The notes under the pieces are model-generated. The model was not told the origin of the DNA and did no database searches. It was given only the letters and a program-made list of their open reading frames with translations. Shown piece by piece: positions 1-39,252 of a DNA stretch of 39,252 nt; position 1 is the first letter of the stretch, and the number at the start of each line of letters is the position of its first letter. The translations under genes and the position numbers were made by a program. The stretch comes from a virus, in the IMG/VR virus record IMGVR_UViG_3300045988_083504. One strand, 5' to 3'.

Positions 1-55
1 ACAGCCCCGCCACGCAAGAGATTCGGCGGCTTGCGAAGGCCACCGGGAAAAGCGG
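1..55. repeat. 55-bp terminal overlap identical to 39198-39252 (circular contig closure or terminal redundancy)
   Basis: Read directly: bases 1-55 (acagccccgccacgcaagag...ccgggaaaagcgg) are the same as the last 55 bases of the window. Confidence 0.95.
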
Positions 56-608
56 TGTTTACCCGGCGGCGGCGGAGAAGTCCTTCACCAACGACGGCAA
101 GACCTACAACCTGACGGCAGAGGAGTACACCCAGTACGCAAAAGCCATGGGCAGCACCCGGAAAACGCTGGTGGAGGATGCGCTGAAACTTCCAGCCTAT
201 AAATCCATGAGCAATGGGGAAAAGGTGGATTACATTCAGAACGTGTATAAATATGCGAGTGAGACTGCCCGTCAGGATGTATACGACAACTATACTCCCA
301 GCGCCAAATGGATTGAGAACGCCAAGACGGCCAAGCGGGACATCGGCGTTTCCACGGCGGAGTATCTGGCGCTGTACCAGCAGTACGGCAGCGAGAAAAT
401 GAGCGGAAAAGCCTATGAAAAGGTGAAACTGGCGTATCAGGCGGGAATTTCCCCGGAGACGTATTTCGGGCTGAAGGAGAGCGCCGATACAAACGGCAAT
501 GGAACAATCAGCAAGGCGGAAGCCAGCGCCGCCCTTGCCGGTCAGGAAAACCGGGCGGATCTGTGGAGCCTGCTATGCACCACCGGAGCAAAGAACCCCT
601 ATAGGTAA
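1..608 (+). CDS. 3-prime part (201 codons plus stop) of the giant ~1806-aa internal-virion / polyvalent-type protein that starts at 34385; the gene spans the circular junction
   Basis: The frame is open from base 3 to TAA 606-608. After removing the 55-bp overlap it is in phase with the ORF opened by ATG 34385. A canonical EF-hand-type 12-residue loop DTNGNGTISKAE lies at 486-521. Confidence 0.85.
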   Translation, partial: SPATQEIRRLAKATGKSGVYPAAAEKSFTNDGKTYNLTAEEYTQYAKAMGSTRKTLVEDALKLPAYKSMSNGEKVDYIQNVYKYASETARQDVYDNYTPSAKWIENAKTAKRDIGVSTAEYLALYQQYGSEKMSGKAYEKVKLAYQAGISPETYFGLKESADTNGNGTISKAEASAALAGQENRADLWSLLCTTGAKNPYR

Positions 609-611
609 GAA

Positions 612-650
612 AACACCCCCGCCGTCTGGCGGGGGTGTTCCTTTTAGCTT
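612..650. terminator. Bidirectional rho-independent terminator between the convergent late (+) and early/middle (-) units
   Basis: Perfect 12-bp stem AACACCCCCGCC (612-623) / GGCGGGGGTGTT (628-639) with loop GTCT. A T-rich run follows on the plus strand (ccttttagctttt) and on the minus strand (tttctta). Confidence 0.8.
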
Positions 651-950
651 TTACATCATGGACAGGAGCGTTTTCACATGGGCGGTGCGGTCCAGCATCC
701 GCTCATGTTCCCAGTCCCAGACGGCCTGCATGGCCTCCGTGGGATGGTGACCGGCGTCTTTCGCCTTTTCGATACAGCGAACGGCCATTTCGTGGAGCCG
801 ATTGGCATGGCCCAGCTCCTGACGGCTAAGGTCGGCGTAGGTGCTGGCGTCCTCCGGGTCTTCGGCGTGCTTGACGGCCTCACGGGCGTACTTCTCGGCA
901 TCGTCCAGTTCTTCCCGGATCTCTTCGGCCAAGTGTTTGATCTCGTACAT
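651..950 (-). CDS. Small charged helical protein, unknown function (99 aa)
   Basis: ATG at 948-950 is preceded by GGAGG. Codons are GC3-rich. No family recognised. Confidence 0.7.
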   Translation of the reverse strand: MYEIKHLAEEIREELDDAEKYAREAVKHAEDPEDASTYADLSRQELGHANRLHEMAVRCIEKAKDAGHHPTEAMQAVWDWEHERMLDRTAHVKTLLSMM

Positions 951-959
951 ACGATCCTC

Positions 960-1298
960 CTAACTCTGCTTGATAAGGGTGTAGAGTTTATCCACATCCG
1001 TTTCATTCAGCGTGACGTTCCCAATCAGGGGGATATTGGTGGTGACGGGGCCTTTGGCGGCTTCGGTTTTCAGGCAGGTGTAGATCTTGTCCAGATCGAC
1101 GTTCCCAGCCTCGTCAAAGACGCCGAGGGCCTTCACAGCGGGATGCTCCCGGAGGGCGGAAAGGCTGGCGTCCAGATTGCCCAGGGCCATAGCAGCCCCG
1201 GCGCCGACGGCCCATTTCTGCCAGCCGGTGAGCTTGCCGGTAAATTCCTCATCCACATAGCGGGCAGCGCCCTGCTTGATCTGATCCAATGTTACCAT
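960..1298 (-). CDS. Hypothetical protein (112 aa)
   Basis: ATG 1296-1298 lies 5 nt after GGAGGAA. The upstream TTG used by the ORF track sits inside that RBS. Confidence 0.7.
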   Translation of the reverse strand: MVTLDQIKQGAARYVDEEFTGKLTGWQKWAVGAGAAMALGNLDASLSALREHPAVKALGVFDEAGNVDLDKIYTCLKTEAAKGPVTTNIPLIGNVTLNETDVDKLYTLIKQS

Positions 1299-1359
1299 AG
1301 ATTCCTCCAATGACGGGAGAGAGGGGCGCTATGCCCCTCTCTTCTTCCCTCTTCGCCTC

Positions 1360-1953
1360 TTAGCAGCCGCAACCGTGGCCACAGGTGGAGACGGGGAGGG
1401 GGTTATAGGTGGACTGGGGCGTGGTGCCGGTGCCGGTGGTGATGTCCGCGACCATTTTGGGATAAAAGGTGGCGTTGGTGTAGGTGACAATGGTGTTGTC
1501 AGCGCACTTCCGCTCGTCCCGCTCCCGGGAAATGGCCCCACACAGCTCGTTCTTGCAGCAGTCCACGCGCTCCTGCAACAGCTGGAAGCTGTCCTTGGTG
1601 GCCTGATTGTTGACCGCCTGAGAGGCCAGCACACCCTGCACCTCGCCCAGCTTGCCGTCGATGTACTTGTACATCTCCAGCATCTTCTGGTCCTGGTAGG
1701 TGTTGGCATCCCGCAGGGCAATGTCGCTGCGGAGTTTGGCGTTCTCCTGCACCATGGACAGCTCGTAGCGGTTGACCGTGTGGTTCTCGCTGCATCCGGC
1801 CTCCGCCGCCATACCAGCGGCAAAGGGGATGACGCGATTGCCCAGCAGCATCCCGCCGAGACCGCCCAGAGAGTTCAGGACGCCCAGAGACAGACCGGCA
1901 ATGCCGGTGCCGAGAGCAGTGCCTGCGACGCCCTTGCTTGCAAATTCAGCCAT
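1360..1953 (-). CDS. Membrane-associated coiled-coil protein with Gly-zipper N-terminus and C-terminal CGHGCGC, unknown function (197 aa)
   Basis: ATG 1951-1953 follows GGAGG. The N-terminus GVAGTALGTGIAGLSLGVLNSLGGLGGMLLG is Gly-zipper/TM-like. The centre has heptad-like repeats. The C-terminal residues are STCGHGCGC. Confidence 0.75.
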   Translation of the reverse strand: MAEFASKGVAGTALGTGIAGLSLGVLNSLGGLGGMLLGNRVIPFAAGMAAEAGCSENHTVNRYELSMVQENAKLRSDIALRDANTYQDQKMLEMYKYIDGKLGEVQGVLASQAVNNQATKDSFQLLQERVDCCKNELCGAISRERDERKCADNTIVTYTNATFYPKMVADITTGTGTTPQSTYNPLPVSTCGHGCGC

Positions 1954-1998
1954 AGAGAGATTCCTCCTTCTCTAAAAATACACCCCCTGTTTCCGCGC

Positions 1999-2047
1999 GC
2001 AAAACAAGCGGTGCTCTATGGTTACCGTACCACAGGACACCGCTTGT
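1999..2047 (-). terminator. Rho-independent terminator after the sigma-like gene
   Basis: 10-bp stem ACAAGCGGTG (2004-2013) / CACCGCTTGT (2038-2047). On the minus strand the hairpin is followed by TTTTG. Confidence 0.6.
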
Positions 2048-2053
2048 CATGGT

Positions 2054-2272
2054 TTAAGGATGGTTTTTGTTTGGGCGGGATATGCCAGCTTTATTCCGGA
2101 TGGAACGAAGGCATGCGGCCACAGCGGAGCGGGATAGGTACAGCTCTGCCGCCGCATCCTCGATTGCCCAGCCACGGCGGCAGACCAGGTTGAATACCCG
2201 CCGCTCCCGGTCTGTGAGGTAGCGGCAGCGCTCCATCTGCTGGAGCTGCTGGACGGTGTATCGGTATTTCAT
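2054..2272 (-). CDS. Small sigma-70 region-4 / LuxR-type HTH protein (72 aa), candidate late-gene regulator
   Basis: LTDRERRVFNLVCRRGWAIEDAAAELYLSRSAVAACLRSIRNK resembles a region 4.2 HTH. AAGGAGG RBS lies before ATG 2270-2272. Confidence 0.6.
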   Translation of the reverse strand: MKYRYTVQQLQQMERCRYLTDRERRVFNLVCRRGWAIEDAAAELYLSRSAVAACLRSIRNKAGISRPNKNHP

Positions 2273-2323
2273 ATTGGGCCTCCTTTACGAAGTGCCCCTC
2301 CCCCTTTAAGATTTCTATGAGCG

Positions 2324-2524
2324 TCAGCCGCCTTTCTCTTCCGCGATTCCCAGCAGCTTTACCAGGTCATAAAAGCACTGCGGGTCCAGCCCGGTCTCCC
2401 GGCGGATAACGGCGAACCGATAGCGAATGGAATTGGTGTGCAGATAGACGGCCTTGCTGGTTTGTGACCGGTTCATGTTGTTTTCCGCATATGCCTTTAG
2501 CAGGGCTTTGTCATCGTTTGTCAT
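2324..2524 (-). CDS. PucR-C-terminal-like HTH protein (66 aa)
   Basis: The internal ATG 2522-2524 has a GGGAGG RBS. VYLHTNSIRYRFAVIRRETGLD resembles the PucR-type HTH (recognised from memory). Confidence 0.5.
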   Translation of the reverse strand: MTNDDKALLKAYAENNMNRSQTSKAVYLHTNSIRYRFAVIRRETGLDPQCFYDLVKLLGIAEEKGG

Positions 2525-2864
2525 GATGCCTCCCATATGTCACTTTCCGCAGCTCGTGATACCGCTCCGGGAATGGAATCAAGGTCATACGATTCCGGAT
2601 GATCTCCGCCAAAATGCGATCCATGTGCTCCTGGCACACGTCAGCAGCTGGGTCCTTACAATTCAGTGCCGGTTTGTACTCGCGCTGGGTATCAATCCAG
2701 TCATGCGTCAAGCGCATGACCCGGTCATATCCCCACCCGTCCTTCTGGTGAATCGTGATCTGGAGAGTGTCTGTGGCAAACTGCAAGGCCATGGCAGCCC
2801 CGGCGTTGAACGCCGCATCCAGCTCCTCGTCCCGCCGCTTCAAATACCCGGACTGTTTAGCCAT
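2511..2864 (-). CDS. Hypothetical protein (117 aa)
   Basis: ATG 2862-2864 (MAKQSGYLKRRDEE...) overlaps the previous stop by 8 nt, the coupling pattern repeated through this operon. Confidence 0.6.
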   Translation of the reverse strand: MAKQSGYLKRRDEELDAAFNAGAAMALQFATDTLQITIHQKDGWGYDRVMRLTHDWIDTQREYKPALNCKDPAADVCQEHMDRILAEIIRNRMTLIPFPERYHELRKVTYGRHHDKR

Positions 2865-3117
2865 CCTTTCCGTCCTTTCTCTCGCCGTAGCTGCAATAAT
2901 CGTCCGGATGTTCACGGTCGAGATGGACTTCACACCATCCCGTTTTCGGTTTGTTGTATGACCGACAATCCTTGCACCGCGTCACGACCACGGCATCCAC
3001 GGTGGGGGCTTTTTCGATCAAGCCAAGTAAGCCGTTCCAACCAGCACAATACGCCGCAGGGAGAACATCTTTGCTGCACCGCCCTACGCCCAAATCATCA
3101 ACATCAACCAGCCTCAT
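2857..3117 (-). CDS. Hypothetical Cys-containing protein (86 aa)
   Basis: ATG 3115-3117 lies 8 nt after GGAGG. The upstream ATG at 3133-3135 lacks an RBS. Confidence 0.6.
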   Translation of the reverse strand: MRLVDVDDLGVGRCSKDVLPAAYCAGWNGLLGLIEKAPTVDAVVVTRCKDCRSYNKPKTGWCEVHLDREHPDDYCSYGERKDGKDG

Positions 3118-3403
3118 GGTCAGCACCTCCGTCATGCACCGTTGTGTATTTCCAAATCAGCGTGTTCAGTTTTCTCAGCCCCTCCATGGTGATTAGGTCC
3201 TGCTCGCACAGCTCGTCCCGCAGGCGTTCCAGTGCTTCAATTGGGGCCACGTCGGCGGTGGGGGCCACGCGAAGCAGTCCTGCCGCAATATCCAAGCCAT
3301 CACAACGCCCGACTAAATATTGGTTGCTCGCACTGTTATAATACCTGTTTCTGCTGTCAACAATCGCCTTAATCGTTGCTTCCCGCTTAATGTATTCAGC
3401 CAT
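3104..3403 (-). CDS. Hypothetical protein (99 aa)
   Basis: ATG 3401-3403 (MAEYIKREAT...) follows GGGAGGGG and overlaps the upstream stop by 8 nt. Confidence 0.6.
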   Translation of the reverse strand: MAEYIKREATIKAIVDSRNRYYNSASNQYLVGRCDGLDIAAGLLRVAPTADVAPIEALERLRDELCEQDLITMEGLRKLNTLIWKYTTVHDGGADHEAG

Positions 3404-3695
3404 CGTCAAAAATCCCCTCCCATACTTCTTCATAACCAGTCTTTTCGTAATCGATTTTCAGACGCTTTTCGCGGATCATGGCGTTCAGCGACCTGACACA
3501 CGGGCGTCCATACGAATTATCCTCACAATAGTCACACATACTGCCGAATCCACAGCACCCAAAAGAGCTACCACCATCTGCACTGTGCCGGTTGCTCCAT
3601 CTCTGGAAACCATTTTCCCACTTCCGTTTAGCTTTACCTGTGTTGTTACTTGATTGTTTCTCCGATGTGTCATATAACTGCATTTGGTCAGCCAT
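3396..3695 (-). CDS. Hypothetical Cys-rich protein (99 aa)
   Basis: ATG 3693-3695 follows GGAGGG. Contains a CCGFGSMCDYC cluster. Confidence 0.6.
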   Translation of the reverse strand: MADQMQLYDTSEKQSSNNTGKAKRKWENGFQRWSNRHSADGGSSFGCCGFGSMCDYCEDNSYGRPCVRSLNAMIREKRLKIDYEKTGYEEVWEGIFDDG

Positions 3696-3924
3696 TGTCA
3701 GCCCTCCTGTTCCATTTTTCAGCATACTCTCCCGGATAACCCGTTTCCGGATTTGCGTCTCCAGCCTCTAAAACAAAAGGCTGATTTATGTCGTTAAGGA
3801 CACAATCTGTATCATCGTGCATCCAGTATTGCTTAATGATGCGCTTCCCGAAACGATTCACATAGTTCTCCCGGTAAAAGTTCAGTTTACCGCCGCAGAA
3901 CGGGCACGGTTTTAAGTCATTCAT
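3688..3924 (-). CDS. lar: Lar-family restriction-alleviation-like zinc-ribbon protein (78 aa)
   Basis: N-terminus MNDLKPCPFCGGKL and C-terminal AEKWNRRA match the Lar-family pattern as I remember it. An RBS precedes ATG 3922-3924. Confidence 0.65.
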   Translation of the reverse strand: MNDLKPCPFCGGKLNFYRENYVNRFGKRIIKQYWMHDDTDCVLNDINQPFVLEAGDANPETGYPGEYAEKWNRRADNG

Positions 3925-3927
3925 CCT

Positions 3928-4158
3928 TCATCGCCTCCTCCACCGGCATCCGTTACAGGCCCCCTCATGGGCCAGCGTGTAGTTTCCGCATTTCAGGCAC
4001 AGTTCGTTCCGCAGGGCGTCAATCTCTTTCGTTTGCGCTTCGATCAAGTCAGCGGCTCCCGCCAGATCGTCGCCCAGCGTGATTGGCGTTTCCCACTCAT
4101 TTGCCCGCGCCCATTCTGCGTGCTCACGCAGCGCTTTTACGAGTTCTTGATCTTTCAT
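3928..4158 (-). CDS. Hypothetical protein with C-terminal CxxC...CxxC (76 aa)
   Basis: ATG 4156-4158 follows GAGGAGG. C-terminus is CLKCGNYTLAHEGACNGCRWRRR. Confidence 0.65.
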   Translation of the reverse strand: MKDQELVKALREHAEWARANEWETPITLGDDLAGAADLIEAQTKEIDALRNELCLKCGNYTLAHEGACNGCRWRRR

Positions 4159-5033
4159 ACATCCTCCTCAAATCCGTCTAATACTTCCTGCCCCGGCAGC
4201 ACGCCGTCCTCCATCCACCAATGAAATACGTCCACGCCGGATTGCCACTGGCACGACCGGCCTCGTTTTCTCCGCTCTTCCAGCATCCGATCAAAGGCAC
4301 GGATATACGCCGCCTTGATTCTCGGATAGCGGGCAAATTCCATGATTCTGGTTTTGGATGCCATGGGGCAGCCAATGCAGCCCACCCGGTGAAAACCCTC
4401 GCAGTACAGCGGGTTCATGGGAATTTTTTCAATAGCAGCATAATCCAGTGCCTCATTGCCCTTCCAGTCGATGATGGGGTTCACCACCCGTTTGCCTTTC
4501 ATCTGACAAGTCTCGAACAGTCTCCTGTCCTCATCGTTGTCGTTAGATAGGATCAGCTTATCTTTAGGCTTTGACGTCAATATCTCAAATTCCCCTCTGT
4601 TTTTCTGGCGAGTTTTGCTTTCTTCCCAGCGTACACCGGTGGCAATGAACCGTCCTTTCGCACCGCTCTCTTTCAGTTTCTCGCAACAGTAGCGCTTCAC
4701 TCTGGTTGGCGGCATCAGCTTCCGGGTAATCAGGTTCCACATGGTCACGCGGCTCCCGTCCGGCTGGACGTGCCGATCTACGGTGCACTTCACGCCCTTT
4801 TCTTCCAGCCGCCGGAACGTATCATACACATGGCGCACCGTCTCCGGCGCGTCCACCGTGGTGAGGGAGTGCAGGGCTTCAAACGGGATGCCGCTTTTCT
4901 CCGCCAGATGTAGCATCACGTCGCTGTCCTTTCCGCCGGAGTAGGTGATCACTAACGGTTTCTCAAAAAGCCGCAGGCTCATATCCGATGCCGCTTTCAG
5001 CCGCTCGATTGCGGTCTGCTCCAAGTCGCTCAT
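4155..5033 (-). CDS. PAPS-reductase / DndC-like PP-loop ATP-pyrophosphatase family protein (292 aa)
   Basis: PP-loop motif ITYSGGKDSDV near the N-terminus. C-terminal cysteine cluster YCEGFHRVGCIGCP. GGAGGG RBS. Confidence 0.85.
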   Translation of the reverse strand: MSDLEQTAIERLKAASDMSLRLFEKPLVITYSGGKDSDVMLHLAEKSGIPFEALHSLTTVDAPETVRHVYDTFRRLEEKGVKCTVDRHVQPDGSRVTMWNLITRKLMPPTRVKRYCCEKLKESGAKGRFIATGVRWEESKTRQKNRGEFEILTSKPKDKLILSNDNDEDRRLFETCQMKGKRVVNPIIDWKGNEALDYAAIEKIPMNPLYCEGFHRVGCIGCPMASKTRIMEFARYPRIKAAYIRAFDRMLEERRKRGRSCQWQSGVDVFHWWMEDGVLPGQEVLDGFEEDV

Positions 5034-5320
5034 GCGCCCTCCAATTCCCCGCCGCAGGCGGCATATCCGGCCAAATCGATCCAGTTATCTGCTTTGCCGT
5101 GGCCGGTGGCGATGCGGGCCAGCTTAAACAGGCACATCATAGCCCCTACGTCAGCGCCGGTGATGCAAATCTCCGCATCCGGGCTGGCGCATTTTTCTCG
5201 GATGTACGGCTCCCACAGGGCCGCGATCATGTTGAAAGACGTTTCCGGGCTGCCGTAATCCTGGTCCCGGTCTCCGCACACGCACTGCTTGGCGGCGGCT
5301 AAAATCTCTTCACGGGTCAT
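5030..5320 (-). CDS. Conserved phage protein, DUF6378-like (96 aa)
   Basis: GDRDQDYGSPETSFNMIAALW ... KLARIATGHGKADNWIDLAGYA matches my recollection of this family. ATGA overlap with neighbouring genes. Confidence 0.55.
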   Translation of the reverse strand: MTREEILAAAKQCVCGDRDQDYGSPETSFNMIAALWEPYIREKCASPDAEICITGADVGAMMCLFKLARIATGHGKADNWIDLAGYAACGGELEGA

Positions 5321-5673
5321 TCCTCCACCTCCTCAAGCCAGAATTGCCGCTTGCACTTCTGGCAATCTTTAGGTTCCACGACACATTCGCCGATTTTTCC
5401 CCTAAAACCGTGTGACACGCTGGCAGGACAGATCTGCAAAATTCCTTCTCTGGACAATGCCTCCGGCCATTGCTTAAGGAACACGCCCTGGCGGGTTTTG
5501 GCGGGGTGCTCCTTTGCCCACTTTTCGACGATGGCAACGGCCTCCTCCGGGTGGGTTTTTCTCCAGGTTGTGCAGGTTTCAAACCCGCTAAGCCTTTTCC
5601 CAAACTCGCATTTGTAGCACTCGTAGTTACACATTCTGCATAATGTTTTTAAAAACTCCACAGCATCCATCAT
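5317..5673 (-). CDS. Hypothetical Cys-rich protein (118 aa)
   Basis: GAGGAGG RBS precedes ATGATG at 5668-5673. Contains CRMCNYECYKC and CQKC motifs. Confidence 0.65.
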   Translation of the reverse strand: MMDAVEFLKTLCRMCNYECYKCEFGKRLSGFETCTTWRKTHPEEAVAIVEKWAKEHPAKTRQGVFLKQWPEALSREGILQICPASVSHGFRGKIGECVVEPKDCQKCKRQFWLEEVEE

Positions 5674-6077
5674 TCTGCCTCCTCGATAATGACCTCCACG
5701 CGGGAGGCTCCGGTTGTCTGATACTTTCGCACGGTCAGCATCGCGATTGCGCTGTCATCGTTGTAGGCGTGGCCGTTCAGCGCGTCCAGAATGGCCTTCG
5801 CCAAGTTGTCAGCGTCAGGACGCTTGATGTGGGGCGTCCCGTCCAGCGCAGCGGCCTTTTTCTTCGATGTACTCTTGGGCACCGTAAAGAACGCCGTGAC
5901 GGTGGCCGTCAGCGGGATGCCGTCCGCAAAGCCTTTCCCGCTCTGGCACTGCCAGCACTGGACCACCTTGCCCTCGTAGTCCCGCGTTTTCTGCGGGGTG
6001 TAAGTGTGGCCGTTTTTCATAAACCGTGGACGGCCCTTGCCTACCGGGATACCGGGGACTGTGAATGTAACCTTCAT
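5670..6077 (-). CDS. rusA: RusA-family Holliday-junction resolvase (135 aa)
   Basis: GKGRPRF near the N-terminus and KRPDADNLAKAILDALNG are RusA hallmarks. Confidence 0.9.
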   Translation of the reverse strand: MKVTFTVPGIPVGKGRPRFMKNGHTYTPQKTRDYEGKVVQCWQCQSGKGFADGIPLTATVTAFFTVPKSTSKKKAAALDGTPHIKRPDADNLAKAILDALNGHAYNDDSAIAMLTVRKYQTTGASRVEVIIEEAE

Positions 6078-6211
6078 CGCTTTTCTTCCTTTCCGTCAAT
6101 GATGACGCTGACCACCCGGACGCGGCCCAGAGGCTCCAGCAGCATGGCAACGGCTTCCTTGGTTGCCAGCAGGTCACCGTCCTCATGGATGTCAATCACA
6201 AGCCTTGTCAT
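6074..6211 (-). CDS. Possible small protein (45 aa)
   Basis: ATG 6209-6211 follows GGAGGG and fills the gap between flanking genes. No other support. Confidence 0.35.
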   Translation of the reverse strand: MTRLVIDIHEDGDLLATKEAVAMLLEPLGRVRVVSVIIDGKEEKR

Positions 6212-6449
6212 GAGCCCTCCTTGGGTCTGCCCGGAACTGGGGGCAGGCATAGATTTTGTAAGATTTGGCGGAGAAATTTTCCGGGCCACGGTCCAGGTGG
6301 TTTCGGATGATGACCGGTTCCGCCTTCCAACCGGGGACGGGTTCCCCATTTGCGGACCATGAACAGCCTCCGCAGGCATTGGCGCAATCCCAGCAGGGTT
6401 GGCTATACGGAGCAATGTAGCAGTCCGAAAGCTTAATATCCGCAGCCAT
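6192..6449 (-). CDS. Hypothetical Cys-rich protein (85 aa)
   Basis: AAGGAG RBS. TAATG overlap with the upstream gene. Contains a CWDCANACGGC motif. Confidence 0.6.
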   Translation of the reverse strand: MAADIKLSDCYIAPYSQPCWDCANACGGCSWSANGEPVPGWKAEPVIIRNHLDRGPENFSAKSYKIYACPQFRADPRRAHDKACD

Positions 6450-6853
6450 TACACATCAGCTCCTTTCGCTATTGATTCCCAGCCCGCATAGGTCATCCCC
6501 TGCTTCTTCGCTTCGGAGGGAGTGGGGATGCCTGCGGCTTTCCACCGCTCATGCAGGGCTTCGTACTTCGCATAGAACTTTTCCAGATAGATGTCGGACG
6601 GCTCCGGAATGGGGCCCTCCTCCGCGTTGGGTTTTTCCAGTTTTGGGAGGAATGGAACCAGTTCATACACATCCGGGTAAAACCGGTTTTCCCTCGCCCG
6701 GACAATGACCGCCTGTTTCACGTCCTCGTAGTCCCATGGGGCCAAAACCAGTGTCCATGCCTCCAAGTCTGCGGCGGTGCGGGACTGCTGCTTCGCGTTG
6801 GGGTAGATCGTTTCGATCAGGCTGAACAAGCGCCGGGTATCCTGTTTCTCCAT
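6449..6853 (-). CDS. G39P-like replicative-helicase loader/inhibitor family protein (134 aa)
   Basis: N-terminus LFSLIETIYPNAK ... WTLVLAPWDYEDVKQAV ... FYPDVYEL resembles the SPP1 G39P-type loader family (from memory). AGGAGAAG RBS. Confidence 0.6.
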   Translation of the reverse strand: MEKQDTRRLFSLIETIYPNAKQQSRTAADLEAWTLVLAPWDYEDVKQAVIVRARENRFYPDVYELVPFLPKLEKPNAEEGPIPEPSDIYLEKFYAKYEALHERWKAAGIPTPSEAKKQGMTYAGWESIAKGADV

Positions 6854-6887
6854 GTTCTTCTCCTGTAAGGCTTCCGTAGAAGTCTTT

Positions 6888-6932
6888 AATAGCTTCTTAA
6901 TAGCTTCTTTTAGCTGCTGCAGCAGCAGCTAA
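6888..6932. repeat. Tandem 2 x 11 bp repeat followed by a 23-bp palindrome in an intergenic region (candidate ori or operator)
   Basis: AATAGCTTCTT occurs at 6888-6898 and 6899-6909. It is followed by TTAGCTGCTGC-A-GCAGCAGCTAA (6910-6932), which has perfect 11-bp arms. Confidence 0.8.
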
Positions 6933-7076
6933 GAGAGATAATATATAATCTTTTCTTCTTAGGGGGGTGTGGGGGGCGTTCTTCTTTTCTCTGCGGCTGC
7001 TGTGTGCGTCGGTGATCGTGCTGCGGCTTGCTTGCATCCGCCCGTCATCACTCTTTAGACACGCACGGCAACGTTG

Positions 7077-7496
7077 TTAAAAGGGTAGCTCCCCGTCATC
7101 CTCAATTTCGGTGAAATTATCAGTGGGGGCGGGGGCGGCATAGGCACTCTGGGCGGGGGGCTGGCCAGCGGTGCTGGCAGAGACGCAGGCGTAATCTGCC
7201 ACCAGGTCGTTATAGGTCTTGCCCTCATAGTCGTGGCTCTCCACGCGGCCCACGGCGAATACGGAATCACCCTTGCGGACATTGGCAAGGAGCCGTGCCC
7301 AATGGCCCCAGCCCTTGACGGTGAGCCATGCGGTGGTGCCGTCCTGCTTATCGTAGGCCGGTACGGAGACGGAGCCGACCTCCTTTCCGCTCTGGGTGGC
7401 GTAGATCTGGCCGTCCTTGGCGGCGCGGCCCACGATCAGGCCGGTTTGCAGCTTCTTGCCCTCCTTGCTGTAGGTGGGCAGTCCGTTCATGAACAT
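7077..7496 (-). CDS. ssb: Single-stranded DNA-binding protein (139 aa)
   Basis: OB-fold-like N-terminal part, a Pro/Ala/Gln-rich linker and the acidic tip DDGELPF. ATGA overlap with the upstream gene. Confidence 0.9.
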   Translation of the reverse strand: MFMNGLPTYSKEGKKLQTGLIVGRAAKDGQIYATQSGKEVGSVSVPAYDKQDGTTAWLTVKGWGHWARLLANVRKGDSVFAVGRVESHDYEGKTYNDLVADYACVSASTAGQPPAQSAYAAPAPTDNFTEIEDDGELPF

Positions 7497-8215
7497 CAGG
7501 CATCCTCCTTCGGTTCCAGTGCGTCCAGCAGGGCGTCAAAGTCCTTGCTGAGGACCTTGCTGGCGCTGTCATAGCCGTGAACCTTCAAGAGGGTTTTTGC
7601 CTCCTGCTTTGTCAGGCCGTGGCGGGAACAAGCAGAATAGAAGAATTTGACCTGTGCGGCGGTAATGGGGGCGTTGGGGTCCTTGTTGGTCATGTAGGCG
7701 CTGCCGTCCTCGGTGTCGCTCTCAATGTCCTGGGTGAACATATCGGAGACGCAGCCGAGGGACAGGGCGGCAGAGACCAGGGCGCGTTTCTGGGCCATCT
7801 TGACCGCGCTGTTGGCACCGTCATAGGGGGACTGGGAGCCGGTGCGGCCCTCCCGGGTGTTGCCGGAGCCGTAAGCGGATGTAATGACGTATTCCTTGCC
7901 GTCATAGATCTTGATGAGGTCGCAGCGGACGAGGAAGTAGAAAAAGCCGTGCTCGATGTCCTCCAGCTTGCTTTCCAGTGTGTAGCGCTGGCAGAGGCCG
8001 TAAGCCACGGCCACCTTCTCCGCACCGGATTTGAAGAGGGTGGGGGCTTTCGTCATGGGGTCTCCATTCTTCTTGCGGATCATGCCGAAGTCGATGCCGC
8101 GTTTCAGGATGGCGGGCGCTCCGTCTGGGGCGCAGATGGTGTAATTGCCGGAGCGGGGGACGGGAGCCACCGTCAGGGCGGCGGCGTTGTATTGGTACAG
8201 GGCGAGTTCATTCAT
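7496..8215 (-). CDS. Single-strand annealing protein (family uncertain, Rad52/Sak- or ERF-like) (239 aa)
   Basis: Sits between an exonuclease and SSB. Carries the helix ANSAVKMAQKRALVSAALSLG...FTQD and a C-terminal acidic/helical tail. Confidence 0.55.
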   Translation of the reverse strand: MNELALYQYNAAALTVAPVPRSGNYTICAPDGAPAILKRGIDFGMIRKKNGDPMTKAPTLFKSGAEKVAVAYGLCQRYTLESKLEDIEHGFFYFLVRCDLIKIYDGKEYVITSAYGSGNTREGRTGSQSPYDGANSAVKMAQKRALVSAALSLGCVSDMFTQDIESDTEDGSAYMTNKDPNAPITAAQVKFFYSACSRHGLTKQEAKTLLKVHGYDSASKVLSKDFDALLDALEPKEDA

Positions 8216-8796
8216 GTGCGTTTCTTCCTTTCTGTGGCTTTGTGGAGGGTGCGGCAGGCGTTCACCAAATTTGAATTTGGTTCTACATGGCGAAGCTCAT
8301 AAGTGCCGTCCTTTGAGAGTTTCAAGGCATAGAGCGATTGAATTTTCCCGTAACCGCAGCGCGGGTCCCATGAGAAAATCATCTTGTAGGCGGTGAGCTG
8401 GGCGGAGAGGGCGGCGTCATGGAGCTGGCCGGTTTTAATGTCCAGAATGGCGGGGGCATTATGGATGATGCCAAAGCGATCCATCGTACCGGCCATTTTC
8501 ATATTCCGATCCGCTATGGGACATTCAATCAGTTTCCATTCCGGTTTCCAGTCTTTGAGAAACCGACGGTAGGCTTTCAGGTATCCGGCGATCTCCGGCG
8601 TTTCCTCCGGTTCCTCGCCGTAGTCGATGAGGGCGCAGGCTTCATGGACAGCGGTTCCCCGGCGGGCGGCAGCCTCCGCCAGCCATGGCCGGTCTGACTT
8701 GTAGTCATAGGCGCAGAAGCGGGTGACTTCGGTCACGCTGGGCAGTTGGATGCCGTCAAGGGTGTAGGTGTGGGTGGCCTCGTCAAATGTCAGCAT
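8212..8796 (-). CDS. PD-(D/E)XK (Cas4/RecB-like) exonuclease (194 aa)
   Basis: Start MLTFDEATHTYTLDGIQLPSVTEV with a GGAGG RBS at ATG 8794-8796. GTMDR ... ILDIKTG (D...D-x-K) and QLTAY motifs are present. Confidence 0.8.
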   Translation of the reverse strand: MLTFDEATHTYTLDGIQLPSVTEVTRFCAYDYKSDRPWLAEAAARRGTAVHEACALIDYGEEPEETPEIAGYLKAYRRFLKDWKPEWKLIECPIADRNMKMAGTMDRFGIIHNAPAILDIKTGQLHDAALSAQLTAYKMIFSWDPRCGYGKIQSLYALKLSKDGTYELRHVEPNSNLVNACRTLHKATERKKRT

Positions 8797-9007
8797 TGGG
8801 CCCCTCCGTGTACAGAACCGGGATGCCGAGGGCATCGGCAAATAGGTCCATATCGTCACCGATCTTATCCAGCAGGTAATCCTTGAAGCAGGGCGGGCAG
8901 TACAGCTCGCCGTTCGGGAGTTGGAACATCCGGTCACAGTCATCCTCTGCGGCGGGGTTCATTGGATGGCCGCAGCGGGCACACACAGGATAGGTTTTTC
9001 TGGTCAT
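8783..9007 (-). CDS. Zinc-ribbon protein (74 aa)
   Basis: ATG 9005-9007 follows GGAGGGAG. Contains CARCG...CPPC. Confidence 0.6.
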   Translation of the reverse strand: MTRKTYPVCARCGHPMNPAAEDDCDRMFQLPNGELYCPPCFKDYLLDKIGDDMDLFADALGIPVLYTEGPNADI

Positions 9008-9192
9008 AGTTGGGTCTCCCTCCAGACACGGACCGCATGGGCGATGTCCGTATAGTTTTTGGTGCGGTAGCCGCAGGAATCGCATAGGACGAAGAAGCCA
9101 TCCGTGTTTCCCTGAGCGACCATGCGCTTGCCGCCGTACATCCCACAGCGGGGACAGGGCGGCAGCTCTTTCATTTGACGGCGGCGGCCCAT
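9004..9192 (-). CDS. Second Lar-like zinc-ribbon protein (62 aa)
   Basis: LPPCPRCG ... FFVLCDSCGYRT ... AVRVW follows the Lar-type layout. ATGA coupling to the upstream small ORF. Confidence 0.5.
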   Translation of the reverse strand: MGRRRQMKELPPCPRCGMYGGKRMVAQGNTDGFFVLCDSCGYRTKNYTDIAHAVRVWRETQL

Positions 9193-9320
9193 CAGACCGC
9201 CCCCAGGATATAAGCCAGAGCCAGGGCCAACAGACCCAGGAAGCAGCCGAAGGATACCCAGGCGGAGAAGTCGGCCCGGCTCCGGCGGCGCTCCTCCCGT
9301 GTGCGGCTATCTCTTTTCAT
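9192..9320 (-). CDS. Small membrane protein (42 aa)
   Basis: My translation is MKRDSRTREERRRSRADFSAWVSFGCFLGLLALALAYILGAV. GAGGAGG RBS precedes ATG 9318-9320. Too short for the supplied ORF track. Confidence 0.45.
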   Translation of the reverse strand: MKRDSRTREERRRSRADFSAWVSFGCFLGLLALALAYILGAV

Positions 9321-9417
9321 GGCGGGGCCTCCTCTCGATCATGTCTACGATTGTGAAAGGCCAGGCGGCGGCGGTAGCCACGCCGATCAGCACGAAAATG
9401 AATGTGGTTGTATCCAT
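9307..9417 (-). CDS. Small membrane protein (36 aa)
   Basis: My translation is MDTTTFIFVLIGVATAAAWPFTIVDMIERRPRHEKR. GGGGAGG RBS precedes ATG 9415-9417. Confidence 0.4.
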   Translation of the reverse strand: MDTTTFIFVLIGVATAAAWPFTIVDMIERRPRHEKR

Positions 9418-9419
9418 AG

Positions 9420-9635
9420 CTAAACCTCCCCAAAGTGGTAGCCCTGACGGCGGCCATCGTCGAAGGTGACGAGGAACCAGCGGTGCGGGCTGTTGATGTA
9501 AGTGATGGTGCCGGGCTTCAGGCGGGGATGGTCGTCCTCAATTTGGAACGGCCATGTTCCCCGGGTGCCCAGTGCCGGACGGTGGGGTGTTCCCGGGTCC
9601 TGGCGGCTGCGGGCGATGCTGTTGTAGCTGCTCAT
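9420..9635 (-). CDS. Hypothetical protein (71 aa)
   Basis: GGAGGC RBS and ATGA overlap with the upstream gene. Confidence 0.55.
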   Translation of the reverse strand: MSSYNSIARSRQDPGTPHRPALGTRGTWPFQIEDDHPRLKPGTITYINSPHRWFLVTFDDGRRQGYHFGEV

Positions 9636-9832
9636 TTTTTGCCTCCACAGAGTTGCCGGGCGAAGGTGGCGGCGGAGATGTAGCCGCCCTTCTGCAAAGG
9701 GAAATGGCGCTGAATGGTGCGCAGATCCTTCATGCCGGTAAATTTGCGGATGTCCGCCAGATTCAGAAGCTGCCGCCCGCCGGTAAAGGCAAGGATTTGT
9801 TCGAGATTGTCTCGATATGCTGGATGTTCCAT
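9632..9832 (-). CDS. Small putative DNA-binding (HTH) protein (66 aa)
   Basis: ATG 9830-9832 follows AAGGAGG. LLNLADIRKFTGMKDLRTIQRHF looks like an HTH. Confidence 0.5.
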   Translation of the reverse strand: MEHPAYRDNLEQILAFTGGRQLLNLADIRKFTGMKDLRTIQRHFPLQKGGYISAATFARQLCGGKK

Positions 9833-9924
9833 AGGGGCCTCCTTCTTTTGTTTTGTCGTGATTGCGATTGCTGCTGCGGCTTGCAATGCGTAGCTAACCT
9901 AAGCCGCCGTACTGCCGAGCTTAT

Positions 9925-10211
9925 CTATTCCATTCCGTTGCATTGCAGAACGGTGCTGTTCCATCGCCGTTCAAGGTTACACATCGCTCCGCGATTCCAT
10001 TGCATTTCCTTGCATCTCTTTGCATTGCCTTTGCTATGGTGTTCTCCGCTTTGCCGTTGCATCGCTGAACGATTCGCGGCCCTTCCATAGCGCCTCGATA
10101 CGATGCTATCCCGTCGCATTGATACTCTCTGCTAAGCTCTACCGCTGCTTCGCGCTGAGCTGCTACTCATTACCGTTGCGCCACATTGCTGTGCTACGCC
10201 ATTCCGCTGCG
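9925..10211. repeat. Degenerate iteron-like repeat array (non-coding)
   Basis: TTGCAT occurs at 10000, 10010 and 10020 (exact 10-bp phasing) and also at 9938 and 10057. CAT-N(1-2)-CCGTTGC-like units lie at 9931, 9962, 10054, 10168 and 10200. Two hairpin-capable 19-mers, 9935-9953 and 10054-10072, match at 16 of 19 positions. Confidence 0.85.
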
Positions 10212-10805
10212 TTACTGGATCTCCTCCCAGGTAAACCGGCCTTTTCCACTGTTGCGCCACTGGCCGATGCCGGAGAAGCGGCCATAGTCCAGCCATTCCC
10301 GGACAGCCTTTTCGTGATCGTCGCAGAGGCAGACCACCCGGAACTCGCAAGTAGCGCCTGCGGGGATCTCTTCACTCATGGCAAGGGAGATGCGCTCACC
10401 CTGCGCCGTCTGCGCTCTCAGGGGGCGCTGGCACTCACCAACGGGGCCGTCAAACTCCAACGGGATCACCCGGGGCTCCGGGAAGATCAGCTTATCGATC
10501 TCCTTCTTGTAAGCCTTGATCTTCTCGCTGGCCGTGCCCTTGACCTTGCGGAGACCGCCGCAGGTGTCCTTGAAAAAGCCTTTGATCTGGTAATCGTAGA
10601 GGAACGGGGTGCCGTCCTCCAGCCGAGGAAACACCGTCATGGCCTTTTCTGCCACGGCATCAGCGCCCAGCGCGGAGACTTCCTCTTCCACGGTGGCGGC
10701 ATCGGGGGACTTGGAGCCGATAAACTCCCGGTAGATTTCCGGGTTGGCGGGGGACGTGCCGAGGATGGGTTCGGTGAAGGTGAGTTTTACTTTCAGTTCT
10801 TTCAT
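10212..10805 (-). CDS. Hypothetical protein with RAMP / Cas7 (Csm3/Cmr4)-like motif layout (197 aa); the CDS is firm, the family assignment is tentative
   Basis: ATG 10803-10805 follows AGGAG. The blocks are KVKLTFTEPILGTSP, DGTPFLYDYQIKGFFKD and EEIPAGATCEFRVVCL, ending in the C-terminal Gly-rich loop YGRFSGIGQWRNSGKGRFTW. Confidence 0.5.
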   Translation of the reverse strand: MKELKVKLTFTEPILGTSPANPEIYREFIGSKSPDAATVEEEVSALGADAVAEKAMTVFPRLEDGTPFLYDYQIKGFFKDTCGGLRKVKGTASEKIKAYKKEIDKLIFPEPRVIPLEFDGPVGECQRPLRAQTAQGERISLAMSEEIPAGATCEFRVVCLCDDHEKAVREWLDYGRFSGIGQWRNSGKGRFTWEEIQ

Positions 10806-10878
10806 GTTGATTCTCCTTTTCGTGATTGCGTGTTGGTGTGAATTGGTGTAGGATTGGGGGTAAGGGGGGCGGATTGAA

Positions 10879-11193
10879 ATGAAGAAAATACTGAGCGGAA
10901 TTTTAGATTTTACGGAATTTGTCCCGTTGGGATGGGTTTTGACCTGCATTGATCTGGGGGTTGACTGGATCAAGGAATCACCGGTTGAAGGTCTGTTGAC
11001 CTTGGCAGCGGCAACATTCATCGCTGGGATGCTTTCGGTATCTGGGTCTTTTGTTGCGGCTGGGGGTAATTGGGGAAACTCTATGCCGGCGGGACACGAT
11101 TTGCCCATTGGAGAGCGGATCAGAAACCTTCTGGTTATGCTGGCGGTGCTTGCGTTTATCACCTATGCAATTAGGCTTGCAATGTCATCGTAA
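10879..11193 (+). CDS. Membrane protein (104 aa), opposite in orientation to the early operon; possible prophage-expressed exclusion/immunity factor
   Basis: MKKILSGILDF start with two clear hydrophobic helices. G-rich RBS. A possible promoter is TTGCGT (10826-10831), 17 bp spacer, TAGGAT (10849-10854). Confidence 0.5.
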   Translation: MKKILSGILDFTEFVPLGWVLTCIDLGVDWIKESPVEGLLTLAAATFIAGMLSVSGSFVAAGGNWGNSMPAGHDLPIGERIRNLLVMLAVLAFITYAIRLAMSS

Positions 11194-11450
11194 AAGACTT
11201 GCGCGGGCGTTCCTGTTTTGGTAAAATAAGTGCATCCCATTAGAAAGGGGGCGAGGCCTATCAAAGCGGCGCTTAAAGCGTTTGCCACGGCAGGCTTTTT
11301 GCCTCCCACGCCAGAACACCACCAAACCAGGTGGCGGCCGGTAGGTGGGGAAACGGAGCTGCAACCGTAAGGATGGCGCGTCAAGATAGAAGCAAGGCCA
11401 TTCCTTGCCTTAAATGAAGTCACACCAGACGCAGTTAAGTGCATTGACGC

Positions 11451-11509
11451 TTCTGGGAAAGTGCAGGGAGAATTATTCGTGGAATGGCCGCGAATAATTT
11501 TTCCCAGAA
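11451..11509. terminator. Composite long hairpin (bidirectional terminator or attenuator) just downstream of the cro-like gene
   Basis: Outer stem TTCTGGGAAA (11451-11460) / TTTCCCAGAA (11500-11509). Inner stem AATTATTCG (11471-11479) / CGAATAATT (11491-11499). A T-run lies on the plus side. Confidence 0.6.
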
Positions 11510-11525
11510 ATAGTTCGATTAAATC

Positions 11526-11726
11526 TTACTTTCTGGGTATAAAAATATTGTCCATGGGCACGCCGTAAAGATCGCAGAGGTTCAGCAACTTGTCCGCAGG
11601 GGGAAATCGCTTGCCGATCTCCCAATTATAAATCGTGCGGCTGCTGACTCCAATGGATCTTGCGGCGTCTGCCTGCTTCATTCCACGGTTTACGCGGGCG
11701 GCGCGGAGGGTAACTTGAAAGCTCAT
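11526..11726 (-). CDS. Cro-like XRE-family HTH regulator (66 aa)
   Basis: MSFQVTLRAARVNRGMKQADAARSIGVSSRTIYNWEIG is a classic XRE HTH. AAGGAG RBS. It is divergent from the CI-like gene. Confidence 0.8.
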   Translation of the reverse strand: MSFQVTLRAARVNRGMKQADAARSIGVSSRTIYNWEIGKRFPPADKLLNLCDLYGVPMDNIFIPRK

Positions 11727-11762
11727 AGCGCGAACTCCTTTCGTTCGATTTAATCTAACATT

Positions 11763-11791
11763 ATAATACCACCGGCGAAAAGGGATGTCAA
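11763..11791 (-). promoter_or_regulatory. Sigma-70-type early (lytic) promoter
   Basis: On the minus strand: TTGACA (11786-11791), 17-bp spacer, TATTAT (11763-11768). Confidence 0.6.
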
Positions 11792-11823
11792 GCAAAAGGT
11801 TAGGTTAAAACGAAAAAAAGTTC

Positions 11824-11852
11824 TTGCAATTCGATTAAAAATGACTTACAAT
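11824..11852 (+). promoter_or_regulatory. Sigma-70-type promoter for the CI-like repressor
   Basis: TTGCAA (11824-11829), 17-bp spacer, TACAAT (11847-11852). It lies back to back with the lytic promoter. Confidence 0.55.
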
Positions 11853-11880
11853 GGATTTAACAAAAAAGGGGGTGAAACCA

Positions 11881-12228
11881 ATGGGGCAAGAAGAAATCTG
11901 TGCAGTTTTTGCGCGGAATCTAAATAAATTGATGGCTCGGGATAACCTGAAACAAAGCGATCTTGTATTAAAATTGAACGTATCGAAAGCCCAGGTATCA
12001 GACTGGTGCGCCGGGAAGAACATTCCCAGATCGAACTATCTGGCTTTGCTGGTAGACCTGTTCGGCTGCCAGCTTTCGGAACTCATGAGCGAAAAACAGC
12101 CCGCCCCCACGAATGAGGGCGAGCTGAACGCAGAAGATAAAAGGCTGCTTATGATGATCCACAATCTCTCACCGGAGGACCGGGAACGGATCGTTGCGAT
12201 AATAGAAGCTCTTGCAGGGCTTGAATAG
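11881..12228 (+). CDS. CI-like XRE-family repressor (115 aa)
   Basis: ATG 11881 follows AGGGGGTG. XRE HTH is NLNKLMARDNLKQSDLVLKLNVSKAQVSDWCAGKN, followed by a C-terminal extension. Confidence 0.8.
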   Translation: MGQEEICAVFARNLNKLMARDNLKQSDLVLKLNVSKAQVSDWCAGKNIPRSNYLALLVDLFGCQLSELMSEKQPAPTNEGELNAEDKRLLMMIHNLSPEDRERIVAIIEALAGLE

Positions 12229-12440
12229 CAAGCGCCTGCTTTTCCGGGGACAGGGAACGCAATGCCAACAGGATTTCAAGGTCTGTCATGGGATGCTCCT
12301 TTCTATTTGAAACCCCGGCCCGCCGAAGCGGGACCGGGGAAAGGGGAGTGGGCCTATGAGAACAATAGACCCATCTTGCAGGAAAGTCCAATTCAAAGGG
12401 AGGATTTTCCTTGCAAAAAACTTGCAAGGAGGGGAAAACG

Positions 12441-12794
12441 GTGAACTTTTCGGAAAAAGCCCGCGCAATGCGCATGAAAAGCCCGCTGACGCTGCGGGAG
12501 ATCGGCGAGCAGTGCAATGTATCAGAAAGTATGGTATCGCGCTACATTTCCGGCGCGGCGAAACCGCCGGATGATATGGCCGAAAAGATTCTGGAAGTGC
12601 TGCGGAACAGCGAACAGGACGATGACCATGGCATTTACGCCGCTCACATCGACGATCTGCGGCGGCTGATCCGCCAGCAGCAGTGGGAGAAGCGGGTATT
12701 GTTCGGGGTTCTCGTTTCCCTTTTGGTTTTTCTGCTGCTGCTCTATCTGGACGCTACTCACGGTGGCTGGGGCGCGATCCGGTACATAGGATAA
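12441..12794 (+). CDS. Membrane-anchored XRE-type HTH protein (117 aa, GTG start)
   Basis: GTG 12441 lies 8 nt after AGGAGG. HTH is LTLREIGEQCNVSESMVSRYISG. C-terminal TM helix is VLFGVLVSLLVFLLLLYL. Confidence 0.7.
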   Translation: MNFSEKARAMRMKSPLTLREIGEQCNVSESMVSRYISGAAKPPDDMAEKILEVLRNSEQDDDHGIYAAHIDDLRRLIRQQQWEKRVLFGVLVSLLVFLLLLYLDATHGGWGAIRYIG

Positions 12795-12927
12795 ATAGAA
12801 AGCCGTCTGAGTGCTGGAACACTCAGACGGCAAACGATACCACCAATCGCAATCACGACAAAGCCAAAGGAGGATCAACCACAGTATAGCACGATCCCCC
12901 TGGCGATGCAACAGGAGGAAAGGAAAA

Positions 12928-14010
12928 ATGGCGAAGAAAAGTAAATATGGCGTCCGCAAGGACGGCCTGCACGAGGCGATCCGCACCATCAACGGCAAGC
13001 GGGTAGCGTTCCGTGGCAAGACAGATCGGGAAATTGATCGTAAAATCCTGGAATACCAGATGGAGGCGGAGAAGGGCCGGAATTTCCCGGCAATCGCTGA
13101 CGAGTGGGAGCGGGAGCATGAGAGCGACGTGTCCGAATCGACCCGTCGGGTATACAGCTATGCCGTGAAGCGGCTGAAAGAGGCGTTTCCGGGGCGGGCG
13201 TCGGAGATCGAGCCGGTAGACGTGCGGAACTATATCAAGCGCTTTGAGGCACAAGGACGCAGCGCAAATAGCGTCGGCATTGAGCTGGCGGTCTGCCGGA
13301 TGATTTTTGCCCATGCCGTCATCAAGGGCGATATTCGGATTAGTCCGGCGGCGGAGGTGAAAAAAAGTCGGGGCCTGCCCTGCAAAAAGCGGGAGGCGCT
13401 AACGGAGGAGCAGGAGGAGGCCGTGAAAGCGGCGGGGCTGACAAAGGCGGCGCGCTGGTGGCTGTTTGGCTATCTGTTGTTGTACACCGGATGCCGCCGG
13501 GGTGAGGCGCTGGCGCTGACGTACCGCGACATCGACCGAAAAGCCGGGGTCATCCACATCACCAAGAAGGTTAGCTACGCCACAGGTACACCGGTGTTGG
13601 AGAATCACCTAAAGTCGGAGAACGGTCTGCGGGACATTCCCCTGCTTCCGCCTCTGGCGGAGGCGCTGCCGAAAAACCGGATCGGGCTGCTGTTTCCGGG
13701 GGATGATGGAGGCTATATGCGGCCCCATGAGATCACAAGAGAGTGGCGGCATTACTGCCGGGATGTGGGGCTGAACGAGATCCAGCAGGGCGAAAACGGC
13801 GAGACGGTGGAGACGTTCCCCATCACGCCGCACTGTTTCCGGCACAGCTTTGCGACGATCTGCTATGAGGCGGGGCTTGACCCCAGACAGGCGGCTGGCT
13901 TGCTGGGCGATACGCCGGACGTGGTGGAGGCGGTTTATACCCATCTGCGGCAGGACCGGAGGCAGACGGCAGCCGAAAAGCTGACGGCGTATTTTGAAGC
14001 TGTAAAGTAA
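12928..14010 (+). CDS. int: Tyrosine-type site-specific integrase (360 aa)
   Basis: ATG 12928 follows GGAGGAAAGG. Catalytic signature is YTGCRRGEALAL (Arg), HCFRHSFAT (H-x-x-R) and LLGDT...AVYTH (Tyr). Confidence 0.95.
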   Translation: MAKKSKYGVRKDGLHEAIRTINGKRVAFRGKTDREIDRKILEYQMEAEKGRNFPAIADEWEREHESDVSESTRRVYSYAVKRLKEAFPGRASEIEPVDVRNYIKRFEAQGRSANSVGIELAVCRMIFAHAVIKGDIRISPAAEVKKSRGLPCKKREALTEEQEEAVKAAGLTKAARWWLFGYLLLYTGCRRGEALALTYRDIDRKAGVIHITKKVSYATGTPVLENHLKSENGLRDIPLLPPLAEALPKNRIGLLFPGDDGGYMRPHEITREWRHYCRDVGLNEIQQGENGETVETFPITPHCFRHSFATICYEAGLDPRQAAGLLGDTPDVVEAVYTHLRQDRRQTAAEKLTAYFEAVK

Positions 14011-14019
14011 AAACACTTT

Positions 14020-14272
14020 CGTGTGAACTTTTCGGTGAAAAGTGGGCTTCCAACTGTGAAGTTACTGTGAAGTTGGGGCATGATCCCGACAACATCATGT
14101 GACACTATCAGGCAAGGCCTAAAGAGGCCGAAGGCGTTGAAAACAAAGACTTTGGTGGCGCACGGTGTCAGCGAGTGGAATTTAGAGAAAATCGTGAAAA
14201 TTTAAAACTTTTGTAAGACTTTTTGAGGAATGGCAAGGGATTGCTGTTATACTGTGAAGGTACTGTGAACGT
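14020..14272. repeat. attP-like region with arm-type direct repeats
   Basis: Perfect tandem ACTGTGAAGTT x2 at 14053-14074. ACTGTGAAGGT / ACTGTGAACGT lie at 14251-14272. Related GTGTGAAC (14021-14028) and CGTGAAAA (about 14192) are also present. The region lies immediately 3-prime of int. Confidence 0.55.
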
Positions 14273-14277
14273 TAAAA

Positions 14278-14314
14278 AAGACCGGCTCCCGGTGTTCGGG
14301 AGTCGGTCTTTTTG
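14278..14314. terminator. Bidirectional rho-independent terminator
   Basis: 14-bp stem AAGACCGGCTCCCG / CGGGAGTCGGTCTT with one G:T pair and a 5-nt loop. An A-run precedes it and a T-run follows. Confidence 0.8.
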
Positions 14315-14432
14315 CGTCTGCTTATTTCTTGCCGAACTCGCGGTCAATCTGGGCGGAAAGTTGCGATGCCCAGTCAGAGGGAACACGGTCCGTAAAAACG
14401 GGACTGATGGCCAGGACGTTCACAAGGATTTC

Positions 14433-14876
14433 TCACCGGGTCCCGTCCTCCTGCGGGACAGAGAGTACCACGCCGGACTTGATCGCCGCCGCAAATGCGG
14501 CCTCGTCGCGGCCGGCATCGTGGACGCTGGCCGGAGTACGGACATAGACATACACGGCAGAGCCCATGCCATCACGGGCAGCACGGCCCGCAGCAACGGA
14601 CGCATGGAGGCCGTATAGCTTAATGCCGCCCACGGTATAGGGGGACGCCTCGACACCCTCCGGCAGCTCAATCTTGACCAACTGGCGGCGGCTGGTCTCC
14701 TGGTAGACTGTCCAGCCGGACGCAATCATCTCGTTTCCGGCGGTGGGGCCCTCCGGGCGGGTACTGGTAGAGCTAACAGCCGCGAAACCATCATAGACTT
14801 TCGCGGGGTTGTGCTCCGTGGCATCAGGGTCGGGACGCTGTGCGGCGTGGATCGCCAAAGTGATGATGTGTTCCAT
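14433..14876 (-). CDS. Hypothetical moron protein (147 aa) ending at an in-frame TGA; 36 further in-frame sense codons run to TAA 14322-14324
   Basis: ATG 14874-14876 (MEHIITLAIH...). The same frame continues after TGA 14433-14435 as EILVNVLAISPVFTDRVPSDWASQLSAQIDREFGKK, ending just before the terminator. Confidence 0.7.
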   Translation of the reverse strand: MEHIITLAIHAAQRPDPDATEHNPAKVYDGFAAVSSTSTRPEGPTAGNEMIASGWTVYQETSRRQLVKIELPEGVEASPYTVGGIKLYGLHASVAAGRAARDGMGSAVYVYVRTPASVHDAGRDEAAFAAAIKSGVVLSVPQEDGTR

Positions 14877-14948
14877 GTTTTCATTCCCTTTCTCCCGGTG
14901 GGGCCGGGGCATCCAATAATCTGATTTTATCATGCGGGGCGGGGGCTG

Positions 14949-15404
14949 TCAACGCTCCCAGCTGCGCTTGTCGGTGTCCTGCATGGTCTCAATGCCGGGG
15001 CGCTGGTGCTTCAGCTCTGCGAACCGGGCAAAGGCTTTCCGGCGCTCCGTGCCGAAATATTTCTCGTCCAAAACGCGCTCCGTGGTGCCGTCCTCATAAG
15101 TGCGGACGATCCGCACAAAGTAGATTACCGGCTTGCCCCTGTAACCGGGGTCCCGGGTCAGCTCCAGCCGGTCACGGTAGGCGGCAGTTGCAAGGGCGGC
15201 GTATCGCTCCGCCAGGGCTGCGCGGTATTCGGTCAGTTGGTCGATCAGCTCGTTACACCGGGCAATCATCCGGGCGGCGCTGTCATCGTTGGACTTGATG
15301 CGGTCGGCGGTCAGGACGTCGGGCCGGAGCAGATAGGCGGTCAGCCGTATTTCTGCTTCGCGGCTGGGGCTGCCGTAGCGCTGGAATAGATCAAGATAGC
15401 TCAT
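14949..15404 (-). CDS. Hypothetical moron protein (151 aa)
   Basis: ATG 15402-15404 has a GAAGGGA RBS. Codons are GC3-rich. No family recognised. Confidence 0.7.
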   Translation of the reverse strand: MSYLDLFQRYGSPSREAEIRLTAYLLRPDVLTADRIKSNDDSAARMIARCNELIDQLTEYRAALAERYAALATAAYRDRLELTRDPGYRGKPVIYFVRIVRTYEDGTTERVLDEKYFGTERRKAFARFAELKHQRPGIETMQDTDKRSWER

Positions 15405-15450
15405 ATATGGGTCCCTTCTGCCCTCGTGACCTCCGGGGCGGGCGGTTGTG

Positions 15451-15606
15451 TCAGTCGGCCAAATGTAACCGGCGGCGGGTGGCTTCCTCGTCGATGAAGT
15501 TCGTGCATCCGCTTCTGTAAAGCTCCACGGCGGCTTCCTTCAGCGTCATTTTGCCGCTTAAAACATCGTCGCGTAGGCTATCGAAAATATTTTTGATCTG
15601 GATCAT
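15451..15606 (-). CDS. Small hypothetical protein (51 aa)
   Basis: My translation is MIQIKNIFDSLRDDVLSGKMTLKEAAVELYRSGCTNFIDEEATRRRLHLAD. AAGGAG RBS precedes ATG 15604-15606. Below the ORF-track size cutoff. Confidence 0.5.
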   Translation of the reverse strand: MIQIKNIFDSLRDDVLSGKMTLKEAAVELYRSGCTNFIDEEATRRRLHLAD

Positions 15607-15641
15607 GGTTCATTCTCCTTTCTGGTGGTGGCGCGCCCCGG

Positions 15642-16142
15642 TCAAGCCGGGAGCGCGTCGGAGGTGGTGGAACGGGCAAAGGTTGTGCTGCCGTACTTGC
15701 TGCGGATCTCTGCCATGGTCTTGGTGCCCTTGTGCCAGCGCTGGCCCTCTTCGGCAAAGTGCCAACTCCATAGCTTCTTAGTGGAGGACCACCGGCACCC
15801 GGCAGCCTTCAGGGCTTCTTTGTGCTCCTTGGTGTTGCCGCCGATCCAGAGCCAGCGCCCGCACAACTCAACGCTCAGGCCGTCCAGATGCAGCAGCACA
15901 TTGATGATCTCGATAAAGTCGGCGGCGTTCTCGGTGGTGGCGTAGGTCTTGCCGGTGGGGTCCTCGGCGGCCTGCTCATTCTGGCTGCGCTTCAGGACCT
16001 CAAACCGGGCGGAATACTCGGCGTTGATAGCCTGCATGGTGGCGGTGTCTCCGCCTTTGTCGGGGTGGTTCTTCATGGCGGCGGCCTTGTAAGCCTTCTT
16101 CAGTTCGTCCAGGTTCTTGCAGTTGATAAAGTAAGCAGTCAT
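15642..16142 (-). CDS. J-domain (DnaJ-like) protein with a Trp-rich C-terminal domain (166 aa)
   Basis: LDELKKAYKAAAMKNHPDKGGD contains the HPD motif. C-terminus is GRWLWIGGNTKEHKEALKAAGCRWSSTKKLWSWH. AAAGGA RBS. Confidence 0.85.
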   Translation of the reverse strand: MTAYFINCKNLDELKKAYKAAAMKNHPDKGGDTATMQAINAEYSARFEVLKRSQNEQAAEDPTGKTYATTENAADFIEIINVLLHLDGLSVELCGRWLWIGGNTKEHKEALKAAGCRWSSTKKLWSWHFAEEGQRWHKGTKTMAEIRSKYGSTTFARSTTSDALPA

Positions 16143-16202
16143 TTTGTAATCCTTTCCGGCCTGTCGGCCTGTGGCGTTGTCGTGTTTGCTTTTGTTGGCC
16201 TA

Positions 16203-16231
16203 ATCATACGTCATTTCCATGACGCTGTCAA
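16203..16231 (-). promoter_or_regulatory. Strong sigma-70-type promoter of the moron operon with an operator inside the spacer
   Basis: On the minus strand: TTGACA (16226-16231), 17-bp spacer, TATGAT (16203-16208). The spacer holds the inverted repeat CGTCAT-N4-ATGACG (16209-16224). Confidence 0.65.
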
Positions 16232-16254
16232 GCAGGCAAAATCAACAATCATTG

Positions 16255-16283
16255 CCATGACATTTTGTGCATTTTTGTCATGG
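16255..16283. promoter_or_regulatory. Inverted-repeat operator (CCATGACA ... TGTCATGG) between the divergent promoters
   Basis: The 8-bp arms lie at 16255-16262 and 16276-16283. The half-site relates to the GTCATGG/CCATGAC repeat in the moron promoter. It overlaps the -35 (TGGACA 16281-16286) of the RHH promoter, whose -10 is TGTATAAT (16303-16310). Confidence 0.5.
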
Positions 16284-16335
16284 ACATGATTTGCGGCGAT
16301 TTTGTATAATGTATGGCAAGAAAGGCGGTGAAATA

Positions 16336-16512
16336 ATGGAGGAAAGAAAGCCAGATCGGCGGAATATATGGCAGAAAGAAAATCAAGAGCGCATCGTGGT
16401 AATGACGAGTAAGACAGAGCCACCAACCAAGGCCCAGATCAGAGCGGCAGCAGCCGCCGCAGGCCAGAGCGTCAACGCCTGGATCATTGAGGCCATCCGG
16501 GACAAGCTGTAA
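16336..16512 (+). CDS. Ribbon-helix-helix (Arc/CopG-like) regulator (58 aa)
   Basis: ATG 16336 has an AAGGCGGTG RBS. C-terminus AAAAAGQSVNAWIIEAIRDKL is typical of RHH proteins. It is divergent from the moron operon. Confidence 0.6.
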   Translation: MEERKPDRRNIWQKENQERIVVMTSKTEPPTKAQIRAAAAAAGQSVNAWIIEAIRDKL

Positions 16513-17381
16513 CGAGCGACAGAGCGTCGAGGGATAACACCCCCGGCGCTTTTCTCTTTGTATGCGGGGCGGCAGCAGCGGCAGCGGGGGCAGGGAGAGA
16601 GAGGGAAGGAGAGGGGGACTATAGGGGGAGAGAATAGCAGAGTGAGAGATGGGGGTGTATTCCCCCTACCCCAGAGAGATAAATATATATTTCTTACAGG
16701 GGGGTGTTATATATACTTCTACCGGGAGAGTAGCGGAAGAAAGAGACGCGGCGAATAAAAAACGCGAGAGAATGAGAGAAAACGAGAGCAAAACGGAGCA
16801 TTTGCGAGATATTCGGAGCTATTGTGAGATTAGGGCAATTACCCTTTTCGATTGAGATTTAAGGGGCCATTAAATATTTCCGTTGTGGCTGCTGGCTTTC
16901 GGCTGTTGCTGTGTCGATTCTGTGCATTTCCTCTTTCGGCCCGGGCAATTCCTGTTGTTGGCTCTGGCTGGTCGGGGCGATTAAGCAGCTCTGGTGCTGG
17001 GGCTGTAGTCTCTGCTGCTGGGGAGGCCCTACTACCAGGGATAGGAAGGGGGTGTACTAGGGGGTAGCGGAAAAACAGGGGGTGTCTCTCGCGCGGGGTA
17101 TAGGGCTATATACACACATCCCCTCTTCCCCTCCAAGAACTTGCAGTGCAGCTGCGGGAAGCTATGCCGGTGCTCCCTCTGGTGGGGGGTGGCGGAAAAA
17201 GGGGTGGGGGGATTTTCCGTTATAAATGCGAAAATGACTGAAACCCGTTGAATTGGCTTTGCCGGATATGCTTGAATGAAGGTGGCGGAGCAGATTCCGC
17301 CCACCTCCTGTTCAGGCCGGACATCCATTCATCATCCTTTCTCTCCCTACCCGGTGGGTGCGAATAGCCCACCGGGACCAT
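16513..17381 (+). other. Large non-coding region with extreme strand asymmetry and several strong hairpins (candidate large structured RNA and/or pac/late-promoter region)
   Basis: No ORF has an RBS or plausible composition. There is a 27-nt pure-purine run at 16592-16618 and an A-poor G+T block at about 16868-16965. Hairpins include GGTGGCGG...CCGCCCACC (17281-17305) and CCCGGTGGG...CCCACCGGG (17351-17377). Confidence 0.4.
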
Positions 17382-17456
17382 GGCCCTACAAGGCAGACGG
17401 GTTCTGGCAGATCATAGAAGCGCCGACCGCCGGTTCGATTCCGGCTGGGGCCACCA
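17382..17456 (+). tRNA. tRNA-like element A (acceptor stem, T arm and encoded CCA are canonical; D and anticodon arms could not be folded by eye)
   Basis: Acceptor GGCCCTA / TGGGGCC. T arm GCCGG-TTCGATT-CCGGC. 3-prime ACCA. The central 40 nt offers only TTCT/AGAA pairing, with a 10-nt loop. Confidence 0.45.
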
Positions 17457-17549
17457 TCCGGGGCAGGACAGTTCGTTGCTGGCAGCCGGGAAAGACCGGT
17501 GCAGCCCTCGCCACGCCTCTCGACGATGCGTACCATGGCGGGGACATTT

Positions 17550-17621
17550 GCAGACGTAGCTCAGTCGGTAGAGCACCGCGCCAGGAGGTATGCGCTGGTT
17601 CAAGCCCAGCCGTCTGCACCA
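17550..17621 (+). tRNA. tRNA-like element B (acceptor, D arm, T arm and encoded CCA are canonical; the anticodon arm is truncated or absent)
   Basis: Acceptor GCAGACG / CGTCTGC. D arm TA-GCTC-AGTCGGTA-GAGC. T arm GCTGG-TTCAAGC-CCAGC. 3-prime ACCA. Only 19 nt (ACCGCGCCAGGAGGTATGC) lie between the D and T arms. Confidence 0.5.
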
Positions 17622-17647
17622 GAATTTTTGTGAGAGGGGGCCGGGGT

Positions 17648-18181
17648 ATGGCTTATCAGAAGAAAAATCCAACTGCGGAAGAGCACAAGGCGCACATGGA
17701 CAACATGCACAAGAAAGCCGCCGCGGCTCACAGGAAACAGACGATCGAGAAGATCAAGGCGTTCCTGAAGAAATCCGAGGAATACTTTGACGTGCAGGAC
17801 CGGCTGGAGCAGGCATACAGCGAGGCGGGCCTTGCCAATGCGATGCGATGGACGGTTCAGCGGCTTCAGGGGTATTACGACTACAACGATGGCCGGGAGG
17901 CCGAGGCGGTCGAGGCGCAGGTGGAAGCCTTTGAAGCGGGCAATGAGGAGATCGACGATCCCCGCTGCGTTATGAGCTACTACGTGCGGCTGGCGTACCA
18001 GCGGATTCAGGAGCAGATCGACACCAGCCCCATCTACCAGGAAAAGGGCATGGTGACGCGAGGCATTTTCCTGAACAAGCAGAAGCGCCTGGGCGGCTAT
18101 CAGGACAAGCAGGAGACCCGCCAGGACATCAGCGTGAACGTGACCTTCGGGGACGGCGTGGACGCAAGCGACTTCAAGTGA
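17648..18181 (+). CDS. First late-operon protein (177 aa), function unknown; a small-terminase role is suggested by position only
   Basis: ATG 17648 follows GAGAGGGGG. The protein is helical and charged (MAYQKKNPTAEEHKAHMDNMHKK...). Confidence 0.6.
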   Translation: MAYQKKNPTAEEHKAHMDNMHKKAAAAHRKQTIEKIKAFLKKSEEYFDVQDRLEQAYSEAGLANAMRWTVQRLQGYYDYNDGREAEAVEAQVEAFEAGNEEIDDPRCVMSYYVRLAYQRIQEQIDTSPIYQEKGMVTRGIFLNKQKRLGGYQDKQETRQDISVNVTFGDGVDASDFK

Positions 18182-18193
18182 GGAGGCAGCGAG

Positions 18194-18436
18194 GTGAACG
18201 GCCTGATTTTGGTTTTATCTCTGATCTGCGGTGCGGCCAGCATAGGCGCTGCCGTATGTGCGGTGCTGATCCTGCGGCTGCTGCGGGAGATCAAAGCCCC
18301 CTCCCCCACGGAACCGGAGAAGCCGGAGGCGGAGGAGCCTACGGACCGGCAGAAAAGCGTGGAGCAGGGCATTGACAACCTGATGAAATACGATCTGAAC
18401 ACCATGAAAGCCAGCCTGAAGGGGCGGGAGGTGTGA
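18194..18436 (+). CDS. Small membrane protein (80 aa, GTG start)
   Basis: AGGAGG lies 7 nt before GTG 18194. N-terminal TM helix is LILVLSLICGAASIGAAVCAVLIL. Confidence 0.6.
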   Translation: MNGLILVLSLICGAASIGAAVCAVLILRLLREIKAPSPTEPEKPEAEEPTDRQKSVEQGIDNLMKYDLNTMKASLKGREV

Positions 18437-18437
18437 T

Positions 18438-18887
18438 ATGGCGGTTACGGTACAGCAGATTTTCGACATCGCCATCCACCTGATGGATTCCCAGAACGAA
18501 TCCACCGGCTCCACGGACACGGCGGACACCAAGGAGTACAAGCTGCGGACCGTTTCCCTGCTGAACAGCGTTTTAGACCGGGCGTTTCCGTACAGCGACA
18601 ACTACCGGGAGGCTTTGGAAGCAGCGGGCGGCAAGCGGCCTATCTGCCCCAAGGTGACGGAGATGGCGGACGAGGTGGCGTTGGACGAGCGGATCTGCAC
18701 CGGGGCGCTGCCCTACGGTCTGGCAGGTCTGCTGCTGCTGGAAGAGGACCCCAGCAGAGCCAACTTTCTATGGCAGACGTTTCTGGAACAGTTGGAACTG
18801 TGCCGCCAGAGCCTGCCCAGCGTGATCGGTGACGTGGAAAACCTGTACGGCGGCATTGAACACGGGGAGTTTGGGGCATGGTGGTAG
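18438..18887 (+). CDS. Hypothetical virion-module protein (149 aa)
   Basis: GGAGGTG RBS. Packed closely against neighbouring genes. No family recognised. Confidence 0.7.
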   Translation: MAVTVQQIFDIAIHLMDSQNESTGSTDTADTKEYKLRTVSLLNSVLDRAFPYSDNYREALEAAGGKRPICPKVTEMADEVALDERICTGALPYGLAGLLLLEEDPSRANFLWQTFLEQLELCRQSLPSVIGDVENLYGGIEHGEFGAWW

Positions 18888-19081
18888 ATGGGACGTGGGT
18901 ATACCGCTGCCCTATCTGCGGGAAAGCGCTTCAGCATATCGAACCGGGCAGCGTGATCTACAACACGCCGATTTACTGCCGAAGATGCAAGGTGAGCCAC
19001 TACCCCACCATTTTTGAGGGGCGGGAGCTGGATACAGACGTCCTCTTCCCCATCACACATGTACAGGAGGAATTATCATGA
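18878..19081 (+). CDS. Cysteine-rich KTR-type zinc-ribbon protein (67 aa)
   Basis: YRCPICGKALQHIEPGSVIYNTPIYCRRCKV matches my memory of the Clostridial Cys-rich KTR pattern. Confidence 0.55.
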   Translation: MVVDGTWVYRCPICGKALQHIEPGSVIYNTPIYCRRCKVSHYPTIFEGRELDTDVLFPITHVQEELS

Positions 19082-19398
19082 AAGCAATGTTGTCTCAGCC
19101 CATGGCTGGAAAAACTCAGGAAGAAATCGTCTCAACCAGAGAGAAAGCCATCGCTGCTTTGAAAACCAGGGGCTATGAGGTTATCAACACGCTGTTTACC
19201 GACGAATGGTACAGCAAGGAGAAGATGGAGGAACGCGGCGTAGTGCAAATCCCGCTGTGCTTCCTGGCAAAGTCTCTGGAGAACATGAGCCTATGCCACG
19301 CAGCCTATTTCTGCAAAGGTTGGGAGAAGGCACGTGGCTGTAAAATTGAGCATGATGCCGCCGTTGCTTACGGGCTTGACATCATTTACGAGGAATAA
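19078..19398 (+). CDS. DUF4406 / nucleoside 2-deoxyribosyltransferase-like protein (106 aa)
   Basis: LSQPMAGKTQEEI ... CHAAYFCKGWEKARGCKIEHDAAVAYGL fits the DUF4406 layout (from memory). AGGAGG RBS. Confidence 0.55.
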   Translation: MKAMLSQPMAGKTQEEIVSTREKAIAALKTRGYEVINTLFTDEWYSKEKMEERGVVQIPLCFLAKSLENMSLCHAAYFCKGWEKARGCKIEHDAAVAYGLDIIYEE

Positions 19399-19420
19399 GG
19401 CATCTGTTTTTCAACCGAAT

Positions 19421-19487
19421 AAAAACGAGAGCCCAACGAGGCCATGAGAACGGCGAAAGCCGTTTCTTGTGGTCTCGTTTTTGTTTT
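19421..19487 (+). terminator. Nested stem-loop terminator-like structure
   Basis: Outer stem AAAAACGAGA (19421-19430) / TCTCGTTTTT (19473-19482). Inner stem AACGGC-GAAA-GCCGTT (19449-19464). A T-rich tail follows. Confidence 0.5.
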
Positions 19488-19557
19488 GTCAGCAAAGCCA
19501 GACCAGGCTTTGAAAATACAAAGATCCGGCCAGACCAGGCCGGGGAAAGAGGCCAAT

Positions 19558-20469
19558 ATGGACGAAAACATGAACCAGATCCCCGAACAGGAGCCCGAAA
19601 CTACGGACGCCTTTTTGGACGATTGGGACGGCGGCGCGGAGCTGACGGCAGACCAGCCGGAGGAGACCGTAGAGCCGATGGAGACTGGCGAGGAAACGCC
19701 TGTCGAAGACCCCAGCGAGAGCGCAGAGACGCCGGATGAGGACACCGAGCCCCCCGCAGATGCGGAACAGGCAGACCAGACGCAGCAGACCGAGGCGGAG
19801 ACCGTGGACGCACGGCCCCAGACATGGGAACTGCGGCACATGGGCGAGGTGCGGCAGGCAAACGAAGCGGAAATGGTGGCACTGGCCCAGAAGGGCATGG
19901 ACTATGACCGCATCCGCAGCCAGTATGACGAGCTTAAGCCTGTGATGGAGATGGTCAACCGCTTTGCAAACCAGCAGGGGTTGAACACCAAGGACTACAT
20001 TTCCATGCTCCGGGCGCAGGCAAAGCAGGCCGAGGGCCTGAGTGAAGCGGACGCACGGCGCTCCGTGGAACTTGAGGACCGGGAGGCCGTTGTGGCAGCC
20101 GCAGAAGCAGAGCGGCAGGCCCAGCAGGACGCCATGGAGCAGGCCCAGCGGGCCGAGGCCGAGGCGGCAAGCCGCCGACAGGCGGACATTCAGGAATTTC
20201 AACAGACATTCCCCGAGGCAGCAAAGGACCCCAACAGCATCCCGCCTCAGGTTTGGGCAGATGTGCGGAACGGCTTTTCTCTGGTAGCTGCCTACGCCCG
20301 GTACGCCGTGCAGCAGGCGCGGCAGGACGCGGCAGACGCCAAGCGGGAGACCGCCTCCGTACAGCAGAACCAGCGGAACGCGGAGCGCTCCACCGGCAGC
20401 ATGAGAAGCGCCGGGGACAACTCCAAGACGCGGGACGATTTCGGAGACGCCTTTGACAGCGCCATGTAA
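19558..20469 (+). CDS. Scaffolding-like protein (303 aa)
   Basis: Lies immediately upstream of the capsid gene. It has a very acidic N-terminus and a long Ala/Glu/Gln/Arg coiled-coil-like centre. Confidence 0.6.
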   Translation: MDENMNQIPEQEPETTDAFLDDWDGGAELTADQPEETVEPMETGEETPVEDPSESAETPDEDTEPPADAEQADQTQQTEAETVDARPQTWELRHMGEVRQANEAEMVALAQKGMDYDRIRSQYDELKPVMEMVNRFANQQGLNTKDYISMLRAQAKQAEGLSEADARRSVELEDREAVVAAAEAERQAQQDAMEQAQRAEAEAASRRQADIQEFQQTFPEAAKDPNSIPPQVWADVRNGFSLVAAYARYAVQQARQDAADAKRETASVQQNQRNAERSTGSMRSAGDNSKTRDDFGDAFDSAM

Positions 20470-20517
20470 CGGCACTTTTGCCTATGGGGAAACCGGACGA
20501 AAGAGAGGTTTTTACCT

Positions 20518-21570
20518 ATGGCTATCAACTACGCAATTAAGTACGCAACCAAGATCGCGGAGCGCTTCAAGAAAGCCTCCATTACCGCCGATGACTGCGG
20601 CAACAGCTATTCCTGGCTGAATCCCAACAGCCGCACCATCCGCATCGGCAGCGTGAACACCGTTCCCGAGACCCAGTACACCCGCAGCGGCTCCAACCGT
20701 TTCGGTGAGGTCCATGACGTGGGCGACACCCTCCAGGAGATGACCTGCGAGATGCAGCCCGCCTTCTCCTTCACCATCGACGCGCTGGATCAGACCGATC
20801 AGGCCATCCAGAAGTCCGCAGGCAGCGCTCTGCGCCGCCAGCTGGACGAGGTGACCATCCCCGGCATGGACAAGCACCGCATCAAAAAGTGGGTCATGGG
20901 CGCCAACATCGCCGTCAAGGAGGCTACCGCTCCCACCAAGGCCACCATCGGCGGGCTCATCATCGACCTGAACGCGAAGATGACCGACGCGCTGGTGCCT
21001 CTGGAGGGCCGCACCCTCTACATCGCCACCGAGTACTACAAGCTGCTCAAGCAGATGCCTGATTACATCGGCGTGGACGCTCTGGGCAAGGAGGCTCTGG
21101 CAAAGGGCGTTGTGGGCGAGTTCGACGGCTGCCGCGTGAAGCCCATCCCCACCAGCTACATGCCCGCCGGTGTGTACTTCTTCATCAAGCACAAGGGCTG
21201 CACCGTGGACCCTGTGAAGCTCCAGAAGTACAACATCCTGACCGAGGTGCAGGGCTATTCCGGCCCCGTGGTGCAGGGCGTGACCTACTATGACAGCTTC
21301 GTGCTGGGCGCCAAGGGCGACGGTGTTGCCGTCTGCGGCAACGCTGCGGTTCTGGCGGCACCCGTGATGTCTATCACCGGCCACGCCGTCAGCATCACCG
21401 CCGTGTCCGGCGTGGTGTTCAAGTACACCACCGACGGAACCAACCCCCGGTACTCCTCCACCGCCGAGGTCTACACCGCCGCTGTGACTCTGACCGCCGG
21501 TCAGACCATGCGGGCCGTGGCCACCAAGGACGGCTGCGTGGGCATCGAGGGCACCAAGGATTACGAGTGA
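20518..21570 (+). CDS. Major capsid protein with a C-terminal Ig-like (chitobiase/hexosaminidase-C-type) decoration domain (350 aa)
   Basis: Assigned from position and size. The C-terminal ~70 aa, FKYTTDGTNPRYSSTAEVYTAAVTLTAGQTMRAVATKDG, matches the Y-T-x-D-G-x-x-P Ig-like domain pattern. Confidence 0.75.
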   Translation: MAINYAIKYATKIAERFKKASITADDCGNSYSWLNPNSRTIRIGSVNTVPETQYTRSGSNRFGEVHDVGDTLQEMTCEMQPAFSFTIDALDQTDQAIQKSAGSALRRQLDEVTIPGMDKHRIKKWVMGANIAVKEATAPTKATIGGLIIDLNAKMTDALVPLEGRTLYIATEYYKLLKQMPDYIGVDALGKEALAKGVVGEFDGCRVKPIPTSYMPAGVYFFIKHKGCTVDPVKLQKYNILTEVQGYSGPVVQGVTYYDSFVLGAKGDGVAVCGNAAVLAAPVMSITGHAVSITAVSGVVFKYTTDGTNPRYSSTAEVYTAAVTLTAGQTMRAVATKDGCVGIEGTKDYE

Positions 21571-21576
21571 TCTCAT

Positions 21577-21600
21577 GGGAGGGGGCTTCGGCCCCTTCCC
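21577..21600 (+). promoter_or_regulatory. Stable UUCG-tetraloop stem-loop without U-tract between the capsid and terL genes
   Basis: GGGAGGGGGC-TTCG-GCCCCTTCCC forms 10 bp including one G:U pair. It begins 7 nt after the capsid stop. Confidence 0.55.
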
Positions 21601-21660
21601 CCATATATGGACGGAGCGGGCGCATGAACCCGGCCCGTCCACCAGATATAAGGAGCGATT

Positions 21661-23046
21661 ATGCCTCGATATAAACAAGCAGCAGGCGGAACGGTGCAGG
21701 TGGATTTGGGGACGCTGAACCCTAAACAGAAGAAGTTCTGCCAGTCCCGGAGCCGATACACGGCTTACGGCGGCGCCAGAGGCGGCGGCAAGACACACGT
21801 TCTGCTGCGGAAGGCGGCAGGCGGCGCGCTCACCTACCCCGGCATCAAGATCCTGATCGTGCGCCGGGAGTACCCAGAATTGGAGCAGAACATCATTCTG
21901 CCCATGCAAAAGCTGATCCCGCCGGAGGTGGGCAGCTACAACGGCAGTATGCGCATGATGTTCTTCTGCAACGGCAGCATTATCAAGTTCGGGCACTACG
22001 GCGCGGGAGACGATCAGGAATATCAGGGCCTTGAATTTGACTGGATCTTCATGGAGGAGGCCACTCAGTTCTCGGAATCCCAGTTCCGCACACTGGGCGC
22101 GTGTTTGCGTGGCGCGACCAAGTTCCCCCGGCGGATGTACCTGACCTGCAACCCCGGCGGCATCGGCCACCTGTGGGTAAAGCGGCTGTTTGTGGACCGG
22201 GAGTACCGGGAGGGGGAAAAGGCCAAGGATTACACCTTCATCCCCGCTACGGTGGACGATAACCCCCAGCTTTTGGAAGCGTCCCCGGAGTACAAGCAAA
22301 TGCTAGACCTGCTGCCGGAGGATGTACGGCGGGCGTGGCGCTACGGTGACTGGAACGCCATGGCAGGCACGTTCTTCCCGGAGTTCCGCAAAGAAACCCA
22401 TGTGATCGCGCCTTTTGTACGGGTGCCCCGGGAGTGGAAGAAGTACCGGGCGTTCGACTACGGCCTTGATATGTTCGCCTGCCTTTGGGTGGCGGTGGAC
22501 TTTGAGGGGCGGGCCTATGTGTACCGGGAGGTACAGCAAAGTGGATTGATCGTCAGCGAGGCGGCAAAGCTGGCAAATGCCCTGACCCCGCCGGAGGAGC
22601 ACATTGAGTTCACCATTGCCCCGCCGGATATGTGGAACCGGCAGAAGGACAGCGGGCGGAGCATGGCGGAGATCTTCGCACAGAACGGGTTAGGGCTGCT
22701 GAAAGCCAGCAACAACCGCGTTCAGGGCTGGATGGCCGTCAAGGAGCTGCTGAAGCCCATGAAGAGCGACACGGACCGGCCCGGACTGCTGGTGACGGAA
22801 AACTGTGTGGGCCTGATCCGCAACCTGCCATCCATCCAGCATGACGAGAAAAACCCCTCGGACTGCGCCACGGAACCCCACGAGATCACCCATATCTGCG
22901 ACGCTGCCCGGTATTTCTGTGTCACCCGCGTTCTGGGCGCTCAGAAAACCGTGGAGAAGATCGTGGACGATTTCGACGAGGGCGAGGACTACGATGACGT
23001 GATGACGGGCGGGGAGATGACCGCCGATTATCTATCCTACGGATAA
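21661..23046 (+). CDS. terL: Terminase large subunit (461 aa)
   Basis: Walker A YGGARGGGKTH, Walker B-like DWIFMEEA, and a C-terminal nuclease-type region. AAGGAG RBS. Confidence 0.95.
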   Translation: MPRYKQAAGGTVQVDLGTLNPKQKKFCQSRSRYTAYGGARGGGKTHVLLRKAAGGALTYPGIKILIVRREYPELEQNIILPMQKLIPPEVGSYNGSMRMMFFCNGSIIKFGHYGAGDDQEYQGLEFDWIFMEEATQFSESQFRTLGACLRGATKFPRRMYLTCNPGGIGHLWVKRLFVDREYREGEKAKDYTFIPATVDDNPQLLEASPEYKQMLDLLPEDVRRAWRYGDWNAMAGTFFPEFRKETHVIAPFVRVPREWKKYRAFDYGLDMFACLWVAVDFEGRAYVYREVQQSGLIVSEAAKLANALTPPEEHIEFTIAPPDMWNRQKDSGRSMAEIFAQNGLGLLKASNNRVQGWMAVKELLKPMKSDTDRPGLLVTENCVGLIRNLPSIQHDEKNPSDCATEPHEITHICDAARYFCVTRVLGAQKTVEKIVDDFDEGEDYDDVMTGGEMTADYLSYG

Positions 23047-23060
23047 AGGAGGCCCGGACG

Positions 23061-24908
23061 ATGGCTCAAATCACATCCAGCAACGATATTCAGGTGTTGA
23101 AGATCCGCCAGTTTCTGGGCCTGAACGAGAACCCGGACGGGGATACCAAGATCAAGAACGGCGAAATGAGCAAGATGCGGAACTTCCGTGTGACGCGGGA
23201 GAAGCACTTGCAGCTGCGCCCCGGCACCAAGACGGTTTTGAACCTGAAAACGGCATGGGACGCATGGTGCGCGGAGAGCGGCCACACGGCCCCCACAGCA
23301 AACCCGGTTTTCTCCGGCGCGTGGGAGGGCGTGGTAGACAGCAAGCAGCGGACCCTTGCCGCCTTCGGGGGGCTGATCTTCTCTCTGGACCCGGCGGCGG
23401 CAACAACCAAGGTTGTGGGTCAGTGTACGCAGGACCAGACCTCGTTCTTCGGCTTTTCCAACAAAGTTTACCTGCTGAACGGCCATGAGTACATGAGCTG
23501 GGACGGTAAGGAGGGCAGCAGCTTTGCGGCGGTGGAGGGCTATATCCCCACGGTGATGAACGCCACGACGCCTGCGGGCGGTGGGTTTCTGCTGGAAAAC
23601 GTAAACCGGCTGACGGGCAAGCGGAAGGTTCTGTATTCCCCCGACGGCAAGGAGACGGTTTTCCACATCCCGGAAAAGACGGTGGATGAGATCATCTCCG
23701 TGAAGATCGGGGACACGGCGCAGACATACACCTCCGACCTGACGGCACGGACCTTTACCATTACCCCTGCCCCCGCTGCCGGAACCAACACACTGGAGCT
23801 GATTTACCGCAGCGGCAACGGAGAACGGGCGCAGGTAACGGGGATGCGCTTCTCCGAGCTTTACAACGGGCAGACGGACAGCCGCGTGTTTCTATACGGA
23901 GACGGCACCAACAAGACCATTTACTCCGGCATCGATTCCGCCACCGGCAAGCCCTCAGCGGAATATTTCCCGGATCTGTACGAGGCGGAGGTGGGCGAGG
24001 CCAACACGCCCATTACCGGCATGGTGCGTCATTACGCACGGCTGGTGGTATTTAAGCAGGATGCCACCTACTCCATGAGTTATTCCACGCTGGTAACGGC
24101 TACGGACGTCACCACGGCGGCGTTCTATGTGACCCCTGTCAACCGGCAGTTCGGCAACAAGGCTCCGGGGCAGGTGGATATTCTGGAGAATAACCCCCTG
24201 ACGCTGGACGATCAGGCGGTATACCGGTGGCGGAGCGTATCCACCAGCGGGAATATCACCTTTGACGAGCGGAACGCGGAACGGATCAGCAACCGGGTAG
24301 AAGTGACGCTGCAAGGCTTTGATATGGCAGAGACCCGGATCTTCAACCGAAAATCGGCGCAGGAATACTGGTGGATGTACGGAGACAAGGCGCTGATCCT
24401 GAACTACGGCGCGGACGCATGGTATCTCTACACCGGATTGAGCTTCCGGGCCATGGTGGAAATAGGGCTGGAGACCTACGGCTTCCGGCCTGACGGCGGC
24501 GTGGTGCATCTTTCCCGGCAGTATCGGAACGATGACGGCAAGGATATTGACGCCTACGCGGCCACCGGCTCCATGGATTTTGACCGGGACTGGGTGCTGA
24601 AATACAGCCCGCTTATTTTCGTGGCGATCCAGCCGGAGAGCAACGCGCGGGTGCACGTAACGGTGGAGACCAACCGCCGCAGCGACTACCCGGAGAAAAT
24701 CGTATCCTCCGGCCTGACCACCTTTGCCCATGCGGACTTCGCCCACTGGTCTTTCGGAACCAACCGAAAGCCGCAGGTGCGGCGGGTGAAGATGAAGGTG
24801 AAAAAGGCCACCTTCTACAAGCTGGTATTCAAGAGCAAATCGGCATCGTCTACCGCAACGGTTCTGGAGACGGATGTGCAGCTCCGCTATACCGGAAATG
24901 TGAAATAA
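23061..24908 (+). CDS. Large virion structural protein (615 aa), role unknown (possibly tail hub/nozzle)
   Basis: AAGGAGG RBS. The composition is beta-rich. It lies between terL and portal. No motif recognised. Confidence 0.65.
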   Translation: MAQITSSNDIQVLKIRQFLGLNENPDGDTKIKNGEMSKMRNFRVTREKHLQLRPGTKTVLNLKTAWDAWCAESGHTAPTANPVFSGAWEGVVDSKQRTLAAFGGLIFSLDPAAATTKVVGQCTQDQTSFFGFSNKVYLLNGHEYMSWDGKEGSSFAAVEGYIPTVMNATTPAGGGFLLENVNRLTGKRKVLYSPDGKETVFHIPEKTVDEIISVKIGDTAQTYTSDLTARTFTITPAPAAGTNTLELIYRSGNGERAQVTGMRFSELYNGQTDSRVFLYGDGTNKTIYSGIDSATGKPSAEYFPDLYEAEVGEANTPITGMVRHYARLVVFKQDATYSMSYSTLVTATDVTTAAFYVTPVNRQFGNKAPGQVDILENNPLTLDDQAVYRWRSVSTSGNITFDERNAERISNRVEVTLQGFDMAETRIFNRKSAQEYWWMYGDKALILNYGADAWYLYTGLSFRAMVEIGLETYGFRPDGGVVHLSRQYRNDDGKDIDAYAATGSMDFDRDWVLKYSPLIFVAIQPESNARVHVTVETNRRSDYPEKIVSSGLTTFAHADFAHWSFGTNRKPQVRRVKMKVKKATFYKLVFKSKSASSTATVLETDVQLRYTGNVK

Positions 24909-24920
24909 AGGGGTGAACCC

Positions 24921-26588
24921 ATGAGCAAACAGACGATGACCCCGGAGCGGGTCGGCAAGGAATACAACGCGGGCATCAGCTTCAACAGCGGCATTGACCT
25001 CTATGACTGCGTGGAAACCAACGAGAATTTCTTCATTGGTAAGCAGTGGGAGGGGGTCCAGAGCAACGGCCTCCCTACCCCCGTATTCAACTTCCTGAAG
25101 CGGGTGGTGCTGTTCTCCGTGGCGAATATCTCCACGGACAATCTGAAGCTGTGGGCGCGGGCCATGTCCTCCAGCGGGAAGCGGAACACGCAGACCCTGG
25201 AGCTGGTGGCCGACATTCTCAACGATCAGTTCGCGTCCATCTTTGAGCACAACAGCATCGGCGGGCGCATCCGGGAGTATACCCGCAACGCTGCCGTGGA
25301 CGGTGACGGCTGTATGTATACCTACTGGGACGATACGGCGGAGACCGGGCAGGCCAGCAAGGGCGCCATCCGAACGGAAGTCCTGATGAACACGCAGGTT
25401 TTGTTCGGCAACCCCAACAACCGGGACGTGCAGAGCCAGCCTTACATCATTCTGGAGCGGCGGATGCTGCTGAGTGAGGCCCGGAAGCGGGCCAAGCGGT
25501 ACGGCAAGGACCCGGACGAGATCCAGCCGGACAACAAGGACTGCGGCAACAACTACATGGATTCCATGAGCGGCAGCGGGAACAAGGTGACGGTGCTGCT
25601 CCGGCTGTGGAAGGATGACGAGACCGGCACCGTCCACGCCTACGAGTGCACCCGGCAGGCGGAGATCCGGGGCGATCTGGACCTCGGTATCAAGCTGTAT
25701 CCCATGACGTGGATGAACTGGGACTATGTGCAGGACTGCTATCACGGACAGGCCATGATTACCGGCCTGCTACCCAACCAGATCTTCGTCAATAAGCTGT
25801 TTGCCATGTCCATGATCTCGTTGATGACGCTGGCCTATCCGAAGGTGGTATACGATTCCACCAAGGTAGCCAAGTGGACGAACAAGATCGGCGGGGCTAT
25901 TCCGGTAAACGGCAGTGTGGAGGGCGTGGCGAAGATCATTGACCCCGCCAGCATCTCCCCACAGATCAGCCAGTTTATTGACATTGCCATCAGCTATACG
26001 CAGAAGTTCCTCGGCGCATCGGACGTGGCGCTGGGCGATACCAGACCGGACAACACCTCCGCCATTATCGCCTTGCAGCGGGCGGCGGCAACGCCTATGG
26101 AGCTGACGAAGCAGAACCTTTTGCAGAGCATTGAGGATCTGGGCCGCATCTACATGGAGTTCATGGGCGAATACTACGGGGAACGGTATGTGGAAATCTC
26201 CAACCCCTATGACAGCAGCAAACTGGTGGTTCCCTTTGATTTCTCCATCCTGAAGGAGATTCCCTTCACCATCGGACTGGATGCGGGCGCGGCCTCCTAC
26301 TGGAGCGAAATCGCCGCCATGCAAACCCTTGATAACCTGCTGATGCAGGGCAAGATCTCCACGGTGGAATATCTGAAACGGCTGCCCGCCGGACAGATCA
26401 CCGACAAGGAGGCGCTGATCCAAGCCCTCCAGCAGCAGGAACGTGCCATGATGGGTGGTCAGCCGGGAGCAGAGGGCGAACAGCCTGTTACCGAAGAGGA
26501 AGCCGTCCCCATTCGGGGCGGGGCCGGATACGGCCAGTTGCAGCGGAAAATCAACGAGACCGGCGAAGTGCCGAAAACGGAGGTGTAA
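24921..26588 (+). CDS. Portal protein (555 aa)
   Basis: Assigned from size and position. Portal-like blocks are NENFFIGKQW, LLPNQIFVNKL and GASDVALGDTRPDNTSAIIALQRAAATPMEL. Confidence 0.8.
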   Translation: MSKQTMTPERVGKEYNAGISFNSGIDLYDCVETNENFFIGKQWEGVQSNGLPTPVFNFLKRVVLFSVANISTDNLKLWARAMSSSGKRNTQTLELVADILNDQFASIFEHNSIGGRIREYTRNAAVDGDGCMYTYWDDTAETGQASKGAIRTEVLMNTQVLFGNPNNRDVQSQPYIILERRMLLSEARKRAKRYGKDPDEIQPDNKDCGNNYMDSMSGSGNKVTVLLRLWKDDETGTVHAYECTRQAEIRGDLDLGIKLYPMTWMNWDYVQDCYHGQAMITGLLPNQIFVNKLFAMSMISLMTLAYPKVVYDSTKVAKWTNKIGGAIPVNGSVEGVAKIIDPASISPQISQFIDIAISYTQKFLGASDVALGDTRPDNTSAIIALQRAAATPMELTKQNLLQSIEDLGRIYMEFMGEYYGERYVEISNPYDSSKLVVPFDFSILKEIPFTIGLDAGAASYWSEIAAMQTLDNLLMQGKISTVEYLKRLPAGQITDKEALIQALQQQERAMMGGQPGAEGEQPVTEEEAVPIRGGAGYGQLQRKINETGEVPKTEV

Positions 26589-26591
26589 CCT

Positions 26592-28469
26592 GTGGCGATT
26601 GAGAAATTCAACAAAAATATGGCGATCATTGCGGCATTGGACGATGAACCCAATGACGTAGGCGGTATGACCTCCGCCGAGCTGAAAAACAAGTTCGACG
26701 AGGGCGGCAAGGCTATTCAGTCCTACATGAACGAGACCCTGATCCCGGCGCTGGAAAATCTGGGTGTGGAAACGGCGGTGCTGCTGCCGCAGAACGAAGC
26801 CGGGTTCAAGTACATCCGCCTGAACAGCGATAAGGTGCTGGAGGTCAGCACGGACGGCAAGGCCTGGCAGGCAACCGGTTCTTCCGGACACCTGATTATC
26901 GGCCCGGACGGACAGGCCCTCCCCCAGCGGAGCCGGATGCAGTTCACCAACGGCACGGTGACGGATCAGAACGGCGTGACCGTGGTCACCGGCATAAAAG
27001 GTGACAAGGGCGAAAAAGGCGACAAGGGCGATACCGGCGAGACCGGAGCCACCGGCGCACAGGGTCCGGTGGGACCCGCCATCGTCCCCAGCGTGGACAT
27101 TAACGGCGTCATGTCCTTCTCCCTGCAAAATGTAACGTCCCCGCCCCAGAGCGTGAATGTGCGCGGCCCCCAAGGCCCGCAGGGCGTACAGGGTGAGCAG
27201 GGCGCACAGGGCGCAAGAGGCCCGCAGGGTATCCAGGGCGTGGCCGGTGCGCAGGGGCCCAAAGGAGACCAGGGTGAGACCGGTCCTGCCGGTCCTACCG
27301 GCCCGCAGGGGCCGACCGGATTGCAGGGCGTTCAGGGTATTCAGGGCGAGACCGGCCCCAAAGGCGCACCCGGCGACAAGGGTGAAACCGGACCCGCAGG
27401 CCCCCAAGGCCCCACCGGCGCACAAGGCCCAACCGGCGCTCCCGGCAAGGACGGAACCAGCCTCTACATTGAGGACGTCTATCCCACTCTGGCGGCGCTG
27501 CGAAAAGCTATCCCCACCGGCAACGAGAAGATGTACATGGTGGAGGCGGACAAGGAGTGCTATATCTGGTCCGAGCTTGCTTCAGACTGGGTAAGCGTTG
27601 GCAAGCTGCAAGGCCCGGAAGGCCCGCAAGGCCCCGCCGGTGCACAGGGCATCCAAGGCCCCAAGGGCGAAAAGGGCGACAAGGGTGACATTGGCCCACA
27701 GGGCGAGCAGGGCATCCAAGGCCCCACCGGTCCCCAGGGTGAGACGGGTGCCAAGGGCGCGACGGGTCCCCAGGGTCCGCAGGGTATCCAGGGCGTACAG
27801 GGTCCCCAGGGCGACGTTGGCCCGGAAGGCCCGCAAGGCCCCGCCGGTGTGAAGGGCACGGACGGCAAGAGCGCGTATCAGACCGCCGTGGAAGCCGGTT
27901 ATTCCGGCACGGAGACGGCGTTCAACACGGCGCTGAAAGAGGTGCCGGGGCATATCGCCAACGATGACATCCACGTGACCGCTGAACAGAAAACCGCGTG
28001 GAACGGCAAGGCGGCGGGGAAACACGCCAGCCAGCATAAGACCGGGGGCAGTGACCCCATTACACCGGGGGACATCGGAGCCATTGCATCTACGGCAAAG
28101 GGCACGGCGGACGGCGTGGCGTCTCTGGGCGCGGACGGCAAGGTGCCTGCAAGCCAGCTGCCGGAAATTTCCTCCGTCAAGACCTACACCGCCACCATCG
28201 GCACCACATGGACGGAGGACAGAAACACCGGCGTCAAGACGCAGAGCGTTGCCATCGCCGGTGTCAAGGCCACCAACACCGCCACGGTAGACCACGTTTA
28301 CACGGGGGCCGGGACCTCCGACGATTACGCGGCCTTCGTGGAGGCGGAGAACCAGTATCTCAACTGTATCACCAACGGCTACGCCGAAACCTACAACGGC
28401 GGCATCAAGTTTACGATCTTCGGGGATGCCAACACGGTTGCGATCCCCATTGTTGCGGAGGTGAGCTGA
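26592..28469 (+). CDS. Collagen-like tail fibre protein (625 aa, GTG start)
   Basis: GGAGGTG lies before GTG 26592. Three Gly-X-Y blocks occur at about aa 135-163, 192-288 and 341-424. Confidence 0.85.
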
Positions 28470-29197
28470 TGGGCCGGGTAACAGTGGTTGGCGGGTGCAG
28501 AGCGAAAGCACCGTCAACCGGCATTTTGGCAAGCACTTTGCCGGTGGGGTCTATAGTCAAACTCATGGAAAACGGCACGGCGGTCGAGTATCTGGTGGTT
28601 AATCAAGGTATTCCCAGTAATTCCGACCTGTATGATGCAAGCTGTAATGGGACGTGGCTGCTGCGGAAGGATATTCACAGCAACCGGCAGTGGAACACCA
28701 GCAACGTAAACAAGTATGAAAGCAGCGCTATTAACACTTGGCTGAATGGGGACTTTTTCAATAGTTTAGGAAGCGTGGAGCAAGCAACCATCAAGCAGGT
28801 AAAGATTCCATATCGGGCTGGCGGCTCCGGCGGCACTGACCAGAGCGGAGCAAATGGCCTGTCCTGCAAGGTGTTCCTGCTGTCCGGTTACGAGGTCGGT
28901 TGGACGACCAACTACAACCAGTATTTCCCACAGGAAGGCGCAAGGCTGTCCTACTTTGAGGCTGGGACCGGCACGACCGCCAACAACAAGCGTATTGCGA
29001 ACCTGAACGGCACGGCCGCCAGCTGGTGGCTCCGCTCCCCGTACACCAGCCGCACCGACTACGTGTGGCTCGTCCACTCCGGCGGCGACTACGACTACGG
29101 CGGCGCATCCTACCCAGGCGGCGTCCGCCCCGCTTTGGTTCTTCCCAGCAATGCACTATTTGATAAAACCACCATGCTCTTAAAGGGGGTGGCATAA
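28469..29197 (+). CDS. Receptor-binding-type tail protein, DUF6273-like, paralog 1 (242 aa)
   Basis: ATG 28469 overlaps the fibre stop (TGATG). SWWLRSP and GVRPALVLPSNALF motifs are present. It is a paralog of 29667-30395. Confidence 0.7.
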   Translation: MGRVTVVGGCRAKAPSTGILASTLPVGSIVKLMENGTAVEYLVVNQGIPSNSDLYDASCNGTWLLRKDIHSNRQWNTSNVNKYESSAINTWLNGDFFNSLGSVEQATIKQVKIPYRAGGSGGTDQSGANGLSCKVFLLSGYEVGWTTNYNQYFPQEGARLSYFEAGTGTTANNKRIANLNGTAASWWLRSPYTSRTDYVWLVHSGGDYDYGGASYPGGVRPALVLPSNALFDKTTMLLKGVA

Positions 29198-29667
29198 TGG
29201 GACATTGCTTGATGATGCGGAAGGGCGAGGTGCATACGCCGCCGTCCACGGTCAAGGAGGTCATCGTTGCTATTACGGCGGCCAACATTTCCGACTATTT
29301 CACCGTGACCAACGGCACCTATTATTTCGCAGGATCCGGGTCGGTCTTTACCAGCAACAACAGCGGCAAATCGGGTTCCACCGCTTCCACGGTGCTGACG
29401 GCGAAGCAGGACATTTCCGTGCTGGCGTTCAACTACTCCTATTCCAGCGAAGCCAAGTACGACAAGTTCACGCTGAAAGTGGGCGGAACCACGGTGGAAG
29501 ATGGCGTATCCGGTGCTACCACGAACAAGACGTACAGCGGCAGTCTTGCCAAGGGGCAGACAGTGGAGTTCACCTACTCAAAGGACAGTTCGCAGGATGC
29601 CAACGATGACAAATGCACATTCAGCGATATGCACATCACGATTCTTGTGCCAAAGGGGGCGGCATAA
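29197..29667 (+). CDS. Small beta-rich tail-associated protein (156 aa)
   Basis: AAGGGGGTGG RBS and TAATG overlap. It lies between the two paralogs. Confidence 0.65.
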   Translation: MGHCLMMRKGEVHTPPSTVKEVIVAITAANISDYFTVTNGTYYFAGSGSVFTSNNSGKSGSTASTVLTAKQDISVLAFNYSYSSEAKYDKFTLKVGGTTVEDGVSGATTNKTYSGSLAKGQTVEFTYSKDSSQDANDDKCTFSDMHITILVPKGAA

Positions 29668-30395
29668 TGGGCAGAGTAATTATGAGCGGCATTGTTCCGA
29701 CGCTGAAAGCGCCGGTGACGGGGGTGCTGGCCTCCAGCCTTGCGGTGGGTTCCACCGTGAAGCTGATGGAGGGCGGCACGGCGGTGGAATATCTGGTGGT
29801 GAATCAGGGGATTCCCAGTAATTCCGACCTGTATGATGCAAGTTGTAATGGGACTTGGTTGTTGAGAAAAGATTGCCATAGTAAAGGGCGGTGGAACCGC
29901 CTAGACGAGAACGAATATGCTTCTAGCGTCATCAACACTTGGTTGAATGGAGATTTCTTTAATAGCTTAGGTAGTGTTGAGCAATCTGTTATCAAGCAAG
30001 TAAAAATCCCATATTGCGTTGGCAATTTGACTTCAACGATAAATAGCGGAACTAATGGACTGTCTGTCAAAGCGTTTTTACTAGGCGGATATGAGGTGGG
30101 GTTCACAATAGATGACGATAATGAGCTGCCTAAAGACGGTGCGAAGTTAGATTATTTTATCTTAGGGACGGGCGGAAATGCAAAACGCATTTCCTATCTG
30201 GATGGAAATGCAGTTTATTGGTGGTTACGCTCGCCACAGTGGAGCACTGTAAATTTAGTGTTTCACGTCAAAGCCACTGGTGGGCTTATTAACAAAGACC
30301 CTACCAGTTCTAATGATGGCATCCGCCCCGCTTTGATTCTTCCCAGCAATGCACTATTTGATGAAGCTACCAAGCTGTTGAAGGGCGTAAAGTAA
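29667..30395 (+). CDS. Receptor-binding-type tail protein, DUF6273-like, paralog 2 (242 aa) with an AT-richer central cassette
   Basis: It shares EYLVVNQGIPSNSDLYDASCNGTWLLRKD, INTWLNGDFFNSLGSVEQ, WWLRSP and IRPALILPSNALFD with paralog 1. A 32-nt stretch is identical (28610-28641 = 29811-29842). Confidence 0.7.
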   Translation: MGRVIMSGIVPTLKAPVTGVLASSLAVGSTVKLMEGGTAVEYLVVNQGIPSNSDLYDASCNGTWLLRKDCHSKGRWNRLDENEYASSVINTWLNGDFFNSLGSVEQSVIKQVKIPYCVGNLTSTINSGTNGLSVKAFLLGGYEVGFTIDDDNELPKDGAKLDYFILGTGGNAKRISYLDGNAVYWWLRSPQWSTVNLVFHVKATGGLINKDPTSSNDGIRPALILPSNALFDEATKLLKGVK

Positions 30396-30488
30396 TGGAA
30401 AAAGCCGGAGAATTAAACTTCCGGCAGATCCCACAGATACAAATGAAACCGGCTGAGTAAGCCGTAAAAATTGAAAGGGGTATACATT

Positions 30489-30809
30489 ATGGAAAAGAAG
30501 TTTGCCGAGATCATCAACGAGGGCCGCAAGAGCGGCAAGACCATCGAGGCCATCAACAAGGAGCTGAAAGAGGCCGGTGCCAATTTCCACCTGAATCACG
30601 ATGGCGGCGTTGCCAACTGGACCGTGGCTGAGATGGCCGAGGGCTTCAACCAGGCGGAGAAGGAGCCGGAGGACGTGAAGCACCTGCATGATTATATGCG
30701 GTACGATGTCACGAAGGCCGGTCAGACCGTCCGTGTGGAGACCCCGGAGGGCGTCTACGATATTACTTGGGATGAGGGCGGTCATCCTGAGAAGGCCGTG
30801 CGGGTGTGA
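30489..30809 (+). CDS. Hypothetical protein (106 aa)
   Basis: ATG 30489 follows GAAAGGGG. The TTG start at 30471 used by the ORF track lacks support. Confidence 0.6.
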   Translation: MEKKFAEIINEGRKSGKTIEAINKELKEAGANFHLNHDGGVANWTVAEMAEGFNQAEKEPEDVKHLHDYMRYDVTKAGQTVRVETPEGVYDITWDEGGHPEKAVRV

Positions 30810-30829
30810 CCACCGAAAGGAGGGGTACT

Positions 30830-31285
30830 ATGAACGCTTTACACATCAAAAATACGGTGTTGGCGGTGCTGGCTGCGGCTGGCTCCGCCATCGCCCAGGC
30901 TCTGGGGGGCTGGGATATGGCGCTGAAAGTGCTGATCTGTTTTATGGTGCTGGACTACGCCACCGGCTGGATGGTAGCGGCCATCTGGCATAAGTCCAGC
31001 AAGAGCGGCACCGGGGCGCTGAGTTCCGACGCCGGGTTCAAGGGGCTGGCGAAGAAGTGCGTCATGCTGGCGCTGGTATGGATGGGGGCATTGTTGGATC
31101 AGGCCACATCCAGCGATTTTGTACGGGACGCTGTTTGCATGTTCTTTATTGCAAATGAGGGGCTGTCAATCCTCGAAAATACGGCAGTGATGGGGGTCCC
31201 CTACCCCGCCTTTGTGAAGAATATGCTGGACGCCATCCGTCAGGCCAGCGATCAGGGAAAACAGAATTCGGAGGCTCACACATGA
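30830..31285 (+). CDS. Holin (phage_holin_4 / LL-H-type) (151 aa)
   Basis: ATG 30830 follows GGAGGGG. It has three hydrophobic helices. DYATGW ... ANEGLSILENTAVMGVPYP matches the holin family pattern. Confidence 0.8.
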   Translation: MNALHIKNTVLAVLAAAGSAIAQALGGWDMALKVLICFMVLDYATGWMVAAIWHKSSKSGTGALSSDAGFKGLAKKCVMLALVWMGALLDQATSSDFVRDAVCMFFIANEGLSILENTAVMGVPYPAFVKNMLDAIRQASDQGKQNSEAHT

Positions 31286-32307
31286 GCACGAGAGCGGGCA
31301 CCGTCCCGCTCTCCGATCTCCAATTCATCAAGATTTATTTCAACCGGAAGCATCTCCGCTCCACCCCGGCCAACCTGCGGAAAATGCTGGCGGAGGCGGG
31401 CGGGGACGCTATCTGCAATGGTTCCATTTTCCTGAGGAACCAGACCCCGGCCTGCCACCTGAAGGCAGACGGCAAAGTCCACAAGGCCCCCAATTACCGG
31501 GCGTGGGCCATCAGCTGGGACACCCCGGCGGACTTCGGCGTGAAAACCGTGCCCAACGGGGACCGGAATTACATGGAGTGCGTCCACCTTATCATCGGAG
31601 GAAAGAAGATCAGCCCCATCCACTGCGGAGCGGATATGCGCTACCGCGCTCCCCGGACGGCCATCGGCACCAAGGATGGGCGGTTTGCCTACTATGTGAG
31701 CAAGGTCCGGCGGTCGCCGGAACAGCTCCGGAACCTGCTGGCCGCGTCCGGATGGGACAATGCCATTATGATGGACGGCGGTGGGTCTACCTGCTTCATG
31801 GATTCGACAGGCAAGGGCTTTACCGGGGACGGACGGGTGATCCCGTTCTTCCTCGTCTGGAAACTGAAAAGCGGGGACGCATTTGAACCGGAAGGAGAGA
31901 AACCCATGGTAGAGATCAACGCCTATTCCAAGGCGAAGGACGGCAACAAGAAGTTGTCCACCCATTTTAAAGTGAAAGAATTTGCCTGCAAGGACGGCTC
32001 CGACGCCGTACTGGTAGCGCCCCGGCTGGTAATGGTGCTCCAGAGTATCCGCAGCCACTTCGGCACGGCTGTGACCATCAATAGTGGGTATCGGACGCCA
32101 CAGTATAATACCAAGGTCGGCGGCGTGGCCCACAGCCAGCACTGCTACGGTACGGCGGCAGACATCATCGTGAAGGGCCAGAAGCCCGAGGCGTTGGGGG
32201 CATTTGCCCGAGAACTCATGCCCGACTGGGGCGGCGTGGGCGTGTACAGTCAGAAGGGCTTCACGCACATCGACGTCCGGGAGGTCCGGGCCGACTGGAA
32301 CGGATGA
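31282..32307 (+). CDS. Two-domain endolysin: N-terminal phosphodiester-glycosidase (NAGPA/DUF2233)-like, C-terminal peptidase M15A-like (341 aa)
   Basis: ATGA overlap with the holin gene. The N-terminal block is RTAIGTKDG ... MMDGGGS. The C-terminal block is GYRTPQYN ... HSQHCYGTAADI ... FTHIDV (a zinc-ligand pattern). Confidence 0.8.
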   Translation: MSTRAGTVPLSDLQFIKIYFNRKHLRSTPANLRKMLAEAGGDAICNGSIFLRNQTPACHLKADGKVHKAPNYRAWAISWDTPADFGVKTVPNGDRNYMECVHLIIGGKKISPIHCGADMRYRAPRTAIGTKDGRFAYYVSKVRRSPEQLRNLLAASGWDNAIMMDGGGSTCFMDSTGKGFTGDGRVIPFFLVWKLKSGDAFEPEGEKPMVEINAYSKAKDGNKKLSTHFKVKEFACKDGSDAVLVAPRLVMVLQSIRSHFGTAVTINSGYRTPQYNTKVGGVAHSQHCYGTAADIIVKGQKPEALGAFARELMPDWGGVGVYSQKGFTHIDVREVRADWNG

Positions 32308-32329
32308 TATTTGAAAGGAGGGCCAGGAG

Positions 32330-34372
32330 ATGGCCGGATATTACGATAAAAACAAGGACTACTCCAAGGAGCTTCAACGAACGGACCTCTCCGCCTCCGA
32401 ACGGGACAGGCTGACCAAGGAGCGGCAGAACAAGATCGACGATAAGTACGGCGGCAGAGAGCCCAACATGATCGGTTCCGACAAGACGTACAGCCAGACC
32501 TATGACAAGGGCGGCAACCGGCGGGACAACGGCAGCTCCGGCGGCAGCAGCAAAGGCAGCTACGGTGGCATTGAGTATGACCGTAGCAACAACGGCGGCG
32601 GCATTTACGGGATGCCCTCCAGCAATTCCGAGGTGAAAAACTACGAGCAGGGCGGCGTGACCTATCAGGTAGGCGCGGACATGAGCCGACGTCAGGATCT
32701 GGCAGGCCGTGCGCAGGTGTCCAACGGCTATACCGTGTTCTATGACGATGACGGATACGCCTACAAGGCCGTGAAGGGCGTGGCGGACTACACCCCCCAT
32801 CAGGACATCAACGCCGGGAACGGCAATTACGGCAAAAGCGGCGCGTGGACAGACAACGAAATGCTGTCCGCACTGGACCGCTCTAAGATCCAGGACATCC
32901 GCAACCGGCTCCAGCGGGGCGAGATCACCGGCGATCAGGCGAACCAGGCGGCAAACGCCATCCGGGCCGGGTACGGCTACACCATCGACAAGAACGGCTA
33001 TGTGACGGACAGCGGCGCTCTTTCTTCCGTGAACGATCTGCGGCGGCGGCTGGGGCTTGACAACAGCCCGGAAAGCGCAGAGCTGGCCTACTACCGGTAT
33101 CTCATGGGAACGGACACCTCCCCCTCCGCACAGGCCAGCGGCAAGGTGCAGTCTTTCGGGGACTATCTGGCGGAGAATGGCGGCGTACAGGCGGGCAGTC
33201 AGCAGAGGGTCACGGACATTAACGCAGGCAGCACCCCGACGAGCAATTTCACGGCGCAGGCCGGAACGAGCTTTGACATCGGGGACGGCAACGACTATCT
33301 GAAAGAGCTGTACGCCAAGAAAGTAGCGGCGGAGCTGGCGGCGCTGAAATCCGCCTACGAGCAGAACACCGCCACGCTGGATGCCAGCCGTGCGCAGATC
33401 GCGCCGGTGTATGACATTGCCCGGAACAGCGCGGCCAACCAGAACGCCTTGAGCCGGGGAGCATTTCAGGAGATGGCGGTGGCAAACGGCCTGAACACCG
33501 GCACCACCGGACAGGCGGCTCTGGCACAGGATGTTGTGCTTCAGCAGAACCTCTCCCAGATTGACCGGGAGCAGGCGGAAAAGACGGCGGCTATCGACCT
33601 TCAGCGGAGCCAACTTGACACGGAGTACCGGAACGCCATTGCCAAGGCAGAGGCAACGGGAGACGCGGAGCTGGCAAACGCCCTGTATGAGGAATACGTC
33701 CGCCAGCAGAATCTCTACGCCAAGTATGGCGGGCAGACCGGCGGCTCCGGCTCCGGTTCTTCCGGCGGCAGTACCGTGGTAAAGCCGACGCTGACTGCCA
33801 GTCAGGTACAGTCCGCCCTGAAAAACGGCATCGTGACGGATGACGTGATCTCCGCCTTTGATTACTACTACGGGCAGGGGGCCTATGATTCCCTGTACGG
33901 CACCGGCAGGTTGACGGCGGGGACAACCGGCACTGCCAAAACCGGCAGCAGCAGCACCGGCCGAAAGAAGGGAAGCTACTCCAACGGCTCTCTGACCAAT
34001 GAGCAGGTGAAGCAGCTCCAGAAATACTACGGCGTGACCGCTGACGGCAAGTGGGGCACCAACTCCAAGAAGGCCGCAGGCGGCCTGACGGCTGACAAAG
34101 CATGGGCGAAGTATCAGGGGACTAATAAAACCGCCACCAAGACCAACAGCGCAGGCGTGAAGGCCACCGGCACCAATTACGCTACCATTGCCAAGAACTC
34201 CGCTGCGGGTGTATATGGACCCAGATATGGCGCGGAGATGAACAAGCTCCAAGCCATGTTCTCCCGTGGGGCCAACAACGCGCAGCTTGCCACTGAAGTC
34301 AAGCGGGCCATGCAGGCCGGTGAGATCAACGAAGCGGGAGCAGAAACCTTTGGAGCCCTATTTGGGTGGTAA
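32330..34372 (+). CDS. Large Gly/Ser/Asn/Gln-rich virion (ejection?) protein with C-terminal peptidoglycan-binding-like repeat (680 aa)
   Basis: AAGGAGG RBS. The centre is coiled-coil-like. LTNEQVKQLQKYYGVTADGKWGTNSKKAAGG (about 33990-34100) resembles PG_binding_1. Confidence 0.7.
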   Translation: MAGYYDKNKDYSKELQRTDLSASERDRLTKERQNKIDDKYGGREPNMIGSDKTYSQTYDKGGNRRDNGSSGGSSKGSYGGIEYDRSNNGGGIYGMPSSNSEVKNYEQGGVTYQVGADMSRRQDLAGRAQVSNGYTVFYDDDGYAYKAVKGVADYTPHQDINAGNGNYGKSGAWTDNEMLSALDRSKIQDIRNRLQRGEITGDQANQAANAIRAGYGYTIDKNGYVTDSGALSSVNDLRRRLGLDNSPESAELAYYRYLMGTDTSPSAQASGKVQSFGDYLAENGGVQAGSQQRVTDINAGSTPTSNFTAQAGTSFDIGDGNDYLKELYAKKVAAELAALKSAYEQNTATLDASRAQIAPVYDIARNSAANQNALSRGAFQEMAVANGLNTGTTGQAALAQDVVLQQNLSQIDREQAEKTAAIDLQRSQLDTEYRNAIAKAEATGDAELANALYEEYVRQQNLYAKYGGQTGGSGSGSSGGSTVVKPTLTASQVQSALKNGIVTDDVISAFDYYYGQGAYDSLYGTGRLTAGTTGTAKTGSSSTGRKKGSYSNGSLTNEQVKQLQKYYGVTADGKWGTNSKKAAGGLTADKAWAKYQGTNKTATKTNSAGVKATGTNYATIAKNSAAGVYGPRYGAEMNKLQAMFSRGANNAQLATEVKRAMQAGEINEAGAETFGALFGW

Positions 34373-34384
34373 CCAGGAGGAACT

Positions 34385-37300
34385 ATGAGCAGTATTGAAG
34401 ATCGTCTGAACGCGGTGATCCGGAGCGGGGGCACATCGACCCCGGCTCCGGCTCAGACTGCCAAGAAAGCGGCGCCCAACTCCATTTCCGAGCGCCTCGA
34501 CAAGGTGATCGCGTCCGGGAAGGGGCAGCCGTCCGTCTACAAGGCACCTACTTCCACCACCAAAGCCAGCACCAGCAAGAATCAGTGGGTGTCCACCGGC
34601 GGGGGGCGGAAAAGCACCACGGACGCCGGAAAGAAGCAGGGCTTTGTGGCAGACCCCAGCCGCGCCCAAAACAATGCGTCCAGCCGCGTCAAAAACATTG
34701 TGACCGGTGCAACGAAGTCCGCCGGTTCCGCCTTTACGAATCTGGGCGGTGTGCTGGCAGAGGGGGCCGGGTATCTGAACACCCGCATTGCCAACAACAA
34801 TGCCGCCGGGGAGCAGATGGGGGCCATTCAGGCCATCAAGGACTACAATACCATGCTCCGGAACGGCAAATGGGCGGACGGCAAGGCGCTGACAGCGGAT
34901 GATCGGAAGAAAATTCGGACCTACATCGCCGCCAACCAGCGGAAGATCGATGCCCATAAGAATTATACCCGGTCTGTGGAAAAGAGCGACAAGGCAGTTG
35001 CGGACAAGGCGTATCAGAAGGCGGACCGGCTGTCCAAAAGCTCCGCTGCGGATGTGGCACAGGCCAAGAAAGGGCTGGGGCCGGTAGGCCAGTTCGCCGT
35101 GGATCTTGGCGTTCAGGGCGTACAGATGGCGGGGGACGTAGCGGCCAGCGCCATGATCCCCGGAGCCGGTCTTGCCCTGATGACGGCCCGGTCTGCCGGA
35201 AGCAGCGCTCAACGGGCCAGACAGTCCGGGGCCAACTACAATCAGCAGCTTGCCTACGGACTGGGCAGCGGCGCTCTGAGCCTTGCCACGGAGAAGATCA
35301 GCAACGTGGCAAGCCCCTTCAAGAAGGCGTTCGGCGGCGGTGTTCTGGACAACGCCATCAGCGGTGCGCTTTCCAAGCTGAACAACAGCTCGGCGGGCCG
35401 TGTGGCCCTCTCCATGATCTCCGAGGGCGGTGAGGAATTTATCGAGGATATTTTCCAGCCCATCTTGCAGCGGGCCACCTATGACCCCTCTGCCCGGTTC
35501 GATCTCAGCGAGGCACTGTATGACGCGGCGGTGGGCGCGGCCATGGGCGGCATTGGCGCAGGCGTTGACGTCATCCGACAGCGTGGAAGCAGTCAGGCGG
35601 ACGCACAGCCCACGCAGGAGGTACGCCCGGAGGTGCGGGAGGGTATTGATACTCCCACCCCCGCAAACGCCGCAGAGGGCACGCAAAACGCCGCCCCCAG
35701 TGTGGAGACGGCGGCAAACAAGGGCGAGACAGTTCAGATCGTTGAACGACTGCGAGAGAGTATACCGGGGCTTAACGGCACAGAGCCGGTCTCGACCGTA
35801 TCCTCCAAAGCGATCCCATTTGTCGAGGGCCGAACCATGGCTGAAAAGGCAAGGAAAATGTTTGAGGCCATTAAGGGGGTCGTGTCTCGACCCGGCTTTG
35901 GAGACATTGACATCAACGGGCGTTCCGTGAAGGACGATTTGAGCCATGGCGTAGGCGCGGCAAAAGCCGCCGTGATCCCCGCCATTCCGGAAGTGCTCCG
36001 GCGCGGGCAGCAAATTGATTTCCAGCAGAATTGGAAAGGCCGCCCTTATGACGGCTATGTATTTGCCGCCCCGGTCACTATGGACGGCGAAACTGCTTAT
36101 GTAGCTGCCGTTGTAAAGCGCACCAGCAAAAACCGATTTTATCTGCATGAAGTGATTGACGCGAACGGGAACGTTATAAAAATAGACGCCGGAGATCGTG
36201 CCAATCCAACCAGCCTTGCCACCAATGGTGACGCTGGGACACAATCTCAGGCGTCTGTTGAGGGTACGCGTCCCCTCAATGCTAATGATAGCATAGCACA
36301 GGGGGCGGAAAATGTCAAGAATGGTGGAAGCCGGGACATTCTCTCTGAGGTTCTGTTTGGGAAGAAGCGGGCGGACCTGAATACCATGACGGAGGCCCAG
36401 CAGGACGCCGTTTTCCGGGCTAATGAGGAGGGCACCGTGGGCATGGATGCCACCGGCAAGGTGTTCCAGATCGACCCGGAGCAGCACATCGACCGGCGGC
36501 GGATGGAGACGGTGGGCGGCAGAGACGTGAACGCCTTCCAGTTTGACCACCCCGAGCTGCACCGCTATTATCAGGAAGCGGCCAACGCCCTGATCGCAGA
36601 TGCGGACCTCTCCCTCCAGCAGCCCATGAGCCGCCGTTATGAGCGGACCATGGAGGGTAACGCTGTCCAGCAGGCGGCGCAGACCTCGCCCCATCTGCGA
36701 CAGGCCATGGATGAAACTGGGCTTTCCCGTGACGCCATCATCGACGCAGCCCAGCGGATCATCACCGATCAGGGGCAGGAGAACGTGGCGGCGGCCAAGC
36801 GGGTGGAGCTGATTCTGGACGATATGCTCTCCCACGGCTACACCACCATGACCGGCGAACAAGTGGGACCCAACAGCGGGTATCTCACCGCCAAGCAGAG
36901 CATTTTGGGCGCGGGCGAGCAGGCGCGGGGCCGTGGCTTAGAGGATGTGGATGCTTTCGACACGCCGGGTGACGCCGTGGCGGGTGCGGTGAACACGCCC
37001 TTTGACACCATGCAGGCCAAGAGTGAGGAGTTTTACCCAGTGAATCCCAACAGCGCCCAGCGCATTCAGGCAGAACAGCGGCGGGCGCCCTCTGAGGTCC
37101 CCGTTGTGAACCCTGATACCGGGCGGAATGTGGAGAAAACGGTCTCCACCATTCTGAACAGCCCCTTGACCTCCCCGGAGATGGCAACTGTGTATGAAAA
37201 CGCCATTTCCGGCGGCGCGTTCGACTATGACGTGGTGACGGACCGGGATGCCGTGCAGCAGGCGCAGGCCAAGATCTCGCGGGACGGCTGGCGAGAGGTG

Positions 37301-39252
37301 GCGAACAGTTTCGTTGCCAAGGCGGAGCTGGGGCAGCGGATCACCAAGGCGGACACCGCCGAGGCCATCAGCGCCTACAACCTCGCCATTTCCGAAGGAG
37401 ACCACAAGGCCGCCTTTGAGCTGGCAACGGCCATTGCGGACGCGGCCCATGACAGCGCACAGATGGTGCAGGCCATGAACCTGATGAACCGGCTGACGCC
37501 GGAGGGGCGTCTGCTGACGCTGCGGCGGCTGGTAGACCGGATGAATGACCGGGCGGCACGGCAGAACCGGGCACCCAGGCAGAGCACCGCCGACAGCGGA
37601 GACGTGGAAAGCGCACGGGTGGACTACATCGACAAGGTGACGGGCTTCACCCTCTCTGACGAGCTGGCCACCAACTACCTGATGGCAGAGACGGACGCGG
37701 AGCGGGCGGCGGCGTGGGATGCCATTACCACCTCCATTGCAGACCAGATCCCCAGCACCTTCATGGAGAAGGCCAATTTCTGGCGGTACACCTCCATGCT
37801 GACTAACCCCACCACCCACATCCGCAACATCATGGGCAACGCCATTCAGATGGGTGCACGGAAGATCAAGAACGGCATCGGAACCGCAATCGAGCGGGCA
37901 GTCATCAAGGACCCCTCTCAGCGGACAAAGGCCGTGAATGTTGACAAGGATCTGAAAGCCTTTGCCAAGGTCCAGTATGAGACGGACCAGAGCGCGGCCA
38001 TGGGCAGCGGGAAGTATTCTGACGCAACGGCGGCAGGCATTGAGCGCGAGATTCAGAGCAAGCGGAAAATGTTCAATGGGGAGGATGTTCTTTCCCGTGC
38101 CGTGCAGGGCATCGGAGATTTGAACAGCCGCGCCCTTGACTATGAGGACGTGATCTTTAACCGTGCGGCTTATGTAGACAGCTTCGCCCAGGCGCTGCAA
38201 GCTAAGGGCGTGACGGCGGCAGAGGCCCACGCGGGGACCAGAGCCGCAGACGTAGAGGCGGCACGGGCCTACGCCATTGAGGAAGCGCAGAAGGCCACTT
38301 ACCGCAACACCACGGCGCTTTCCGAGGCGCTGTCTCAGTTTGGCCGCTATGAGGGGGATAACCCGGTAAAACGGGCAGGTTCCTTCGTGGCGGACGCTCT
38401 GTTCCCCTTCCGCAAGACCCCGGCCAACATCCTGACCACGGGCCTTGATTACAGCCCTGTTGGCATTGCAAAGAGTGTGAAGGAAGCTCTTTGGGATGTG
38501 CGGAGAGGCAACTGCACGGCGGCGGACGCCGTGGATTCCCTTGCATCCGGCCTCACCGGAACCGGCATTTTCGCGCTGGGCGCTTATCTGGCGGCGGAGG
38601 GGCTGCTCCACGTCCGGACTGGTGACGATGACAAGGAAGAAGCCTTTGAGAAGTCCATGGGCGGGCAGGATTATGCTATTCAGATCGGGGACAAGTCCTA
38701 CACGCTGGACTGGGCGCTTCCTGCGGCAATGCCCCTGTTTGCGGGCGCTGCCACCGAAAAATCCCATGAAAAGGGCGGCAGCACCTTCGACGCGCTGGTG
38801 GATTCTCTGCTGGGGATGCAGGACGTTGTGCTGGAGACCTCCATGCTGTCCTCCCTGAATGACCTGATCTCCTATTGGAGCTACGCCGACAACAAGGTTG
38901 GCTATCTGCTCGACCGGGCGGCCAGCAGCTACGCCGGACAGTATATCCCCACCATCGGCAGCAAGGTTGCGTCCGTATTTGATGATACGGTGCGCAAAAG
39001 CTATGTGGAAAAGGGCACAGGGCAGCTTTCCTCCGATGTGAATTACTTCTTGCAGGGGGCGGCGAAGAAGGTGCCGGGGGCACGGAATCAGTTACAGCCG
39101 TCTATCGATCTGTGGGGCAACGAGGTCTCCAACGGCTCCGCGCCGGAGCGGGTGTTCCAGTCCTTCATATCCCCCGGCTTCCTGAAAGCGCAGGACAACA
39201 GCCCCGCCACGCAAGAGATTCGGCGGCTTGCGAAGGCCACCGGGAAAAGCGG
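34385..39252 (+). CDS. 5-prime 1622 codons of the giant ~1806-aa internal-virion / polyvalent-type protein (continues at 1-608)
   Basis: AGGAGGAACT precedes ATG 34385. I translated the frame by eye to the window end and saw no stop. It is absent from the ORF track because it has no stop in the window. The segment at 35830-36190 resembles a BECR-type nuclease module. Confidence 0.85.
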   Translation, partial: MSSIEDRLNAVIRSGGTSTPAPAQTAKKAAPNSISERLDKVIASGKGQPSVYKAPTSTTKASTSKNQWVSTGGGRKSTTDAGKKQGFVADPSRAQNNASSRVKNIVTGATKSAGSAFTNLGGVLAEGAGYLNTRIANNNAAGEQMGAIQAIKDYNTMLRNGKWADGKALTADDRKKIRTYIAANQRKIDAHKNYTRSVEKSDKAVADKAYQKADRLSKSSAADVAQAKKGLGPVGQFAVDLGVQGVQMAGDVAASAMIPGAGLALMTARSAGSSAQRARQSGANYNQQLAYGLGSGALSLATEKISNVASPFKKAFGGGVLDNAISGALSKLNNSSAGRVALSMISEGGEEFIEDIFQPILQRATYDPSARFDLSEALYDAAVGAAMGGIGAGVDVIRQRGSSQADAQPTQEVRPEVREGIDTPTPANAAEGTQNAAPSVETAANKGETVQIVERLRESIPGLNGTEPVSTVSSKAIPFVEGRTMAEKARKMFEAIKGVVSRPGFGDIDINGRSVKDDLSHGVGAAKAAVIPAIPEVLRRGQQIDFQQNWKGRPYDGYVFAAPVTMDGETAYVAAVVKRTSKNRFYLHEVIDANGNVIKIDAGDRANPTSLATNGDAGTQSQASVEGTRPLNANDSIAQGAENVKNGGSRDILSEVLFGKKRADLNTMTEAQQDAVFRANEEGTVGMDATGKVFQIDPEQHIDRRRMETVGGRDVNAFQFDHPELHRYYQEAANALIADADLSLQQPMSRRYERTMEGNAVQQAAQTSPHLRQAMDETGLSRDAIIDAAQRIITDQGQENVAAAKRVELILDDMLSHGYTTMTGEQVGPNSGYLTAKQSILGAGEQARGRGLEDVDAFDTPGDAVAGAVNTPFDTMQAKSEEFYPVNPNSAQRIQAEQRRAPSEVPVVNPDTGRNVEKTVSTILNSPLTSPEMATVYENAISGGAFDYDVVTDRDAVQQAQAKISRDGWREVANSFVAKAELGQRITKADTAEAISAYNLAISEGDHKAAFELATAIADAAHDSAQMVQAMNLMNRLTPEGRLLTLRRLVDRMNDRAARQNRAPRQSTADSGDVESARVDYIDKVTGFTLSDELATNYLMAETDAERAAAWDAITTSIADQIPSTFMEKANFWRYTSMLTNPTTHIRNIMGNAIQMGARKIKNGIGTAIERAVIKDPSQRTKAVNVDKDLKAFAKVQYETDQSAAMGSGKYSDATAAGIEREIQSKRKMFNGEDVLSRAVQGIGDLNSRALDYEDVIFNRAAYVDSFAQALQAKGVTAAEAHAGTRAADVEAARAYAIEEAQKATYRNTTALSEALSQFGRYEGDNPVKRAGSFVADALFPFRKTPANILTTGLDYSPVGIAKSVKEALWDVRRGNCTAADAVDSLASGLTGTGIFALGAYLAAEGLLHVRTGDDDKEEAFEKSMGGQDYAIQIGDKSYTLDWALPAAMPLFAGAATEKSHEKGGSTFDALVDSLLGMQDVVLETSMLSSLNDLISYWSYADNKVGYLLDRAASSYAGQYIPTIGSKVASVFDDTVRKSYVEKGTGQLSSDVNYFLQGAAKKVPGARNQLQPSIDLWGNEVSNGSAPERVFQSFISPGFLKAQDNSPATQEIRRLAKATGKS
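39198..39252. repeat. Second copy of the 55-bp terminal overlap (identical to 1-55)
   Basis: Exact identity read directly from the sequence. Confidence 0.95.

Follow-up and report, generated by a model that had tools for sequence, protein, structure and literature searches.

A probable VIPR system with a variant, punctuated pentanucleotide repeat in a temperate phage of Oscillospiraceae

We found that the stretch of DNA analysed here (39,252 nucleotides in all, called the window below) very probably carries a VIPR system in a temperate phage of Oscillospiraceae, the closest MAG being one of Dysosmobacter. Its central protein is, judging from sequence and profile comparison, a small RAMP with a single RRM, homologous to the Vipr characterised in phage SUSP1. 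Systems of this kind are already known; this one belongs to a very abundant clade of gut phages with its own repeat variant and its own punctuation. VIPR is of interest because the RAMP proteins of CRISPR are proposed to have their viral ancestor in it and because it is put forward as a new, very compact form of RNA-programmed DNA recognition, and the present case illustrates that such a system can be picked out of raw sequence by tool-free reading.

VIPR (Viral Interference Programmable Repeat) is described as a mostly phage-borne relative of CRISPR in the accessible text of a 2026 bioRxiv preprint (10.64898/2026.04.26.720920), and the evidence base for it consists of two preprints that are not peer reviewed (10.64898/2026.04.26.720920, 10.64898/2026.04.26.720927). 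According to the accessible text of the first of these, Vipr is a RAMP of about 20 kDa that branches before Cas5/6/7, and vrRNAs comprise 9-16 (at most 30) pentanucleotide repeats in which GGY is conserved and NN is hypervariable; the repeat types are YNNGG, with NNNGG, YNNNG and NNNNG as alternatives (10.64898/2026.04.26.720920). Arrays may precede the gene, follow it or do both, and an adjacent vap gene is typical, while stand-alone vipr genes occur (10.64898/2026.04.26.720920). The complex is reported to bind dsDNA, skipping one target base in each unit, and to silence competing phages and satellites, and seven types are said to have a common logic (10.64898/2026.04.26.720920). Type II examples are Escherichia phage SUSP1 and a Pseudomonas fulva prophage (10.64898/2026.04.26.720920, 10.64898/2026.04.26.720927), and in this type every vrRNA is closed by an invariant structured 3' tail (10.64898/2026.04.26.720920). 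Cryo-EM of Vipr, as presented in the accessible text of the second preprint, revealed one protomer per repeat and a binary filament with six subunits per turn; in SUSP1 Vipr, H17 and D177 read G1, R138 and W178 read G2, and a pocket that includes R179 takes Y3 (10.64898/2026.04.26.720927).

The gene in the window and its ribosome-binding site were placed as follows.

10212..10805, minus strand: vipr gene, encoding a 197-aa single-RRM RAMP (basis: ORF and translation, AlphaFold2, Foldseek, profile search and hhalign)
10813..10818, minus strand: ribosome-binding site AAGGAG, 7 nt upstream of the ATG (read directly from the sequence)

The first-pass annotation, made from the letters of the sequence, had picked out four peptide blocks as signs of a Cas7-group RAMP, and all four are present in the 197-aa product of 10212-10805 on the minus strand. 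Single-sequence searches of Pfam, PHROGs, PADLOC, NCBIfam and PDB sequences gave no match to the window protein, and neither the Pfam RAMP models nor the PADLOC cas models matched it. The link to RAMPs is visible only through the family profile and the structure. A family profile of 90 representatives matched type VII Cas7 (E=1.8e-5) and Csm4 (E=5.5e-4) among PDB sequences, and these matches run through the last strand (E-x-h-P-x-G...F) and the glycine-rich G-loop. An AlphaFold2 model of the 197-aa protein, for which an 88-row version of the 90-representative family alignment served as input, had a pLDDT of 92.4 and a pTM of 0.87. The modelled parts are an RRM core with beta1, an alpha-helical bundle at about residues 22-54, helix-1, a long thumb beta-hairpin (residues 123-147) and a G-loop at residues 179-190 (GIGQWRNSGKGR). 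When the model was compared with PDB by Foldseek, 162 matches were obtained at E<=1e-3, and the best 50 of the 162 were all Cas7-group RAMPs (type VII Cas7, Csm3, Cmr4 and Cas7-11), with TM scores of about 0.55-0.58 over the full length; examples are 8z4j_J (E=5.9e-8, TM 0.57) and 6xn3_F (E=1.3e-7). Consistent with the initial call, assignment to the Cas7-group RAMPs was therefore borne out by profile as well as by structure. Two comparisons had been proposed along with that call: the structural one, of an AlphaFold model with Csm3, Cmr4 and Cas7, recovered the RAMP fold, whereas the profile one succeeded in part, with no match to Pfam RAMP models and with matches of the family profile to Cas7 and Csm4 in PDB.

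The likeness to Cas7-group RAMPs (8z4j and 8yhd for type VII Cas7, 6xn3 and 6ifn for Csm3, 6s6b for Cmr4, and Cas7-11) covers the RRM core, the thumb hairpin and the glycine-rich loop, and by analogy may extend to polymerisation along a guide RNA. In sequence, by contrast, the protein stands apart from them, at 9-16% identity in structural alignments. The locus also departs from class 1 CRISPR-Cas. It has a single RAMP gene, no second one being found in the window, and no match to cas genes was seen among the approximately 20 window ORFs scanned, so that Cas5, Cas6, Cas10, Cas11 and Cas1/2 were all missing from this set. CRISPR-like repeats were likewise not found in the 39-kb window, in agreement with the earlier remark that it holds no spacer-containing CRISPR array, and the RNA period is 5 nt instead of 6. 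Among the attributes of a class 1 effector, we thus found the Cas7 fold but not a Cas5 or large subunit, a repeat-spacer array or a match to a curated model.

We then compared the window family with SUSP1 Vipr itself. In the SUSP1 genome (NC_028808.2), vipr lies at 28474-29061 on the minus strand, flanked by about 450 and about 530 nt of GGYNN repeats, and a residue count of its product confirmed H17 and D177-W178-R179. Alignment of an 88-sequence family profile with SUSP1 Vipr by hhalign was full-length (172 columns) and of moderate strength (Prob 82%, E=1e-5). It sets the two G-loops in register, GIGQWRNSGKGRF vs GVGDWRP-RFGRF, with W183/R184 corresponding to SUSP1 W178/R179. The SUSP1 residues that read the first G are replaced in the same alignment (H17 by about T17, and D177 by Q182), and the window family has no Arg at the position aligned with thumb residue R138. 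As far as an alignment of this moderate strength can tell, replacement of the G1-reading residues fits the single conserved G of the array (see below), and with H17 and D177 replaced, the decoding rule may differ from that of SUSP1. The single conserved G and the replaced G-reading residues together provide a testable handle on how the protein reads the repeat.

The window belongs to a temperate phage, as it contains an integrase gene (12811-14010) and a CI-like gene (11851-12228). Features of the early region that bear on transcription of vipr are listed here.

11763..11791, minus strand: early promoter-like site TTGACA-17-TATTAT, 11/12 matches, with a TG extension; it precedes the cro-like gene
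11526..11726, minus strand: cro-like XRE helix-turn-helix gene, the first gene of the early operon (PHROG transcriptional regulator matches)
9632..9832, minus strand: 66-aa ORF directly after the array, no Pfam or PHROG match; not a conserved partner

The start codon of the cro-like gene was set at ATG 11726 because the promoter-like site sits inside a longer ORF. This gene is the upstream neighbour in 65 loci. After it, the minus-strand early operon continues with vipr, the array, a Lar-like gene, an exonuclease gene, the gene of a phrog_10048 protein, an SSB gene and a helicase-loader-like gene. No terminator-like site was found on the minus strand from 10212 to 9833, between vipr and the array region, and the strong promoter-like site at 11763-11791 would give one transcript spanning the cro-like gene, vipr and the array. 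The 66-aa ORF at 9632-9832 follows the array in just 17 loci, all of them close ones, and a search for a vap accessory gene yielded no neighbour family common to diverse loci.

The array itself divides into two segments.

9942..10211, minus strand: variable part of a vrRNA-type array (basis: autocorrelation, position matrix, segmentation, cassette differences and substitution rates)
9851..9941, minus strand: 3'-terminal array segment, a possible tail, conserved among close relatives (alignment of 8 arrays)

The vipr stop codon is TAA (10214-10212), and the first repeat unit, CGCAGCGGAATGG, begins at the adjoining base, 10211. The abutment of stop codon and repeats reported at first pass was thereby confirmed at 10212/10211, and it is a near-universal junction in 80 close viral loci. 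Beyond the stop codon, non-coding sequence continues up to the ATG of the following ORF at 9832. In autocorrelation, the window array reached 0.44 (lag 5) and 0.52 (lag 31). As a periodicity score we took, in 200-nt windows, the autocorrelation at lags 5, 26, 31 and 36 with background subtracted. Over the whole 39-kb window this score had a mean of -0.003 and a standard deviation of 0.025, and it peaked at 0.22 in the array; it exceeded 0.08 only in windows starting at 9801-10101, which makes the array the sole strongly periodic stretch. Given this singular score and the autocorrelation at lag 31, the degenerate repeats of about 30 bp noticed by eye are real, with a 31-nt unit that comprises six sub-units, each about 5 nt long. 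With Tandem Repeats Finder, only a 10-nt fragment of the array was detected.

Pooled relatives gave autocorrelation peaks at lags 5, 10/11, 15/16, 20/21, 26, 31 and 36, and control coding sequences displayed a 3-nt period alone. Across 59 non-redundant relatives, the sense strand of the array contains 64% purine (A 0.31, G 0.33, C 0.21, T 0.15). A position matrix built from 28 diverse arrays and anchored on the commonest 7-mer, GCAAYGG, reveals one G per five bases (83-94%), C most often in the next place (48-65%, with A as the main alternative) and then three poorly conserved bases per unit. The array repeat is therefore taken to be of the YNNNG type and reads N-G-(C/A)-N-N. One unit in about six is 6 nt long, which leads to a 31-nt super-unit, [GCAAY][GGMANN][GCNNN]x4, and the punctuation motif GCAAYGGMA recurs about every 31 nt. 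By segmentation, the window array comes to about 11 blocks; its variable part holds about 10, each with 4-6 G-C-N-N-N pentads closed by a 6-nt GGnAnn unit. Some repeats had been described as capable of forming hairpins, a suggestion that the RNA folding did not uphold: the window array was no more stable than shuffled sequences (z=+0.2). The 3' end of the whole array is a single conserved segment of about 90 nt, for which no significant structure was predicted (fold z of +0.2), and no Rfam family, hammerhead ribozymes included, matched in the array.

Next, we asked how widely the protein occurs and whether the array goes with it. A word-indexed search with the window protein retrieved at least 8,000 clusters at 90% identity, and an exhaustive search at least 1,796 clusters at 50% identity (E<=1e-3), so the label of orphan given to the protein at first had to be withdrawn. 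The accessible text of the VIPR preprint gives a set of 2,664 sequences from NCBI NR (10.64898/2026.04.26.720920); beside that set, these counts, obtained from one query, indicate that metagenomes hold a much larger VIPR family. In 57 genome contigs with homologues of 49-98% identity, the hosts are mainly MAGs of Oscillospiraceae, Ruminococcaceae and Lachnospiraceae, and the closest homologue (98% identity) is in the Dysosmobacter MAG. Most relatives lie in prophages of Clostridia from human and animal gut. A homologue of 30% identity occurs in Hydrogenobaculum phage 1, an Aquificae phage with a thermophilic host. In a viral structure library, the best match to the window protein (66% identical) goes by the name 'Cas system-associated RAMP superfamily protein'.

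Linkage of gene and array, whose co-occurrence among homologs the first-pass annotation had proposed to examine, turned out to be conserved. Of 55 diverse loci (53 of the 57 genome contigs with 49-98% identity, and two phage records), 53 have a periodic array directly against the gene; it usually lies downstream, sometimes upstream and sometimes on both sides. Array strand was that of the gene in 136 of 140 arrays and opposite to it in none of the 140. In 80 viral contigs with 77-100% identity, the array is almost everywhere 3' of the stop codon and 300-1000 nt long, and across the loci of the clade arrays are continuous and range from 220 to 1150 nt. An AT-rich phage with a 53%-identical homologue has its array upstream, with the same periodicity. 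Hydrogenobaculum phage 1 has a purine-rich region downstream of its 30%-identical gene, and a weaker periodic stretch (lags 5/26/31/36) at 4316-4618, about 480 nt downstream of the gene.

We further examined how arrays vary between phages whose proteins are 95-98% identical. Such arrays have the first block and the last approximately 90 nt in common, and an alignment of 8 arrays indicates that their interiors differ by gain, loss and replacement of cassettes. Substitution rates within homologous cassettes were 6.5% for the G, 15% for the C and 18-23% for the three variable bases, which puts the constraint on the scaffold G at 3 to 3.6 times that on the N positions. The array is a fixed scaffold that bears fast-changing information. 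Point mutations blurred the phases of exact-match endpoints between arrays, in which no unit boundary stood out. There were few clean indels (n=20), and their sizes corresponded no more than loosely to that of a block.

These properties can be set against those of known VIPR systems. The window clade is like them in having a single-RRM RAMP of about 20 kDa with G-loop, thumb and helical bundle, in keeping the W-R pair of the G-loop, in being phage-borne without a CRISPR array, and in its intergenic, same-strand pentanucleotide arrays with a fixed G/Y scaffold and hypervariable positions, placed downstream, upstream or on both sides. It differs from SUSP1, with its GGY-NN repeat, in having N-G-(C/A)-N-N, the YNNNG alternative. 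Unlike the clean period of 5 in SUSP1, the period in the window clade shifts by +1 per approximately six units, which gives the 31-nt super-period with GCAAYGGMA. In contrast to type II VIPR as described, no hairpin or pseudoknot tail was seen after each guide in the window clade, where GCAAYGGMA takes the place of such a tail, its arrays are continuous over 220-1150 nt, and it has no conserved vap gene. We raise, as a tentative possibility that we think more doubtful than not, that the clade is a distinct VIPR architecture beyond those set out in the preprint texts, defined by a single-G code (N-G-M-N-N), 31-nt cassettes of six units plus one base, arrays of up to about 1 kb and no accessory protein. 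Because a single-G code and 31-nt cassettes come together with long arrays lacking an accessory protein, the decoding rule or guide excision may differ from the SUSP1 type. Mini-guides released at GCAAYGGMA, or a reading of all three variable bases, would be examples of such a difference. Whatever its role, the 31-nt punctuation offers a testable handle on how long arrays are divided into guides.

By analogy with the SUSP1 and P. fulva systems, the most likely working model of the locus is the following. The array would be co-transcribed with vipr from the early promoter, and Vipr protomers would bind the array RNA, one per pentad, to form a helical filament. Each protomer would hide the conserved G and the following C and present the variable bases. 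The resulting Vipr RNP would pair, with gaps, to dsDNA of a competing prophage, phage or satellite, leading to its silencing. The extra base and GCAAYGGMA, which recur once per approximately six units, may signal where a guide ends or where nucleation starts. We searched for targets of the arrays in a 2-Mb local database made up mostly of kin phages. There, neither 12-unit windows, compared with reversed decoys under six pairing rules, nor exact spaced seeds of 4-8 units, compared with reversed or shuffled guides under skip 0-3 and NNN rules, produced an excess of matches. In IMG/VR, two exact xNN patterns of 11-12 units had 0 matches, this search being of exact patterns only. Should their targets be decoded, the arrays would also tell us which gut phages are rivals of one another.

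Other explanations were weighed against a VIPR system that silences competitors. Fast turnover of cassettes on a fixed scaffold is what a programmable guide predicts and an autoregulatory site does not, and it speaks against a Vipr-type RNP that has taken on another job in this clade (RNA targeting, regulation of the phage's own early transcripts, or a very long filament that does not act as a guide), which we consider unlikely. Arrays that reach about 1 kb, far beyond the reported 9-16 (at most 30) repeats per vrRNA, would suit such a job, as would the presence of one conserved G per unit together with replaced SUSP1 first-G readers, and the failure to find an accessory gene. The result that no targets emerged under any tested pairing rule (2-Mb local database and two IMG/VR patterns) points the same way, but the search was small and near-exact matches were required. 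Moreover, the preprint, in its accessible text, gives the same logic in all seven types (10.64898/2026.04.26.720920).

The first-pass annotation had favoured an anti-CRISPR role, in which the Cas7 look-alike and/or the repeat RNA is a decoy that poisons the host's type III or type I complexes. Such a decoy would be carried by a phage and sit in an early operon, as this gene does, and the fold is truly Cas7-like. Its 5-nt units, however, are unlike a CRISPR repeat-spacer layout, no CRISPR-like array is present in the window, and the same array design recurs in very different hosts, that of the Aquificae phage included. Hypervariable cassettes would make no sense for a decoy. With a characterised homologue, SUSP1 Vipr, that is an effector in its own right, RNA-guided, DNA-binding and directed against competing phages and satellites, we gave up the decoy as very improbable. 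The more mundane proposal of the same annotation was a replication origin, with the protein as initiator and the repeats as iterons on dsDNA. It is hardly credible for a protein with a RAMP fold and a G-loop, homologous to an RNA-binding Vipr, and with none of the winged helix, HUH or AAA+ folds, even though the locus is in the early region near exonuclease, SSB and helicase-loader-like genes, 31 bp make about three helical turns and no clear initiator is annotated in the window. The array has a strict orientation relative to the gene and a sense strand of 64% purine, and only one base in five is fixed. Iterons evolve together with their initiator; the interior of this array, by contrast, is exchanged among phages whose proteins are 95-98% identical. 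Among the three initial guesses, an uncharacterised RNA-binding module seems to have come closest to the VIPR system that we favour.

TRAP and similar ring or helix proteins are oligomers that read short triplets 5-6 nt apart on RNA. The window system resembles TRAP in that one short motif per subunit would recur at a spacing of about 5 nt on unstructured RNA, and differs from it in its unrelated fold and in its programmable variable positions, which TRAP does not have. An RNA wrapped in the manner of TRAP, a CsrA-sponge RNA with many GGA motifs and DNA phasing (31 bp being three turns) were each entertained as accounts of the array and dropped, given the homology of the protein to Vipr. As a separate observation, one 31-nt unit corresponds to one turn of the Vipr filament with its six protomers, which may be meaningful or a coincidence.

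Among the matches of the exhaustive family search with the 197-aa Cas7-like RAMP protein Vipr as query are two tandem Vipr-Vipr fusions, P0128 of 458 aa and P0158 of 432 aa, which belong to two distinct 50%-identity clusters. The LGT, QRP(I/L) and GxGQWRxSG blocks are present separately in each half of both proteins. This arrangement recalls the origin of Cas7-11, which arose by fusion of Cas7 units. A further family member, 66% identical, was found in the viral structure library BFVD (A0A8S5R426, from Siphoviridae sp. ctcMb1). Its UniProt label reads 'Cas system-associated RAMP superfamily protein', and therefore the RAMP nature had already been flagged, automatically, in a public database entry.

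In Hydrogenobaculum phage 1 (NC_028651), the region at 3898-4618, 3' of the 30%-identical gp16, consists of about 700 nt that are purine-rich and C-poor, and its part at 4316-4618 displays the 5/26/31/36 periodicity of the window array. The annotated small gene gp15 (4146-4316) falls within this purine-rich region and may not be a genuine gene. In the AT-rich phage MT835477, where the array lies upstream, the gene preceding the array (1474-3507) encodes a 677-aa protein whose sequence, judged by eye, looks like that of an SMC/Rad50-type coiled-coil ATPase.

Two open reading frames of 55 and 64 aa lie entirely within the window array (9921-10119, minus strand); they are probably artefacts of repeat composition rather than genes. 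Inside vipr itself, a 13-nt stretch (10248-10260) in the codons of the G-loop QWRNS agrees with an array unit (10172-10184) at 12 of 13 positions, a match that may be explained by chance.

Between vipr and the cro-like gene, and antisense to the early operon, an Rfam search of the window gave a full-length match to the FuFi-1 RNA at 11333-11503 (plus strand). The match (E=2.4e-8) is sub-threshold: at 47.5 bits it falls short of the gathering score, which is 59.6. For the cro-like gene, the following features bear on the choice of start codon:

11795, minus strand: TTG start of the longest cro-like open reading frame
11791-11763, minus strand: promoter-like -35/-10 pair, inside that reading frame

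Because the promoter-like pair sits within the longer TTG-started frame, the true start of the cro-like gene is probably the ATG at 11726.

Other genes of the window include the following:

4155-5033, minus strand: PAPS-reductase-like gene, in the early region
9004-9192, minus strand: Lar-like restriction-alleviation gene, in the early region
26592-28469, plus strand: gene among the structural genes, whose 625-aa product carries collagen triple-helix repeats

Follow-up and report, generated by a model that had tools for sequence, protein, structure and literature searches.

What occupies the 1.1-kb gap (16513-17647) between a small ribbon-helix-helix-type (RHH) gene and the first late gene of this phage? 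An earlier note on this DNA had proposed a large structured RNA akin to the prophage-borne GOLLD and ROOL RNAs, and had named a pac/cos plus late-promoter region as the alternative. Our analysis covered the whole 39,252-nt stretch of viral DNA (the window). The explanation that we put first, to which we give about an even chance of being correct, is that the gap is a composite of three separate elements rather than one ornate RNA, and that a hairpin in its 3' cassette is an RNA antitoxin mimic against AbiF, which would be freed by tRNA-processing enzymes. The window was assembled as a circle (55-bp overlap), which is uninformative on packaging termini. No close cultured relative was found by nucleotide search or by capsid-protein search of a phage collection, and a Dysosmobacter-like MAG is the presumed host. 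The gap is bordered by the following features:

16281-16310: sigma-70-like promoter (TGGACA-18-TATAAT, from a promoter scan)
16336-16512, + strand: small ribbon-helix-helix-type gene (ORF with a phrog_13890 match)
16522-16559, + strand: intrinsic-terminator-like hairpin (11 pairs) followed by a T-run, predicted to end the RHH transcript
17639-18181, + strand: first late gene, encoding a probable small terminase subunit (from Pfam matches of homologs)

The terminator-like hairpin is invariant in 38 of 38 aligned genomes, with helix 1 being 100% paired, and termination of the RHH transcript would be expected within it. Together with the abiF RNA described below (17507-17543), it had been absent from the earlier note. 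At the other border, the first late gene is probably terS, given that Pfam GP3_package is reached, with weak matches (34 bits, cut-off 29.4), by homologs of its product (40-46% identity, E about 1e-25). The protein itself has no Pfam or PHROG match, and PDB sequence and profile searches, as well as Foldseek with its AlphaFold model, returned nothing significant.

The gap had been described as non-coding and devoid of credible ORFs, and both the indel pattern and module swapping among relatives uphold this. Alignment with 37 relatives revealed 110 distinct gap runs, only 21 of which are multiples of three, and whole modules of the gap are exchanged between relatives. Coding potential was thus rejected based on the non-triplet indels and on ORFs that are not conserved among relatives. 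A 301-aa ORF (17276-18181) was also rejected as an artefact, because its open frame merely crosses a variable cassette. The sequence GGGGGTGT is enriched (10 matches compared to 1.7 expected), and was considered as a specific site; since it is present in ordinary terminator hairpins too, it was dropped as a defined element.

The 3' portion of the gap (17382-17621) is an accessory, swappable cassette in which an abiF hairpin is flanked by two tRNA-shaped elements:

17382-17456, + strand: tRNA-like element 1, with acceptor stem, T arm and CCA intact and the D and anticodon region replaced
17507-17543, + strand: orphan RNA hairpin of the abiF class (Rfam RF03085)
17550-17621, + strand: tRNA-like element 2, with acceptor, D and T arms and CCA, in which the 13-nt CCGCGCCAGGAGG replaces the 17-nt anticodon arm

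Both tRNA-like elements had been recognized previously and were confirmed here (17382-17453 and 17550-17618), each with an encoded CCA. Of 31 distinct intergenic sequences from the family, only 12 have the unit, with breakpoints at the tRNA ends, and in relatives real tRNAs (Asn, Trp, Ser) are found at the cassette location. The unknown modules carried by relatives gave no Rfam match, the sole weak one being to YrlA (26 bits).

The hairpin between these elements is a member of the abiF RNA class. It matches RF03085 at 41.9 bits, compared to a gathering score of 37 (E 1.7e-4 window-wide), over model positions 1-37 of 37, and it consists of an outer 6-bp stem, an inner 3-bp stem and the conserved 11-nt loop CUCUC(A/G)ACGAU. 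Among 27 distinct units the stems covary, with the outer stem occurring in five fully complementary versions and the inner stem changing from CAC/GUG to CGC/GCG. The covariation measured 0.210, compared to 0.106 in shuffles (reached by 0 of 500) and 0.03-0.07 in slid controls. Elsewhere, in L156, a 46.9-bit abiF RNA is located 20 nt upstream of a gene for an Abi_2 protein (196 bits), and compensatory stem changes plus 2 nt are the only differences between this hairpin and that of the window. A domain scan of 35 window ORFs detected no Abi_2, and the window gave no tblastn match to the AbiF of L156. The gene that follows the hairpin is the probable terS rather than abiF/Abi_2, so that the context is not that of an abiF system, which leaves membership in the RNA family unaffected.

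Hairpins without a toxin gene, located close to tRNAs, recur well beyond this phage. The canonical 15-mer was found in 120 contigs, 74 of which have the full hairpin, and across these 74 viral contigs only 1-2 AbiF genes lie nearby; among ORFs of at least 200 aa within 1.2 kb downstream, Abi_2 was found in only 1 of 25. In 49 viral contigs the hairpin is positioned 5-6 nt before the scaffold of tRNA-like element 2. About 20 of the 120 15-mers lie just upstream of a real tRNA, mostly tRNA-Arg(UCU), and three more just 3' of one; for the former, the distance from the end of the 15-mer to the start of the tRNA is 18-23 nt, placing the tRNA an estimated 4-9 nt or so after the hairpin. Mycobacteriophage Bromden has a 40.5-bit abiF RNA between tRNA-Gly and tRNA-Lys, at 66598-66634 of its record, and cyanophage S-SRM01 has one of 49.3 bits located 5 nt before a tRNA. 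An abiF sRNA has also been annotated in cyanophage S-CREM1, with no discussion of a toxin (PMC9964418).

These observations suggest how the cassette could act. It would be co-transcribed with the late operon, and the transcript would then be cleaved by RNase P at the 5' end of tRNA-like element 2 (17549/17550) and by tRNA 3'-end processing after tRNA-like element 1 (about 17456), the two cleavages yielding a short hairpin-bearing RNA. The flanking tRNA-like elements are predicted to be unable to decode. The hairpin would bind a putative AbiF (Abi_2, a HEPN RNase) of the host or a resident prophage in the manner of its own antitoxin RNA, and any benefit to the phage would come from keeping the toxin silent while infection shuts off or outlasts the cellular antitoxin. 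RNAs with the abiF motif bind and neutralize AbiF (PMC12373285, PMC12737573, PMC13064643), as found for RCd22 and PbAbiFr (PMC12373285, PMC12737573), and a phage-derived hairpin is able to inhibit AbiF (PMC13064643). Moreover, phage PhiTE evades ToxIN by means of an antitoxin-RNA mimic (PMC3475682). Against a decoy stands the presence of a single hairpin in the window, with RCd22 of C. difficile requiring two motifs (PMC12373285); PbAbiF, however, binds one RNA per monomer (PMC12737573). The weakened inner stem in four relatives (L052-L055) is a further point against it, and were the cassette transcribed only alongside the late genes, its decoy might arrive too late.

Extending this explanation to other phages, the abiF hairpins of tRNA arrays, from gut Clostridia phages to Bromden and S-SRM01, may represent a widespread RNA counter-defence, in which a mimic excised by RNase P/RNase Z silences AbiF/Abi_2 HEPN toxins during infection, with the flanking tRNAs reduced here to non-decoding processing handles. 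We put this generalization forward tentatively and judge it slightly more apt to fail than to hold. No description of tRNA-embedded abiF hairpins as counter-defence was found in the literature, the supplement of the motif-defining paper aside.

The hairpin might also have no anti-defence role, and be a mere pre-tRNA leader, spacer, stability element or inert relic of a lost AbiF module, beside tRNA-like elements that are decaying. It consistently adjoins a tRNA 5' end, as a processing element would, and hairpin 2 of the upstream block likewise adjoins the first tRNA slot. That slot is occupied by a real tRNA-Asn(GTT) of 64-69 bits in most relatives, and the variant found in the window, present in only 2 other viral contigs and with an 8-nt deletion in one relative, may be a decayed tRNA, being rare; the weakened inner stem of L052-L055 also counts for this reading. 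However, hairpins linked to real Abi_2 genes conserve this very loop sequence, and Abi_2-linked RNAs with such a loop bind AbiF (PMC12373285). Compensatory changes in the stems, together with conservation across unrelated phage families, favor selection on the hairpin, and tRNA-like element 2 has a covarying T arm and recurs in several phage families with the same central arm, unlike that of a tRNA. We consider a leader or relic unlikely.

Upstream of the cassette, most of the gap is taken up by a conserved block with the following parts:

16560-17380, no strand assigned: lineage-specific conserved non-coding block, directly 5' of the probable terS
16586-16628, + strand: G-quadruplex-capable purine tract, in which a 27-nt purine run and a conserved box, GGGGGACTATAGGGGG, are found
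16650-16720, no strand assigned: hypervariable, AT-rich module containing a palindrome (centre near 16686; inverted repeats I5, I8 and I14)
16761-16835, no strand assigned: tandem array of ~10-nt GAG(A/G)-led units, about one per helical turn
17064-17109, + strand: bipartite box GTAGCGGAAAAA-N21-GGTATAGGGCTAT, the best-conserved part of the block
17281-17305, + strand: hairpin 1 (bulged)
17350-17376, + strand: hairpin 2, with an invariant 9-bp GC stem and a variable loop

Across some 40 genomes of related gut phages the block is conserved at 75-93% identity and contains ultra-conserved islands, and a pattern search of IMG/VR indicated that its core motif is restricted to the same phage family. 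Its ordered motifs are shared by relatives whose TerS is only 42% identical, and in distant relatives the block remains upstream of the probable terS with the tRNAs located elsewhere.

The compositional features that had been reported for this region largely proved real. No purine run in the 39-kb genome is longer than the uninterrupted 27-nt one (16592-16618), the runner-up being 16 nt, and the purine-dominated tract around it (16565-16655), at 83.5% purine, is the genome maximum at that window size. The tract at 16586-16628 is one of only four matches to the G4 consensus in the genome, and the box GGGGGACTATAGGGGG (16613-16628) recurs in 26 of 31 sequences of the family as well as in L270, L271 and L268, which are distant relatives. 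The segment 16868-16965 is depleted of A (9 A in 98 nt, compared to 22% genome-wide), but it is not unique, and its description as 'almost A-free' was somewhat overstated because 275 window positions are equally low or lower. The AT-rich module occurs in three alternative repeat-bearing versions in relatives (alignment columns 190-300).

The repeats and hairpins also held up. The GAGAG-like units form a tandem array, with unit starts 8-11 nt apart, a column identity of 0.89-0.93 and a variable copy number, the segment being 37, 45, 47 or 55 nt long in relatives. The other repeated units were located at 16730 (GTAGCGGAAGAA), 17064 (GTAGCGGAAAAA) and 17189 (GTGGCGGAAAAA). The unit at 17064 is one half of the bipartite box, also given as GTAGCGGAAAAA-N21-GGTATAGG, for which column identity is 0.97-0.99 and spacing is fixed: the half-sites are at an identical offset in L270/L271 (TerS 42% identical), and the 21-nt spacer was found in 55 of 62 metagenome matches, though the spacer sequences diverge. 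Both GC hairpins were confirmed, the first (17281-17305) with a bulge and the second (17350-17376) with 9 bp. In hairpin 1, one pair alternates between GC and AU (23 versus 15 sequences), and the outer stem is not preserved. Hairpin 2 lies 5 nt 5' of the first tRNA slot and forms the left border of the swappable cassette; without a T-run, it is not a classical terminator.

Taken together, the block probably constitutes cis-acting DNA for late-operon control and/or packaging recognition, and it may be transcribed as a leader as well. The ~10-nt array and the fixed-spacing box are most simply interpreted as putative protein-binding sites, for late-promoter control and/or pac recognition. Short phased repeats and half-sites at fixed spacing, as expected for protein-binding DNA of a pac or late-promoter region, are both present, and the position fits such a region to the extent that the next gene, the first of the late operon, is indeed terS. 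Against this reading, the promoter scan found no sigma-70 consensus on the + strand within the block. The pac/cos plus late-promoter region that the earlier note had offered as its alternative is the better-supported, if putative, reading for the 5' 0.85 kb, and the TerS assignment is a further point against it because the Pfam matches are weak and confined to homologs.

Could a single large structured RNA, non-coding and of a new class, still account for the entire 1.1 kb or for its 5' 0.85 kb, with a 3' end cut by RNase P at the tRNA or tRNA-like element, comparable to GOLLD and ROOL? The block is conserved though non-coding, it is co-oriented with the late genes, and a tRNA slot is directly 3' of it. 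The fold-energy z-score is -1.96 on the + strand, with 0 of 20 shuffles as stable, compared to -0.42, and no such effect, on the - strand; this weak thermodynamic signal leaves room for some RNA role of the 5' block, and a few local hairpins do show compensatory changes. However, no large-RNA family reached gathering scores in an Rfam scan of the window, and GOLLD, ROOL, HEARO and OLE, along with any other such family, were without a match even at E<=10 over 16100-17800. Covariation in the 0.87-kb block, assessed by RNAalifold and pair counting in 38 sequences, showed no excess over shuffles: 17 pairs were changed on both sides, compared to 19.2 in shuffles and 8-13 in slid controls, and variation was mostly GC<->GU in purine/pyrimidine tracts. 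Cells changed on both sides numbered 115 versus 56, a measure that is inflated by relatedness, the sequences being 7-25% diverged. Gain and loss of tandem units and module swaps would also break the predicted long-range helices. Finally, the tRNA context that had been taken as a hint of GOLLD/ROOL is not tied to the block, because the two separate in distant relatives, where the block motifs are kept by terS without an adjoining tRNA. A single GOLLD/ROOL-like RNA is therefore quite improbable, and what survives of the structured-RNA claim is the 3' quarter of the gap, which holds real covarying RNA elements.

A different reading of those elements places the activity in tRNA-like element 2 and its variants, with the hairpin secondary; they would be decoys or replacements against tRNA-targeting defences, or an unusual (e.g., frameshift-reading) tRNA. 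Element 2 scores 51.2 bits against Rfam tRNA (RF00005), above the 29-bit threshold, and it has a cloverleaf-like fold and T-arm covariation, starting 6 nt 3' of the abiF hairpin. Its scaffold recurs in other phages with alternative central arms, including the distinct, conserved CCGCNCCNGGAGG and CGGACUUCGUGAGCCG and a Gly-CCC-like arm, and tRNAs encoded by phages are known to work against defences that cleave tRNAs (PMC11555353, PMC10802454). In contrast, the form found in the window has no anticodon stem-loop and so could not replace a cleaved tRNA: in place of a 5-bp stem and 7-nt loop, 9 nt are aligned against 13 expected by the model. With no more than its acceptor and T arm aligned, element 1 reaches just 21.1 bits, short of the 29-bit threshold, and ARAGORN predicted no tRNA in the window, calling neither element. 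In other phages, the same hairpin adjoins ordinary tRNAs of several isotypes, and the constant combination is therefore the hairpin with an RNase P substrate of any kind. An active role for the tRNA-like element is, in our judgment, very improbable.

Least probable of all, and barely credible, is that the 5' block is a replication origin at which a G-rich untranslated transcript or R-loop serves as primer: G-clusters on the non-template strand, an AT-rich palindromic module with alternative iteron-like repeat sets, a position between the early and late gene blocks, and a genome with no recognized initiator, primase or helicase are all in keeping with one, but a weak helicase-loader-like gene and the recombination genes lie in the leftward early operon, the usual location of an origin, and the block accompanies terS in distant relatives. 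The analogy would be lactococcal phage c2, which has its origin in the non-coding intergenic region between early and late genes and requires a non-coding transcript for it.

Returning to the antitoxin mimic, AbiF, a common toxin of abortive infection, has been proposed as the ancestor of Cas13 (PMC12165695, PMC12737573), and phage evasion of AbiF has been described mainly for one hairpin, which comes from the cos site of sk1 (PMC13064643). If the orphan hairpins are indeed decoys, they would be the second known instance of phage antitoxin-RNA mimicry, and the first in which the mimic is released through tRNA processing. Such a decoy cassette would be a natural counterpart of engineered tRNA-flanked guide-RNA arrays. 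It would also provide a rationale for some of the 'odd' tRNA-like genes of phage genomes, and the idea is open to test in cultured systems, such as phage Bromden on M. smegmatis. For annotation, the locus carries a caution that long, compositionally odd intergenic blocks beside tRNAs need not be single ornate RNAs.

Among known systems, the block resembles the pac/late-promoter regions found upstream of small-terminase genes, such as SPP1 pac and P1 pac with their phased short repeats; in P22, pac is inside gene 3. The likeness lies in the location 5' of the probable terS, the phased repeats, the bipartite box and the lack of coding capacity, whereas the block (~0.8 kb) is much longer than characterized pac sites. 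With GOLLD and ROOL (PMC5737381), the gap shares a phage context, a neighboring tRNA and a long non-coding stretch, but it has no match to a large-RNA covariance model at the thresholds applied, a multi-helix structure is unsupported, and the block parts from the tRNAs.

The cassette is similar to phage tRNA arrays and anti-defence tRNAs (PMC11555353, PMC10802454) in being accessory, swappable and located at the tRNA site of relatives. Unlike phage tRNAs, its tRNA-like elements fail as decoding tRNAs, judged by ARAGORN, by score and by the missing anticodon arm. The hairpin shares its two stems and 11-nt loop with the abiF motif (RF03085; RCd22 of C. difficile and AbiFr of Prevotellaceae). In contrast with AbiF/Abi_2 type III systems, it is present in a single copy in a phage with no abiF gene, and it lies between tRNA-like elements, whereas in AbiF systems a terminator and the ribosome-binding site of the toxin follow the RNA. 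The S-CREM1 report (PMC9964418) lists the match only, with no mention of tRNA adjacency, an orphan pattern or a decoy role.

A functional parallel is pseudo-ToxI of PhiTE (PMC3475682), likewise a phage-borne type III antitoxin motif without its toxin. The two differ in that the target here would be a HEPN AbiF rather than ToxN, that the cassette has a single hairpin rather than a repeat array, and that release, as proposed here, would be carried out by tRNA-processing enzymes rather than by the toxin. The proposed action would nonetheless be that of pseudo-ToxI, with the toxin held bound during infection.

The phage genome is complete and temperate, a 39.2-kb circular assembly with a 55-bp terminal overlap, arranged as follows.

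12811-14010: integrase, with two HTH regulators close by
Minus strand: early genes, among them SSB, RusA, an exonuclease and a PAPS-reductase-like gene
Plus strand: late genes, including major capsid (20518), large terminase (21661), P22-like portal (24921), holin and endolysin
Between the small RHH gene (16336-16512) and the first late gene (17639-18181): the non-coding region studied here

Approximately 50 close relatives were found in IMG/VR, one of them binned together with a Dysosmobacter MAG, and a search for a cultured relative found none. Several other features of the genome were also observed. A 625-aa late protein (26592-28469) with five stretches of collagen triple-helix repeats (Pfam Collagen, 120 bits) is probably a fibre. 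Two very long minus-strand ORFs (834 and 609 aa; 34358-38767), with an atypical codon-position GC pattern and no Pfam match, could be genuine genes for tail proteins or host interaction, or else antisense artefacts. A symmetrical hairpin, AACACCCCCGCCAGACGGCGGGGGTGTT (606-645), separates two plus-strand ORFs and resembles a bidirectional terminator; it contributes two of the ten GGGGGTGT matches.

The earlier note had proposed 16513-17647 as a candidate large structured RNA, with a pac/cos plus late-promoter region as the alternative. The compositional features that it described are largely as reported: no purine run in the genome is longer than the one of 27 nt, the purine-dominated stretch is the genome maximum (83.5% purine), the positions given for the GTAGCGGAA boxes, the two hairpins and the two tRNA-like elements are correct, and the A-poor stretch is real (9 A in 98 nt), although not unique in the genome. 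Alignment with 37 relatives confirmed that the region is non-coding, since gap runs are a multiple of three in only 21 of 110 distinct cases, repeat numbers vary and modules are swapped. Within the purine run, AGGGAGAGAGAGGGA (16592-16606) is a perfect purine mirror repeat that overlaps a G-quadruplex consensus (16586-16628) and could in principle form a triplex (H-DNA). It is unlikely that the whole block is one large RNA: fold stability slightly exceeds that of shuffles on the plus strand (z -1.96) and does not on the minus strand (z -0.42), but an Rfam scan for GOLLD, ROOL, HEARO and OLE gave no match even at E<=10, and the consensus fold of the 0.87-kb 5' block contains 17 pairs changed on both sides, compared to 19.2 in column shuffles and 8-13 in slid controls, in a test whose power is limited because the sequences are only 7-25% diverged. 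The pair variation is mostly GC<->GU, between purine and pyrimidine tracts. The only Rfam matches in the region are one tRNA and one abiF RNA; structured RNAs are present in its 3' part, but the large-RNA reading is unsupported for the block as a whole.

In the 5' 0.85 kb, ultra-conserved islands alternate with variable patches 3' of an invariant terminator-like hairpin.

16522-16559: terminator-like hairpin and T-run, invariant, opening the 5' 0.85 kb
~16650-16720: hypervariable AT-rich palindromic module, with three alternative repeat sets
16761-16835: array of ~10-nt GAG-led units, whole units gained or lost among relatives (segment of 37, 45, 47 or 55 nt)
17064-17109: bipartite box GTAGCGGAAAAA-N21-GGTATAGG, 97-99% conserved

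Judged by sequence, the array, the AT-rich module and the bipartite box look like DNA-level protein-binding sites. The bipartite box keeps its offset in lineages with a downstream protein of only 42% identity, and its spacer is 21 nt in 55 of 62 metagenome matches despite differing spacer sequences. The box GGGGGA-N-TATAGGGGG is likewise common to such lineages. Elsewhere, GCGCGGAAACAGGGGGTGT (1980-1998, minus strand) nearly repeats the left half of the conserved box (17067-17085). It is flanked by a terminator and the ribosome-binding site of the gene at 1360-1953 (minus strand) and may mark a co-regulated gene; chance matches in shuffles were 0.00.

The first late gene is a probable terS. 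Its protein gave no result by its own sequence, by PDB profile search or by fold search, and homologs with 40-46% identity pass the Pfam threshold for GP3_package, the P22 small terminase family. In distant relatives the gene-free gap remains 5' of the terS-like gene, with tRNAs elsewhere in the late operon, which indicates that the block belongs with the probable terS and the late-operon start rather than with tRNAs. The 5' block would serve in late-promoter control and/or as packaging-recognition DNA; a promoter scan of its plus strand located no sigma-70 consensus. In one distant relative the late genes include a Tad2-like gene (PF11195; L270:4838-5290), which suggests that anti-defence genes have a general slot 3' of terS in this phage group. 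Overall, the best description of the region has two parts: control DNA proximal to terS and, 3' of it, an accessory small-RNA cassette.

The cassette comprises three elements.

17382-17456: tRNA-like element 1
17507-17543: abiF RNA hairpin
17550-17621: tRNA-like element 2

A recombination border lies at 17383, and the different modules found 3' of it in relatives all end ...CCAGAA ahead of the late gene's ribosome-binding site. In most relatives the first slot holds a real tRNA-Asn(GTT) (64-69 bits); in this phage and two other genomes it holds element 1, in which only the acceptor stem, T arm and CCA are intact (21 bits). Element 2, in the second slot, is a tRNA scaffold (51 bits) that keeps its acceptor, its CCA and its D and T arms but has 13 nt in place of the anticodon arm and no ARAGORN call. 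In other phages this scaffold has different central arms, also non-standard. A second conserved one, CGGACUUCGUGAGCCG (loop of 8-10 nt), occurs in L003, L002, L005, L008 and similar loci and in the L073/L074/L080/L083 cassette, as well as in chimeras with a tRNA-Asn acceptor stem; ARAGORN labels it 'tRNA-???' or Thr(cgt), and a frameshift-reading tRNA or a decoy are possibilities. The same cassette slot is filled in relatives by two non-coding modules of ~290 and 330-400 nt (L065:3355-4000, L075:3705-3980, L084:3090-3270, L091:3620-3975, L001:3115-3480), one starting GCCGGGTCGCGCCCGG..CAATGTGAGACCGTT, the other TGTATGCTACCGCATTGCGGCACC, with the shared end GCAATGCCGTACCAGAA. One of these also lies 3' of the tRNA-like element in an unrelated fecal phage. 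Neither matches Rfam, and they may be new phage RNA families.

The abiF RNA hairpin scores 41.9 bits (gathering score 37) and ends six nt 5' of element 2. A comparison of 27 distinct hairpin-plus-scaffold units, drawn from several phage families, shows five versions of the outer stem, all fully complementary, an inner stem that changes from CAC/GUG to CGC/GCG, and an invariant 11-nt loop, with covariation of 0.210 compared to 0.106 in shuffles (0/500 reach 0.210) and 0.03-0.07 for slid partners. AbiF is a HEPN RNase toxin, and abiF RNA serves as its antitoxin by binding it and blocking the active site (PMC12373285, PMC12737573, PMC13064643). In L156, another viral contig of the same gut data set, a 46.9-bit abiF RNA lies 20 nt 5' of a 296-aa protein with an Abi_2 domain (196 bits), and its hairpin differs from that of our phage solely by compensatory stem changes and two other bases. 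No Abi_2 gene was found in our phage. Of 31 distinct versions of the intergenic region in the family, only 12 carry the hairpin-scaffold unit.

Orphan hairpins beside tRNAs also occur elsewhere. The exact unit of hairpin loop and element 2 scaffold is present in 49 viral contigs, and the Rfam-consensus canonical 15-mer in at least 120, 74 of which form the full hairpin. Approximately 20 of the 120 15-mers lie just 5' of an ordinary same-strand tRNA, mostly tRNA-Arg(UCU) but also Asp, Gln and Tyr, with 18-23 nt from 15-mer end to tRNA start, an estimated hairpin-tRNA gap of about 4-9 nt; three more are directly 3' of a tRNA. Only 1 of 25 downstream ORFs of at least 200 aa in these contigs has Abi_2, and tblastn adds one partial AbiF. 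Copies of Rfam grade, unannotated, also lie within the tRNA arrays of two cultured phages: Mycobacterium phage Bromden (NC_053510.1 66598-66634, L272:1503-1539; 40.5 bits), 7 nt 3' of tRNA-Gly and 4 nt 5' of tRNA-Lys, and Synechococcus cyanophage S-SRM01 (MW015081.1 about 184077-184113, L273:1511-1547; 49.3 bits), ending 5 nt 5' of a tRNA. An abiF match is listed, uninterpreted, in another cyanophage (PMC9964418). While the motif is a known family, its orphan, tRNA-embedded use in phages appears undescribed in the literature searched.

What stays constant is the pairing of an AbiF-antitoxin hairpin with an RNase P substrate of any kind, in a genome without the toxin. The simplest reading of these sequences is that the orphan hairpin mimics the antitoxin and that the cassette has a probable anti-AbiF decoy at its core. 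What the sequences show is a structured motif, orphan and beside a tRNA; in the mechanism that we infer beyond this, transcription would run through the cassette, RNase P and tRNA 3'-end processing would free the hairpin, and the freed hairpin would occupy AbiF in the manner of the cell's own antitoxin. The flanking tRNAs of our phage, having lost decoding capacity, fit a role as processing or stability handles. Against a decoy, the motif is in single copy only and its inner stem is weakened in four relatives. The orphan tRNA-embedded hairpin is worth experimental test. A cos-site hairpin of sk1 has been reported as an AbiF inhibitor (PMC13064643), and the pseudo-ToxI RNA of phage PhiTE, acting against ToxIN, provides a precedent for an antitoxin mimic (PMC3475682).
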